From: Lama guanicoe
Lineage: Eukaryota
DNA length: 64,000 nt
NCBI GenBank assembly: GCA_013239625.1
Contig: MU053504.1
Coordinates: forward strand, 1,490,001 to 1,554,000
Direction: 5' to 3'
Shown here: positions 1-64,000 of the stretch, in pieces
Position numbering within the stretch: the stretch's first letter is position 1
Layout of the letters: every line of letters begins with the position of its first letter
Made by a program: the position numbers and the translations under genes
The notes under the pieces: model-generated
Told to the model about the DNA's origin: nothing
Database searches by the model: none
Seen by the model: the letters and a program-made list of their open reading frames with translations, nothing else

Positions 1-281
1 ATTCTACATATGAGCAATCTCATATGTATTTTTCTTTCTCTTTCTGGCTTACTTCACTTAGAATGACATTCTCCATCCATGTTGCATGGTGTTATGTTGT
101 CATTTTTAATGGCTGAATAGTATTCCATTGTATAAATATACCACCTCTTCTTTATCCAGTCATCTGTTGATGGACATTTAGGCTGTTTCCATGTCTTGGC
201 TATTGTAAATAGTGCTGCTATAAACATTGGGGTGCAGGTGTCTTTTTGAAGTAGGGTTCCTTTTGGATATATGCCCAGGAG
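1..281 (-). mobile_element. L1 (LINE-1) 3' fragment, ORF2 C-terminus, running off the window start
   Basis: ORF 54..284(-) reads LLGIYPK...[45 protein letters not shown], the canonical L1 ORF2 C-terminus; closely similar to the L1 at 28120-28420. Confidence 0.92.
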
Positions 282-829
282 CAAAACTTTCTTTGATACA
301 TGAAATGTCAGCCCTTAACACTTCTGAGATGGACAGATGCCTTGTCGCAATTTTTAGAAATGGGTTGAATTTGTTGCTTAATTCTTCTCTCTTATCATTG
401 TGCCTGTACAATGTGAAAAAATTGCAAAAATTTAGTTAAAAATCAGTAAAGGCAGTAGGAAATAACAGTGATTTAAACTGTTTTTGTGGAGAAAAGATGT
501 CAGTTGACATAGGTAGTCACGTAATTTAGTGTTTATCAGAGTGTACTTTCAAAAATACTAACTTGTATTACTTTTGAAAATATCTGTTGCCTACATGGGC
601 TTGTTAAATAGGAGAGTGCTGAAAATGATGATCTCATTGTCACAGGAGTCCCATTTATCATATGGAGTCTTAACTTTGTTTACAAACCTGTAAAGTTTGA
701 AATGAGTGTAAGCGCTGAGTACGGGATAGTCACGACCTGTATGGCTAGCCCACCCTTACCTGTGCTGTGCTGACAGGAAGGGGTAGAGGTGTAAGCCTTG
801 CTGTAGAGGTTATGTTATTTTTGCTCAAA

Positions 830-1050
830 GATATTGAGCCTTCCTATGTACTAGACACTCTGCTAAGTACTTTATGTGTATCAGGTTGTTTAAGTCTGAC
901 AGCCCCATGAGGTAGGTATCATTATTTTAACTCCATCTTACTGATGAGGAAACTAAGACACAGAGAAGTTAGATGACCAAGTTACACAGGTAGTAAGCAG
1001 TGGGGCCAGGACTGGAACCCAGTCTTCTTCTAGGACCTGTGTTAAAGCAT
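830..1050. mobile_element. MIR SINE remnant
   Basis: MIR core-like text: ccccatgaggtaggtatcattatt...ctgatgaggaaactaagacacagagaagttagatgaccaagttacacag. Confidence 0.7.
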
Positions 1051-3384
1051 GGCATTTTTGTTTTTAAGCAGGAAATTAAGTAACGCGTTCTAGCTTCTCT
1101 ACCAGAGTGGCAATATTTTAGGTGCAGACACTTGGTTTTATTTGTATTTGTGCATAGCCTTTTGACAGGACTTAATACATGTTCAAGTAAGTGAATGAAT
1201 GATAAGCAGGTGGCAGACATTAGAGCCTTATCTACAGGATGAGATTCTTTTGCATTGGAAGCACTGTTCTGGAAAAATCCAATTTGGGAAGGCAAGGAGA
1301 GGAAATGGTGACAAGTTCTTATGGGGCTCCAGAATTTTAGCCATTTTTATTCTTAAAACCCAATTTGGGATAATTCTGTTAAATAATTTTGCCCAGCCCT
1401 TTGTCAGGCTGAAAGTGTATTGGCCAATAAAGAGACATAGATCCTGTCCACTCTAATAGAACTTACAGCCAGCAGGGGAGACAGTTGATAACCACAAATG
1501 AGTCTGTATTTGTTTGAGCACAATTGGTGAGGTAAGTCGGAGGTAAAGAAGACTTTCTGAAGGAAACAGTCCCCCCCTCCAGAGGATGAGTAAATGTAGG
1601 TGCAGGGAGTGGGATCAGAGAAAAGCATATACAAAGGTCCTGAGGCAGGAGAGGCAGAGACACTCTCCATGTTTAGGCCAAACAAAGAGAACCATTGCGG
1701 CTGGGGGGCAGGACAAGAGATGAGACAGGTGCTTTTCTCTTAGGAGCCACACCCTGCAGGGCCTTATAGACCACCGTTATTTGAAGAACAATGGAAAGCC
1801 TAAATGAACGGATTGGTGTGATTGGATTTGTGGGATGTGTGTATGTGTTTTAAGTTCCTTCTGGAGACAATGAGGGGATAAGTTGGAAGTGGCAAGAAAG
1901 AATGGAGGCAAGGGAGACTGGTTAGGAGGCTGGTGGAATAGACCAGGGAGAAGTTGATTGTGGCGAGCACTGGACGTGGAGAGAAGGGACCTGTCTGGGA
2001 GATATAAGGGGGTAAAATCGAAGGAGATTGTGCTGGGTTGCACTTTTAAAAGATTACACAAAGAGACATTTAATTGTAAACAATGAAATTATTTTGGCCT
2101 CCCCCGACCAGATCTACTGTTGTGTTCCCAGCCTGCTGAGATGTGCCCCATCTCTCTGACTTCTCAGAAGCCATGTGCTATCAATCCACACCCTCCCTCA
2201 GCCACAGGTTTCTCCAGCTGTTGGTGTCCACCACCCCCTGCGTCATGGTCTCCTGAAATGCTGGCTACATGCAGCTTCCTAGGCCAAATCTACTCTGTTA
2301 TCTGTGGGGTGGGTCCTGGGAATTTGATCTGTGTTTTAACAAGCAACCAGGTGTTTCTTTGCTGCAGGAAAATCTGAAGACTACCACTCTGCATTGTTTT
2401 CCACCATCCCTACCCCTAAAGGCTCCCTATCAGATCTCAAGGACTGTACTCAAGTCACTCCATCCTAACAAAAAATAATCGTCCCTGTTCAAGAAACAAA
2501 TCAGTCCCTCCTCGTCAGCCCATCTTTTGCTCCCCTACCCCAAAGGTCTGAAAACTGCCATCTACACTTACTTCCACTTTCCCTCTTCCCACCCACCACT
2601 CACTCTGGTCTGATCACCCTGTTCTCAGTGACATCCTGCTTCTACAGTGGGCACAGCTCAGGCCTCATGTGAACTTGACTGTCTGGAGCATTGGATAGAG
2701 GTGACCTCCCTTCTTTCTTGGGATTTGTATTTAACCCTTTAACTATAAAAATTTCAAATGTACAGCAAAGGAGGAATAGCAGAATGAACACCCACAGCCA
2801 TCATTTAGGCTTAAAAATTGTCATCGTGTTGCAGTACATTTGCTTTAACTATTTTGTAGGTTAAGGGCTATTAGAAGAAGGTCCAGTATACATAAATGTA
2901 CAGAAAGTAATGCAGTGGACATCCCTGTGCTTAACACGCAGCTTCAGCAAGTGTCAGCAGCTTGCTGTTCATTCTCTTTTCATTTTCCCTTCATCCTCCT
3001 CCCCCCACAACACACACATACTTTTTGAGACCATTTAAAGACAAACACAGATGTATCTTTTCAATCAAATACATTTTCTGCTATAGTTTAAAATAAATTA
3101 CTCACATAACTTCACTGTGCATTACTTTGGAAAAAAAAATGACAGTTGCCTGTAAAACTGCAGTAGTCTTTCCCACCAAACAAAATTAACATTTGATATC
3201 TAACAACCAGTTCTTACTCAGACTTCTCCAGTTGTCTTCAGTATCTTTTTATCACTGGTTTATTCAAATCTAGACTCAGATAAGAATTATTCATTTGCTT
3301 CTCTTAATTAAGTCTTAGTTAAGCCTCTTGTAAACTTGAACATTGCCATCTCCACTCTTCACTTCTACCTCTTGTTTTCATGAC

Positions 3385-3917
3385 AAATTGGAAGGGGAGT
3401 GCCCTCTGCAAGCTGGGGTTCTGACCTCACTAGAGAAAATTTAGTTGTAGCCCACTGGGTGGTGGTTTGCTTGGCCCAGAGCTGTTCCACAGTCACTGGG
3501 CAAGCAGGACGCAGGCATCTCAGGCCCAGATAGGGCACAGGGGAGCCAGAGCTGGGGGCCAGGTTCAGGGAGTTGCACAGGGAATAGGAGCATCACTGTG
3601 AGCAGGAGACCCGGAGCACGTAGTGTCTATGTGGAGAGAGGTTCAGGAAGGTGGACGCCAGTCCAGGCCAAGGCTGTGCGGTCACCGAGGGATAGTGTGT
3701 TCTGGGCGCATGGTTGGTGCAATGTCACCAGATGTCCTCATAACCCACACTGCTGACTGATCCTGTAGATGCTGCAAACAGCCAGAGGGCCCCTGCCTCC
3801 TGCAGTGTCTCTGTACTACAGCGCCCTCTACCGAGAAGCTTAGCATCTGGCTCGCTGTGGAGCACGTATTAAAGGGTGAATTTGGAACTGGGAAGCAATA
3901 CATTGATAACTGACGTG
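3385..3917 (-). mobile_element. 3' LTR of a degraded ERVL-class provirus (partly truncated)
   Basis: Aligns by eye to 6209-6810 (e.g. tggaaggggagtgccctctgcaagctggggtt vs tggaaggggggcccttctccaggctggggtt; gttgtagcccactgg vs gttgcagcccactgg); PPT-like agccaaagggtggac on - strand adjoins it at ~3918-3933. Confidence 0.7.
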
Positions 3918-6060
3918 GTCCACCCTTTGGCTGCTCGGCTTCCATATGCGTCCTCCACACACTTTTGAACTCCTTCACAACAACCAAACAACTCTGTATT
4001 TCTGCTCAACAAGATACTACCATCCTTCTTACAAATAAACTACTCTTTCCCAAAATGAGAAAACACAGTCTTTGCACTGATCACTGTATTAATTACCCCT
4101 CAAACTGAATTACAGTCCCACTGAATATTTTGTCACCTAAAAATTTAAATTTGTGTATAAAATAAAAACGGGAAGACGAGAAGACAGTGGCTAGTACATA
4201 CATAGAAACACAAGCATACAAGCACAGAGAAAATACGCAGAGTGCCTGCAGTCACTTTGTAATTGGTCACCAGCTCATAGTTGATATCTTTGACTTCCTT
4301 CTTCAGCTGCCCATCCCATATTTCCCTTACCCTCAGCCAGAACCTCCAGTGCTCTGGGTTTTTTACATAATGAAGTGACCCAAACCTTCATTTCTCAGTC
4401 ATTTAAAAATTTTTTGGTTGCTGATGTTTTTCATTAATCTTTACTGTTAGACATGGAAGTCCTTAGAGGTGTCCTAGATGGTCTCCTGGGTTTCAGAGAT
4501 AGTCCTCCTTGCCTCCATTGTGTAGCAGCAACTTGAATTCCCCTTGGCAATCAGGATAATCACTTCAGTCAGTAAATTAACCCCATTTTCTTGCCTGCTG
4601 GTTCCATCGTATAAGGAGCCCAGAATGGCAAGGTGGAGCTCTTATCTTCTGAGTCAGTGAATCCATCGGGTCCCCTGGTGGAAACATTCTCCCCTTAGGG
4701 ACTAATAAGCTCTCCAAACCAAAAGATCTCAAAGTTGCTGGAACTGGAAGCAACATTTTAATAAGAGAATCATTGGGTGTAATAGTGAGAGCACCCACTC
4801 CCACTTCCACTTGTTAATTCCAGGTTCCGTGTATTCTGACTGTGGAGGTGATAACACCATGTCATGGTCTCTGATACAAAGCATAAGCTTGCATCCTATA
4901 AGACAGTGCCTCATACTTTTAGAATATTGTCTCCCAGTTGGTGCTGTAACTGAGTCGTCATTAAATTTAGGACAGCCACTTCTGGGTAATGGGGTATAGG
5001 GTAAGACTAGTTGATTCCTTGGATGTGAGTCCACTGCTGTACTTAAATTTGCTGTGCAGTGAGATGCTTGATTAGATGCACGGCTTTGCAGGGTGCTATC
5101 GCGGTAGACAAGACATTCTGTAAGTGCACAGATGGTGGATGCTAGCAAAGGCATTACAGGGAAGGAAGACACATCCACACCCAGAATTTGTGAGGACAGC
5201 TCTTTGCCCATGATGGAAGAGGTCCAGTGTAATCAGCTTGTAGACTGGTACCCCTGGGAATGATGCCATACTGGGGCCATGTGCTCGTCTCTGCTATTGG
5301 CAGATTAACCACTCAGCAGTAGTGTTAGCCAGGTGAGCCTTGGAGAGGGAGGTTCCCAAGACATCTACCTCAAGTGAAGTCATCACAGGGTTTTCAGGCA
5401 CAGGAAAGCTAGTCTCATGAGACACAAAAGGGCAAGCTACTTCCAGTGGTGAGGAAGACACAGAATGACTTGGGGGTTCAAAACTGTCATTCTCATCTGA
5501 GTCTAAACAGATATCCCCCTTCCAAGTTTCAGAATCCCTTTCTTTCCTAATTAGTACCCTGACTTTTACATGAGAAATGGTGTACTGGGGAATTGAGCTG
5601 TCAGTTTAACAACCCACACAGCTAAACTCTGCCTTTGATTTTCAGAATTAGCAGCTGTGTCACTGCAAGAACTAAGAGACTTTTATGCTGTCACAGGAGC
5701 TTTCTGCTTCTCAGACCATGATTGGAGCTGAAAGTTCATGGACCTAAGCTTGTCATTTTCTCTTTGTAAATGTTCAGGTGCACTCAAAATAACCCTTCTA
5801 CACCATAGCCTGTATAATCATCATTACTGCCATATGGTCAAGCACAGAGGTCACTCCCAAAGGACATATTTGACTTGGTGTTTCACCACAGTGAACTGCA
5901 GGCTTGATTAGTTGTGATGCTTCTGCAAGCAGTGGGCTACTAGCATCCATTTCCCATTGCAGAGAACTCAGCACTGCACTCAGGCCCAAGCATGTGACCA
6001 AACAAATCCCCAAATCCCATCTTTAGAGTTTTGTCTCCTGGGACCACTCCCTGCGCCAGT
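3918..6060 (-). mobile_element. ERVL-class internal region with integrase and dUTPase-like remnants
   Basis: ORF 4729..5211(-) has ...ALTECLVYRDSTLQSRASNQASHCTA, resembling ERVL integrase (GLTECLIHRHGIPHSIASDQGTHFTA); ORF 4577..4810(-) has LTITPND...LPVPATL...LVPKGRMFPPGD, resembling the ERVL post-integrase/dUTPase region; PBS-like actggcgcagggagtggt at the 6060 junction. Confidence 0.75.
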
Positions 6061-6850
6061 TAGTCTGGGTCCATTCGGGAGACTTAAACCAGGAAAGTTT
6101 AATAAATATAAGGAATTATTAAACTGTGACAAAAGAGTAACTGTGAGATATAGGAAAACTTAGACAGTGACCTAGGGCTAAGGGAGAGTACCCCGAGAAA
6201 GCTAAACTTGGAAGGGGGGCCCTTCTCCAGGCTGGGGTTTAGACCGTGAGACGATACAGTTGCAGCCCACTGGATGGCAGTGAAGCTCACTGGTTTCCCC
6301 AGAGCCAGAGTTGGTCCATAGTTGCTGGGCAAGTAAGACGCAACCCTCTGGGACTCAGTGGGTAGGAGGACACAGGCAGTCTGCAGCTGGTGGCCAGTCG
6401 TGTGGGTGTGCAGGGGCAGTCACGGAGCTGATGCAGGCAGCCTGGAGCACTCAGTGACTGAGTGCATGGTTGTGCAGAGGGGTCAGTGGAAACACTCAAG
6501 GGCACAGGCAGGGTAGCCAGCAGCCAGGCATCTCGTCATGCTAAGGAGGTAGGGCCTGGCGTGGTGGCGTGGGCAGGAGGTCAGGAACATCGTGCCTGTC
6601 CAAGGAGTCGTGAGAAGGTGATCACCAGTCCGGGCCAGCCTTGGAGGTTGCTGCATGGCTGGGTCAGAGCAACACCAAATGTTCTCACACCCTGGCGCAG
6701 GCTGCCTGCCCTGCTGCAAAGCAGCGGGAGAGCCCCTTCCTTGTGCTCTCCAGCACCCTCTATTGAGAAGGCTTAGCCTCCTCACTGTGAAGGAGTAATG
6801 CTTAAAAGAACAGTTATCCCCAGAACACGTATGGAAGGATGAATATCTAT
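6061..6850 (-). mobile_element. 5' LTR of the same ERVL-class provirus
   Basis: Direct-repeat homology with 3385-3917, including the cagcRccctctaYYgagaag block. Confidence 0.7.
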
Positions 6851-7099
6851 TTCCCCATCAAATTTCATCTAAGGATTTTAGTAACAGAATGTCAAAAAAA
6901 TGCAAATGGGGTTAAAAAGTTCAAATACTGCAAAAGTATATAGCCTACATATTGTGAGTCTCCATGTTTCCCAGCCTCATTTGCCACCCTCCCTGAAGGT
7001 AACCAGTGTCTCTGGCCTAGTGTGGAGGCCTGTGGGAGTTTTTCTATATATTTACACACATACATGTGATTATATGTAAATATGCTTGTCAAAAATATT

Positions 7100-9400
7100 T
7101 GCTCAGTTTTTATTGCATAAATGGATTCATATGGTTCTTAATGAGCTGCAGCTTCCTTTTTTTTTTTTACTTAACAATGTATTTTAGCGATCACTTCATG
7201 TCAGTATACACAGTCACCTTGTTAATAGTCGCATAATATTCCCCAGAATGGGCATAGAATAGTTTATTTAACCAGTCTGATTTTGTTTTTGATTTTTTTT
7301 AAATATGGAACGCTTCACGAATTTGCGTGTCATCCTTGCGCAGGGGCCATGCTAATCTTCTCTGTATCATTCCAATTTTAGTATATGTGCTGCCGAAGCG
7401 AGCACCACCAGTCTGATTTTGAAGGAGTTTTTTTAAACTATTTTAAACAGTGTTGCAGTGAATTCATACCTTTGAGTACTTGTGCAAGTAGTCTTATAGG
7501 TTAGACCCTTGGAAGGAAATTGCTAAGTTAGAGGGGGTACGCACTTACCAGTTGGATAGTGTTTCATTTTCTGTAAGGGCTGAACCATTTTATACTCCCA
7601 GGAATGTGTAGGGAAGTGTTCATTTTCCCACATCTTCAACAATATTATATGTTATTTATTAGCCTCTTAATTTTTGCCATTCAGATGGCCAAAACATGGA
7701 AATAAATTTAAAATTCATTTTTACCTAGTCATTAGTATGTCTGTTCATATCTTTGACTATTTTTCTATTGTGTTGTTTCTACTAATTTGTGAAGAAACTC
7801 TTTATATGTTCTCCATGTTAACCCTTTGTTACAAATGTGACACATCTTACAGTGGTCATTTGACTTTTATGTATTAATTTTTAATGTACATATTTTAACT
7901 TTTTACGTAATAAAATCTATCTGTCTTTTCCTTTGTAATTCTGGGTTTTGTGTCTTGCTCTGAAAGACTTTTCTGTAGTTTACATAATGAAAATGTTAGC
8001 TTACATTTTTCTCAAGTTTTTTTATGTTTAGTTTTAAAATATTTTCACATAAAGTGGTGTATTATTAGCCCTTGGCCATTTTTCTTTTAGTTTTATTTTC
8101 ACTTTTTACAATTAATTAAAGCCTTTTGTATTTTTAAGAACAGTATTCCTTTTTCATGTGTTACTTTTTTTCCCTTTTTGTAGTTTGTCTTACTACTTTG
8201 CTTTTGATGGACTTTTTAAATTTTAACTATTTTAATAAATAACCATTAATGTGGTTTAAAAACTCAGTTTCATTCCCATCTCTACCCCTCTTCAACTGAT
8301 TCCACCCCTCACCTGCAAGTAACCATTGTTAATTAGATTCTTAGAAATTTTTCCAGTTTCTTTTTTTAAATAGAAGCAAATGTAAATATATACTTTTTAA
8401 CCCCTCTTATATAGAAGTACACAGAAGTTCTTAAGTTTTATTTAGACTCATTTGTTAGTCTTTTTCTTAGTGACTTCTAGGTTTTATATCATATTTAGAA
8501 ATTGTTTCTACTTTATAAAAATAAGCAAGATTTGTTCTGATGTGGGTTTATTTTTGTTAACATTTAAATCTTGAATTCCATCTGGAAAATATTTTATTGC
8601 AGAGATTAAATAATGAAGTAGTATTTATTGGGGTTCTTCCCATATGGCCCATTGTCTCATTTCACGTATCAGTTCGCACCAATTTGAAATGCTGTCTTTT
8701 TTACATACTCTATTCCCAGATATTTTTCTGGATTCTCTTCTGTTCCATTGATCTGTTTACTTACTCCTGTGCCAAAAGGAGTTTTAATTAACTTTAGTTT
8801 TTAAGTGTATTTAATTTCTGATATATATCTGTTCTCACATTTTCAAATATTCTTACGTATTATCCAGTATTTTCTCTCTCAGATGATCTTTTTTTCCCCA
8901 CCGATGAACTATAGAATCAGTTTGTGCTTTCCTCCCCACCCAGAAATTGGGGTGATTTTTATTGGAATTCTTGCGCACTTATAGATCATTTTGGAATATT
9001 TTTCCATGTTTTCTATATCCTTAAGTAAGCTTTGATGTGATTTTACAAAAAAATTTTTAGTAGGTCTGTCCTTGGGTACCTTATAGTTTTATTGCTATCA
9101 TGATTAGAATCTTTTTAAAGTTATGTTTCTAATTAGTTCTCACTAGCCTATAGAAAACTAACTGGTATAGAAAATATATTGATTTTTGTTGATCACTTTC
9201 TGAGCTCTTTAGTCATTGTTCCATAGACTGCTTTGGATTTTCTAAGTACACAACCTCATTATTTGTAAACAGTAGCAATCTCACTACTTCTCCAAAATGG
9301 AAACTTCTCTTTATTTTTTTTCTTAAATTATGTTGACTAGAGCTCCAAGAAGGATATCAATAGAAGGTGATGATGGGTCTCTTCCTGATCTTCAGTGGGA
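7100..9400 (-). mobile_element. Old, fragmented L1 (L1M-type), interrupted by the U6 retrocopy
   Basis: T-rich antisense-L1 phrases (ctgttccattgatctgttt, tagaatcagtttgt, tattgatttttgt, ggattttctaagtacacaa). Confidence 0.55.
7301..7405 (-). pseudogene. RNU6: U6 snRNA retropseudogene, full length
   Basis: Reverse complement matches U6 (GTGCTCGCTTCGGCAGCACATATAC...GCGTTCCATATTT) except C37T at 7369; A-rich tail 7286-7300; 15-bp target-site duplication accagtctgattttg at 7271-7285 and 7407-7421. Confidence 0.96.
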
Positions 9401-10176
9401 AGGCTCCTGAAATGATACTAGCTGAAACACCCTCCTTCTCGAATGTTGTCTTCTCTTGTTGACCTGGATTAGTGCCCACTCCTTCGCTGTCCCCTTTTCC
9501 CCACCTTCAACCATCAAGTGGTGGCATTCCTCAAGCCTCCTACTCCGTCTTCTCATGCAGCACACACTCTGGTGATCCACACCCATCTCAGATTGCGGTC
9601 GTCTCGTGCCACTTTGTAATTTCAGTTGCCTCCTGTAAGCCAAGCATTCACAGGTTGGTATCTCCAACCCAGGACTCTACCCAGCTCTGGACTCACTAAA
9701 GAGCTCCTCTTTGCTTTCTTTCAGGCATTGCTCCCTCAGTACCTCTAAAACTGAGTTCAGTATCAACAAGCATTGAAGTGGACGCCTGGGTATAAAGCCC
9801 AGGGGTCAGATTCAGTGTTAAGAACCAGAAATAGAAGAAAGGCTCCCTAACCTGAGAGGCCCTCCTGAAGAGTCTTATTTCCTGCTAATGCAGGCGCCAG
9901 CTGGCCGCCCCCGCCTAGTCCCACCTCAGTCTGCGTCCTGGCTTATTGGCCGTACAGCCTGCCCTGCGGCATCCTCTGCTCCCTTACCTGCTGTCCCTAA
10001 GCACGCGTGTGGTCAGTTAGCCTATATGTTTCCAGTCACCCCCCTCTCCCTGCCCATGGGGGTCCTCCTCAACTTTCCTGTGGAAGACGAATGGAAGCTT
10101 TAGGGGCTCCTCTGTGGCTCACCCCATCTGAGCGCAGGGTCATGAGACTAACCTCTGCTCGCCTCTGTGTGGGCAG

Positions 10177-10265
10177 GAAGTATGAGCTGTACAGCATGGA
10201 CTGGGACCTACAGGAGGAGCTGAGGGACTGCCTGGTGGCTGCTGCGTCCTATGGGGGCCCCATTG
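10177..10265 (+). CDS. VPS16: VPS16 (HOPS/CORVET core subunit) coding exon 2; exon 1 lies upstream of the window
   Basis: cag|G AAG TAT...ATT G|gtaag; encodes (R)[29 protein letters not shown]; 89 nt. Confidence 0.96.
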
Positions 10266-10543
10266 GTAAGTCGCCCACTGCCGTCTCATGCTCTGGGACC
10301 ACGGCGAGAACTCAGAGTCCTTGATTGCTGGTGGTCTCTCTGTTGGGTGGTTCTTGCTGGCATGTGCTACCCACCCCCACCCACCCTACTGAGATGCTTT
10401 TAGTTCTGGTTCTCCTGAGGCCTGCTGCACATGGGGTGGGCCTAAGGAGCTAGTTGTGAACTAGTTAAGCAGGCTACCTAAGGCCTGCCTCACACAGAGT
10501 GGGCCCGGGCAGCTAGGGCAGAAGGTTCCTTCTCAAACTGCAG

Positions 10544-10641
10544 CACTGCTGAGGAACCCCTGGAAGAAGGAGAAGGCTGCCAGCATAAGGCCGGTTCTCG
10601 AGATCTACTCAGCTTCCGGTGTGCCTCTGGCCAGTCTGCTG
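10544..10641 (+). CDS. VPS16: VPS16 exon 3
   Basis: cag|...|gtaag; ALLRNPWKKEKAASIRPVLEIYSASGVPLASLL; 98 nt. Confidence 0.95.
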
Positions 10642-10717
10642 GTAAGCACCCTGCCCTGGGGCTGGGGCCAGGGGTTCACCCTGAGGATGGCCTCAGGAAC
10701 CTCCCTCTTCTCTGCAG

Positions 10718-10846
10718 TGGAAGAGTGGGCCCGTGGTGTCACTGGGCTGGTCGGCCGAGGAGGAGCTGCTCTGCGTTCAGGAAGATGGTGTGGTGCTGGT
10801 TTATGGTCTCCATGGTGACTTCCGGAGACACTTCAGCATGGGCAAC
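10718..10846 (+). CDS. VPS16: VPS16 exon 4
   Basis: cag|...|gtagg; [43 protein letters not shown]; 129 nt. Confidence 0.95.
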
Positions 10847-10925
10847 GTAGGGGCCCGAGGGGCTGGGGAAGAGGGATGGAGTCTGGGGCTCTGAGTCTCC
10901 CTTAACCTACGGCCCCTCTCTCCAG

Positions 10926-11070
10926 GAGGTGCTCCAGAACCGGGTCCTAGATGCCCGGATCTTCCATACTGAGTTTGGTTCTGGGGTGGCCATCCTCACA
11001 GGGGCCCACCGCTTCACCCTCAGTGCCAACGTGGGGGACCTCAAACTCCGCCGGATGCCAGAGGTGCCAG
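10926..11070 (+). CDS. VPS16: VPS16 exon 5
   Basis: cag|...|gtgag; [48 protein letters not shown]; 145 nt. Confidence 0.96.
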
Positions 11071-11165
11071 GTGAGCCCACAAATGTGCCTCCAGACCATG
11101 GGACCATCAGAGGCAGAAGCTGTGGGCCTTGGTCACCCTGTGGTTGTCCTGTTCCCTGGCTGCAG

Positions 11166-11281
11166 GTCTGCAGAGTGCACCGTCATGCTGGACCACGCTG
11201 TGCCAGGACCGAGTGGCACACATTCTTCTGGCTGTAGGACCTGATCTTTACCTCCTGGACCACGCAGCCTGCTCTGCAGTG
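11166..11281 (+). CDS. VPS16: VPS16 exon 6
   Basis: cag|...|gtgag; [39 protein letters not shown]; 116 nt. Confidence 0.95.
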
Positions 11282-11381
11282 GTGAGGGGTCTTGCGTGGG
11301 AGTGAAATGGAGGGACTGGGGGAGGCAGTGGGGAGGTTCTGAGAAGTCAGTATCTCTGGTGTCCTCCCTTCCCTGCCCCAG

Positions 11382-11504
11382 ACCCTCCCTGGCCTGGCCC
11401 CAGGAGTGAGCAGCTTCCTGCAGATGGCTGTCTCCTTCACCTACCGACACCTGGCACTCTTCACAGACACAGGCTACATCTGGATGGGGACAGCATCACT
11501 CAAG
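11382..11504 (+). CDS. VPS16: VPS16 exon 7
   Basis: cag|...|gtgtg; [41 protein letters not shown]; 123 nt. Confidence 0.95.
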
Positions 11505-11634
11505 GTGTGATCCTGGGACAATACAGGGGCACCATGCCTTGTCCAGGAAAGATCTGTTGGGGGTAGGGGAAGGGCTTTTCAACCAAACTGGCGACTGCTG
11601 GGACATGGCTATGACATTCCCTGCACCCTTTCAG

Positions 11635-11690
11635 GAGAAGCTGTGTGAGTTCAACTGCAACATCCGGGCCCCCCCGAAGCAGATGGTCTG
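11635..11690 (+). CDS. VPS16: VPS16 exon 8
   Basis: cag|...|gtgag; [18 protein letters not shown](W); 56 nt. Confidence 0.95.
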
Positions 11691-12007
11691 GTGAGGATGG
11701 GGGTGTTATGCTAGGGGTGGAAGTGGATGTAGCCTTGTCTCCTGGGACATGTTGATTCAGCCTGTCTACTGACCAAGCCAAGTGAGCTTATCTTCTCTGC
11801 CAGTGCACATTTGAGGGAAACCCCAACCCACTGTGGGCCCCAGATGCCCCTGGTTGCTGACAGCACAGGGTGAGAGGGAAGCAGACAGATCAGCCAGAGG
11901 AATGGGATAAGGGACAGCAAGCATGTGCAGGGCTAGACCCAGGCAAAGTGATGTGGGAGACATGGCTGTGGGCCAGGCATCCTGTGCGTGTCCCAGACAT
12001 TTATGTT

Positions 12008-12044
12008 TGTGTGTGTGTGTGTGTGTGTATGCGCGCGCGTGTGC
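12008..12044 (+). repeat. (TG)10-TA-TG-(CG)4-(TG)2 alternating purine/pyrimidine microsatellite
   Basis: Directly visible; ends 12 nt before exon 9. Confidence 0.95.
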
Positions 12045-12056
12045 TGCTGCCCACAG

Positions 12057-12146
12057 GTGCAGCCGTCCTCGCAGCAAGGAAAGGGCTGTCGTGGTGGCCT
12101 GGGAGAGGCGGCTAATGGTGGTGGGCGATGCACCTGAGAGCATCCA
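12057..12146 (+). CDS. VPS16: VPS16 exon 9
   Basis: cag|G TGC AGC...ATC CA|gtatcctt; [29 protein letters not shown](Q); 90 nt; U12-type donor. Confidence 0.95.
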
Positions 12147-12235
12147 GTATCCTTGGAGGGCTGCCAAGGGTTGGGGGGATGATAGCCTGCCCTACCCCAT
12201 CTCTTCGTGCTCTTGGGAACCTTGACCAAGCTTGG
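12147..12235 (+). other. VPS16: U12-type (minor) intron 9 of VPS16 with GT...GG termini
   Basis: 5' site GTATCCTT; branch site CCTTGAC 12220-12226; the frame is only restored if the intron ends ...cttgg at 12235. Confidence 0.88.
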
Positions 12236-12330
12236 GTTTGTGTTGGATGAAGACTCCTACCTGGTGCCTGAGCTGGATGGGGTCCGCATCTTCTCCCGCA
12301 GTACCCACGAGTTCCTGCACGAGGTTCCAG
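12236..12330 (+). CDS. VPS16: VPS16 exon 10
   Basis: G TTT GTG...CCA G|gtgag; [31 protein letters not shown]; 95 nt; non-canonical acceptor. Confidence 0.92.
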
Positions 12331-12483
12331 GTGAGGCCCTCACAAGGGCACTGGGTGACCCAGGGCAGGGGCCTCTGGGTACCACGGCTGCCCTGGGCTA
12401 GTGCCGCAGAACAGGATCAGGGCATTGAGGCAGGGCTGAGGCTTCCTGCCCCCTTCTCCTACTTACCAACTCCATTCCTCCAG

Positions 12484-12560
12484 TGGCCAGCGAGGAGATC
12501 TTTAAAATTGCCTCGATGGCCCCTGGAGCGCTGCTGTTGGAGGCCCAGAAGGAATATGAG
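12484..12560 (+). CDS. VPS16: VPS16 exon 11
   Basis: cag|...|gtaaa; [26 protein letters not shown]; 77 nt. Confidence 0.95.
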
Positions 12561-12985
12561 GTAAAGCCCTGGCTTTTCCCCCGGGCCCCAGGATGCTCTC
12601 CTTCCCCTCCCCCTTCCCCTGATGGGCCCAGCCCCTGCATCCAGCTGCCACCTGTCAGGACAGGGGTCCAGCTAGGACGCTGGGCTGGGCTGGGCTAGGG
12701 AGGGTTGGCTCAGGTAGATGGAAAAGACATAGTGTCCTCTGTGTGGTGATAGGGAGGGGCAGGGAGCCCCCACTATTCCCAGTCTAGGCACAAGTCAGGG
12801 CTACTATTGAGAGGTCTCAGGGCCCCCCATAGGCTATGGTGGGCTGATATGGGGTGGGGTGTGGGCTCCGACCTCTGCAGCCCGCCAGACTAGCCCATTT
12901 GAATCACAGCCCCAGAGGGGTGGGGGCCAGACTGGCGGTGTTCCCTGCCATGACACATTGTCTCTTGCACCCTCCCTCACCCCAG

Positions 12986-13117
12986 AAAGAGAGCCAGAAG
13001 GCTGATGAGTACCTGCGGGAGATCCAGGAGCTGGGGCAGCTGACCCAGGCCGTGCAGCAGTGCATCGAGGCCGCAGGACACGAGCACTGGCCAGACATGC
13101 AGAAGAGTCTGCTCAGG
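12986..13117 (+). CDS. VPS16: VPS16 exon 12
   Basis: cag|...|gtcgg; [44 protein letters not shown]; 132 nt. Confidence 0.94.
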
Positions 13118-13212
13118 GTCGGCCCAGGAGGCAGGGCTGGAGGGAGGGCCGCTGGGCAGGGGTGGGCTGGCAGAGGGGAAGCTCTCCTCTCTTGCCCTCT
13201 GGCTCTTCTCAG

Positions 13213-13340
13213 GCGGCCTCGTTTGGAAAGTGTTTCCTCGACAGATTTCCACCAGACAGCTTCGTGCGCATGTGTCAGGACCTACGTGTGCTCAATGCTG
13301 TTCGAGACTATCACATCGGGATCCCCCTCACCTATAGCCA
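13213..13340 (+). CDS. VPS16: VPS16 exon 13
   Basis: cag|...AGC CA|gtatcccc; [42 protein letters not shown](Q); 128 nt. Confidence 0.95.
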
Positions 13341-13468
13341 GTATCCCCAAGTGTGCTGGAAGGGTATTTACTGCCGTGGGTGGGGGGAAGTGGCTGGAGA
13401 TGACGCCTAAAGGTCCTTGGCACGTAGGGCTCGTTCCCCTGCTGGAGCCTTAACCGAATGAAATACAG
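13341..13468 (+). other. VPS16: U12-type (minor) intron 13 of VPS16, GT-AG subtype
   Basis: 5' site GTATCCCC; branch site CCTTAAC 13448-13454, branch A 15 nt from the intron end; no polypyrimidine tract (gaatgaaatacag). Confidence 0.9.
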
Positions 13469-13504
13469 ATACAAGCAGCTCACCATCCAGGTGCTGCTGG
13501 ACAG
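13469..13504 (+). CDS. VPS16: VPS16 exon 14
   Basis: cag|A TAC AAG...GAC AG|gtaca; [11 protein letters not shown](R); 36 nt. Confidence 0.93.
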
Positions 13505-13691
13505 GTACAGCAAGCCCAAGGGTGCTGGGAGGGGCTGCAGCGGGCAGCATTACAGCGCCGGACGTGCTCCTGTGGTCACTGCTCCTGACCCCTTTCCTTT
13601 GGATCTGGGAGGCCCGAGTTCGAGGCTGGGGCCACTCTGCCCTCTTTCTACCCACCTCACCCCCGGGCCCTTTACCCCCCTTGCCTGCCAG

Positions 13692-13800
13692 GCTTGTGTT
13701 GCGGAGGCTTTATCCTCTGGCCATTCAGATATGTGAGTACCTGCGGCTTCCTGAAGTGCAGGGCGTCAGCAGGATCCTGGCCCACTGGGCCTGCTATAAG
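13692..13800 (+). CDS. VPS16: VPS16 exon 15
   Basis: cag|...|gtgag; [36 protein letters not shown]; 109 nt. Confidence 0.95.
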
Positions 13801-13964
13801 GTGAGGATGTAGGACAGAGTTCAGTGGCATTTAGGGGCTTCTAGACCCTGGTGAGGTGTAGCAAATATGAAGTGTAGACTGAAAGGGTGGGTCCTGATGG
13901 AGGCAGTGGGAGTGGGGGCTAGGAGATGAGAGCCAGGTGTGTGTGACACCCCTTCCCTCTGCAG

Positions 13965-14099
13965 GTACAGCAGAAAGACGTGTCTGACGAGGATGTTGCG
14001 CGGGCCATTAACCAGAAGCTGGGGGACACGCCTGGCGTGTCTTACTCAGACATTGCCGCACGAGCCTATGGCTGTGGCCGCACGGAACTGGCCATCAAG
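13965..14099 (+). CDS. VPS16: VPS16 exon 16
   Basis: cag|...|gtagg; [45 protein letters not shown]; 135 nt. Confidence 0.95.
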
Positions 14100-14191
14100 G
14101 TAGGTGCCTAGCCTTCCCCAGATGCTCTGATGTGGGTAGTAGATGCCCCCAGGCCAGCTCCTTCCCGCTGTGCCTTCCTCCCCACCCGCAG

Positions 14192-14300
14192 CTGCTGGAG
14201 TATGAGCCACGCTCCGGGGAGCAGGTACCCCTTCTGCTAAAGATGAAGAGGAGCAAACTGGCACTAAGCAAGGCCATCGAGAGTGGGGACACCGACCTGG
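14192..14300 (+). CDS. VPS16: VPS16 exon 17
   Basis: cag|...|gtgag; [36 protein letters not shown]; 109 nt. Confidence 0.95.
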
Positions 14301-14394
14301 GTGAGCAGGGTTTGGGTGAGGGCAAGGCTGGGGTCTCTGAGGAGGGCAAGTGGTAGTAGGGCTGGAACCCCCATCCCACCTCATCATCCCATAG

Positions 14395-14492
14395 TGTTCA
14401 CGGTGCTGCTGCACCTGAAGAATGAGCTGAATCGAGGAGATTTTTTCATGACGCTTCGGAACCAGCCCATGGCCCTGAGTCTGTACCGACAG
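14395..14492 (+). CDS. VPS16: VPS16 exon 18
   Basis: tag|...|gtgtg; [33 protein letters not shown]; 98 nt. Confidence 0.95.
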
Positions 14493-14575
14493 GTGTGTGC
14501 GGTGGGCAGGGTGGGACTGGAGGCTCCGAGCCCCTGAGTTGGCCTTGCTGACTGCCCGCTTGCCCGTTGCCCCAG

Positions 14576-14683
14576 TTCTGTAAGCATCAGGAGCTGGAGA
14601 CGCTGAAGGACCTTTACAATCAGGATGACAACCATCAGGAGCTGGGCAGCTTCCACATCCGAGCCAGCTACGCTGCAGAGGAG
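14576..14683 (+). CDS. VPS16: VPS16 exon 19
   Basis: cag|...|gtctg; [36 protein letters not shown]; 108 nt. Confidence 0.95.
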
Positions 14684-14991
14684 GTCTGAGGGCCACGGGG
14701 CGTGTGGGGCCCACGGGCTGGCTTCTCCTCCAGGTGTCTGGGCCTTGAATGTGGTGCACACCCCATCTGATCCTCACTGTTGAGGAAGAGCCTGAGAAGA
14801 CATGAGGCCAGGATGGGGGTTGGTCCCAGAGGAGCCGGCCTTCCTGCTAGGGACACTAGAGCAGTGTGCCCAGCGGGTGAGGCTGGCACTGGCGACCCTG
14901 GGCACAGGGATGGGGAGAAAACCATCACCTAGGTGGGGAAAGCTGAGGTGCTTTGTGCTGTGAGCTCAGGTGTCCCTTCTTGTCCTGGTAG

Positions 14992-15069
14992 CGCATTGAG
15001 GGGCGAGTCGCAGCTCTGCAGACAGCAGCCGACGCCTTCTACAAGGCCAAGAATGAGTTTGCAGCCAAG
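14992..15069 (+). CDS. VPS16: VPS16 exon 20
   Basis: tag|...|gtctg; [26 protein letters not shown]; 78 nt. Confidence 0.95.
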
Positions 15070-15164
15070 GTCTGGCCCCTTCTTTTCTGCGAGCCTCTTC
15101 TTCTCCCCTCCCAGTATCCCCCCATTGTCTCTCTCATTCCTGTCCTGCCTCATCCCTGTCCCAG

Positions 15165-15334
15165 GCCACAGAGGATCAAATGCGGCTCCTACGGCTGCAG
15201 CGACGCCTAGAAGACGAGCTGGGGGGCCAGTTCTTAGACCTGTCTCTACATGACACGGTCACCACCCTCATCCTTGGCGGCCAGAACAAGCGCGCGGAGC
15301 AGCTGGCGCGTGACTTCCGCATCCCTGACAAGAG
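15165..15334 (+). CDS. VPS16: VPS16 exon 21
   Basis: cag|...|gtagg; [56 protein letters not shown](R); 170 nt. Confidence 0.95.
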
Positions 15335-15416
15335 GTAGGAGAGGGCCCGGTCGGCGTGTAGTTCCTGGGATCCCCTGGCCCCTCCTGCAGCACCTCCACG
15401 CCCAGCTTCCCCACAG

Positions 15417-15513
15417 GCTCTGGTGGCTGAAACTGACCGCCCTGGCACATCTGGAAGACTGGGAAGAGCTAGAGAAGTTTTCTAAGAGCAAGAAATCACC
15501 CATCGGCTACCTG
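15417..15513 (+). CDS. VPS16: VPS16 exon 22
   Basis: cag|...|gtgagt; [32 protein letters not shown]; 97 nt. Confidence 0.95.
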
Positions 15514-15854
15514 GTGAGTAGGGCCCACCCTCCACCCCACCTCCAGTGAGGGAGGGTCCTCCTGGGGAGAGGACCAGGCTCAGAGACAGGCTGATGGCCT
15601 GTTCACGCATCTGTTCAGCTACTCCACAGAGTTAGTGGGTGCTTCCTGTGTATGCACGTTTGTGGGCCAGGCACGCGGGAGGTGGGCCCAAGTCTGCCTG
15701 CAACTGTTGGCGGTAGGGAGAATCAGCTGCTCTTCCCAAGGAGGACCATGGGGGACACCATGTGCCTGAAGGAAAGTCCTGTTGGAGTGGTGGTGGAGGG
15801 GCACAGGGAGGAAACATTTGCGAGGCAGTGGAGGATGTTGACAGGTTGGTTTTC

Positions 15855-15904
15855 TGTGGCAGGCGGTTCAGAGGTGTGGCAGGTGGTTCAGAGGTGTGGC
15901 AGGT
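15855..15904 (+). repeat. 20-bp tandem repeat x2.5 (tgtggcaggYggttcagagg) in VPS16 intron 22
   Basis: Directly visible; one mismatch between the two full units. Confidence 0.85.
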
Positions 15905-16236
15905 AGTGGGGCTAAGGGCAGCCTGGGAGGACAGCTAATGCCTGCTGTGAGTGGGTAGCAGTGGATGGTGGAGTGGATGCATGGAATTGTTGGGTTTCAG
16001 AGCTCCAACAGATCTTTGGTTTAGGTCGTTTCTGCCCTAAGAATGTTAGGATCACAATACTGTTGTGTGTGTGTAACTGTTGTATGTGTATTTTGGGCAG
16101 GGTTGAGGGGTATAATGTGGGGTATAATGTAAGGTATACATACTGAAGGGTATAGTGTAGCTACTGGGCTTTGTTCATAAGAGAGGACAGGAGGGCTCTG
16201 CCTTATCTTTTCCCTTCACCCTCTCCCCCTCCTAAG

Positions 16237-16340
16237 CCCTTTGTGGAAATCTGCATGAAGCAACACAACAAATACGAGGCCAAGAAGTATGCCTCCCGTG
16301 TGGGTCCTGAGCAGAAGGTCAAGGCATTGCTTCTCGTTGG
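16237..16340 (+). CDS. VPS16: VPS16 exon 23
   Basis: aag|CCC TTT...GTT GG|gtgcgt; [34 protein letters not shown](G); 104 nt. Confidence 0.94.
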
Positions 16341-16455
16341 GTGCGTCTGCCGAGGGCCCCGAGGGTGCTGGGTGGCTGAGCCAATGGGCTGATGAGAGGC
16401 ACGGTTTGTGCCCCTGGGCAGCCCAACAACGTCTCCCCTCCTGCTCAAATCCCAG

Positions 16456-16600
16456 GGATGTGGCTCAGGCTGCAGACGTGGCCATTGAGCACCGGAACGA
16501 GGCAGAGATGAGCCTCGTATTGTCCCACTGCACCGGAGCCACGGACGGGGCCACAGCCGACAAGATTCAGCGGGCCCGGGCACAGGCCCAAAAGAAGTAA
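16456..16600 (+). CDS. VPS16: VPS16 exon 24 (terminal), stop TAA 16598-16600
   Basis: cag|G GAT GTG...; [47 protein letters not shown]; exons 2-24 total 2467 coding nt. Confidence 0.96.
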
Positions 16601-16722
16601 GGGGCCTGTCTACACATGTCCCCGAGCCCTGGGCCTGGCAGAAACGTCACTGCTCATCCATCTCTTCTTCCAGAACAAAGTTGAGGAGCTGGGGTGTGGT
16701 GGGAGCTGGGGTTCTAGTTGTA

Positions 16723-16728
16723 AATAAA
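16723..16728 (+). terminator. VPS16: VPS16 polyadenylation signal AATAAA
   Basis: 122 nt after the stop, followed by a GT-rich element (cttgtattgtg ~16748-16758); implies a 3'UTR of about 150 nt. Confidence 0.85.
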
Positions 16729-17959
16729 GCTGAAACATTTTAGAGTGCTTGTATTGTGCAATCCAGCCTGAGCGAAAACAAGCTGGAGGCAGAACCATCC
16801 AGACACCTCAGGAGCTGAGGGCTCCTGTGTCGGGCTGGAGAGGAAGCTTCTCCAGCGATAGTTACAAGAGACCTGCCCCCCTCCACAGTTACTAAGGAAA
16901 GTCCTCACAAGCACACAGGCCCTAGGAAGATTATGGGGAGAGATGACATAAAATGTAATGAACACCAAGTCATCAAGAACCGCACTGAAAAGCATTGCAC
17001 GTGTACACACACAAACACACACACGAAACTTGCTAAGCACTTTAGCTCTGTTTTCATTTATTTCACAAGACAGCCCTGGGAGACAGGTAATACCACCCCA
17101 TCGTAAGAGAAAATTAGGGATTGAGGACTGGGGAGCAAGTATGTGGCAAGACTGGGATTTGAAACCATATTGGACATTTGGGGGCCTTAGAGCTGCTCCT
17201 TGGCTGTTGTGGTAACAGAGGAGGGGTGACTCAGCCGGACCTGAAACAGGGCCCTCTGAGCCGGGGATCCTGAGGCTAGGCCCCTGGTGTGCACTCCAGT
17301 GAGGAGTGGAGGACTGATGAGAGGTGTGCAGCTGCTGCATTGGAGGGATCAGGGAAACCCTGCCTACTGGACAGTGGGGAGCAATTCCTGAGTGGTCTCT
17401 GGGCTGAAAAGAAAAAGAGGATGGCATTCTCCTTTAGGCAATTCTGCCAAGGAAGGGCTGCAGACTGGCGACCCTTGGCTCCACCCTCCCCCCCGATGGA
17501 GGCTTCACCCCTAGTCAGTAGGAATGCCTTCATGGCCTTCAGGGCTCCCAGTCTGTAGCCTCAGTCTACACTCCAGTGCACCTTGGCTTCATGCCCCAGC
17601 ATCCCTACCTAACACCGAGGGCATTGTCTTTCTTCTTGTGGCCCCCTTTAGTCTAGAAGGAAGACAAAGGAGGAAACCAAAGCCCAGAGAGAAGGCAGGC
17701 CTCCCTGGAACTTCTGGCTTCCCCTCTTTAACGCCCCTAGGACTATGCTTAAAAAGAGCGAGAGACTCAGCTTGGTAAGGTGTTTCTTTTTCTTCCCCTA
17801 CCTGGTTTGTAAATGTAAATTTGTGAAAATCCTGCAAGGGGATATAAAGCAAACTGTAAGACAACCATGTATTATGCTCACCTCTTATTATATCGTTCAA
17901 GAATTTGAACAAGATAAAACAAGGGATAGTGCGCCTGCCCCACAAGGTCTAGGCCATCA

Positions 17960-18330
17960 GCTGAAAGACAGGTTGGGGGTGACTTGGCAGTGGGGCCTGG
18001 AATCTAAAGGCTTGTTAACTCACATGTCTGGCAGTCGAAGCTGGTTGTTGACCTTAGTTCTGCCAGCCAGAACACCTGCAACCTGCTCCACCTCACAGCA
18101 TAGCAGCCAGGTCCCAAGGACAGCATCCCAGGAGAGCCAAGCAGATAGGTACTGCCTTCCCTAACCTAGTTTTGGAAGTCACACAGTATTACACCTGTGT
18201 TTGCCAAGGCAGTCACACAGGCCTACCCCACCCAATTCCAAGGGGAAATAGATTCCACCTCTTAATAGGGAAGTAGCCAGGCTCTGGAAGAGGGTGTAGA
18301 ACTGGAAATGTGGTCAGTTTTTGGAATCAC
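17960..18330. mobile_element. MaLR (MLT1-like) LTR remnant
   Basis: MLT1-like phrases (ctcacatgtctggcagt...ggaagtcacacagtattac...aattccaaggggaaatagattccacctcttaatagg). Confidence 0.55.
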
Positions 18331-19599
18331 AATCTGGTACTACCTATAAATCTTCTCTCTCAGAATCAACAGACACCTGGGGAAAGGAAAGGAGATTCTC
18401 AATGCTGGAGATTGGAGGAGAATTTTTTTTCCTCCTCAGTCTTGGCCTCACAATTCTTCACTGTCCTGGTAGCTCTTCCACGCCTTTAACAAATGTTTTC
18501 TCCAGCTTTCCTAACGAAAAGAGGGTTGGTACCATCCAGTCCTCTCTCTGGAAGGGGGGCGCTGGGCAGTGCATTTAGAATGTACACAATAAAAAGCCTA
18601 TGTCCCCAAAGTAACATACAGCGTAGTTACTCATGTGATATGCGAACATTAAACACTGTACACATGAACTTTAAGAAATATGTGAGAAATAACAATAATG
18701 ACATTTATACAAATAGTGTTTACAACTTTATACAAAGTGTGTGTGCCTGTGGAGAAGCACTGGAATTTTCCCTGGGAAGAGTTGTTTGAAAATTAAAAGC
18801 AGTTTTGTATAGTCTCTTGTAGAGTTAAACATTGCTTCCCACCCCCACCCCCACATTTTATCATGAAAACTTCCAAATATACAGCTAAGTTGAAAGAATT
18901 TACAATGAACACCTGTATACCCACCACCTGGAGTCTACCAGTAACATTTTACTAATATGCTTAATTTTCATACATCTGTCTGTCCATCTGTCCATCTTAT
19001 TAATCCATCTTATTTTTGATGCTTTTCAAAGTAAGTTGCAGTCATTCATTTACCTCCCTCTGAATACTTCTGAATGTATTTCAGTAATTAGAATGCAGTT
19101 CATTGTGTGCTTTTTTTTAAAGACAAAAATCTGTATGTGATGCTCAGATCCTAACTACGTTTGCTGAGTTTTGACAAATGCATACACTTACAGTGATTAT
19201 TTTAAAAACAACTTGTTCGAGCCTCACCTGGAGCACCAAAAAATAAAAAACAACTAGTATTTATTTTTCAAATCCTCAGTTGCTCAACCATAATTAGTGT
19301 AAAATGCCTTTCTCTACCTTGAGTGATTTGTACAACAGGCTTGGACCTACAGTCACAGGTAGAGTAATCTTGGCCAATGGAAGGAACTAGGATTGAGCCT
19401 GGTACCAGGATTTGGGGCCTCGGGTCAGAGAATTTGGAAGCATTTCTTCTGGTTTAGGATATCATTGGCAGCCCTGGAGTGAGAGTCAGGGCAAAGGTTC
19501 CTATAAGCCACCTTCTCAGGGTAAGGAGGCTGCAGTCTCTTTTGGGTATAAAACAGCCAAATGACTCTTGGGTATAGACAGTGAATGGCCTGGGAAGGC

Positions 19600-19810
19600 A
19601 CCTGGCTCTCATTTACTTCAACCTGCTATCTTACTGCCTTGCTTTATTTTCATTACAGCACTTAGGAAATGTTCTTGTTCATTTGTTTATTGTCTGTCTC
19701 CCCATCCAGAATGTAAGTTCCTGAGAGCAGAGACCTTTTCTGTTTTATTCCCTGCTGTGTCCAGCACATGGTCTGCACTCAATAAGTATTTGTTGAGTGA
19801 ATGACTCATT
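19600..19810. mobile_element. L2 3'-end remnant
   Basis: tttattgtctgtctcccc...gaatgtaagttcctgagagcagaga...cactcaataagtatttgttgagtgaatga, typical of the L2 terminus. Confidence 0.75.
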
Positions 19811-22279
19811 GTTCCATTTATTAGATGGGGAAAGGAGGCCCCAAAAGGGGAAGTGACTTGCCTAAAGAAACAGGCATCCTTTACTCCCATCCTCCAGCTC
19901 TCCTTCTAGTCCAGTCCTTTTCTCATAAACCTGTGACTACGGTCTCCTGTGGGGTGGCTGAAAAGTGCCTACGTGTAGGGTGTGCTCTCGTCTGCTGGGA
20001 CTAAAGCAGGACCAAGAGCAGGGCTTCGGCCTCCTCTCTCCTCACAAGAAGTCTACCTCTCTCAGCTCCTCTCTTCTCTCCTCCTCAAGGAGAGCGCTTT
20101 GCCTTGTGGTGATGGAGGTAAGCTGTGGACACCTGGGGCATCAGTAGGATGAGAAGTCTGGACAGATCTCTACAGGTGGGCAGCTGAGGATGGGACTCTG
20201 TTCTCTCCCGCTGCAAATAGGGTCTGTGTGGTCACCAAACTGAAATTCCCTTCTCAGGGTCTCGAGGATGAAATATGCAAGGCCCTGTCTCTCCTTGGTG
20301 TGAGGTCCTGTCACCTCTGCACACACACCACAGATGCTCTGACCACAGAGCAGCTGTCTCATGGAGAGAAGGAACTGCATTTCCTGAGAATGGGTTACTT
20401 GCCAAGCTGTACATGCCTGCGATTCTCAGAACAGCCCTGGGAGGTTCCAGGAAGAGAAGCAGAGGGAGACTCAGGTCAAGCAGCCAATGGCAAGGCTTGA
20501 AACCCAGGGGCTCTCTGACTACCACACTCAACCACAGCATTTCCCTAAGTGTGGTCAGATTCCATGGGGATACTTCAGATGAGCTCAAGGATGAATGCTT
20601 TTTATTTTAATAGCTATTTTAATGTAGATTAGGAAATATAAGTAGCATGTCAAACCCTTTTATGGTAGTATTAAGTAAAATCAGAAATTAAAAAAAAATT
20701 AACCAAAAGAAACATATTAAGGAATAGTAGTGTAGGTTAAATGTAGGTAAAGCAAGCCTAGTGGAGTTTGGTTCTGGGTGCTCCTGTCCTGGTTACCCAG
20801 GTACCTCCTGCACTCGCAATCATTATTTTTCAAGATTTCCAAACAGTTAAGTTCGGACTTATTCACTTTTCCTTTCAGTGTGCGGATAGTGTTGGGGCTT
20901 CCTGGGTAACTGGTTGGTGTGCAGAAGGACCTGCCCTCCTTGGTGCCCCTGGGGTCCAACAAGAGATCGGGGGTCTGTCAGGCTGAGGCGTCTTGGACTC
21001 AGCCATTTCACAACACTTCTGGGTCAGCCTTGCTGAGAGGCAGCGGGAGATACAACTGCTACTCAAGGAGGACTTCCCCGTAAGGGAGGAGATGGCCTGA
21101 AGGAGGCCCACTGCACCCCGTATTCCCTGGCCGTGGCTCTGGTCAACACATACTTATTCCACAAACACCGAGGGGAGCAGGGTATAGAGAGTCCTAAACT
21201 GGCGCCCCAACTCGAGGTGGTGGGGGGGACTGGAGGTGGTGGGAATGCCAATGGCGGTGAATGACAGCTGACATGGACTTCTCCTGCTCCGAAATGTCTC
21301 CGCCGCATCATCCCTGCCGCGAATAATTGCCACCAGTCACAGGCCCTTCCCCTTGGGGCGGGCCGAACCTGGGACTCTGCCCGGCGACGGGAGGGAGAGG
21401 GTGGCTCAGGGGCTGCGGGCCCGGAAGAGAGGCTCCGCCCACCCCAGGCAGCGCGGGCTCCAGATCAGGGATGAAGGGTACCCCAGCAAGCTCCGCTTGC
21501 GCACTGCTGTGCAATGTCTCCAGCCCACAGACTCGCAGCCACAATCCCTGTGCGGTTCCTGCTTGGGGACTAAACCAGGGGAGTGTCTCAACCGCCACCG
21601 ACCAAGACTAATTCATCGGCCTTCAGCCGTGCATCCCCAAGTCCTGCAGCCTGGGGACCTGCTGCCGCCCAACATACGGACCACTTTGAGGCGCCCACGT
21701 GCGGCAGGGAGCGCTGGGAAGGAGGTCCGCGCCTTCCACCCAGTTCCCTACCCCAGAGGGAGACGCATACATCTCCCTGTCCTCTCTGCACTTTGAACCT
21801 CCTCTCTCGCTAGGCCTATCGCAAACGACACCCCCACTGCAGAGCAGCGCGTGTAGTGTTTCTACCCGCCTCGGTGCGAGCCAGGCCCCGGTACGCCCAT
21901 CTGGAAAGCTGGGAGATTTCCCTGCGGCTCGGTGGGGATGGCGTGGGTTGAGATGATGTAAAACGACAGCCACGGTACTAGGCCTCTTCAAGGGGCTTTG
22001 TAGATACGTCTCCCTCCCCAATGAGAGCCTCCGTTCCTTAAATATCTTGCAGCAATTAGAAAAGGAAGGAAACAAAATCTGAATGGAACACGTCTGGAGA
22101 TTGGAATGGAAAGACGACTTCTGAGTTCCAGGCTGCCCTGGCCTCATTGGTGTAATTTGCGTTTGGCCTCAGTTTTCGCATCTGTAAACTGGGAAGAAGG
22201 CACACGTCCGGGGGCTGGGACTATCGAGAGGCGGAAGGCGTTGGTGCATGGACGGCCAGTGCCCCTGGAGTCCGGCTTC

Positions 22280-23040
22280 CCAGAGGATTGTGCCGCGGTG
22301 GGGCGCACATCTCCCGGGCCACGGGTGAGACCTTGACGCCTCGCTACGCGGTTCTGCGCCCAGGATGGGCGGGCGGGCGAGCGAGCACTCGGAGGCGCGC
22401 AAGGGCGGGGCCCGCGAGGGCCGGGAGACGCCCGTCCGGTGTGGGCCAACCAGCGCTCGTCTCTGAACCGCCAATGAAGAGGCGCCTTACAGCCAAGGCC
22501 GGGTCTGGAGCGAGGCTGCGGCGAGTGCGGCGCTGACTGAGGCGCGCGCGCGCGATCCCGCTCGGACCCTGGGCTGACGCCGCCATCACCGCCGCCCGCC
22601 CAGTTGCCCCTCAGCTGCTACCCCTTGCCATGGAGGCGAGGCCGCCGCCGCCGCCGCGGGGCTCTGAGCCGCGGGCCGGGCGGCGGCCCTGAGGGTGTGT
22701 GGCGGGCCGAGACGCCGCCGCGGCACCGAGGCGGAGCCGCCGTCCGCGTCCCCAGCGGTCCCGCCCAGCGCCGGACTTGGTGAGTGTTCGCGGCCGCCGC
22801 CGCCCCTGCGGGCTCTGGGGGTGCGGGCGGCCGTCGGGCGCGGGTGGGAGGGGTCCCCGGCCGGAGCACAAATCCCTCTTTTCCGGGTAGAATCCATCCG
22901 GCTTCTCCAGGGATCCCACATCCTCGTGCTGTCCGTAGGTGGGGGGGGGGTCCCCGGAAACGCGCCCCGGGGCGCCGACCCCTCTCCACTGCCCGGGAAC
23001 TTTGCGTCCGTCCTCCTGGGCCCAGGTCGGGGCGCTGCCA
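22280..23040 (+). promoter_or_regulatory. PTPRA: CpG-island promoter of PTPRA (TATA-less; GC boxes 22367-22376 and 22403-22410, CCAAT 22471-22475)
   Basis: Very high GC and CpG density; Sp1/NF-Y motifs upstream of a strong donor; gene identity from the conserved VPS16-PTPRA order. Confidence 0.8.
22530..22779 (+). other. PTPRA: PTPRA non-coding exon 1 (start approximate)
   Basis: Donor TTG|GTGAGT at 22780 inside the CpG island; contains a (CCG)5 run and a uORF. Confidence 0.7.
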
Positions 23041-26000
23041 TAGTTCATTCTGAAAGAAGAAACTTGGACAGTGAGAACACAGTTTGCTCAGGTCCATTTA
23101 ATGGGAAGAAAGAGGAAAACTGGCATGAGAAAATTTGCTCTTGCAGTGACCAACTTTTCCCTTGAAGCCCCCCTGGCCCCTCTGTTTTCCGTCCACTCCC
23201 AGCAGTTGAGGCCGCTTAAGAAGGGAAATCGGGACTCGGAGCTGCCCAGAATTCAAAATGAACCAATTGGGAATGCAGATCCCCTCCCTTTTTACTTTGG
23301 TAAATAACACAGAAAATATCGTTTTTTGAAAAATTATTTCCCAGTTGTATTTCCTGAAGATGAAAATAATAGTAGCAGATTTGAGCCCAATGTTGAGGGG
23401 TTTTGTTTGTTTTTTGAGATCAGTGAATGATGTCTGTAAGACAGGAAAGGAGGAATGTTCAAAACCTCTCTAGGCAAGGTGAATGCCTTCAGAAGCCTGT
23501 GCCTAGGGTAGGGATTCCTGCTCTTGAACCAGTCACATTTCCCACAAGAGCTCTCTTCGCTTTCCACCTGTTTGCTGTTAAGGCAGCTCTAGAACCAGAA
23601 GATGGTGGGCGAGGAGAGGACTGGCGGTGGAAAATGGGCGAACATCTTCCAGCCTGGCCACTCCTTTAAAAAGCACAGATCTGATGCTGTCACTTGTTTA
23701 CTTAAAACTCCTTTGCCTTCCTTTTCCCATGGGATGGATGAAGCCCAAAATGCCTTATCAGGTCATACAAGACCCTTGACAGTCTTGCCTCGACTTACTC
23801 TTACTTTTAGCTTAATCCTTCAATTCTCCTTCCCTTCATCCCTGTCTCTGGCCTTTCAGAGTAGCTTGATGGCCTGTTTACATATTTGGATGGTTTTGCT
23901 TGTGTGAGCCTCTTTCCTCCCCCTTTACTTGGCAATCTCCACCTCTTCCTTTAAAGCTCTTCTCGTTTGAGAAGCTTGATGAGGGCAGGAGCTGTCTTAT
24001 TTAACTGTCCATCTCTCATGTTGAGAGATTTCTTCCTCCCAATTGTCTTATAGGTCCTGTCCCATCTCTTCCTCTTTATGCCTCTGTTCTGTTTACTTCC
24101 AGGTACCTACTTCCTGAGAGAATCTTTCCGGAGTGTTTCCTGCTTAGAATGCACACTTAGGGCTTTTAGTATCTTGATTCCTTCCCATCTCTCCATGTTC
24201 CGCACCTCGCCATCCAGCCCCCATAAGTGATCAGCAGGCAGGAACTGTTATATCCCACAGGTCTTCAGTCTGCTTGACTGTCTCTAAAAGGCTGAAAGCC
24301 CCATGTCTCTTTTTCACCTTGGCCTGCCTGAAGTGGCCTGTAATATGTGTACTTGGAGGCACGGTGGGGGATCCAGGAGACTGTTTACTGGGTACCTTTT
24401 AGACACTTGTTTACCATCTAGGTGAAATAGAACCAGAAAAGCCAGTCCTCTGATTTAAGTGCATTCATGTAGTTCTATTTGCCCGGCAGAGTTTTGGAGA
24501 TACAAAATAAAACTGAGAAAGTCACATCTTTTCCTTTGAGGGGCTCACAGTTTAATGCAGGACAGGTGGATACAAATACTTATTCACAGGGGCTATGAGC
24601 GTATATGATAATAGTAGCTATTGTATTTGCCTTGTGTCAGGCTAGGTAATGAATGAATAGTTTAATCCTTTCTACTGTCGTGTAGGGGCTTATTCCTACT
24701 AGGCAAGGGTGGAAACTGAGTCCATACAGTGTGCAGATGAAGGAATAGTTAGGATTTGAATCTTGGTAGTCAAGAGTGTCTGCCTGGCTGGATAGACAGC
24801 ATTCCTTTCCTGGGTAGGAGGGGGCCTTTGGGTCATGAAGGATGGATAGGAGTTTATGTGTGGTGGACAGAATACAGGAGAGAGGGAGCAGCATAGGCAG
24901 ATTTGGAGGTGGTAGGAACTCATTGTGCTTGGGGAGCAAGGAGAGGTTAAACACAGACGGATTGGGTAGAGGGAAGAAGGAAAGGAGAAAGGAGATAAGA
25001 TTAGGCCATCTTGAAGGCCTGTGTGTGCTGAGTTTAGGCAGTGGAGATTTTAAAGAAGGATTTTAGAGAAGGTTCAGGGACTTGGGCAGACTAGGCTTTG
25101 GAAAGGTCATTCGGGGACAGTGTGGGGCCAGAAGCTGATGCCCCTCCAATTTAGGAGGCAATGACCAGACCTCACAGAGGCAGAATTGCAGCCCCTGAGG
25201 CCCAGAGCAAGGCCTAAGGAGATACTGCTGAGTTTTGGGAAAAGATATGTGTGAGAAAAAATTCCACCAGTACCAAAGTGTAGAAATGTCTCCCTTCTAC
25301 CCTGACCTCCCCAGAGATGGTTGAAATTTCCAGTTTCTGTGGCCTTACATAGACACTATTCCTTTATAAATGTGTTTCTACCTATCCATCCTCCTACCCC
25401 ATGGTACAGACCAGTCACACCTTGCTCTTTTTTACTTAACATATTTAGGAAATCATCACATGTTAGTATATATAGAGCTGTCACTCTTTTTACTGATGTT
25501 CTTTTACTTCATTGTATGGCTTCCCCATAATTTGTAGCTAGTTTTTAGATTGAGCAACATTTAAGTTGTTTGCAGATTTTTCTTTTATAACATTGCAATG
25601 AATATCATTCTACGTACTTTGTTATGAACTCATGTGTAAAATTATCTCAATAGTGTATTTCTCAAAGTGGAATTGCTGGATTAAAGGATATGTGTGCATT
25701 TTAAGTTTGCAGACATGTGGCCAAATTAGCACTCCGTGGAGGAAGTACTAATTTATCCTCTCTCCAAAAATGTGGATGGAACTCAACAAATCTTCATTGG
25801 AGTATGCATCAGGATGGCCTGGGATGTTTTTTCAGATATGTGCCTCCTTTTCCCTCACCTAACCTCCTCCCCCCATGTGATTCTAGCGTTTTTCTTTCAA
25901 TTTACAGAGGGAGATATTGAGGCTTAGAAGGATAAAATGACATGTGCAAGACAGTATGTGTGGGCAGTGGTTGTATTTTTAAGTAGCTCTGTTATTTGTA

Positions 26001-26569
26001 TTTGCCCAGCACCTTTCATTGGATGTGCTCAAAGTTGATTTGTAAAATTGTTGCATTATTTTTCTCCACCTTCATGTGGAAAAAATGAGTTGTAGGTGAA
26101 ACCTGAATTATAAGCAAGAATCTGGCCAAATACAGAATCTTGTCTTTTTATTTCTAATGCAATAACTAATAAATGTTCCTTAATGCCAAGCCTGAATGAA
26201 TTTTTAAGTGAGTCTGAGTACAACAAAAATAACAGTAGTACATAACTAATTTCATACAATTGAGCAACAGACCCACAAATAACCCAGCATTAAAATTTGT
26301 CTTAATATATTCTCTGTAGAAAGGAGAATCCATTAAATGTGAAATTGCATTTACTTTACTCTAAATTCATATCCATTTGTGTCAGTGTATAGGCATTTTT
26401 ATAAAGTTATAACCTTTTATATGTACTTAGCAGGTACATACGGAATATGACTTTTGTATTCTTAAATAACATCAAATAGTTTATCTTTGCTCATTTTGTT
26501 TATTATTTTAGATCAGATAATAGTGTTCTATGCATTGATAACCATAGTTTGTACAGTCTTTTGTATGTT

Positions 26570-26695
26570 TGTGTTTTGTTTGTTTTTCAGGGGGGTAATT
26601 AAGTTTGCTTATTATTTAGCAGAGGTATTGGGGATTGAACCCATGAGCTCATGCATGCCAGGCATGCACTCTTCCACTGAGCTATATCCTCCCGC
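26570..26695 (-). mobile_element. tRNA-derived SINE (camelid Vic-1-like)
   Basis: Reverse complement gives gggaggatatagctcagtggaagagtgcatgcctggcatgcatgagctcatgggttcaatcccc plus an A-rich tail; A and B boxes present. Confidence 0.8.
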
Positions 26696-26991
26696 CCATG
26701 CAATCTTTTAAAAATTTTCCGTTTTCCCCTCCTTTCTAATATTATAAATGGTACTTATGAGCACTCTTGTTTAAATAATTCCTTTGGATTATTTTCTTGG
26801 ACTCTTACCCCTTAAGTGGGTTCAATCAATGAGTCAGGATATGGCTTCAGTGCCGAATTGCTATCAGAAAGGTTGAACTAGTTTACAACACCATCAGCAA
26901 TTTATGTGGCCCTATTTCCTGACAATACAGCTAGTGCTGTTAGAAACAAACCTAGTATTTTATTTTATTAATTTAAAAGAAATATAATGGT

Positions 26992-28716
26992 GATTAAGGA
27001 AATTAAAGATGATTTAAAGAACTGGAAAGGTATCCCATGCTCTTGCATTGGAAGAATTAATGTTGTTAAAATGGCCATACTACCCACAGCAATCTACAAA
27101 TTTACTGTGATCCCTATCATATTACCCAGGACATTTTTCACAGAACTAGAATAAGTAATCCTAAAATGTGTATGGAATCACAAAAGACCCAGATTTGCCA
27201 AAGCAATACTGAAGAAAATGAAGAAGGTGGAGGAATAACCCTCCTAGACTTCAAACAATACTACAGAGATACAGAAGACAAAACAGTGTGGAATTGACAC
27301 AAAACAGACATATGGATCAGTAGGACAGAATAGAGAACCCAGACACTTACAGTTAATTAATCTTCAACAAAGGAGGCAAGAATATACAATGGAAAAAAAG
27401 TCTTTTCAGCAAGTGGTATTGGGAAAACTGGACAGCTGCATGTAAACCAATGAAATTAGAACACTCCCTCACATCATACACAAAAATAAACTCAGAATGG
27501 CTTAGAGACTTAAATATAAGACAAGACACTATAAACCTCCGAGAAGAAAACATAGGCAAAACATTCTCTGACATAAATCTTAGCAATATTCTCTCCTAAT
27601 GCTGTCTACTCAGGCAATAGAAATAAAAGCAGAAATGAACAGGTGAGACCTAATTAAACTTATGAACTTTTGCACAGCAAGGGAAACATAAAGAGAACAA
27701 AAAGACAAAAAGAAAATATTTGCAAATGACGGAACCAACAGAGCTTAATTTCCAGAATATACAAACATCTCATACAACTTAATAATAAAAAAACCAAAAA
27801 CCCAATCCAAAAATGAGCAGAAGACCTAAACAAACAATTCTTCAATGAAGACAAATGAACAATAGACATATGAAAAAATGCTCAATATCACTAATTATCA
27901 GAGAAATGCAAATCAAAACTACAATGAGCTATCACCTCACACCAGTCAGAATGGCTGTCATTCAAAAGTCCACAAATGATAAATGCTGGAGAGGGTGTGG
28001 AGAAAAAGGAACCCTCCTACACTGTTGGTGGGAATGTAGTTTAGTGCCATTATGGAAAACAGTATGGAGACTCCTCAAAAAACTAAAAATAGATCACATG
28101 GTAATATATGATCCAGCAATCCCACTCCTGGGCATATATCCGGAGGGAACTCTAATTTGAAAAGATACATGCACCCCAGTATTCATAGCAGCACTATTTA
28201 CAATAGCCAAGACTTGGAGACAACCTAGATGTCCATTGACAGATGACTGGATAAAGAAGTTGTGGTATATTTATACAGTGGAATACTACTCAGCCACAAA
28301 AGGAATAAGATAATGCCATTTGCAGCAATATGGGTGGTCCTGGAGATGGTCGTTCTTAGTGAAGTAAGCCAGAAAGAGAAAGAATAATACCATATGATAT
28401 CACTTATATGTGAATCTAAAAAAGGAAAAAGACACAAATGAACCTATTTACAAAACAGAAACAGATTCGTAGACATAGAAAACAAACTTATGGTTACTGG
28501 TGAGGGGGAGGGGTGGGAAGGGATACATGGGAAGATAAAGATTTGCAGATATTTAAAATAGATAAACAAGTTTCTGCTGTATAGCACAGGGAACTATATT
28601 CGGTATCTTGTGACCCATAATGAAAAAGAATATGAAAAGGAATATATGTATGTATATAACTGAAACATGCTGTACACCAGAAATTGACACAACATTGTAA
28701 ACTGACTGCTTCAATA
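26992..28716 (+). mobile_element. 5'-truncated L1 (ORF2 3' part plus 3'UTR), about 1.7 kb, frameshifted
   Basis: ORF 27855..28160 [30 protein letters not shown]...[18 protein letters not shown] (L1 ORF2 cysteine-rich domain); TT/AAAA site; TSD aaaagaaatataatggt (26975-26991) vs aaaaaaaatgtaatggt (28717-28733). Confidence 0.93.
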
Positions 28717-29174
28717 AAAAAAAATGTAATGGTACTTTGAATTAGGTTTAATTTACATTTCTTTAGAGAAAGAGACTAGTAGCTCATTTAGATTTTTGAG
28801 TAAGTACAATGCTGTGATATGTATCATATCCAAGAGTTATGTAGTTAAAGCTAGCTTGTTTTTAAAGAAGACATAGTTGATAGGACAGAAATATTGTGGA
28901 AATTTAGCATTAGATCATATTGGTATGAAATATAAGACTAGGTGCTGTTCAGTGGAAAACACCGTTCTGCCAGGAGTTAGAGATACCCCAGAGTAACATG
29001 GATGCGATATCTGTCCATATCTGCAGTAGATATTAATCACCTTATGGTAATTATAGGTGTGATCAAAGGGGAGGAATAGGATTTCTTGGGAGTGCCAGAG
29101 AAGTTCAACAGTTAAACAACATTTGCAGTATAAATAACAGAAAGACCCTGAGCTGGAGGGGGTTTGGTACCTTA

Positions 29175-29330
29175 GGGCAGTGCTTCTGTAACTTAAATGT
29201 TCACATGAACCATCTGAGGGTCTTGTTAAAATGCCAAGTCCTGATTTAGTAGGTCTGAGGTGAGACTTGGAATTCTGCAATTACTAACCAACTCCCTGAT
29301 GAAGAAGATGCTCCTGAAGGCAGAGCTAAG
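29175..29330. mobile_element. MER5-like hAT MITE remnant
   Basis: cagtgcttct...atctgagggtcttgttaaaatgc...gtaggtctgaggtgagacttggaattctgca; similar remnants at ~2260-2390, 51490-51695 and 56205-56360. Confidence 0.65.
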
Positions 29331-30134
29331 CCATTGAAGGATTTTAGGGAGGAGTAAGCTGATCTGATTTGCATTTGTGGAAAGTTCAGTGTGGCTGCCA
29401 TTCAGAGCAGTAGTTATCTTTTTTTTTGGAGCAGGGAGGTCAGAGCGTAGTTTTCAAAGTGACTAGATAAGATATTGGGATACTGGAAACAAATCTTAGA
29501 ACTTTATTATTTTTTATCTTAAAAACGATAAAATGTTACATTTAGGGACTGTCACTGGCATCTTCTTGAGTCTGTAGGTCAAACAGTGTTAGCATGTTAA
29601 CACTAGAACTTTGGGTGTCCAGGAATAAGAGAAGGTGAGCGAGCAGTGAGCAAGCAGAGCTGCATTCATACATTTGCTTTCAGTGTATTGCAACATGTTG
29701 ATAACAGTTTATATTACCCAGTTTTCATTAGACTAACCTCCACAAAATGGACAAGTAGCTTAAAATGATTCCTGCCAAAAAGCCAGTGACTGAAGAAAAT
29801 ATTAAAAATGCAAGCACAAGAAAACAAACAAAATGTCAGAGCTGACTCTTGTCAGCTCCTGTTATGAACTCTTGGTGAGCTATTAAATCAGATTAAGTCA
29901 GTCAGCTCTTACCACATTGGAAAGTATCAGGAAGCATGTTTGAAAGAGGGATTTACATCCTCTGTCATTAATAGAAATCTTGCTTTAAGTGTATGTAGAA
30001 CCTGAGATATTAAATAATGAAATATGAGGCTATCAGTAGTACCAAGACATTTGAAAACTAAGTGTAAAGAGAATCTCTGCATTTTTTTTTCCGCCAACGA
30101 TTTGGGGGTGGGGCGAGGCGGCACCTAGGGTTCG

Positions 30135-30221
30135 TGCTTGCCTGCTTGCTTGCCTGCTTGCTTGCCTGCCTGCCTGCTTGCTTGCTTTCGTGCTTGCTTG
30201 CTTTCGTTCTTTCTTTCTTTC
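30135..30221 (+). repeat. Compound (CTTG)/(CCTG)/(CTTT) tetranucleotide microsatellite in a SINE tail
   Basis: Directly visible. Confidence 0.9.
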
Positions 30222-30292
30222 ATTGGGTATTGAACCTAGGACCTTGTGCTTGCTAAGCACACACTATTACTGAGCTATTCCCTCCCCTTCCC
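30222..30292 (-). mobile_element. tRNA-derived SINE head (Vic-1-like)
   Basis: Reverse complement ggggagggaatagctcagtaatagtgtgtgcttagcaagcacaaggtcctaggttcaataccc. Confidence 0.8.
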
Positions 30293-31104
30293 CATTGATG
30301 TTTAAAGTCATAGGCTATTCAGTCAGAGGCTTTACATAATTTTACTAACATAATGATTAAAGTATATATTTTGAGGTTTCTTGTTCTTATAAAAGATAAA
30401 AAGGCACATACTATTGACAGGTTTTCCTGTCCACACTGCCCCCCCCCGAAAAAAAAGACTGATGTAGTATATGGAAAATAATATGTTAAAATGCATACCT
30501 TTGTCAGTAAATACTCTTATAAGATGCATAGAAAATGTTGCTGACAACTTGAACAAACAATATTAGGACAGACTTTACAGTGTGGATGGCTTGCTATATG
30601 GTTATAAAAGTGTAGACTCTTCTGACATGCCTTAGTATTTGCTAGATTCTCTTTTAATAATTTAAAATCCAAGAAAAGTCACTTCTTTTGTGATCTTCTG
30701 GAGGAAAGTTGTACTGGAGAAGGCATTCTTAATAGTAAATGACTGCCTTCATAACACTGCTGCATGGAATAATTGTCTAAATCTAAACTACTGGTAGAAT
30801 AGCCACTTTGACTGAATTAAAAAATGAAATTCATTCGTTGCCTTTTCGTGAACTCTAGAGGCTGATTATCATTTATTGGTTATCTTGTGGTGGAGTTGTT
30901 GATGTTATATATTTTTCTTTTGCCAAAAGAAAAAGCCTTATTTTTCTGTGATAAATGGCTACGTAGTATATATTGTTTGAGAAATTAATATCCTTAATCT
31001 GCATCTTCAAGTAAAGATGTTATTTTAACAATGAGTGAGAAAGTAACTGCTTTTTTCTTAGAAAGAAACGTGCTATGGAATAGCATTTTTCCTGTAATTA
31101 ATAA

Positions 31105-31845
31105 AATAAGCTTTATTGAACTATATTTTACACACCATAAAATTCACCCCTTTGATGTGTACAGTTCACTGGTTTTTGGTATATTTGTGGAGTTGTGCAG
31201 CCATCACCATTATCTAATTTCAGAACGTTTTCATCACGCCAAGGAGAAACCCTGCGTCTGTTACCTTCACTCTCCATTCTGCCCTCCCTCTTACCTTTGC
31301 AACTATCTTTCTGTCTCTGGATTTGCCAATTCTGGACATTTCATGTAAATGGAATCATAAAATGTAGCTTTTATGACTGGCTTCTTTTACTTGGCATATT
31401 TTGGGGGTTCATCCGTGTCATAGCATGTATGAGTACTTCATTCCTTTTCAGAGCGGAGTAATATCCATTGTATAGATATACCATATTTTGTTTATCCATT
31501 TATCAGTGAATATTTGGGTTGTTTCCACTTTTCGGCTATTATGAATAATACTGCACTGAACATTGATGTACAAGTACTTGTGTGGACATACGTTTTCATT
31601 TCTCATGGTTATATATCCAGAAGTGGAATTGCTGGGTTAACTGGTGATAACTGCTTAATTTTAGAGGAATTGCCAAACTGTGCCGTTTTACATTCCTAGC
31701 AGCAATGCTCAAGAGTTCCAGTTTCTCCATATCCTCACCAACATTTGTTATGTTCTGTCTTTTTGACTACAACTATCTTAGTGGTGTGAAGTGATAGCTC
31801 ATTGTGGTTTTGATTTGCATTCCCCCAGTGACTCATGATATCATT
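31105..31845 (-). mobile_element. L1M (L1MB-like) 3' fragment
   Basis: agctttattgaa...cataaaattcacccc...gtgtacagttca...ggttgtttccacttttcggctattatgaataat...gtggttttgatttgcattccc. Confidence 0.85.
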
Positions 31846-34800
31846 GTGATTTTGTTACACCTATAAAAAACTTACATTTTTACACTTGAAAAACTTAGAA
31901 ACATAAACTTCTTACCTGATAAAAATCTGCAAATGTATTTCTACAGACAATTCCAGATGATCTGATGAAACGAAGGACCTAGGGATTGGTCATCAGTTAC
32001 TATTAAAACTATTAGGGAACTTCATAATAGAAGGATCAAACTGAAGATCTTCTGATCAGTCATCTCTAAAATGACTACAACCAAATTTTTTGTTCCTATG
32101 ATGTGATCTGATAGGAAAAATATAACACCATTCATTAAATAATTTTACCACACCAAAATCAAATCAGGCCTAACTGATTAAGCTTCTAGATCTATCAGTC
32201 AGCTTACAAAATGTAATTGGAAAATTCAGAATGTGAGAAATCCTGTAGGACAAATTAACCTAGTTACTTCAAATAAATGGCAGGAAATAAAAAAAGTGGA
32301 GAAACTATTATGGATTAGAAAAGATTTGAGACATTAAATGTAATGTGTAGACTTTGTTTAGATCCTGTTTCATGCAAACCAACTGTAAAAAGATTTATGA
32401 GACCATTGGGAGTAATTTGAATACCACCGAATATATTAGGTGATTTTTAAACAATTATTTTAATTTTTTTAAAGATATGATAATAGTATTATAGTTATAT
32501 TAAAAGGAAAGACTCCTTTCTTTTAGAGATAAGTACTGAAGTATTTATGGATGAAATGATACAATGTCTGAAATTTGCTCTAAAATAATTCACTGTTTCT
32601 GGTGGGTTATAGATTATTTACTGTATATTGGTAATTATTGAAGCTGGATAATAGACATATTGGGGTTTATTATAGAGTTTGCTCCTGCTCTCAGTTTTAC
32701 TGGGTTTCAAGTCAGTTTGTTAGAAATAAAAAAGTAACATCTTCTGGCTAGTTTTAAAGAATAATTTCTCTTTCTGGGGAAGATAGACATTTGGTAGCTA
32801 GATTTAAAGGGAGATGTTTGTATAATTGGATAGGGTTGGAAAAATAAATATCATAATTTAGTAAGCACAACCATAGCGCTTCTTCCTTTTGGACCCATGT
32901 TTCTTTTTGACTATGACAGCCATTAAAACCAAGCATTGACTTGAAATCATACTTTCAGATTGCTTTGTCATAAGTTTTAAAATGAGATTTTTCAAGCATT
33001 GTGAGAAATATTTGATCAGATAGATCACACTAAATCTTTTAAATTTTATATTAATATCTTAGTGATAGCAATGATGGTTTTTATACTTATGCATATAAAG
33101 CCCATATTGCAAATCATTATTTTATTACATTTGGAAATGAATGAGTGTTTTGTGGTGTTCATATGTATTAGTACCTTTGTCATATTCATTGGTGAACATA
33201 TGTTGGGGATGTGCACATTGAATGATTGGCTGGGTATGCAGTGAAAAGGTTTCATTGTCATTATTGTGGAGAATGAATTGGACAGAGTATAGAGACTAAT
33301 TTGGTGATTGTTAGAGCAGATTTGGCCAGGGATGATGGTGTTCTGGACAGATTTTGGGATGGGGGAATGGTGATGGGGATGAGGATATGTGGATAATTAT
33401 GATTAAGCAGTAGAAGCATTAGTAGGGTTCCAGAGTTCTGGCTTTTTGGAAGTGATGATTGTTAGTGAACTGAGCTTTTGTGTGTGGGATGAAGTTAAAA
33501 CCCGACTGCTATAAATTGTTCAGTAGTTTTCAAATCTTGATTGACAAATAGGTTAACCAGCAATTAGTTTTCAAATATTGGTTGACAGGTGGCTTAATAA
33601 AACATTGTAAATGCATTAATACTACTCATTAATAAAGGGAATGTCCTCCATTGATGTGTCAACCGTACATCAGTATGTGGAATGGTTCCAGGACTTCCAC
33701 TGACCTTCTAAAAGGGAAAGTAGGGGTGTGCGTGGGAGAGCTTCCACAGGGATGCTTCTGGTCTCCTGGTGCCCCTTTCCATGTCTCCGGTGATTTGAAT
33801 GCTTTACCCACCTTTCAGGGAGTGAGGCCAGTCGCTGAATCAGAGCTTCTGCCTCTCTCTGTATGAGAGCACTGCTCTCTAGTGCTCCTTGCTTCCCACC
33901 TGGACTTGCTCACTTTGTTAATAGGAGCTGAATTTACAGTGACTTCCAACGTGTGTTTCTCTGTTTCTCCATTTTGAGGTGTTAGCCTGGCCCAGGATCT
34001 TGGTGCTAGGTAGAAGTCATAGAAGATGCTTTCTCTTCTGTAGTTTGTGCCCTGACAGCAGTAGTGCTGTTGGTAGCAGTTGTAAACGTCTAAGGCAGTG
34101 ATTCTCGGTAGTGGCTGGCTGTGATGGGGAGGAGGAGGTAAATTTGAAGAAGAATTTTTTTTTTAATGGAAAAGGCATGGCTTTATGTTTTTTAGTCAGT
34201 GTGCATTTAAATTTTTTGCTTCATTTAAAGGCATGTATGCATTTGAATGACTGATACGTGTATGTGATAAAATATTCAAATATTAGTACTAAAAATATAC
34301 AGTAGGAGGTAATTCTCTCTCCCTCATCTTCCAGCTTACCCCTTCAGCAGCATCCCCAGGTACTCTGAACAGTACTTGTGAAACCTTTCAGAAACAGTAC
34401 ATACCCATACAATACGAGAGTTACTTAAGGTTGACATTTCTACCAATATTTCCTACTTTTTCACTTGCACTCAGTTTTCAAAGGTACTACTGTGTAGAAG
34501 ACTGTTGTAGAGCAAGTAGTGGTTAACAGAGCACTTTGGTTGTGTGTGTTTTTTAACGTCTGAGTGGGGCTTTAGTGCTCAGAAGGGACTACTTAAAATT
34601 ACTTGGGTTTCAAATTAATACTCGATTTACTTAAGTGGCAAATTAAAAACCTAATTTTCCGTTAGTCTTGTTATTGTACTTACAAGCATTGTAATTTTTG
34701 TATGGAAATAAGAACAGTAACTTTCATTTGCTCTTTAATTAATGTTAATTCAAGCTTGACTGATTAGATTCCTCCATACCCCTTTGTTAGTGATTTTTTT

Positions 34801-37800
34801 AGATATTTAAAATACATTTATACCATTAGTCTGTCAAACACAGCCAGTCCTTGACAGGTCAGAGTTACTGCCTTAACAAGCAGAGCACTTGAGCATTACT
34901 AAGAAATTAAATTTATAAATGTAGCAAAGCAGGTTCTTTTAAGATTTTCAGTGCTTTTCATTAGCTGAATCTGAATTACCACCATTTAAAAAACACGTAT
35001 CCTAAACTTAACTCCGAAGAACCGTGAACTTGGTACACATCATCTGGTTACTAACATCTTTTTCTTCAGGAATGGCCATGTCACCCAATTAAGGAGGACA
35101 GCTTTTCCACCCAAGAGAGCCAGGGTTACGGGGCTGAAAATAGACCACAGTGCAGTTATCGGTCAGAGGTTCAAGACTGAGAGAAGAGAGCTCAGGGCTC
35201 TGTGTTACCAGGATCATTTCTGCTTAACAGGCGCCCTTCCTGTGTTAGAGCCCTGAGTTTTCTGCATTAGTCGGGGAGATTGATGTCTGGCATTTGTTTT
35301 GTGATCCCCTATATGTTTTGTTTTGGCTTTTTCAAATTAACCTCTTCCCCTCCCCCAAATCAGATTGGATTTTGTTTTTCTTTCATATAGTCCTGTCAGG
35401 CCTTGTAGTTATTTTAATTTGGGGAGTTGGAAGTGACTAGAGTTCGTATCCCACACCTGCAGTGCTTTGCGAAGTTGGGCAGAGTAACTACTTGCCCCTT
35501 CTGACACTGTTCCTTCACCCAGTGAATTGGTTCAGCAGCAGTACGCTCTCATTGCACGTGTTAAGGATTAGACAGTGCGTGTCAAGTGCTCAGCAGTTCT
35601 TAGCATGTAGTAAACTTTCACTAGAGGTTAGGAAATACTATAATGTTTTTGATTCTATTTGTCTTTTCTCCCTAGTGGTTGGGATATAGTGTAGCTATGT
35701 ACTTGGTTACAGAGTTATTTTTATCTTCTGGTTTCAAGGAGGGGAAATGTGGACAGGATGGGAGAGGGATGAGAGAGGGAGAAGAATTGAGTAAATGTGA
35801 TAAACTGTACAACGTTTGCTCCCTGAACCATCTTCCCTGGGGTTTTGTGACACACTTTCCTGGTCTTTCTCTGCCTCGCTATCCACTCCTCGGTTCCCTT
35901 AGGCCTCTCTTTGACCACTCTTTGACTTGCCAGAGTCCGTCCTTAGCCCCCTTCTGTTTTATCCTACACATTCTTCCTGAAAGCACATCCCTAAGCCCGT
36001 GCTTTCTGCTTCCAGCTCCTTGCTAATTAGGAGAAAATTTGTCCTCATCACTGGATGGTAACCAACTGGCCATCTCCATTGGACTGTTTCCCAGGCACCT
36101 GTAACAGGCTCAGAACTGACCTCAGCTTCCCTTTAATTGTATTATTTTTGTGTTCTCTGAATGATGAATGGCCCAGCTCTGTAACCCAAACCAGAAACTT
36201 GGGTGACGTTGTTCATCTGGTTGGTGATGTATTCCTGTCTGTTTTAACTTTAATATTTCTTAAATTTGCTGGCTCTCCCCCATCTTTTCTGTTCCTTGGT
36301 TCTGGTTTCTTCTCACTTAGATGGCTGCTGCAGACTCCCTGGTTGTCTGCCCATTATTATTTCCTCGTTCCAGGTCATTTATCACATTGCTGCCTAGAGT
36401 GATCTTTTTGACTTCTTTATCTAATCACAGCATTCCCAGTTTAAAATCCTCTGGATAAAATCCAGACTCCTCCTCAGAGCAAGCTTTTGTGATCCAGCCC
36501 CTCTTAATCTTTTAGTCTTACCTTTTCCTGTGCCCACTACATCTTGACCACGCTGTTCACCTTGTCACTAAGAATTGCCACACAACTTCAGTGCCCATGT
36601 TTGTGTGTTTAAGATCATTCGTTGTCCACTTCTTTATTTGCAAATAAGTCGTTTGTGGGACCAGTCACTGGAAGGCCAAGTAGTGCTGAACACACTTGGT
36701 GACTTTTTTGTAGTTGTTTAAAAGAGAAAGCGGTGGGAGAACCGGTGTTATATATGACATGTATGTTTAGGCATGCCTAGCTAAAAAAAAAAACAAACCA
36801 GAACAAGCTGTAGTAGTAGTCAACGCAATAGCCATGTTCTGAGTGGTGATTTAATTCCAGCATTAAATCTATTGTTATGTATTTATATTGTTAATTTGAA
36901 TCTCATTAGTTTTATATTTTTATACTTAATTTGTGAATTTGTTTTTATTTTATAGCTGTATGATAGCACAGTGTTATATTTATTCTTTAATAAAAAATTT
37001 TAATTAGCATTGGAGGTGTGTTAAGAATTTTGTTTTCCTTTAAAAGGGTCTCTTTATCTCTCAAATATGAGAAACGCTGCAGTAGTGATTTTGTTTTGAT
37101 CTTATTAATAGCTTTGGTCATTCTGAGCGGAGTCCGTGGGTGCTCAAATCAGAGGCAGTTTTCTACACACCATTTCTCATAATTGAATTTTGTTGCATTA
37201 GAAAAAAAACTTTGAAATCATGAGTACAGTTGCTGATTGATAGCAAATCCAGCTTCCTTTGAAGGAGTCTGAAGACAGCACTGCCCTGAATAGATTGTGA
37301 CTCCATCTCTATCTGTATGGAGCAACTGCAGGCAGAACTGAGTTGGTTATCAGCAAAGAGTTCAACTGCTCTAACCCACAAGTGAATGGATAGACCAGGC
37401 TCCAACCCTCTCAACAACTGAAGAGAGCATGATTTGAATGAGTATAGTCTGAAAAAAATGTCAAAGTTGCAGTCCTTGTTATCCATCTTAGCTATAGAAA
37501 GGTATCAGTATTTCTAATCTGCCTAGTTTCAGACAGCATTATTTTCTGGTGAGTCCTCTGGTGAGGATAGCTCTTTTGGAAAAGGTAATTCTAGAAAACA
37601 GAACTGTGCTGTTTAAAAAAATTGTTGAATATTAACGTCGAGCTCAGAATGATTATTTTCATTTTAAAATTGTTGATCCTAAGTTATTTTTTGTGTTAGT
37701 AGCTTAGAAGAATCATTTTTCTATTAAGGTAGTTGTTCTTGACATCAGAACAATATTTATCAGCCTAGAAGAGATAACTTCTTTTTTTGTCTTTTACATT

Positions 37801-37899
37801 TCAAATAATTGTGATAGAATTTTAAAAGAAGGATGCAAGATTTTATATTCTGTGCAGTGTTATCTGATCTGGCAGGAGTCTGTTGAATTCTACCCTGTG

Positions 37900-39950
37900 A
37901 TTCTTAGAACGGCTGGGCTGTTGACACCATTTATCAAATTGAGGATGTTCCCCTCCATTCCTTGTTGCAAAGAGTTTTTAATGAATGATGTTAAATTACA
38001 TCCCATACTTTTTCTGCATCTATTGATATACATATATTTCTTTAAATTGTCAATATGATGAATTACATTAATCAACTCTTCATGAGAAAATGCTATTATA
38101 TTCTTCTTTTAAGCTCATTTTATCAAATTTTTATTATAAAATATAGATAACAAAATGTACCATTTTCACTATTTTTAAGTGTTCAGTTCAGTGTACATTC
38201 GCATTGATTGTTGTGCTTTTGTCACCACTATCTATCTCCATAACTCTTTCATCATCTCCAACTGGAACTCTGTACTCTAAATTTAAACAGTAAGTTCCCT
38301 GTTTCTCCCTCTCTGTAGCTGTTGGCAACTACCTTTCTATTAAGTAGTTTTAAAATTAAACACAATTTGGTCATGATGTGTACTGTATTATCATTTTTAT
38401 CTTATACATTGATGGTATCAGATTCCTGATATTTTGGTTGGATTTTTTTTCAACAACAGTTCAGACTATTTTCTAATTTCCATTGTTATTTTTCTTCTTT
38501 GATTCATGGATTATTTATAAGTGTGTCTTTTAATTTTCAACCATGAGGGTTTTCTTTTTTATATGAACTTACAGATTTAATTGCATTGTGGTTAAAGAAT
38601 ATGGCCTGTATGATTTTAGTCCTTGGGAAATCAATATTTATTTGCTGTTTGGCCGAGTATATTCTTCACCCAGATTCTACATTATTAATGTTAAATTATT
38701 AACATTTTATCATAACTGCCTTATCTTTGTCATTGTATCCTTCTAGCTATACAATTTTTCTGAATCATTTGAGAGATAAGTTGCAGACATAAGGCTCTGT
38801 AACCTCTGAATCAGTATGTATATCCTGAAAACAGAAGAGGATACTGCTGCCTAATTCACAGACACCAACCACTCAGATTTCACTGATCTCCTAGTTATAT
38901 TCTTTTCAGAAAAAGGAAACAAAACCCCAAAAGATCAATAATAACCCAACTTTCCCCCCAAAAACAAAAACAGAAAAACCTCTTCCCTTTCCCCTTGTCT
39001 TTCCAATTCAGAGACCATCCAGGACCATGCCTTGTATTTAGTTATCATGTCTCTTCAGTTTCCTTCAATTTGGTATTAAAATCATCTTGTTTTCAATGAG
39101 CTTGACATTTTATAAGAAAAGGCCATTTACTTTGTAGAGTGTTCGTCAATTTTGCTTAGTCTGATGTTTCCTTATAAACAGATTTAGGTTATGCATTTTG
39201 GGCAGGAATACCACAGACAAGATGAGTTCTCACTGCATCATATCAGGAGGCACATGTCAATTTGTCTCATTCTGTTATGTTAAATTTTATCACTTGGTTA
39301 AGATGTGTGACATGTTTCTACACTGTGAAGTCAGTTCAAAGTGTTTTGCACTTGATAATAAGTAAATATTATACCTTTTGTGGGATGATACTTTGAGGCT
39401 ATGTAAATAGTTCATTTCTCACCAAATTTTTACCTACTAGTTTCACCATCCATTGATGATTTGTGCCTGAGTCAGTTATTACTACAGTGGTTACCATATG
39501 GTGAAATTTTAAAAATGTCATCATTCCTTCTGCTTTCATCATTTGGCATTTCACTGTAAGGAAAAGCTTTCTCTCCCTTTTTTCCCCCTTTTTTAAAAAT
39601 AATTTAAATGTATCAGCATGAATTCCTGGAACCTATTATTCATTTATTGCTTATTCTCATGCTCAAAATTGTCGCAGATTTGGCCAAGGGAACCTTTTCA
39701 AGCTGGCTCCTGTGAACTTTTCTCATGTCCCCATCAGTCTGATCACTTATGTTTCTTACTTTTTGGCACAGTGAGATTTTCCATGCGCATGTTTCACTGC
39801 CCCAGTCCTGGAATCAACGATTTCATCAAGAAACTCTGGTTCCTCTTATTAGAGGATGCATTTAGGAAACAAGATCTGAATGCCAGATATGTTCTTTGGG
39901 GTGTCATTGCTCTTCAGCTCTATTAGAGGTCAGAGATAGGATATTGTTTT
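37900..39950. mobile_element. Nested old L1M/L1MC fragments
   Basis: ORF 37890..38075(-) INVIHHIDNLKK...IKNSLQQGMEGNILNLINGV resembles L1 RT; L1MC-like 3'UTR text at 39020-39900. Confidence 0.55.
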
Positions 39951-40280
39951 AAAATGTACCTGGGATTTAACTTATAGATATGACTGATTGATGACATGAA
40001 GAGGTCAGTGCCATTAAAGAAAATTTATTATTCATGGTTCCCAGAGGCACTGTGCTATGCAGGGCCACATGGGAGAAGCACCAGGGTCAGTCAGGAGGCA
40101 AGAGTGAGGGGAAAGTATGGATGAGAGCCTTTATCACTGTGGTGGTGGGAATGTCCCCTATTGGGCAGAAGTGAAACACACATGTTGGGATTTGTGGTTG
40201 GAGGGCTTGAAATACATTTATACATAATACATACATATATATATGTATACACAAACATCCATATCTGCCTATAAATATTG

Positions 40281-40534
40281 GGGTTTTTTTTAACATTTTT
40301 TAAATTGAGTTATAGTCAGTTTACAGTGTGTCAGTTTCCAGTGTAGCGCACAATTTTCAGTTATACATGAACATACATATATTCATTGTCACATTTTTTT
40401 TTCGCTGTGAGCCACCATAAGATCTTGTATATATTTCCCTGTGCTATAGACTATAATCTTGTTTATCTATTCTACATATGTCTGTCAGTATCTACAAATT
40501 TCGAACTCCCAGTCTGTCCCTTCCCATCCCCCTC
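40281..40534 (-). mobile_element. Short L1 3'-UTR insertion
   Basis: Homologous to 28500-28716; perfect flanking direct repeat cctataaatattg at 40268-40280 and 40535-40547. Confidence 0.85.
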
Positions 40535-42284
40535 CCTATAAATATTGTTGGAAACCATGATTTTGCTCTGATACCTTTAATTCTCTTTCAGTACCACGGG
40601 TTTTTTCCTAGTCTCTTCTCTTTTCTGAATTCGTATCACCTTTATCTGACATCTAGAATCTCACTTTCTGTCTTTTTTTGCTCCAGCCCCCTTGTGGGTA
40701 ACAATCTCCTGATGGTGAGGGCCATCTCACTAACCCTAGCCCCACTGAAAGTGCTGGCTGAGTACCCCTGTCTAGTTCTAAAATGAGCAAAGACAGTTCT
40801 TACTTTGCTCAGTTCCAATATGCATGAATTTCTGTTAACATAGTTTAACTAAATGACAGTTAATGAAATGCAAAGTATAACTTGTGACCAGGAATAGCTT
40901 CTCTAAAACTTTTAAAATTTACTCTGACCCTGTAATAGCTGGTTAATACCTCCCTAGACATTATTCAATTGAAGGTAGCCTTTTTTTCCCAAGGAAAATT
41001 ACAATCTTTGTGCTACTCTCAGCTGAACTTTACATAGCTCTGCATTTCCCTCTGTCAGTTCCTCTTGAAATAGTGGGTGGATAGCAGAAGAGAGGATATG
41101 TACAAAAATGTATTTTTAGTTCTCTTGAACAGAGGGGTTGCTCCAGCCATTGCTGTTGATGACAGGAAGTATATTTATAGCTCTTGGGAAGTAGGGTCCT
41201 GGTTTAAGAAAACCTGGGAGGCTGTACCTAATATGTTTCATTAAAGCTCATTTGTGCTTCATAGGAAATGAAGTTGAGATGAATGGAATCATAACTTATG
41301 AAGTATAGTTATTTTCATAAGTATTTTCAGTCTGCTCCTGAATTTGGAAGAACTTTCCATTTTGAAATTTCACAATTTGTAACACCTAAAATAAAGGACA
41401 TTTCTAGAGTATACAGGATGTGTGTGGAGAGTTCAGATAGTATCAGGCAGTTGTATAGTTGAGAAGTTACCAAACTTTGTTCCCAATTAGATATTATTCA
41501 TAAAGTTTTTGCTGGTACAGCTTCTATTGTAATATTCTTTTAAAGACTGAAACCAAAAATAATTGTTTATAGATCATAAGATAATCTCTGTAAAACCAAT
41601 TTGGGGGTATTCCACTAGGCACCATGTAACTTTCTCATAAGTATGATTGGGACAGGACTTTTGCCATTGATTATCACGTACAATGAACACATTAAACTCA
41701 AGTTAAATTATTCTGAAGCTTTTCTTTTTTTTTTTTTTCCAACGAAGCAAAAGAGTTGGTTTCCAGGGATACATCTTCTCTCTTACACTGGTCTCAGATT
41801 GATGCAGTCATGGAAACCAGGCAGTAAACTCATTCTTGGCAGCTGCCAGCACTGGTCTGATCCTTTCGTTTAAAAGCATGGAAGTCTTTAATAATTCATT
41901 TTGAGGAGGTTGGTGCCAAATGATTCCAGGTCATCCCCGAGTGGGGGTGGGAATGTTATCAAATACATTTAAGTGATTCGGTTAAGACAGGTTGCTAAAC
42001 AAAACTGCAGTGATTTAACAAAGATTTTTATGTTTCATTTAAATTGGACTATAAAATACAGAATTACTAATGTTTAGTCCTTTTAAAGAATATTTTAAAA
42101 CATTCCTAAGCATAATTTGAGGATTTTTTTTGTTTTTCACTTTATGAATTTAAAATGTTAAGAACTGTAGATATGCTGAGCTTTCTTTAGCACAATGAAG
42201 ATTTTCAACTGACCCACTAAAGTCTGTCCACTGATGAAATGAAAATAGGAAATAATGTGCTCTTCAGAATATTTTGTGGATTCT

Positions 42285-42490
42285 GAAGCTGACTGCCTTG
42301 GTTCAGATTTCCATCTCTGCTACTATATGTGTAACCTTGGTGAAGTTACTTAACCTTTCTGTGTCTCACTTTCCTTTCTGCAAAATGGGGCATAGTAACA
42401 TCCATTTTCATAAGGTTATGGTGAGGAGTAAATGAGCTAAATTAGGTAACATGCCTAACTTATAGGGAGCATTCAGTAAGTTTTGGCTAT
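42285..42490. mobile_element. MIR remnant
   Basis: gtaaccttggtgaagttacttaacctttctgtgtctcactttcctttctgcaaaatgggg; similar MIRs at ~35420-35640, 49960-50175 and 55200-55410. Confidence 0.75.
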
Positions 42491-42622
42491 TCTATTTATA
42501 CGTAAGAAATAGAGTTATTGATGAGGTTGTAAAGGCTGAAAAATAAATTCAGAGGTTTGTACTGAGTTCATTTATGAAAGACCTTTAAAGGAAGGAAGAT
42601 GTTTTTTGACATAGGTACTGTT

Positions 42623-42692
42623 GTTTTTTAAATTGAAGTATATAGTCAGTTACAGTGTGTCAATTTCTGCTATACAGCATAATGTTTCAGTC
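42623..42692 (-). mobile_element. Very short L1 3'-end insertion
   Basis: ttttttaaattgaagtatatagtcagttacagtgtgtcaatttctg matches the L1 terminus; imperfect TSD cataggtactgtt / catatgtactatt. Confidence 0.7.
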
Positions 42693-43924
42693 CATATGTA
42701 CTATTTTTTAGGTTAACAAGGGTGATGGTGGATTTAAGAATCTCTTCCCTATCCCAAATGAATAAACCATCTGTTTTCTTGTCTCTTTTAAAGATTTAGT
42801 ATTGGGTTTACATAACTTAGCAAGATACTTGTCAATTTGAGAACCAGTCATTGATTGTTTGATTGCTGCATGCTAGGTAAGTGCTAGGATTTTAAACGTG
42901 AATGAGACACATCCTCTTCTTCCCTGGACAGCTTCCTGTTTTGGAAGAATGTGGATGGAGAACAGTGAAGAAGTGAGAATGACCTATTCTCACAAAACTT
43001 AATTCTTTATAAATTATGTTAAATGCTACACTAGCAGAATTTTAAATTAAAAAATGATATGGTGATAGGAGAGAGCACAACTTAACTTAAGAAATATGCA
43101 AAACTAATATGAAGAAAACTATAAAGCTTTACTGAAGGATTTTTAAAAGATATAAATAAATTCAGTATTTATGCTATGTTCCTGAATGTGAGAATGTGAG
43201 ACTTACTTATAAAGATATTGTATAGACATTAGTGCTCCTCAAATTATTCTACAGCTTTAATGCATATTGTTTGTAAGCCCAATAAGATGAACCTTTTCGA
43301 GAGCTTGACACATTGTATATACAGTTCACTTGGAAGAGTAAATTCGGTAGTTGAGAAAATTTTGAAAAACTTTGAAAAAGAACGATAATTGGAGGGCAGT
43401 AGAAGTGGGGAGGGTATGTGACACTGGACCCTCCAGATAGTAAAGTATATCAGAAAGTTAAAGATATTTAAGACAGTTTGGCATTAGAATAGGCAAAACA
43501 AGTATTTAGGGCAGAACAGTAAGTTCAGAAACAGACCTGGACTGTATGGGAATTTAGAATGTGATAAAAATAGCATTTAAAAATCAGAAAAGAACAGAGT
43601 AGTCAATAAATGGTCCTGCAACAGTGGGCTGTTTGGGGGAAAAAGTAAATAAAGATTGCTAATTTAGACTATGCTCAAATAATCACCAGATTATAGAGTA
43701 TACTTAACCAGATTACTGAATTAACCACATTTTTCATTCTTAAGAATGTACTGAGTGATTTCTTAAAATAAGCTGAACATTCATGGCGGATAGACTACTC
43801 TTGCCTTCTGCAGTCACTGGTTGAATTTATACTTTCAGGAGTCAGTATGTTCTAAACCTGGTTTTATGCCAGTTATACTTAGTATTATAATTTTGTAGCC
43901 TAATTAAATATTATAAACCAAGGT

Positions 43925-44038
43925 GGGGGAGGGTAAAGCTCAGTGATAGGGTGTGTGCTTAACATGCACGAGGCCCTGCGTTCAATCCCTACTACCTCCA
44001 TTAAGAAATAATAAATAATAAATAGATAAACAAACCCC
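43925..44038 (+). mobile_element. tRNA-derived SINE (Vic-1-like)
   Basis: gggggagggtaaagctcagtgatagggtgtgtgcttaacatgcacgaggccctgcgttcaatccc plus (AATA)n tail. Confidence 0.85.
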
Positions 44039-44572
44039 AATGAAATATGAATATAAAAATAATATGTTTTTGAGAAAGTTAAGTTGAAAATCTTGAAAGG
44101 ATTGGCTAAATACACGTCCTTCCCCAGCCAGATTAGTTTTGGGCATGAACACTTTAAAAGATTAAGGGAAAAAAATCATAAAAATCTTATTAAAGTTTCT
44201 GTGCTCAGTTGTCCCACGTTTTGTCTAAGTTCTTGTTTCATTCTAGAGAAATTGAAGTTTGAAATCATAGATATGTATATGATCTATGCACGAAAGAACA
44301 TGTGAAACAGTAATTGGTAGATCTGTACTCAAAAAAGATGTCTTGGCATTCGACCAAAATATTGGCAGGTGAATGTACATGTATTTGTTTTAAGTAAAAA
44401 TCAAGTATTCAAGTTACATACACTTTTTTTTTGAATACCTGATTTACTATATTTTTTAATGTAACCAGTCAGGCCCAGGTCTTATTTGTGGCAGATGTAA
44501 GTTTTTACCAATCCTTGGAGGAACTAGAGGAGATGCTTTTCTATGCTTAGGCTAAAGAAAACTTTCTCAAAG

Positions 44573-46880
44573 CAGCAGTCATCAGACAAGGGCCAAAGAG
44601 TAAATATTTTAGACTTTGCAGTCCAAAAAGCAAAATTGGGATTCTTATGTAGGTACTTTATAACAAGAGAAAACACATTTCCACGAATTTCTTATTGATG
44701 AAATTCAAATATAATAATAGTAATAATAATAATTGTTACTCAGTACAACTTTTTGTAATATAGGTATACTAATGAGAAAAATGGACTCCTGTCTTAGGTG
44801 ATACATTTTGCTTAACTGAGGTTCAGAGTTAGTGTTTCCTGTCATCAAAATTGATTGCAAATGCTTATCTGTTAATGCTGATCTGTAATGAGATTTTACA
44901 TATTTCATCTTTGAAAATATCTTCACACAGATGCACAGCTAAATACTGATATCAGCCCCCAAGCATATGATTTTAATTGTGCATAGTAATCACTTGGGAA
45001 GCATTTATAGAATTATATTAGATTTTTCTTTTAGTATTTGCCTTTTAGCATATCATTACATTGCAGATTAATTATTTCCAATTGAAGGTTAGGTGGAAGT
45101 GCCATAATTGCACTGTTAAATAGATTTTGAAATACAGAAATTTTCTTTGCATTTGCACTGAAGTCCTAAAAATGCTTCCAAAATTGTAGTTTGAGCTAAA
45201 AATATATATCCACTGCAAATTTGTTTGAAAATGGAGATCTCACTTCTTGTTTTAACTTTTGACAGCACAGGAAGTGTATAAAGCAGCTTAACATTACTTA
45301 TGATTCAAATATTTTTGTCTAAATGACTTAACTGCAATTTAAGTTTCACATGTAAGTCCTGTTCTGTCCTATGATGTTAGGTTGAATTTATTAAATGTTA
45401 TATAATCTGCAGCAAAAGCTAAGTTTCAAAGCTATTCATTTGTAATAATAGTGACTGAGAAAGGTCTTATTGTTCTGAAATTTCAATCTCAGCCCCAAGC
45501 TTTAAAAAAAATTCACAGTGAAACTTTACTACTGCTAAGCCATCAAACTGCCGTGTAGGCAGGCAGGACACGTTATTCTGCTTCTATTTGTGACAATGTC
45601 CATGACAGTGAATGAAGTTTACCATTGACACTCTTGGTTCAGTAACATGATAGATTCACATATATTCCAGAGTACCTGCTGATAAAAAATATAATAACAA
45701 TTATCTTACATCTTCACAAGTTTTGTAAATTACCCAACTAAGCCTTTTCCTACTCCACACATATTTTTACAAACATCATCAGTTATAACTCATCTTAGCT
45801 AATTCTACTTCAGGTTATTCTGAAGTAGTATTTTCTCAACTTTTGGCCACATAGACTATTCGTAGAAGCTGATTCTTCACAAACTATTAATTTGGCTTTG
45901 ACTCCTTAAGTAAATAACATCAGCTAAGCAATATTAGTAACATCTAACTCATTAAGCAACAGGGACTCTACTTGAAATCATTTGCCTTTTTTTTTTTAAT
46001 AGATTATTAATTTTACTCCCATTGTCCTCAGCTTTTGGAGCAACTGGTTTTGCTGTAAGTTTATTTTCTCTGAATACATTTCTTGAGCTCCTGCAGTCAA
46101 GCATGATTTAATTAACTCACAGTCAGCAAATTACTTTCCTTTCTTGGCTAAAAAATGACCCTCTTGGAAACTTAACTTTGGTTACAGCCTCCTTTTTTTT
46201 CCTTCTCTCCCTCCCTTTCTCCCTTCCCCCTTTCCTTCCTTCCTTCCAGAAATTCTGCTGTGATGAGATATTCTGCTTTAAAATTTCCACTTTTCCTTAC
46301 CATTGCTTTCCTGTGAATTGGAAATATTGAGATGACTAGTTAGTCTGGTAATGTTGTTGTATAGAGAGTTCTTCTAGCACAGCCATAGTGTCATTGCATA
46401 GTAAACACAATGCTTTCCCATCCGACTTGATAACAAAATAATCCACACTCTCCACCGTGCTTTAAAAGTATGACAAAGTCCACTTTTCTCTTCTTGTTTT
46501 GACTTGATGACTGTGCACTGGTAATAAAAAAAAAAAACGCTACCACAGTATGTTAATATGTGAATGTGGCACTTGAAACACTTTGACTTGTAACCTTGTC
46601 ACTGTGATTTGTAGTGCACTGAGGAGCAGTGCAGAGCTCTGTGAGCACCACATATCCAGGAGCCTCTCAATTCTGCCATTGTAATGTTGAAGCCAGCCGC
46701 ACGTAGCCAACTTATAAATGAGTGGGTGCAGCTGTGTTTGATACTATTTGTAGACACTGGAGTTTGAATTTCATGTAGTTTTCACATCATGCAATATCAT
46801 TCTTTTGATTTTTTTCAGCCATTAAAAAATACAAAAATTTTTCTTAGTTTGCAGGTCTTACTGAAATCAGGTGGTATGCT
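44573..46880 (-). mobile_element. Near-full-length hAT transposon (Cheshire-like), decayed transposase
   Basis: Minus-strand translation KRKVDF..FKARW / DYFVIKSDGKALCLLCNDTMAVLEELSIQQHYQT (BED-type zinc finger, ~46340-46495); ORF 44705..44926 IFSKMKYVKSHYRSALTDKHLQSIL (hAT dimerisation domain); MER58-like ends. Confidence 0.8.
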
Positions 46881-48749
46881 CACCTGTATTTAGTGTAAAG
46901 CATTACAAAGCCAAATTCAAGAAGGGAAAGATTGCATAACTCAACTGCATAAAAAGATAATACAAACAAAACTAAAAGATAAACTGCAAATGGGGGGAAA
47001 TATTTGCAATCATATGTCAGGGAAAGGTTAAAATCGCCCTAGTATGAAAGAATACCTGCAGATAAGAAACAGACCAATACCCTATTAGAAAAATGGGCAA
47101 GGACAGTTCACCAAATAGATACAAATGTCAGTAACTATATGAACTATTGATCCAACACTTAACCAGGAAACACAAGTGAAAACATGGGAGGCTTTCACTT
47201 TGTACTTCATGAACTTGAGTATTGCTTGAGATTTTTACAGCAAGAAGATACTGTATTTATCAATGTTTATAAAGAAACCAGAAAAAAGTTTTCTTGTAAT
47301 TTTTGAATTGCTGCTTGGTTTTCTGTATTCTTCAGTGGAGATAGAAGAGGAAGAGTCCTATGCCTTTCCTGCCTCTGCTACACTGTACATGTTGCTTTGG
47401 TTCAGAAGCCAGAGCATGTGGAATTGAGGCCCCAGAACATTCCCTCATTCTGGTCTTGTGTATTGTCTTGCGTGTTTTATTGGGACATGTTGGGTGCTGC
47501 TTGCATTGATGGCTTGTTGACTTCGAAGTCTAGAGTTTGATTTTTCCAGTGAAGCTGGAACTTCGGTGAATACATTAAGCATTATATAAATAATTTTGAT
47601 TTCAAGAGTTTTGAGTTCCTTTAAAATTTTATTTTTATTGTTTTAAATAGTTATTAATAGAAGCAAGGGGTTGGAGAGAATTTTCCTAGTCAAGCCTTGT
47701 TTAAAATAATTCTGCTTGTAATAGGATTCTGTCTTTTCCTAGATTTGTTAAATGTTTCTAAAGATGTTTGGCATAGGTGTTAAATTCGTGGGCCTGTTAC
47801 ATACAAGCCAGTTTTTTGGGGGGAGGGTAGGGATTGGGTTTTTGTTTTTTTCTTTTTTCTAGTTCTGAATTGTCAGTCATAAACAATAACAGAACCTGGT
47901 AGATGAATGACTGCTACTGCATTTGCTCAAGGCAGTAGGTTATCAAGGTGAATCACAAGCAATGAGAATTTTACTTTGCATTTTTTTTCGAATCTGGGGT
48001 TTTGAAATTTGATGTGTAGGAAGCGTGCTGTGTTATTCTTTTCCTGTTTTCTATGTAGATGATTTCATTATATTAGACTTTGACTTTTAGATCTTGGTTT
48101 AAAATGCTGTTGACTTACACACAAGTGGTAAGTATACTTCATGGGGAAAAGGAGTAATATGCTTATCTTGAAATAAGCTGATTTGATCAGGAGGAACCTT
48201 ATCCTGGGCATGGCAGGAAATAAACTCCTGACACCAATTTATATAAAGTATAGCAGCTGTGATAGGGGAAGATGAGTAGCAGAGGGAGTAAGTAAAAAGT
48301 ATAAATTATAAGAAGACTGGGAGAAAGTGACTTTGTGATCTAACTGTGAGAGACAGAGCGGGGAATATTGGGTAGATATGTACATGTCCCTAGCTATTTG
48401 AGGAAGGCATACTTCAAAAAAGTAGAGAAGATATGGGTATAAATCAATAGGAATGATATACCAAAAGGAAAATCAGTTTAAAGAAAAACAAAAACTGGCC
48501 TCAAACTAAAGATAAATGACTTCTTTCTAATAATAGATATTCAGACTTGAATAAGAAATTAGAAGATAGGAGTTCTGAAAAATATACAGAACTATTAGTC
48601 TATTAGCAAGTATAGAAAAAGTAAAGTAACTTGTTTTAAAATGTATTATTAAACTAATTCTTAATGAAAAAGTTCTGTAATCTTTCTTTTAATCTAAACT
48701 CTTTTAATCTAGTCTGACAAGTGTGGGCACACTTGTGAATTTGATGGGA

Positions 48750-49240
48750 CTTTTTTTTTTACTCCAGTGCTTATTTTACATCACATTGCAAAAGGGATAT
48801 TAAAGATGTGACTAAGTTACTAATAAATTGACTTTGTACCAGTTAAAAGGGAGATTATGTAGATAGGCCTAACCTGATCACATGACCCCTTAAAATCTGG
48901 CTCCAGAAGTCACAGCAAGGAAGAGTCAGAGGATTTAAAACATGAAAAAGATTCAGCAAGAGGGAGATTTTTCCACTGCTGGATTTGAAGATGGAGGAGT
49001 CTGTATGGCAAGGATTACAGATGGCCTTTAACAGCTGAGGATGGCCTTTGGATGAGCAGAAGAAACAGGGGCCATAGTCCTATAACTACAAGGGACTGCA
49101 TTCTGCCACAGCCATGTGAACTTGGAAGAGGATCTTGAGCTCCAGGTGAGAACACAGCATGGCATAAATCTTTATCCTTGTGAGATCATGAACAGAAAAA
49201 CCAGCCATGGTGTGCCTGGACTTCTGACCTCTAACTGGCA
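48750..49240. mobile_element. MaLR MLT1-like LTR
   Basis: aaagggatattaaagatgtgactaag...gggagattat...gctggatttgaagatggagg...cctggacttctgacct. Confidence 0.7.
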
Positions 49241-50964
49241 GTTTATTGTGCCTCTGGCAGTTTTCTCTGCTTTCTTCAGAACTTAGCTAAGCTTTTCAAA
49301 GGATGTAAGCATTTATCCAATGTTTTTAGATTTTTGTAGTTGGAAGGTTTTAGCAGATTTTCTAGACTGCTGTATTAGAAGATAAAAAAGATAAGTCTGT
49401 GTGCTTTAAAAATTGAGTTTTAATATTCAGAAATATTGGGTGTCAGCCAGAGTATGAAATTACCTTTTACATATTCATTTATTTCCAATTTTAAATGGTA
49501 GCTTCCTCTTTGAAAAAAGAGATTAAGAGCCTGATTTTCCTGTCTGTTTCCTGAGGAAGCAAAAAGGCAGAAACTTGGTGAATAGCAAGACCAGTGGTTG
49601 CTATAGTAATCATGGGACTTCCTGGCAATGGCTATGTTAACAGTGGGAAATGGAACCATGGCAGTGTTCTCTAATTTGCTACAAGATTTTGCTTCTCATC
49701 TTTAGAGTAAGAAGTCCTGCTCTATCATGGAATTGGCTCTTCCAGTTTATTTTATTTGTTGTTAGACAGTGATTAGAAAGCCTCACTGGCTGTGTACATT
49801 GCGCTATACTTAGCAGTTTTGTAATTATATGACAGTTATGATGCATTTCAAACAGGGGCTTTGAGACTTTCCATCTAGGTCCTTCTGGAGTAAGCCCTTT
49901 TCCTCCAGTGGCTATTGACATACCTTGGTTATATAGACCCTATTCAACTAGTGGGTGAGAACATAAATTTTGGAATCAGATATACCTGGGTTTGAGTCTC
50001 AATCTTGTCACCTACAGATGTTTGGTAGGTTATTTAATTGTTCTGTCCCTCAGTTTCTTCATCTGCAAAATGAAGCATCTATTTTCTGTGCTTGTTTTGA
50101 AGATATGTTAAGTAATGTACACTGTACACTTTGACACAGTGCCTGCCACATACTAAGCATTAATAAATGGTTATTTATTCTGATCCTGGTTAAGCTGCTG
50201 CTTTTAGATGTGTCTGGTAATTTCTTTTAAAAAATGTTTTTTAGCATGCCTGGTTTATCCTTCTTTATTTGATAACTTTCAAGATTTGATTATAGTTGAA
50301 GGTGCCACTTAGAAAGGACCCAGCCCAAGTGGTAGTCAGCCACTGTAGCGGCATCTTCAAGGTTCGATCAAATTGGTTGTTTCAAAGACCCACACAGCAT
50401 TTCATGGCCTTGAAAAGCAGAAAAAGCACCAGAAAACAGGAATTAAGCAGTTACTGGAGCATTGACCAGTAAGGATCACTATTATTTATTCTTAATAATG
50501 AATATGCTACATGTTTGCCTGAGCCTTTATTCAGTGCGTTTTAAAATTTGCTGTGTTTTCCTTTTCCCTTTAAACCTTACTGTTAAGTTCAAGAATAAGC
50601 TGAACTAAAAAGAAACTGTCTTAGGATAAAGAAAGATTCAAGATAGTACAATACACCATTTACTCTCATGGTGGTGGAATTTTCTCTGTGTCTTGAACTA
50701 GGGGAAAGACTTAAAGGAAAAAAGAGCTCTTTTATAGCTTGCTTGCAGGATTCTAGGAGGGACTCTGCTCAGCCCTGTGGATATTGTTAAGACGTGTTTC
50801 TTACCTTCAAGGATCTTACTGTCAGTTGAGGGAGGCCATATATAGTTACAATAGTTTGTGACAAGTACTTTACTGGAGGTAATGATTGACTCTTGTGACT
50901 AAGGGAGAGGAAGGAATTGGGACGACTAGGGTCCCTGGCTTGGGTGAGGGGGAAGACCGGAGTT

Positions 50965-51271
50965 GGCAGACTGACCTACTGACAGGTTTCGCACAGTCCA
51001 CAAACTAAGAATTGTTTTTTTCATCTTTAAATGGTTGAAAGAAAGTCAAATCAAAAGAAGAATGATATTTTATCATATGTGGAAATTATATAAAATTCAA
51101 CTTTGTGTTCATAAATAAAGTTTTATTGGACTACAGCTTTAAACTTTACCTGTTGTCTGTTGTGGCTCTTGTGCTACAACAGCAGAGCTGAGTAATTGTG
51201 ACAGAGGCGTGAGGACCTGCAAAGCCAAATGTTCACTAGCTGGTTCTTTACAGAGAGTTTGCTGATTCCTA
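50965..51271. mobile_element. MER58-like hAT MITE
   Basis: aactaagaattgtttt...aatcaaaagaagaatgatattt...ataaataaagttttattgga...gcagagctgagtaattgtgacagag...tttacagagagtttgctga. Confidence 0.75.
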
Positions 51272-52769
51272 GGGTAGATAGTGATTTTTATGCACTGAGT
51301 TAAGCAATTAAGGAGGAACAGATAAAAGAAAAGATGACATATTTCTATGAGGGTTGGTTATTTGAATCAGAGTTACTTGTGAGCTACACAGGCCTAGAAG
51401 TAAAGGGCATATGTAGATCTGGGGCTCTGGAAACAATTTGAGGCTGGAGATAGAGGAAGAAAAGGTGAGATCCAGAAAGCCTGATAGAGGAGTGATTCTC
51501 AGTCCTGGCTGCACATTGGAATCACCTTAGGTACTTAATTTAAAACAACCCAAAAAACCCAAACACACATTGCCAGGGACACTTTCCACCCACACCCTCT
51601 GAAATTATGATGTTCTTGAGCTGGGGCAGTGGCAGGGGAGGAGGGCTAAGGAGCTTCCCAGCCTTTTCTAAAGTGGAGCCAGCTTTGGGAACTGCTGGTG
51701 TTGGTGAGGATGGAACCAACATTTGAGGGGCAGTTCTAGATCGACTGAGAGGAAACGCTGATCAAGCGATGATGGGAGTTGCATCAGTGATCAGATTCGC
51801 AGTTTGGTGTAATCAGTAAGGACTGAAGTCTCCTTTGGAGATCACCATCGACTCTGTCAAGAGCAGTTCCTGTGGAGACCGAGTGAGCGTGTGTATCAGA
51901 GGGTTTGTGGTTGGGGAGGAGAGACACTAAGTGTACATTGAGAAGATGGGCAAGGAAGGAAAGGGGAGAAAGTGATAGCTGGAATGGGGAGACATTGGAG
52001 ATTAAGAGGGATTCTTTAAGATGATAAAGGCTTGTGTCTATTCATGTGCTGAGGGGGTTGGCACTCAGAAAGGAAACTGCCTGGAATGGCGGTATCAGAT
52101 GCCACCATTCAGTTTTCATAGAAAGAGCTAGATTTTGAATAGTTCTTGGAATAACCTTGTTATTTTATCTGTTTTGGAAACATATGTTTAATGTGCTTCC
52201 TGCATTTGGACACTGCTAGTATAGCTGGAAAGAGAAGTGGACATAGGCACTGAGACACAAGGCCAGGAACTGTTCTTTGCCCATCCTGTCTAGGGCACTG
52301 ATCTCATCTGTGAGAAAAGGATGGTGAACTGAACGGGCTCCATTGTCTCTTCTAAAGGTCTTTAAACGAGTACAAATTTTAATTAAACAGTAAGGAAGAC
52401 TGTGAAATGTCTGTAAAATCATATGAAATGTCTGTGAAGCCCACTGTCTGACCTTTTAGTTCCTTAGTACCTGGGCATATGTTTTTATGAAGAACCCCAG
52501 CAGTTTGTTTATGACTCACTCCTCCATAAATTTGGGTACATTGTGTACAAAATATACCAACTTATCTTACCATTAGAGTATTTCCTCAGAAGCAGAATTT
52601 AGTATAGTTTTCTTTTAATTTTTTTTTATTATGTACAAGTCATAGAAGGAATACTTAGATAGTGCAGAAGTCCCACCATTAACATTTTGATTTATTCATT
52701 GGGAGTCTTATTTTTTTCCCAGTTTTTTTTTCCCTCCATCGATGTAAATAGTACACTTAATACATGTGC

Positions 52770-53160
52770 TAGTTGGGTTCTCCAGGAATCAGATTGAGAC
52801 AGAGTAGGAGGGCAGAGGGCTTACTGGGGAGTAATGCCTATGAAGAAAAAGAGAAAGAAGTAGGCTGGACATGAGAAGCCACCAGACTGCAGCGCACACC
52901 TGACAGTCTCTGCCGGCCCAGACTGCCTCACAGAGGAGCATCTTACTGGTTGGAAAGGGCTAGACCATTGTTCCGCCACATTGCCCAGTCTTGGCAGGGG
53001 AGGGGGCAGTCCCAAGGAAAGGATGCCCTCTGTTTGAAAGCTGAGGTGGATTGTAAAGGGGTTAACAGCAGGAAGCTGTCAGCTAACCACATTCATCACA
53101 AGTAGGCAGTAAGTCCCTTGTTGAAGAGGGATCTGAGCAGTACATCTTTGTGTCTGCCAG
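52770..53160. mobile_element. MaLR/ERVL LTR remnant
   Basis: gttgggttctccaggaatcagattgagacagag...tactgggggagtaatgcctatg, typical of MLT1F/G-type LTRs. Confidence 0.5.
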
Positions 53161-53176
53161 GACATAAAATGTTCCA

Positions 53177-53970
53177 TCCGGCTCACATCTATTAGGATGG
53201 CTACTATCAAACAAACAACAAACCAGAAAACAAATGTTGATGAAGATGTGGGGAAATTAAAACCCTGTGCACTGTGGATGGGAATGTAAAGTGGTACAGC
53301 AGCTGTGGAAAACAGTGTGCAGGTTTTTCAAAAAATTAAGCATAGAATTACCATATGATCCAGCAGTTCTGTTTCTGGTATATGCCCAAAAGAATTAAAA
53401 GCAAGACCTTGAAGAGATATTTGTACACCAGTGCTCATAGCAGCATTATTCACGATACCTAAAACGTGGAAACAACCCAAGTGTCCATTGACAGATGATA
53501 AATAAGCAAAAGTGCAATAAACCAGTAACAAATACTGTATGAGTCCATTTATATGAGGTACTTAGAGTAGTCAAAACCATGGAGACAGAGGGAATAGTGG
53601 TTGCCAGGGGCTTTGAGGGAGGGGAGTATGGGGAATTATTGTTTAATGGGTATAGAGTTTCAGTTTTACAAGATGAAAAGAATTTTGGAGATAGATGGTA
53701 ATGTTGGCTGCATAACAATGCGAATGTAACTAATACTACTGAACTGTGCATTTGAAAATAGTTAAGGTGTTGGAAGGAGGGTATAGCTCAGTGGTAGGGT
53801 GTGTGATTAGCATGCATGAGGTCCTGGGTTCAGTCCCTGGTCCCATTAAAAATAAATAAATAAACCTAATTCCCCTCACAGGGAAAAAAAAAAAACTCAA
53901 CCAAACAGAAATGGTTTAAGGTGGTAACTTTTATGTTATGCATATTTTAACACAATTTTTAAAAAGTGAA
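53177..53970 (+). mobile_element. L1M (L1MB-like) 3' fragment with an internal deletion and a nested SINE
   Basis: attaggatggctactatc...catagaattaccatatgatccagca...aatgggtatagagtttcagtttt. Confidence 0.85.
53770..53907 (+). mobile_element. tRNA-derived SINE (Vic-1-like)
   Basis: ggagggtatagctcagtggtagggtgtgtgattagcatgcatgaggtcctgggttcagtccc; imperfect TSD aaatagttaaggtg / aaatggtttaaggtg. Confidence 0.88.
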
Positions 53971-53983
53971 AAATGCTTCCCAC

Positions 53984-54439
53984 AAAAAATTAATCAGTCA
54001 ATCTGAGAAAGAGATGGGAAATTTTGTTTGTGCCAAATTTGAAGATTACAACCTGGGAAGAGCATCTCAGAAAGCTCTGATAACTGTTTCGCTGGTTAGA
54101 AATCAAAGCATAGTTTTATCAGTTTTTTGAGATAGAGTACTCTGCATTAAATGATGTATTTTTGACAGTTTACATAATCCAGATCTAAGTGGATCATCCT
54201 GGTTGGTCATGTGACCCCTACAAGCTCAAGAAAGAATGTTATCTTTTAAGGAGTCTTGGTGCTAGAAGAATGTTGCTCTTGATGGTTGAGCAGGTATTCC
54301 TGCCGATGGGCGAGGTTTGGTTGATGCATAATGCAGATACACAGTGCACAGTGGGGTGAGAGAAGGTCAAAGGGCAGAGAAGACTTTTTTATGTTTAAAT
54401 TTTTCTTATCTTACCGTAAAATAAGAATTTTATTTCACA
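53984..54439 (-). mobile_element. ERV solo-LTR-like element
   Basis: Ends ...tttatttcaca (TG start on - strand); LTR-like text gaagattacaacctgggaagagcatctcagaaagctctga; possible ccac TSD. Confidence 0.55.
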
Positions 54440-54787
54440 CCACTTTTCCTTTATTTCCTTTATTTAACATAAGTGGGTTATTTTGTGATCTTCATAAACT
54501 TTTTAAGATGGATACATAATATTCTAACAAGTGCTTACTTAGTTTATATATCCATTCCCTAGGTTTCTGAATTTTCTATATTAATGAAAGTACAGCAATG
54601 AATATCTTTCTATGAAGTTATTTACTGTATTTAGGATTGTTTTCTTTGAATAGACATGCAGAAGTTAAGTAGATTGAAGAGTATAAACATTCTTAAGGCT
54701 CTTCATGTTGAAAGCTCTTTCACAGTGTCAGTGCAAGGTATAAGCAGCCTGTACTGTCTGATCCTCAACAGCTTTGGAACTTGTTTC

Positions 54788-55024
54788 TTTTTTTTTTTAA
54801 ATTGATGTATACTCAGTTACAATATGTTGATTTTTGGTGTATAGCATAATGTCCCAGTCATGCATATATATACATATATTCGTTTTGATTAAAGGTTATT
54901 ACAAGATATTGAATATAGTTCCCTGTGCTATAGAGAAGAAATTTGTTTAGCTATTTTTATATATAGTGGTTAACATTTGCAAATCTCAAACTCCCAAATT
55001 TATCCCTTCCCACCCCCTTTCTCT
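54788..55024 (-). mobile_element. Short L1 3'-UTR insertion
   Basis: Homologous to 28500-28716 and 40281-40534; T-tail; imperfect TSD ggaacttgttt / ggatcttgttt. Confidence 0.82.
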
Positions 55025-55964
55025 GGATCTTGTTTTCTTAATCTTGGCTAATTTGTAGCTGAAAAATGGTCTCTCTTTGTTTCTGACCTACAGTACTGTA
55101 TGGTCTGTGAAGGACTGTGAATTGAGGGATTTGGTTAACTCAGTACTCTGTCCAAAGGTCCAAAGGGGAAGAGAAGATAATAATAAGAATGAGGACTCCA
55201 GAATCAGATTGACCAGGTTCAAATCCTGGCCCTGCTGCTTACCACCTTGTGGCCTTAGGCAAATCTCTGTGCATTAGTTTATTCATCTGAATAATAAGGA
55301 TAATGGTTGCATCTGCCTTATAGGGCTATTTTGAGGGTTAAATGAGGTAGAACACATGAAAACAGTGATGTCTGGGCCATTGCATATGCTTAAATGTTAG
55401 GTATTATTTCAATATAAATTTGATTATTTTAATATCTTAAGATTTAGAATAGGAGAGAACATTAAATTCAGACTCTAGTCTTTTTCCAAGAGAGAAAACT
55501 GAGGCTTAAAGAGGTTAATAAATTTGACCTGGGTCACATAAGCTTATAGATTGCAGAGCTTGGACCCGAAGGTGGGTCTTTGACCAATGCAGGGATTTTC
55601 AGCCTTTGGGGATAATTCTTTGTTATGGAATGGCTGTCCTGTGATTTGTTAGATAATCAGAACTGTCTTCAGACATTGCCAGATGTCCCCTGAGGGGACC
55701 TAATGGTTCATAAGCCACCCTACAGTAGAACAGTCCAGGTTTTGGGATTAGGGAGGAAGGACGTGAATGCAGTTCTTGTGAGGTCTTCAGTGATGTGAAT
55801 AGTTAATTCACTATTTAAGATGGAGCTTTGTCCTGTGGCTCCTGGAATGTTCATCATATTCTATGAGACATCTTGTTAGCGTGTGCTCCTCTCCCCAGAG
55901 CAACCGGTGGTATTCAAATAGGGCTGTTTTATCTTTCTAAATTTTTTTTTCCCTTTAGTTGCAG

Positions 55965-56038
55965 GTGGCACGACTGAAAAAAAGGTATTTATGGAATTCC
56001 AATGAGTGGTGATGGATGATGCAGTTCAAATAACTAAG
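55965..56038 (+). other. PTPRA: PTPRA 5'-leader exon 2 (74 nt)
   Basis: Long polypyrimidine tract + tttag/ttgcag acceptor, AAG|GTAAGA donor; ggtatttatggaattcca..gagtggt..tggatgatgcagttcaaataactaag matches my recollection of the mammalian PTPRA mRNA leader. Confidence 0.75.
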
Positions 56039-57051
56039 GTAAGAGATATAAAACCAGAGCTGCAAGGAGATTTTGTCACCCAAGTTAGTGTCCTCATAAA
56101 ATATAGCTGAAAGCAGATTCTCTCCCACTCCATTTATTTCCAAGCTATAAGAGTATAAATAATATTTTTGTAATTAAAAATGTTATAATTATTCATCCTT
56201 TAAGACAATGATTCTCAACCTGGTCATGAATCAGAATCACTTAAAGACCTTTAAGAAGTGAAAGACCAAAATCTGTGCCCTGCTGTCCTGCCCTTGTTGA
56301 GTTAGTTTCTGTGAGTAGAGCACAGGTGAGTCTGATATGGATCCTTGTTGAAGAACTAATGCACTGAGTCAAAGAATACAATACTCGGTCTATGTAGCAT
56401 TAAATAACAACTTGTGTTATAAAGGAAAAACAGGTCTTCGTTATTCAGCTTTCCCATTGCTCTAAGTTTTGAGTGGCAGTGTAAACGAGGACTACAGCTT
56501 TGGAAAACTGTTGGGTAATTTCTTCAACGGTAAACAAACATACATGTATCCAGTAACCCAGAAATTCCACTCCAAGGTATTGAGAAGTGAAAGCATGTCT
56601 ACATAAAACTTGCCTGTGAATATTCACTTGTACCTTTACTAATTATGGCAAAAAAAAGGGTGGGTGGGGAGTAATCAAATGTCTAAAAACAGGTGAAAAG
56701 ATAAATTATGATATAATCATGCAATGGGATTTCTACTCAGCATTAAAAAGGAATGAACAACTGCACAACAACATGGATGAATCCTGCAGATTTGAGTGAA
56801 GGAAGCCAGACCCAAAAAAGTAGTTTTGTGTTTAGTTGCCAGAAGATATGACGATAGAAGTCAGTCTAGTGGTTCCTCTGGCAGGAGGTGGGAAAAGGTA
56901 TGAGAGAGCAGCATCAAAAAGGTTTTACATGTTAATGTATTCATATACATATTTTTTCTTTATTTCTTGCGGCAAAATACACAAAACAAAAAGATCACCA
57001 TTTTAATCAGTTTTAAGTGTACAATTCATTGACATTAAGTAAGTATATTTA

Positions 57052-57188
57052 GAGGGAGGGTATAGCTCAGTGGTAGAGTCTGCGCCTAACATGCACAAGG
57101 TCCTGGGTTCAATTCCCTGTACTGACATTAAAAATAAATAAACCTAATTACCTCCTCCCACAAGAATGAATGAATGAATGAATGAATG
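57052..57188 (+). mobile_element. tRNA-derived SINE (Vic-1-like) with (GAAT)n tail, nested in an antisense L1M end
   Basis: gggagggtatagctcagtggtagagtctgcgcctaacatgcacaaggtcctgggttcaattccc; TSD aagtatattta (57041-57051) / aagtacattta (57189-57199). Confidence 0.9.
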
Positions 57189-57339
57189 AAGTACATTTAC
57201 ATTGTTGTGTAGCCATCACCACCAACTATCTCTCAACTGAAATTCTGTTCCCATTAGACACTAACTCCCCATTTCTGCCTCCCCTGAGTTCCAAGGACTA
57301 AACTAAAAATTTGTAAGTTTTAAAATGGGGCATGAGAGG

Positions 57340-57810
57340 AAGGTCATAGCCCAGATTTCAGGTGACTCCCTGAGATGTGCCCCACCAGGTGAGGGCTCTT
57401 GGCTTCCGCAAGAGCAAGCCATGGTAGCATAAAAGCAAGTTTATTTAGGGAGATACACACTCCATAGACAGAGTATGGGCTATCTCAGAAGGCGAGAGGC
57501 CTCGAGATGTGGGGGTGGTTAGTTTTTAAGGACTAGGTAATTTCATATGCTAACAAGTGGAAGGATTAGTCCAGCTATTTTGGGGAAGGGGTGGGAATTA
57601 CCAGGAATTGGGCCACCGCCCACTTTTTGGCCTTTTATGATCAGCCTCAGAACAGTCCTGTGGGTGTGTCATTTAGCATGCTAATACATTACAATGAGTG
57701 TATAATGAGGAGGCTCAAGTTCTTCTGGAAGCAGACCTTTCCACCATCTTTGGCCTAGTAGTTTCGAATCAGTTTTTGTGGTGTCCTCAATGGCTGTGTT
57801 ATTCTTTCTA
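57340..57810 (-). mobile_element. ERV1-like LTR remnant
   Basis: aaagcaagtttattt (AATAAA on - strand), gagatacacactccatagacagagt...ggaattgggccaccgcccactttttgg, LTR-like. Confidence 0.55.
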
Positions 57811-59884
57811 CTTTCAGTCATCAAACAATTTTAAAAACTCAAGCAGAGAATTGTTTAATTTGTGCATATGTATTTATGCATGTATATATATGCAATACAT
57901 GTATAACATGTACCTGTGTGTGCACACCCCCTTTCTACTGCTCTTTATTCTTGGCGTTTGAGATTTCTTTTTGTTATCATTTGCTTCCTAGCTGAAGAAA
58001 TTGCTTTAGCCATTCTTTTAGAGCTATTTTGCTGACACATCATTTCCTTCATTTGCCAGTGTCTTTATTTCACCTTCATTCCTGAAGGATATTTTTACTC
58101 TGTGTAGTATTTTGGCTTGATTCTTTTAGCATTTGAAAAATATTGTACACTTCTTGTGGCTTCCATGGTCCCTGATGAAAAATATGCTGTCTTTCAAATT
58201 GTTTTTCTCTTACAAGTAGTGCATTGTTTTTCTCTAGCTGTTTTCAGGACTTTGTCTTTGGTTTTCAGCACTTTGAAGGTTTAATATCCTTAACTAAATT
58301 TGGAGAGTTTTCAGCCATTATTTTTCAAATAATTTTTCATCTCTGAGTTCTTTTTTCCTCTCATTTTTTTGAGGACTTTGGTGGAATAAATGTTAGATCT
58401 TTATTATTTTCCCGTAAGACTCTGATACTCTGTTCATTTCTTTTTAATCTCCTTCCTCTCAGTGGTACAGATTGGACATTTTCTGTTGATTTGTTTTTAA
58501 GTTCAGTGATTGTTTCTTCTGTCATTTCCATTCTGCTATTGAGCCCATGCAGTGTTTTTTGTTTTTTGTTTTTCAGTTTTAGTTATTATATTTTTTAAGT
58601 TCTAAAATTTCCACTTAATACTCTTCATGTCTTCTGTTTACTGAGTATGTACAATTTCTTTTTGGAGGATTTTGAGGATATCTGCTTTAAAATCATTTCC
58701 AAATAATTTAAAATCTGTATTGCCATTGCCTTTTCTTCATTCAAGTTGAAATTTTCATGGTTTCTAGTATGACAAGTAATTTTGGATCACATCCTAGACA
58801 TTTTGAGTATTCTGGTTCTTATTTACATCTTTTTATTTAACAGGCAGTCAACCTGTTTGGGTTTAGAACATACCCTGGCCAACTTGTTGCCTGTGGTTCA
58901 AAAGTCAGTTTAGTTTTCAAAGTCTTGCTATGCTATTCTGGTCTGCCCTACTTGTGAACTATGAAAAGACCAACTTGAAACCTGGGCGTTAATTTCAGAA
59001 CAGTATTTAGTACTGAAACGTTTTGCTGTGTTTCTGATCACTCCTACACATGGGTCACTGAGGGGTATGTCTAGGATTTTGTATCGATATTTATAGAGGA
59101 TTCAGTTATCTAGCTTCCTTTTTATCATAATCTTTCCCTCATTCTCTAGTTGAGCTGGGATTGGAGCTCCACCTTGTTGTTCCAGGGTGGAAATGGAAGA
59201 CAGGGCTCCACCCACATTCTCTGAAGCTGCAGCCTGGTGGGGGTGGGGGAGGTGCTGCCTCATTAATACAGGGCTGGGTTGGGAAACAGTTCCTGGTGGG
59301 AGAAGGAGGGGTGCCACTTTTTTGTTGTTTGCTTGGAATAGGACAGATATCGTCAAAATACTTCCATCTTGCTGTGCCGCCCTTTTCCTGGTCCTGTGTC
59401 TAGAGAAAACAGGCTTTTCTTGGCACTTTTTAATTTGTGCTCATTGGTATTTTCAGGTTATGAGCCTCTCCAGAGCTCAGGGCAGGACATGTTAGAAGTC
59501 AAATCAAACCAAACCAAACAAAAAATAGGAAACTTCCTGCTGGATCAGTCCTTGTGTCCCAAGGTCCCTAACCAATCTACCTTCTTTTTTCTTCTTTTTA
59601 GAATGTTCTGTCGATTGCTTCATGAATTTTGTCTGGGGTTTTTTTTTTGTTGTTGTAATTAGTGGGAGAAATAGGGTGAAATAGGCTTATTTCATCTTGT
59701 CCTGAACTGAGAAGTCCCTGTTTCATTTTTATATTATAAACATTAGTTTATGGACACTAGGTTTTCCCCTATGTACTTTTTTTCCCTAAGTACACAGTCT
59801 TGCATCTGCAAATAAGTTTTGGGGTGTTTCCCCAATAATTATATCTCATTTTGTTTTTTTACCCCATTAACTAGAACTTCTAGA

Positions 59885-60175
59885 ACGGTGGTCAGCAAAC
59901 TGGCCCATCTTTTATATTCATCCTGCTGCTTGTTTTTGTTTTTTTTGTTTTTTTCTGTATGACATACGGACTCAAAGTGGGCTCTACATTTTTAAGTGGT
60001 TGGAAAAAGACTCAAAAGAATAATATGTGAATATTATATGAAATTTAAATTTCAATGTTCATAAAGTTTCTTTGGAGTACAGCTGTGCTCATTTATGCAC
60101 ATATTGTCCATGGCTGCTTTTATGGTGCAACAGCAAAGTTGAGTAGTTGCAACAGAGACTGTGCCAGCCCCTGTT
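59885..60175. mobile_element. MER58-like hAT MITE
   Basis: gtggtcagcaaactggccc...aaaagaataatatgtg...gagtagttgcaacagagactg..gccagcccctg; homologous to 50965-51271. Confidence 0.7.
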
Positions 60176-62227
60176 GTAGATTACCAGATCATTGTAGTGG
60201 CAGTCAACATGCTTTTCTTACCCTGGTTTAATGATTTCAGTGTTTCGCTTTTCAATATGTCATTGGCTATTATTTTGAGATCATTTTCTCAGCTGAAAGA
60301 TTCTTTTGTTTCTGGTTTCTAAGGATTTTTGAGAAGTTGCCCTCACAAGTGTGATTCTTTTCCTTCATTCTCTGACTCATTGAATGGTACAAGCTAGGTA
60401 AATCAGAAACAAGTAGCATTTGACACCTTTCCCTCAGCTCGGGAGCAAATTCTTTATCAAATTCTGTGCAGTTTACCTCCTAAATATCTCCCTACTCGTA
60501 ACACTTTTATATCTCTGCTAGTAACCTAGCCTCCTAACTGGTTTACCCACATCCTGACTTCTGTGCTCTATACCTATCCAGAGTGTTCATTCCAAAATTC
60601 CTGCCAGGTAAATCACCCTCTAGTAGAAGCAGAAGTCATACATCTGTTCTTCAGAGGCTTCTTAATGCTCTTAGGTCAAAGAAAAATCCGCCTTACGTCG
60701 TCCTGACCTGCATACATCTCCAGCCTTCTCTGGTGCCATGCTCTCCCTTACTCTTTGTTCTCTAGATACAATGGCTTCTTTTAGGCCTTGCACCATTTCT
60801 GAGACCATTGGCTAGAATAGAGTTCCACAGCCTCCTTGCCTGCTTAACTTCTATTCATCTTTGATATTCCAGTTCAGGAGTCAGAAGTCCTCAGGGAGCT
60901 TTACTGAGCTCCCTGACTAGGTTAGATTTTCTTATGGGCTCTTAGAGTCCTGTAATTCTCTTCTCACATTTATCTGTTAAGTGAGTTGTTTAATGTCAGC
61001 TTTTTTGCTGCTAGACTGTAAGGTTCATGAGGGCAGGTATTCAGTTAGGTTTTGCTTACTGCTTCATTTCTAGTATCAGGACTAGAACCTAGCACAAAAC
61101 GAGTGTTCAGTAAATATTTTTGTCTAATGAATGCATTTTTAAAAAATCAAGAGTTTTACAAGCAGCTTTTCTGGCAATCATCAGGGTAATCATGTGGCGT
61201 TTTATAGTTTGAATTATTTTTGTGGGGATTTTTATTAATATGTTTCCTGATAGTAGACTGTGGTTTAATTTCTGAAGTAAGCCTTCCTCAGTCATATAGT
61301 ATAATTATAACATATCCTGCATTTTCTTGGTTAGAATTTTAAGATTTTTTTGCAGTTACTTTGTGTGCATGTACATGCGTGCACACGCATGTGCTTTGTC
61401 AGATATTGATATCAGAGTTATCCTAGTATTTTCATGGTTTATTTTATTCTGTTGTTTCATTGTCAGCTTTTCTAATCTTTATGTTTTAAATGTTTCTTGC
61501 AAACAGCATATAATTGGGTTTTATGTTATTAGGTCATATAATTTCATATTTTAATTGGAGCTTTTAATTAATTTAATGTGATCAATATATTTGAATTTAA
61601 ATTTGCCATCCTTGCTTTCCATTTGACACATCTGTTCTGGGTTCCTTTTTCTCTCCTCTCTTGCTTTTTGGATTAATTGGCTTTTTTATTACTATTACAG
61701 TTTTTTTCCCCTCTTTGAAGTTATAGACTCTATCTATAATTTCTAGAGTGGTTACTCTAGAGATTATAGCAAGTAATCTAGGCTATTAAATTAATATTAA
61801 TAGTAAATCAGTACATTGGTTCTTAAGCAATACAAAGATTTTGGAACATTTTAAATTTCTTTAATCTACCCCCATATATATCTATTTTTGTTATGTATTT
61901 TAATCATATATGTTTTAAACCTCAGAAGACATTATTGTTTTTTATGATTGGTGTACATTTAGATCCACCCATGTAGTACCATTTTCATTTTTCTTCACTC
62001 TTTCTGAATCTTTCGAGGATTATTTTCCTTCTGCTTGAAGAATGTCCTTTAGTAATTTCTTACAATAGTTTTGCCAGTGTTGAATTTTGTTCACTTTTCT
62101 TAGCCTGAAAATTTTTAAATTTCATCTCAAGATTCTTAAAAGATATTTTTACTGGGTATAGAATTCTAGATTGGCAGTTATTTTTGCCCTTTGAAGATAT
62201 TCTTTCCATTGTCTTTTGGCTTCTGTC

Positions 62228-62880
62228 TGTAGTAGTCAGGCTTCTACAGAGAAACAGAACCAGTAGGATACGTGTACATGTATATATAAAAAGATTTATT
62301 TTAAGGAATTAGCTTACCCACTTATGGCAGCTTGGTAAGTTCAAAATCTGATGAGGGGTTGGGCAACAGGCTGGAGATTCAAGAAAGTTGAAGTTTGAAG
62401 ATAGTCTGCTGAAAAATTCCCTCTGGTTCCAGGGAAATGAGCCTTTTCTTCTGTTCAGGCCTTCAGCTGGTTAGATATAGCTCTCTCACATTATGACAGA
62501 CTTTACTCAAAGTCCACCAGTTTAAATGTAAATCTCATCCCAAAATACCTGCATGGAAACATCAGACTAATGTTTGACCAAATATCTAGGGACCATGGTC
62601 CAGCCAGTTGACACATAAAATTAACCTTACAAGTCTATCCCTTGTCAACTTGGTACTCAGATGCACTTCTTAAGCCATATTTAATCTCCAAATAAAGACA
62701 GTAGCAAGGCCATGCTTCCACCACCATGTGATACATCTATCCTGCATTCAGTCAAAAAATTAGTACCCCTTTCTCAGAAGAAGATACAAGTCTTTGGATG
62801 ATGTTAACTTTTCTCCTTGATATCTTGTAGCTTAAATATTGAGATATAAAGTTAACAATATGTAAATACTATGATCAGCT
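62228..62880 (-). mobile_element. MLT2-like ERVL LTR (62228-62630) plus adjacent internal fragment
   Basis: tgtagtagtcaggcttctacagagaaacagaaccagtagga...ttgacacataaaattaaccttaca, then agtctatcccttgtcaacttgg. Confidence 0.75.
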
Positions 62881-62982
62881 GTTTACTCTTAATTTTTTTG
62901 AAGAAAATATTTCTATATCTATTTTCTGTTGCTGCAAAGCCAAAGATCTCCAAACTTAGTAGTTTAAAGCAACAACCATCTA

Positions 62983-63471
62983 CAAATAGTCCTCGACTTA
63001 TAATGGTTTGACTTACGATTTTTCAATTTTATGATGGCGTGAAAGTGATATAAATTCAATATAAACCATATCTCTAATTTTGATTTTTTTTTTTCCTCTG
63101 GACTAGCAATATATGGTACAATACTTTCTTGTGATGCTGGACAGCAGCAACGAGCCATAGCTCCCATGTCGGCCACATAATCACAAGGATAAACAACATA
63201 TACACTTAGAACCATTCTGTTCCCATTAAACCATTCTTGTTTTTCACTTACAGTACAGAGTTCAACAAATTACAGGAGATACTGAGCAGTTTATTATAAA
63301 ATAAAATGTTGCTCAACTGTTGGCTAATGTAAGCACTCTAAGCATGTTTAAGATAGGCTAGGCTATTGTGTTTGGTAGGTTAGATTACTAAATGCATTTT
63401 GGGCTTAGGCTTTTTTCAACTTACAATAAGTTTATCTGGACATAACCCCACGAAAAGTCAAGTAAGATCTG
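62983..63471. mobile_element. TcMar-Tigger MITE (MER47/Tigger5-like), inserted into an MLT1-like LTR (~62900-63920)
   Basis: TA|caaatagtcctcgacttataatggtttgacttacgattttt...aagtcaagtaagatctg|TA: TA duplications and degenerate terminal inverted repeats. Confidence 0.75.
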
Positions 63472-64000
63472 TAATTCGTTTTCAGTGCTGTGAATCAGAG
63501 CCTGTGCTGGGTTTGCTGTTTGGTTCCTCTGTGGTCTTGACTGGAATTATTCCTACAGCTGTAGTCAACTGGTGGTTATTCTGGAGCTGGGATTGTCTCA
63601 AGCACATGTCTGGCTATTGCTGTTAACTTCTGCTGGGGCTCTCTATGTAAAGGGGTCAGCCAGGGCTTCTTCACATTATGGCAGCAGTGTTCCCAGAGAG
63701 CCAAATGGAAGCTGCAAAGTCTTTTAAGGCCTCAACTTCAAAGTTATGCCATCCCTCCCACTGCATTTTATTGACTCAAGCAAGTCATAAGGCCAGCTCA
63801 AATTCAAGAGTTGGGGAAATAAATGTTATCTTTTGGTAGGAGGAGTACCGAAGTCTCATTATAAAAGGTGTACATGCAGGAATTGGAGGGATGTTTGTAG
63901 CCACCTTTGCAGTCTGCCACAGTATTTCTTTTTTTTTCTTCTGAATACTTAAATTTTTTAAAGAAAGAAAATTCTTTTATTTTCAGAAGTATTACTTTGT

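Follow-up and report, generated by a model that had tools for sequence, protein, structure and literature searches.

A small class of U12-type introns ends in GG. Of the U12 introns compiled by Sheth et al. (2006; PMC1557818, Tables 2 and 3), five in human and three in mouse have GT-GG termini; the ARAF intron ends in GG in both species, while the SLC12A7 intron ends in GG in human and in AG in mouse (Table 3). In Parada et al. (2014; PMC4176328), the BANP intron is shown to be of the GT-GG kind in most vertebrates, with fish having GT-AG. A sequence-only reading of the locus described here had relied on the existence of rare non-AG/AC termini, and GT-GG U12 introns are indeed an established rare subtype (Sheth et al. 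2006; Parada et al. 2014). Our sequence analysis places intron 9 of VPS16 in this already known kind, as an instance that appears to be new and specific to one lineage. A full-text literature search found no paper in which VPS16 and GT-GG occur together, and VPS16 is absent from one supplementary table of human noncanonical junctions in Parada et al. 2014 (file 3), so that table offers no precedent for GG at VPS16 intron 9.

Two further bodies of work frame the comparison. U12 introns have no polypyrimidine tract, and the portions of the review by Turunen et al. (2013) that treat 3' splice sites describe the distance from the branch point to the 3' site as important, with an optimum of 11 to 13 nt; these portions add that noncanonical termini support U12 splicing, often less efficiently, and that 3' site choice is error-prone. 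The sequence-only reading, in holding that U12 3' sites are chosen largely by branch-point distance, agrees with this account. VPS16 itself is listed with two minor introns in the Minor Intron Database (MIDB; Olthof et al. 2019, PMC6717393, supplementary files 1 and 8), and its minor-intron retention has been studied experimentally as that of a standard test gene, as far as the relevant sections of Niemela et al. (2014; PMC4066798) and Jacquier et al. (2022; PMC8848931) describe; the branch consensus given in that section of the latter is TTCCTTRAY.

The window, meaning the whole 64,000-nucleotide stretch of Lama guanicoe DNA that was analyzed, carries VPS16 exons 2 to 24 on the plus strand at 10176 to 16600 (821 codons plus stop), within a GC-rich region at 10.1 to 16.6 kb. 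These 23 exons were located by tblastn with a full-length VPS16 (P0039), with borders refined by hand, and when joined they can be read without interruption in one frame, through 821 codons and up to the regular stop at 16598. The encoded protein is identical to Camelus dromedarius XP_064331902.1 (P0200, RefSeq) at 817 of 820 positions, leaving three residues that differ, and to Marmota VPS16 at 801 of 821. Judged by this full-length similarity, the gene is VPS16, a core subunit of HOPS/CORVET; the sequence-only reading had named the same gene, and the tblastn exon map together with the dromedary identity bears it out. Pfam domains PF04841 and PF04840 (Vps16_N and Vps16_C) are precomputed on the homologues. 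Four residue motifs of the window protein were found in none of the first 120 homologues, and among 84 further cluster members only two Camelus dromedarius proteins carry them. With the near-identity to dromedary VPS16 and the three differences from it, this marks the genome as that of a camelid other than the dromedary.

Protein matches across the 2.05-Gb genome (22 of 22) fall at this one locus, making VPS16 single copy, and with all 22 matches at the VPS16 locus there is no processed pseudogene or retrocopy to record the junction. Exon 1 (MDCYTANW...) lies outside the window, a correction to the sequence-only reading: a pattern search of the species' own genome gave one match, on the same contig and 1.5 kb upstream of the window start (G000:C1036:1488489). 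The earlier statement that the rest of the coding sequence is intact holds, with all exons intact in the 821-codon frame. Within the window, 21 of 22 VPS16 introns are GT-AG, intron 9 being the sole exception, and VPS16 looks functional because these other 21 introns and all exons are intact.

Several other features of the region were recorded. An open frame at 9473 to 9616 resembles the 44 residues that a sperm-whale VPS16 isoform (P0045) has inserted between FYR and KYELY and is probably an alternative exon within the 11.7-kb VPS16 intron 1. In the 900-amino-acid Camelus VPS16 isoform X1 (P0200), the last residue is replaced by a tail containing LEGRQRRKPK... and ...ALPCGDGGKLWTPGASVG; counterparts of the tail are found in open frames of the window at about 17650 to 17775 and 20050 to 20149, downstream of VPS16, and suggest a splice variant that reads through toward the next gene. 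In some database clusters, VPS16 and PTPRA names even occur together.

Exon 9 (12057 to 12146, plus strand) ends in ...APESI followed by CA, the first two bases of a Q codon, and its 3' end reads ...GAG AGC ATC CA with the last base at 12146. Intron 9 follows at 12147 to 12235 on the plus strand, 89 nt long and U12-type by its signals, with GT-GG termini in the assembly as given. Read directly from the sequence, its first eight bases, GTATCCTT at 12147 to 12154 (plus strand), conform to RTATCCTT and lie exactly at the exon boundary. The U12 branch-point sequence CCTTGAC occupies 12220 to 12226 (plus strand), and its only A, at 12225, is the putative branch adenosine; with two more bases the motif, AACCTTGAC at 12218 to 12226, is close to TCCTTRAC. 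From the branch adenosine to the intron end at 12235 is 10 nt, one below the quoted optimum of 11 to 13 nt, and we counted this spacing as U12-like. The intervening bases, ccaagcttgg, form no pyrimidine tract and contain a decoy AG at 12229 to 12230 (plus strand), 5 nt after the branch adenosine, which would shift the frame if used. The intron ends cttGG and is followed by G TTT GTG TTG GAT GAA GAC; the terminal GG (12234 to 12235, plus strand) lies within a GGG run at 12234 to 12236, and 12234 is the base that appears derived. Exon 10 (12236 to 12330, plus strand) consists of G, 31 residues, and G, and its residues F18 to D23 are invariant in alignment A1. Direct reading thus agrees with the U12 donor, the CCTTGAC branch site with A at 12225, and the missing pyrimidine tract next to the acceptor that had been described from the letters.

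The donor octamer alone is not rare, with two copies of GTATCCTT in 64 kb against 2.1 expected. Donor and branch site at intron spacing occur once against 0.11 expected, and at least once in 10 of 100 shuffles. The weight of the intron 9 signals is in their exact placement at the exon 9 boundary and in the identity of the donor to a catalogued VPS16 12-mer. The only other exact GTATCCTT in the window is at 38735 to 38742 (plus strand). A (GT)n/(GC)n microsatellite lies at 12005 to 12035, directly upstream of the exon 9 acceptor.

The closest described counterparts of this intron are the MIDB entries for the same gene. One of the two catalogued minor introns is at chr20:2861705-2861804 in human (100 nt) and chr2:130439526-130439619 in mouse (94 nt), compared with 89 nt in the window; the other is 130 nt in human and 127 nt in mouse, compared with 128 nt for window intron 13. 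As in the window, where the two introns are 1.2 kb apart, the catalogued pair occurs in the same order and about 1.1 to 1.2 kb apart. The 5' splice site 12-mer listed for VPS16 in both human and mouse, CCAGTATCCTTG, is identical to window positions 12144 to 12155, and the mouse branch-site 12-mer contains CCTTGAC, as does intron 9. By sequence, order, and size, intron 9 is the orthologue of the catalogued human and mouse minor intron and is U12-type, as the sequence-only reading had proposed. The difference lies in the terminus: GG in the window, compared with AG in the human and mouse orthologues as deduced from arginine in 56 of 56 read-through open reading frames (ORFs).

Intron 13, the second U12-type intron (13341 to 13468, plus strand, 128 nt), has the same phase as intron 9 and the arrangement GTATCCCC ... 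CCTTAAC ... AG. Its donor has CC where the consensus has TT, and its branch site CCTTAAC is perfect, 14 nt before the AG. Genes for U12 (157.9 bits) and U6atac (143.4 bits) snRNAs are present in the genome. Among the database sequences, P0161 (a Logan contig of 1,112 nt) has an ORF that reads through the 3' part of intron 9 with intron 10 spliced out; judged by its sequence it is a transcript with the minor intron retained, which fits the published retention of VPS16 minor introns.

To compare the possible 3' ends of intron 9, candidate splices were run on the rebuilt 23-exon VPS16 model. With 12146 joined to 12236, the frame stays open for 821 codons as far as the usual stop at 16598 and yields ESIQ|FVLDED, a sequence found in the VPS16 proteins of many mammals as well as in the dromedary RefSeq model P0200. 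Use of the decoy AG (12146^12231) leads to a stop in exon 12 at 13041, the next GG (12146^12237) leads to the same stop at 13041, 12146^12235 leads to a stop at 12248, and retention of intron 9 leads to a stop at 12223. Two claims of the sequence-only reading survive these tests: that ESI-Q-FVLDED arises only if the intron ends at the GG at 12234 to 12235, since only 12146^12236 yields it, and that the nearby AG at 12229 to 12230 shifts the frame to a stop in exon 12. Its list of junctions was incomplete, as two others also keep the frame to the normal stop. One removes a cryptic canonical GT-AG interval at 12170 to 12252 (plus strand; 12169^12253), replacing FVLDE with YPWRAAK. The other, 12146^13469, joins the exon 9 donor to exon 14 and skips exons 10 to 13.

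These two routes raise the possibility that G at 12234 is real and the GG site unused, with transcripts made through the cryptic interval or as the 695-amino-acid type of isoform. One dromedary gene model, P0203, takes the 12170 to 12252 route, a similar goat model (P0135) exists, and the ESIQ|YKQLTIQ join from the intron 9 donor to the intron 13 acceptor is found in 33 of 178 long VPS16 proteins from many mammals. Set against this, the RefSeq dromedary model retains ESIQFVLDED, the cryptic donor GTTGGG looks weak to the eye, as does its acceptor, and goat P0135 is built in a similar way though goat relatives have AG, so gene models of this sort are uninformative on the 3' site. FVLDE and exons 10 to 13 are intact and conserved in the window, which argues that the full-length route is still used, and the perfect U12 donor and branch site have been retained. 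On this evidence, abandonment of the GG site seems quite improbable, and splicing at 12146^12236 would remain the expected route to full-length VPS16.

The exon-skipping junction corresponds to a known VPS16 short isoform of about 695 amino acids (exon 9 to exon 14). This isoform shares the U12 donor of intron 9 (ESIQ|), and the window sequence would also keep it in frame; it differs from splicing at the GG in using the intron 13 acceptor and dropping exons 10 to 13, and the GG site is not involved. A weakened intron 9 acceptor might raise the share of this isoform. As a separate matter, we considered P0203 as an indirect sign that camels are without the AG and rejected it, since goat, gibbon, and desman models are similarly misbuilt at this junction.

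Whether GG is ancestral or derived can be read from the codon formed by the last two intron bases and the first exon base, which gives R for AG|G and G for GG|G in a comparison made on proteins and ORFs. A protein search with the window read-through ORF (12186 to 12398) returned 34 hits, consisting of 30 read-through ORFs, one spliced bird model, and three sequences that start downstream of the site. Ten clusters supplied 27 further members, 26 of them covering the intron-end site. All 56 read-through ORFs of other amniotes have R (NGG) before FVLDED, and the window alone has G (GGG). Named long models that retain intron sequence, from polar bear, a bat, two mole-rats, a cat, a gibbon, and a desman, also have R. 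Of 50 orthologous ORFs that extend six or more residues upstream, among them P0167, a spliced model rather than a read-through, 45 show the pattern xLTxxR, which is compatible with the same branch motif and a 10-nt spacing. K at position -3, in 45 of 57 ORFs, is compatible with the same decoy AG being present and routinely skipped in the orthologues.

The uniform R before FVLDED indicates, at the level of translated sequence, that AG at +10 is the ancestral 3' site and that G at 12234 is a derived change from the A deduced in other amniotes. The upstream AG at 12229 to 12230 is probably an old decoy that is routinely skipped. For a real GT-GG intron, the sequence-only reading had left two options, a conserved GG or a lineage-specific change from AG to GG; the lineage-specific option fits, and the conserved one fails on the 56 of 56 ORFs. 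A metagenome scan for orthologous DNA based on alignment A1 gave 109 stretches that fit the pattern, of which tblastn confirmed none. No protein of the same species turned up when proteins were searched with exon 3 and its flanks or with the ORF that reads through from intron 9 into exon 10.

The same data have to be weighed against the alternative that G at 12234 is not the normal base of the species; the sequence-only reading had itself named a base error at 12234 as an option. It could be an assembly or base-calling error, or a rare and possibly harmful heterozygous allele, in an intron that is really a GT-AG U12 intron. AG is what the 56 of 56 read-through ORFs of other amniotes imply, and the G is unique among the 57 sequences compared, a pattern that a base error would share. 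The assembly is a draft (2.05 Gb, 55,231 contigs), and exact look-ups of three ATG-started locus ORFs, two intended positive controls included, found none in the protein collection, so that no independent copy of the sequence came from that source and the intended controls were missed as well. What speaks for a true base is its surroundings: local base quality looks high because the 2,468 nt of VPS16 coding sequence around it are free of frameshifts and stops and the protein departs from that of the dromedary at only 3 of 820 residues. By a rough estimate, not computed, a true substitution within tens of millions of years is more probable than an error at just this base, and switching between AG and GG is documented for U12 introns (SLC12A7, BANP). 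Taken together, an error or a rare allele is an unlikely explanation, and we infer that 12234 really carries G and that RNA is spliced at the GG.

The explanation that best accounts for these observations is that the 3' AG of an ancient U12-type VPS16 intron 9 mutated to GG (A>G at 12234) in the camelid lineage and that the intron is still spliced as 12146^12236, a reading to which we assign a probability of about 0.68. Under this proposal, the minor spliceosome would recognize the intact 5' splice site GTATCCTT and the branch site CCTTGAC. The 3' site would then be taken mainly by its distance from the branch adenosine, 10 nt here and, by inference, in the orthologues. In structures of the spliceosome, the final base of the intron, a G, is paired with its first, also a G, and the A at -2 touches the branch adenosine. 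After the A>G change at -2, the intron would still have its terminal G to partner the 5' G; the cut would still fall after 12235 because the change left both the distance and the terminal G intact, and splicing would go on joining 12146 to 12236 to give normal VPS16. Since GT-GG U12 introns are a known rare class, a lineage-specific change from AG to GG could plausibly be tolerated by 3' site choice of this distance-based kind.

Three further observations count against this reading. The -2 A is highly conserved in U12 introns, according to the passage of Lin et al. (2010) that summarizes Dietrich et al. (2005). The branch-to-end distance of 10 nt is just under the 11- to 13-nt optimum. Because of the GGG run, an intron cut at +9, +10, or +11 from the branch adenosine would have G as its last base in each case, which may make splicing less precise. 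Together with the 10-nt spacing, the run predicts a degree of 1-nt slippage and reduced efficiency.

The odds slightly favor the fuller description of this site, namely, a young, lineage-specific change from AG to GG at -2 of a U12-type 3' site, placed in a GGG run with a decoy AG 5 nt upstream, in a gene that is both essential and single copy. If that description is true, the locus amounts to a natural experiment in how the minor spliceosome chooses 3' sites by distance. The description would predict measurable 1-nt slippage, with the resulting frameshift expected to trigger mRNA decay, as well as more retention of intron 9 and a shift toward the isoform without exons 10 to 13, in which the donor of intron 9 is spliced to the acceptor of intron 13. 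If the change is common to all camelids, the switch would have been fixed and tolerated since before the split of camels and South American camelids. The locus also bears on annotation: noncanonical U12 termini are routinely misannotated, and dromedary P0203 swaps five invariant residues to avoid the junction.

Compared with the described GT-GG introns, VPS16 intron 9 reveals no new mechanism. A switch from AG to GG that is dated and lies in a housekeeping gene would be a clean natural addition to the few known GT-GG introns and would offer a testable example of the reliance of the minor spliceosome on branch-site distance versus AG. The introns of ARAF, SLC12A7, and BANP differ from it in belonging to other genes and in being supported by RNA, while VPS16 intron 9 is known from assembly sequence and its change looks recent and confined to one lineage. 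The likeness is in the splice sites themselves, as these introns, like the one in the window, have G at -2 of their 3' end together with a 5' splice site of the U12 type. In the subtype represented by SLC12A7 and BANP, a single base switches between GT-GG and GT-AG from lineage to lineage, as proposed here for VPS16 intron 9.
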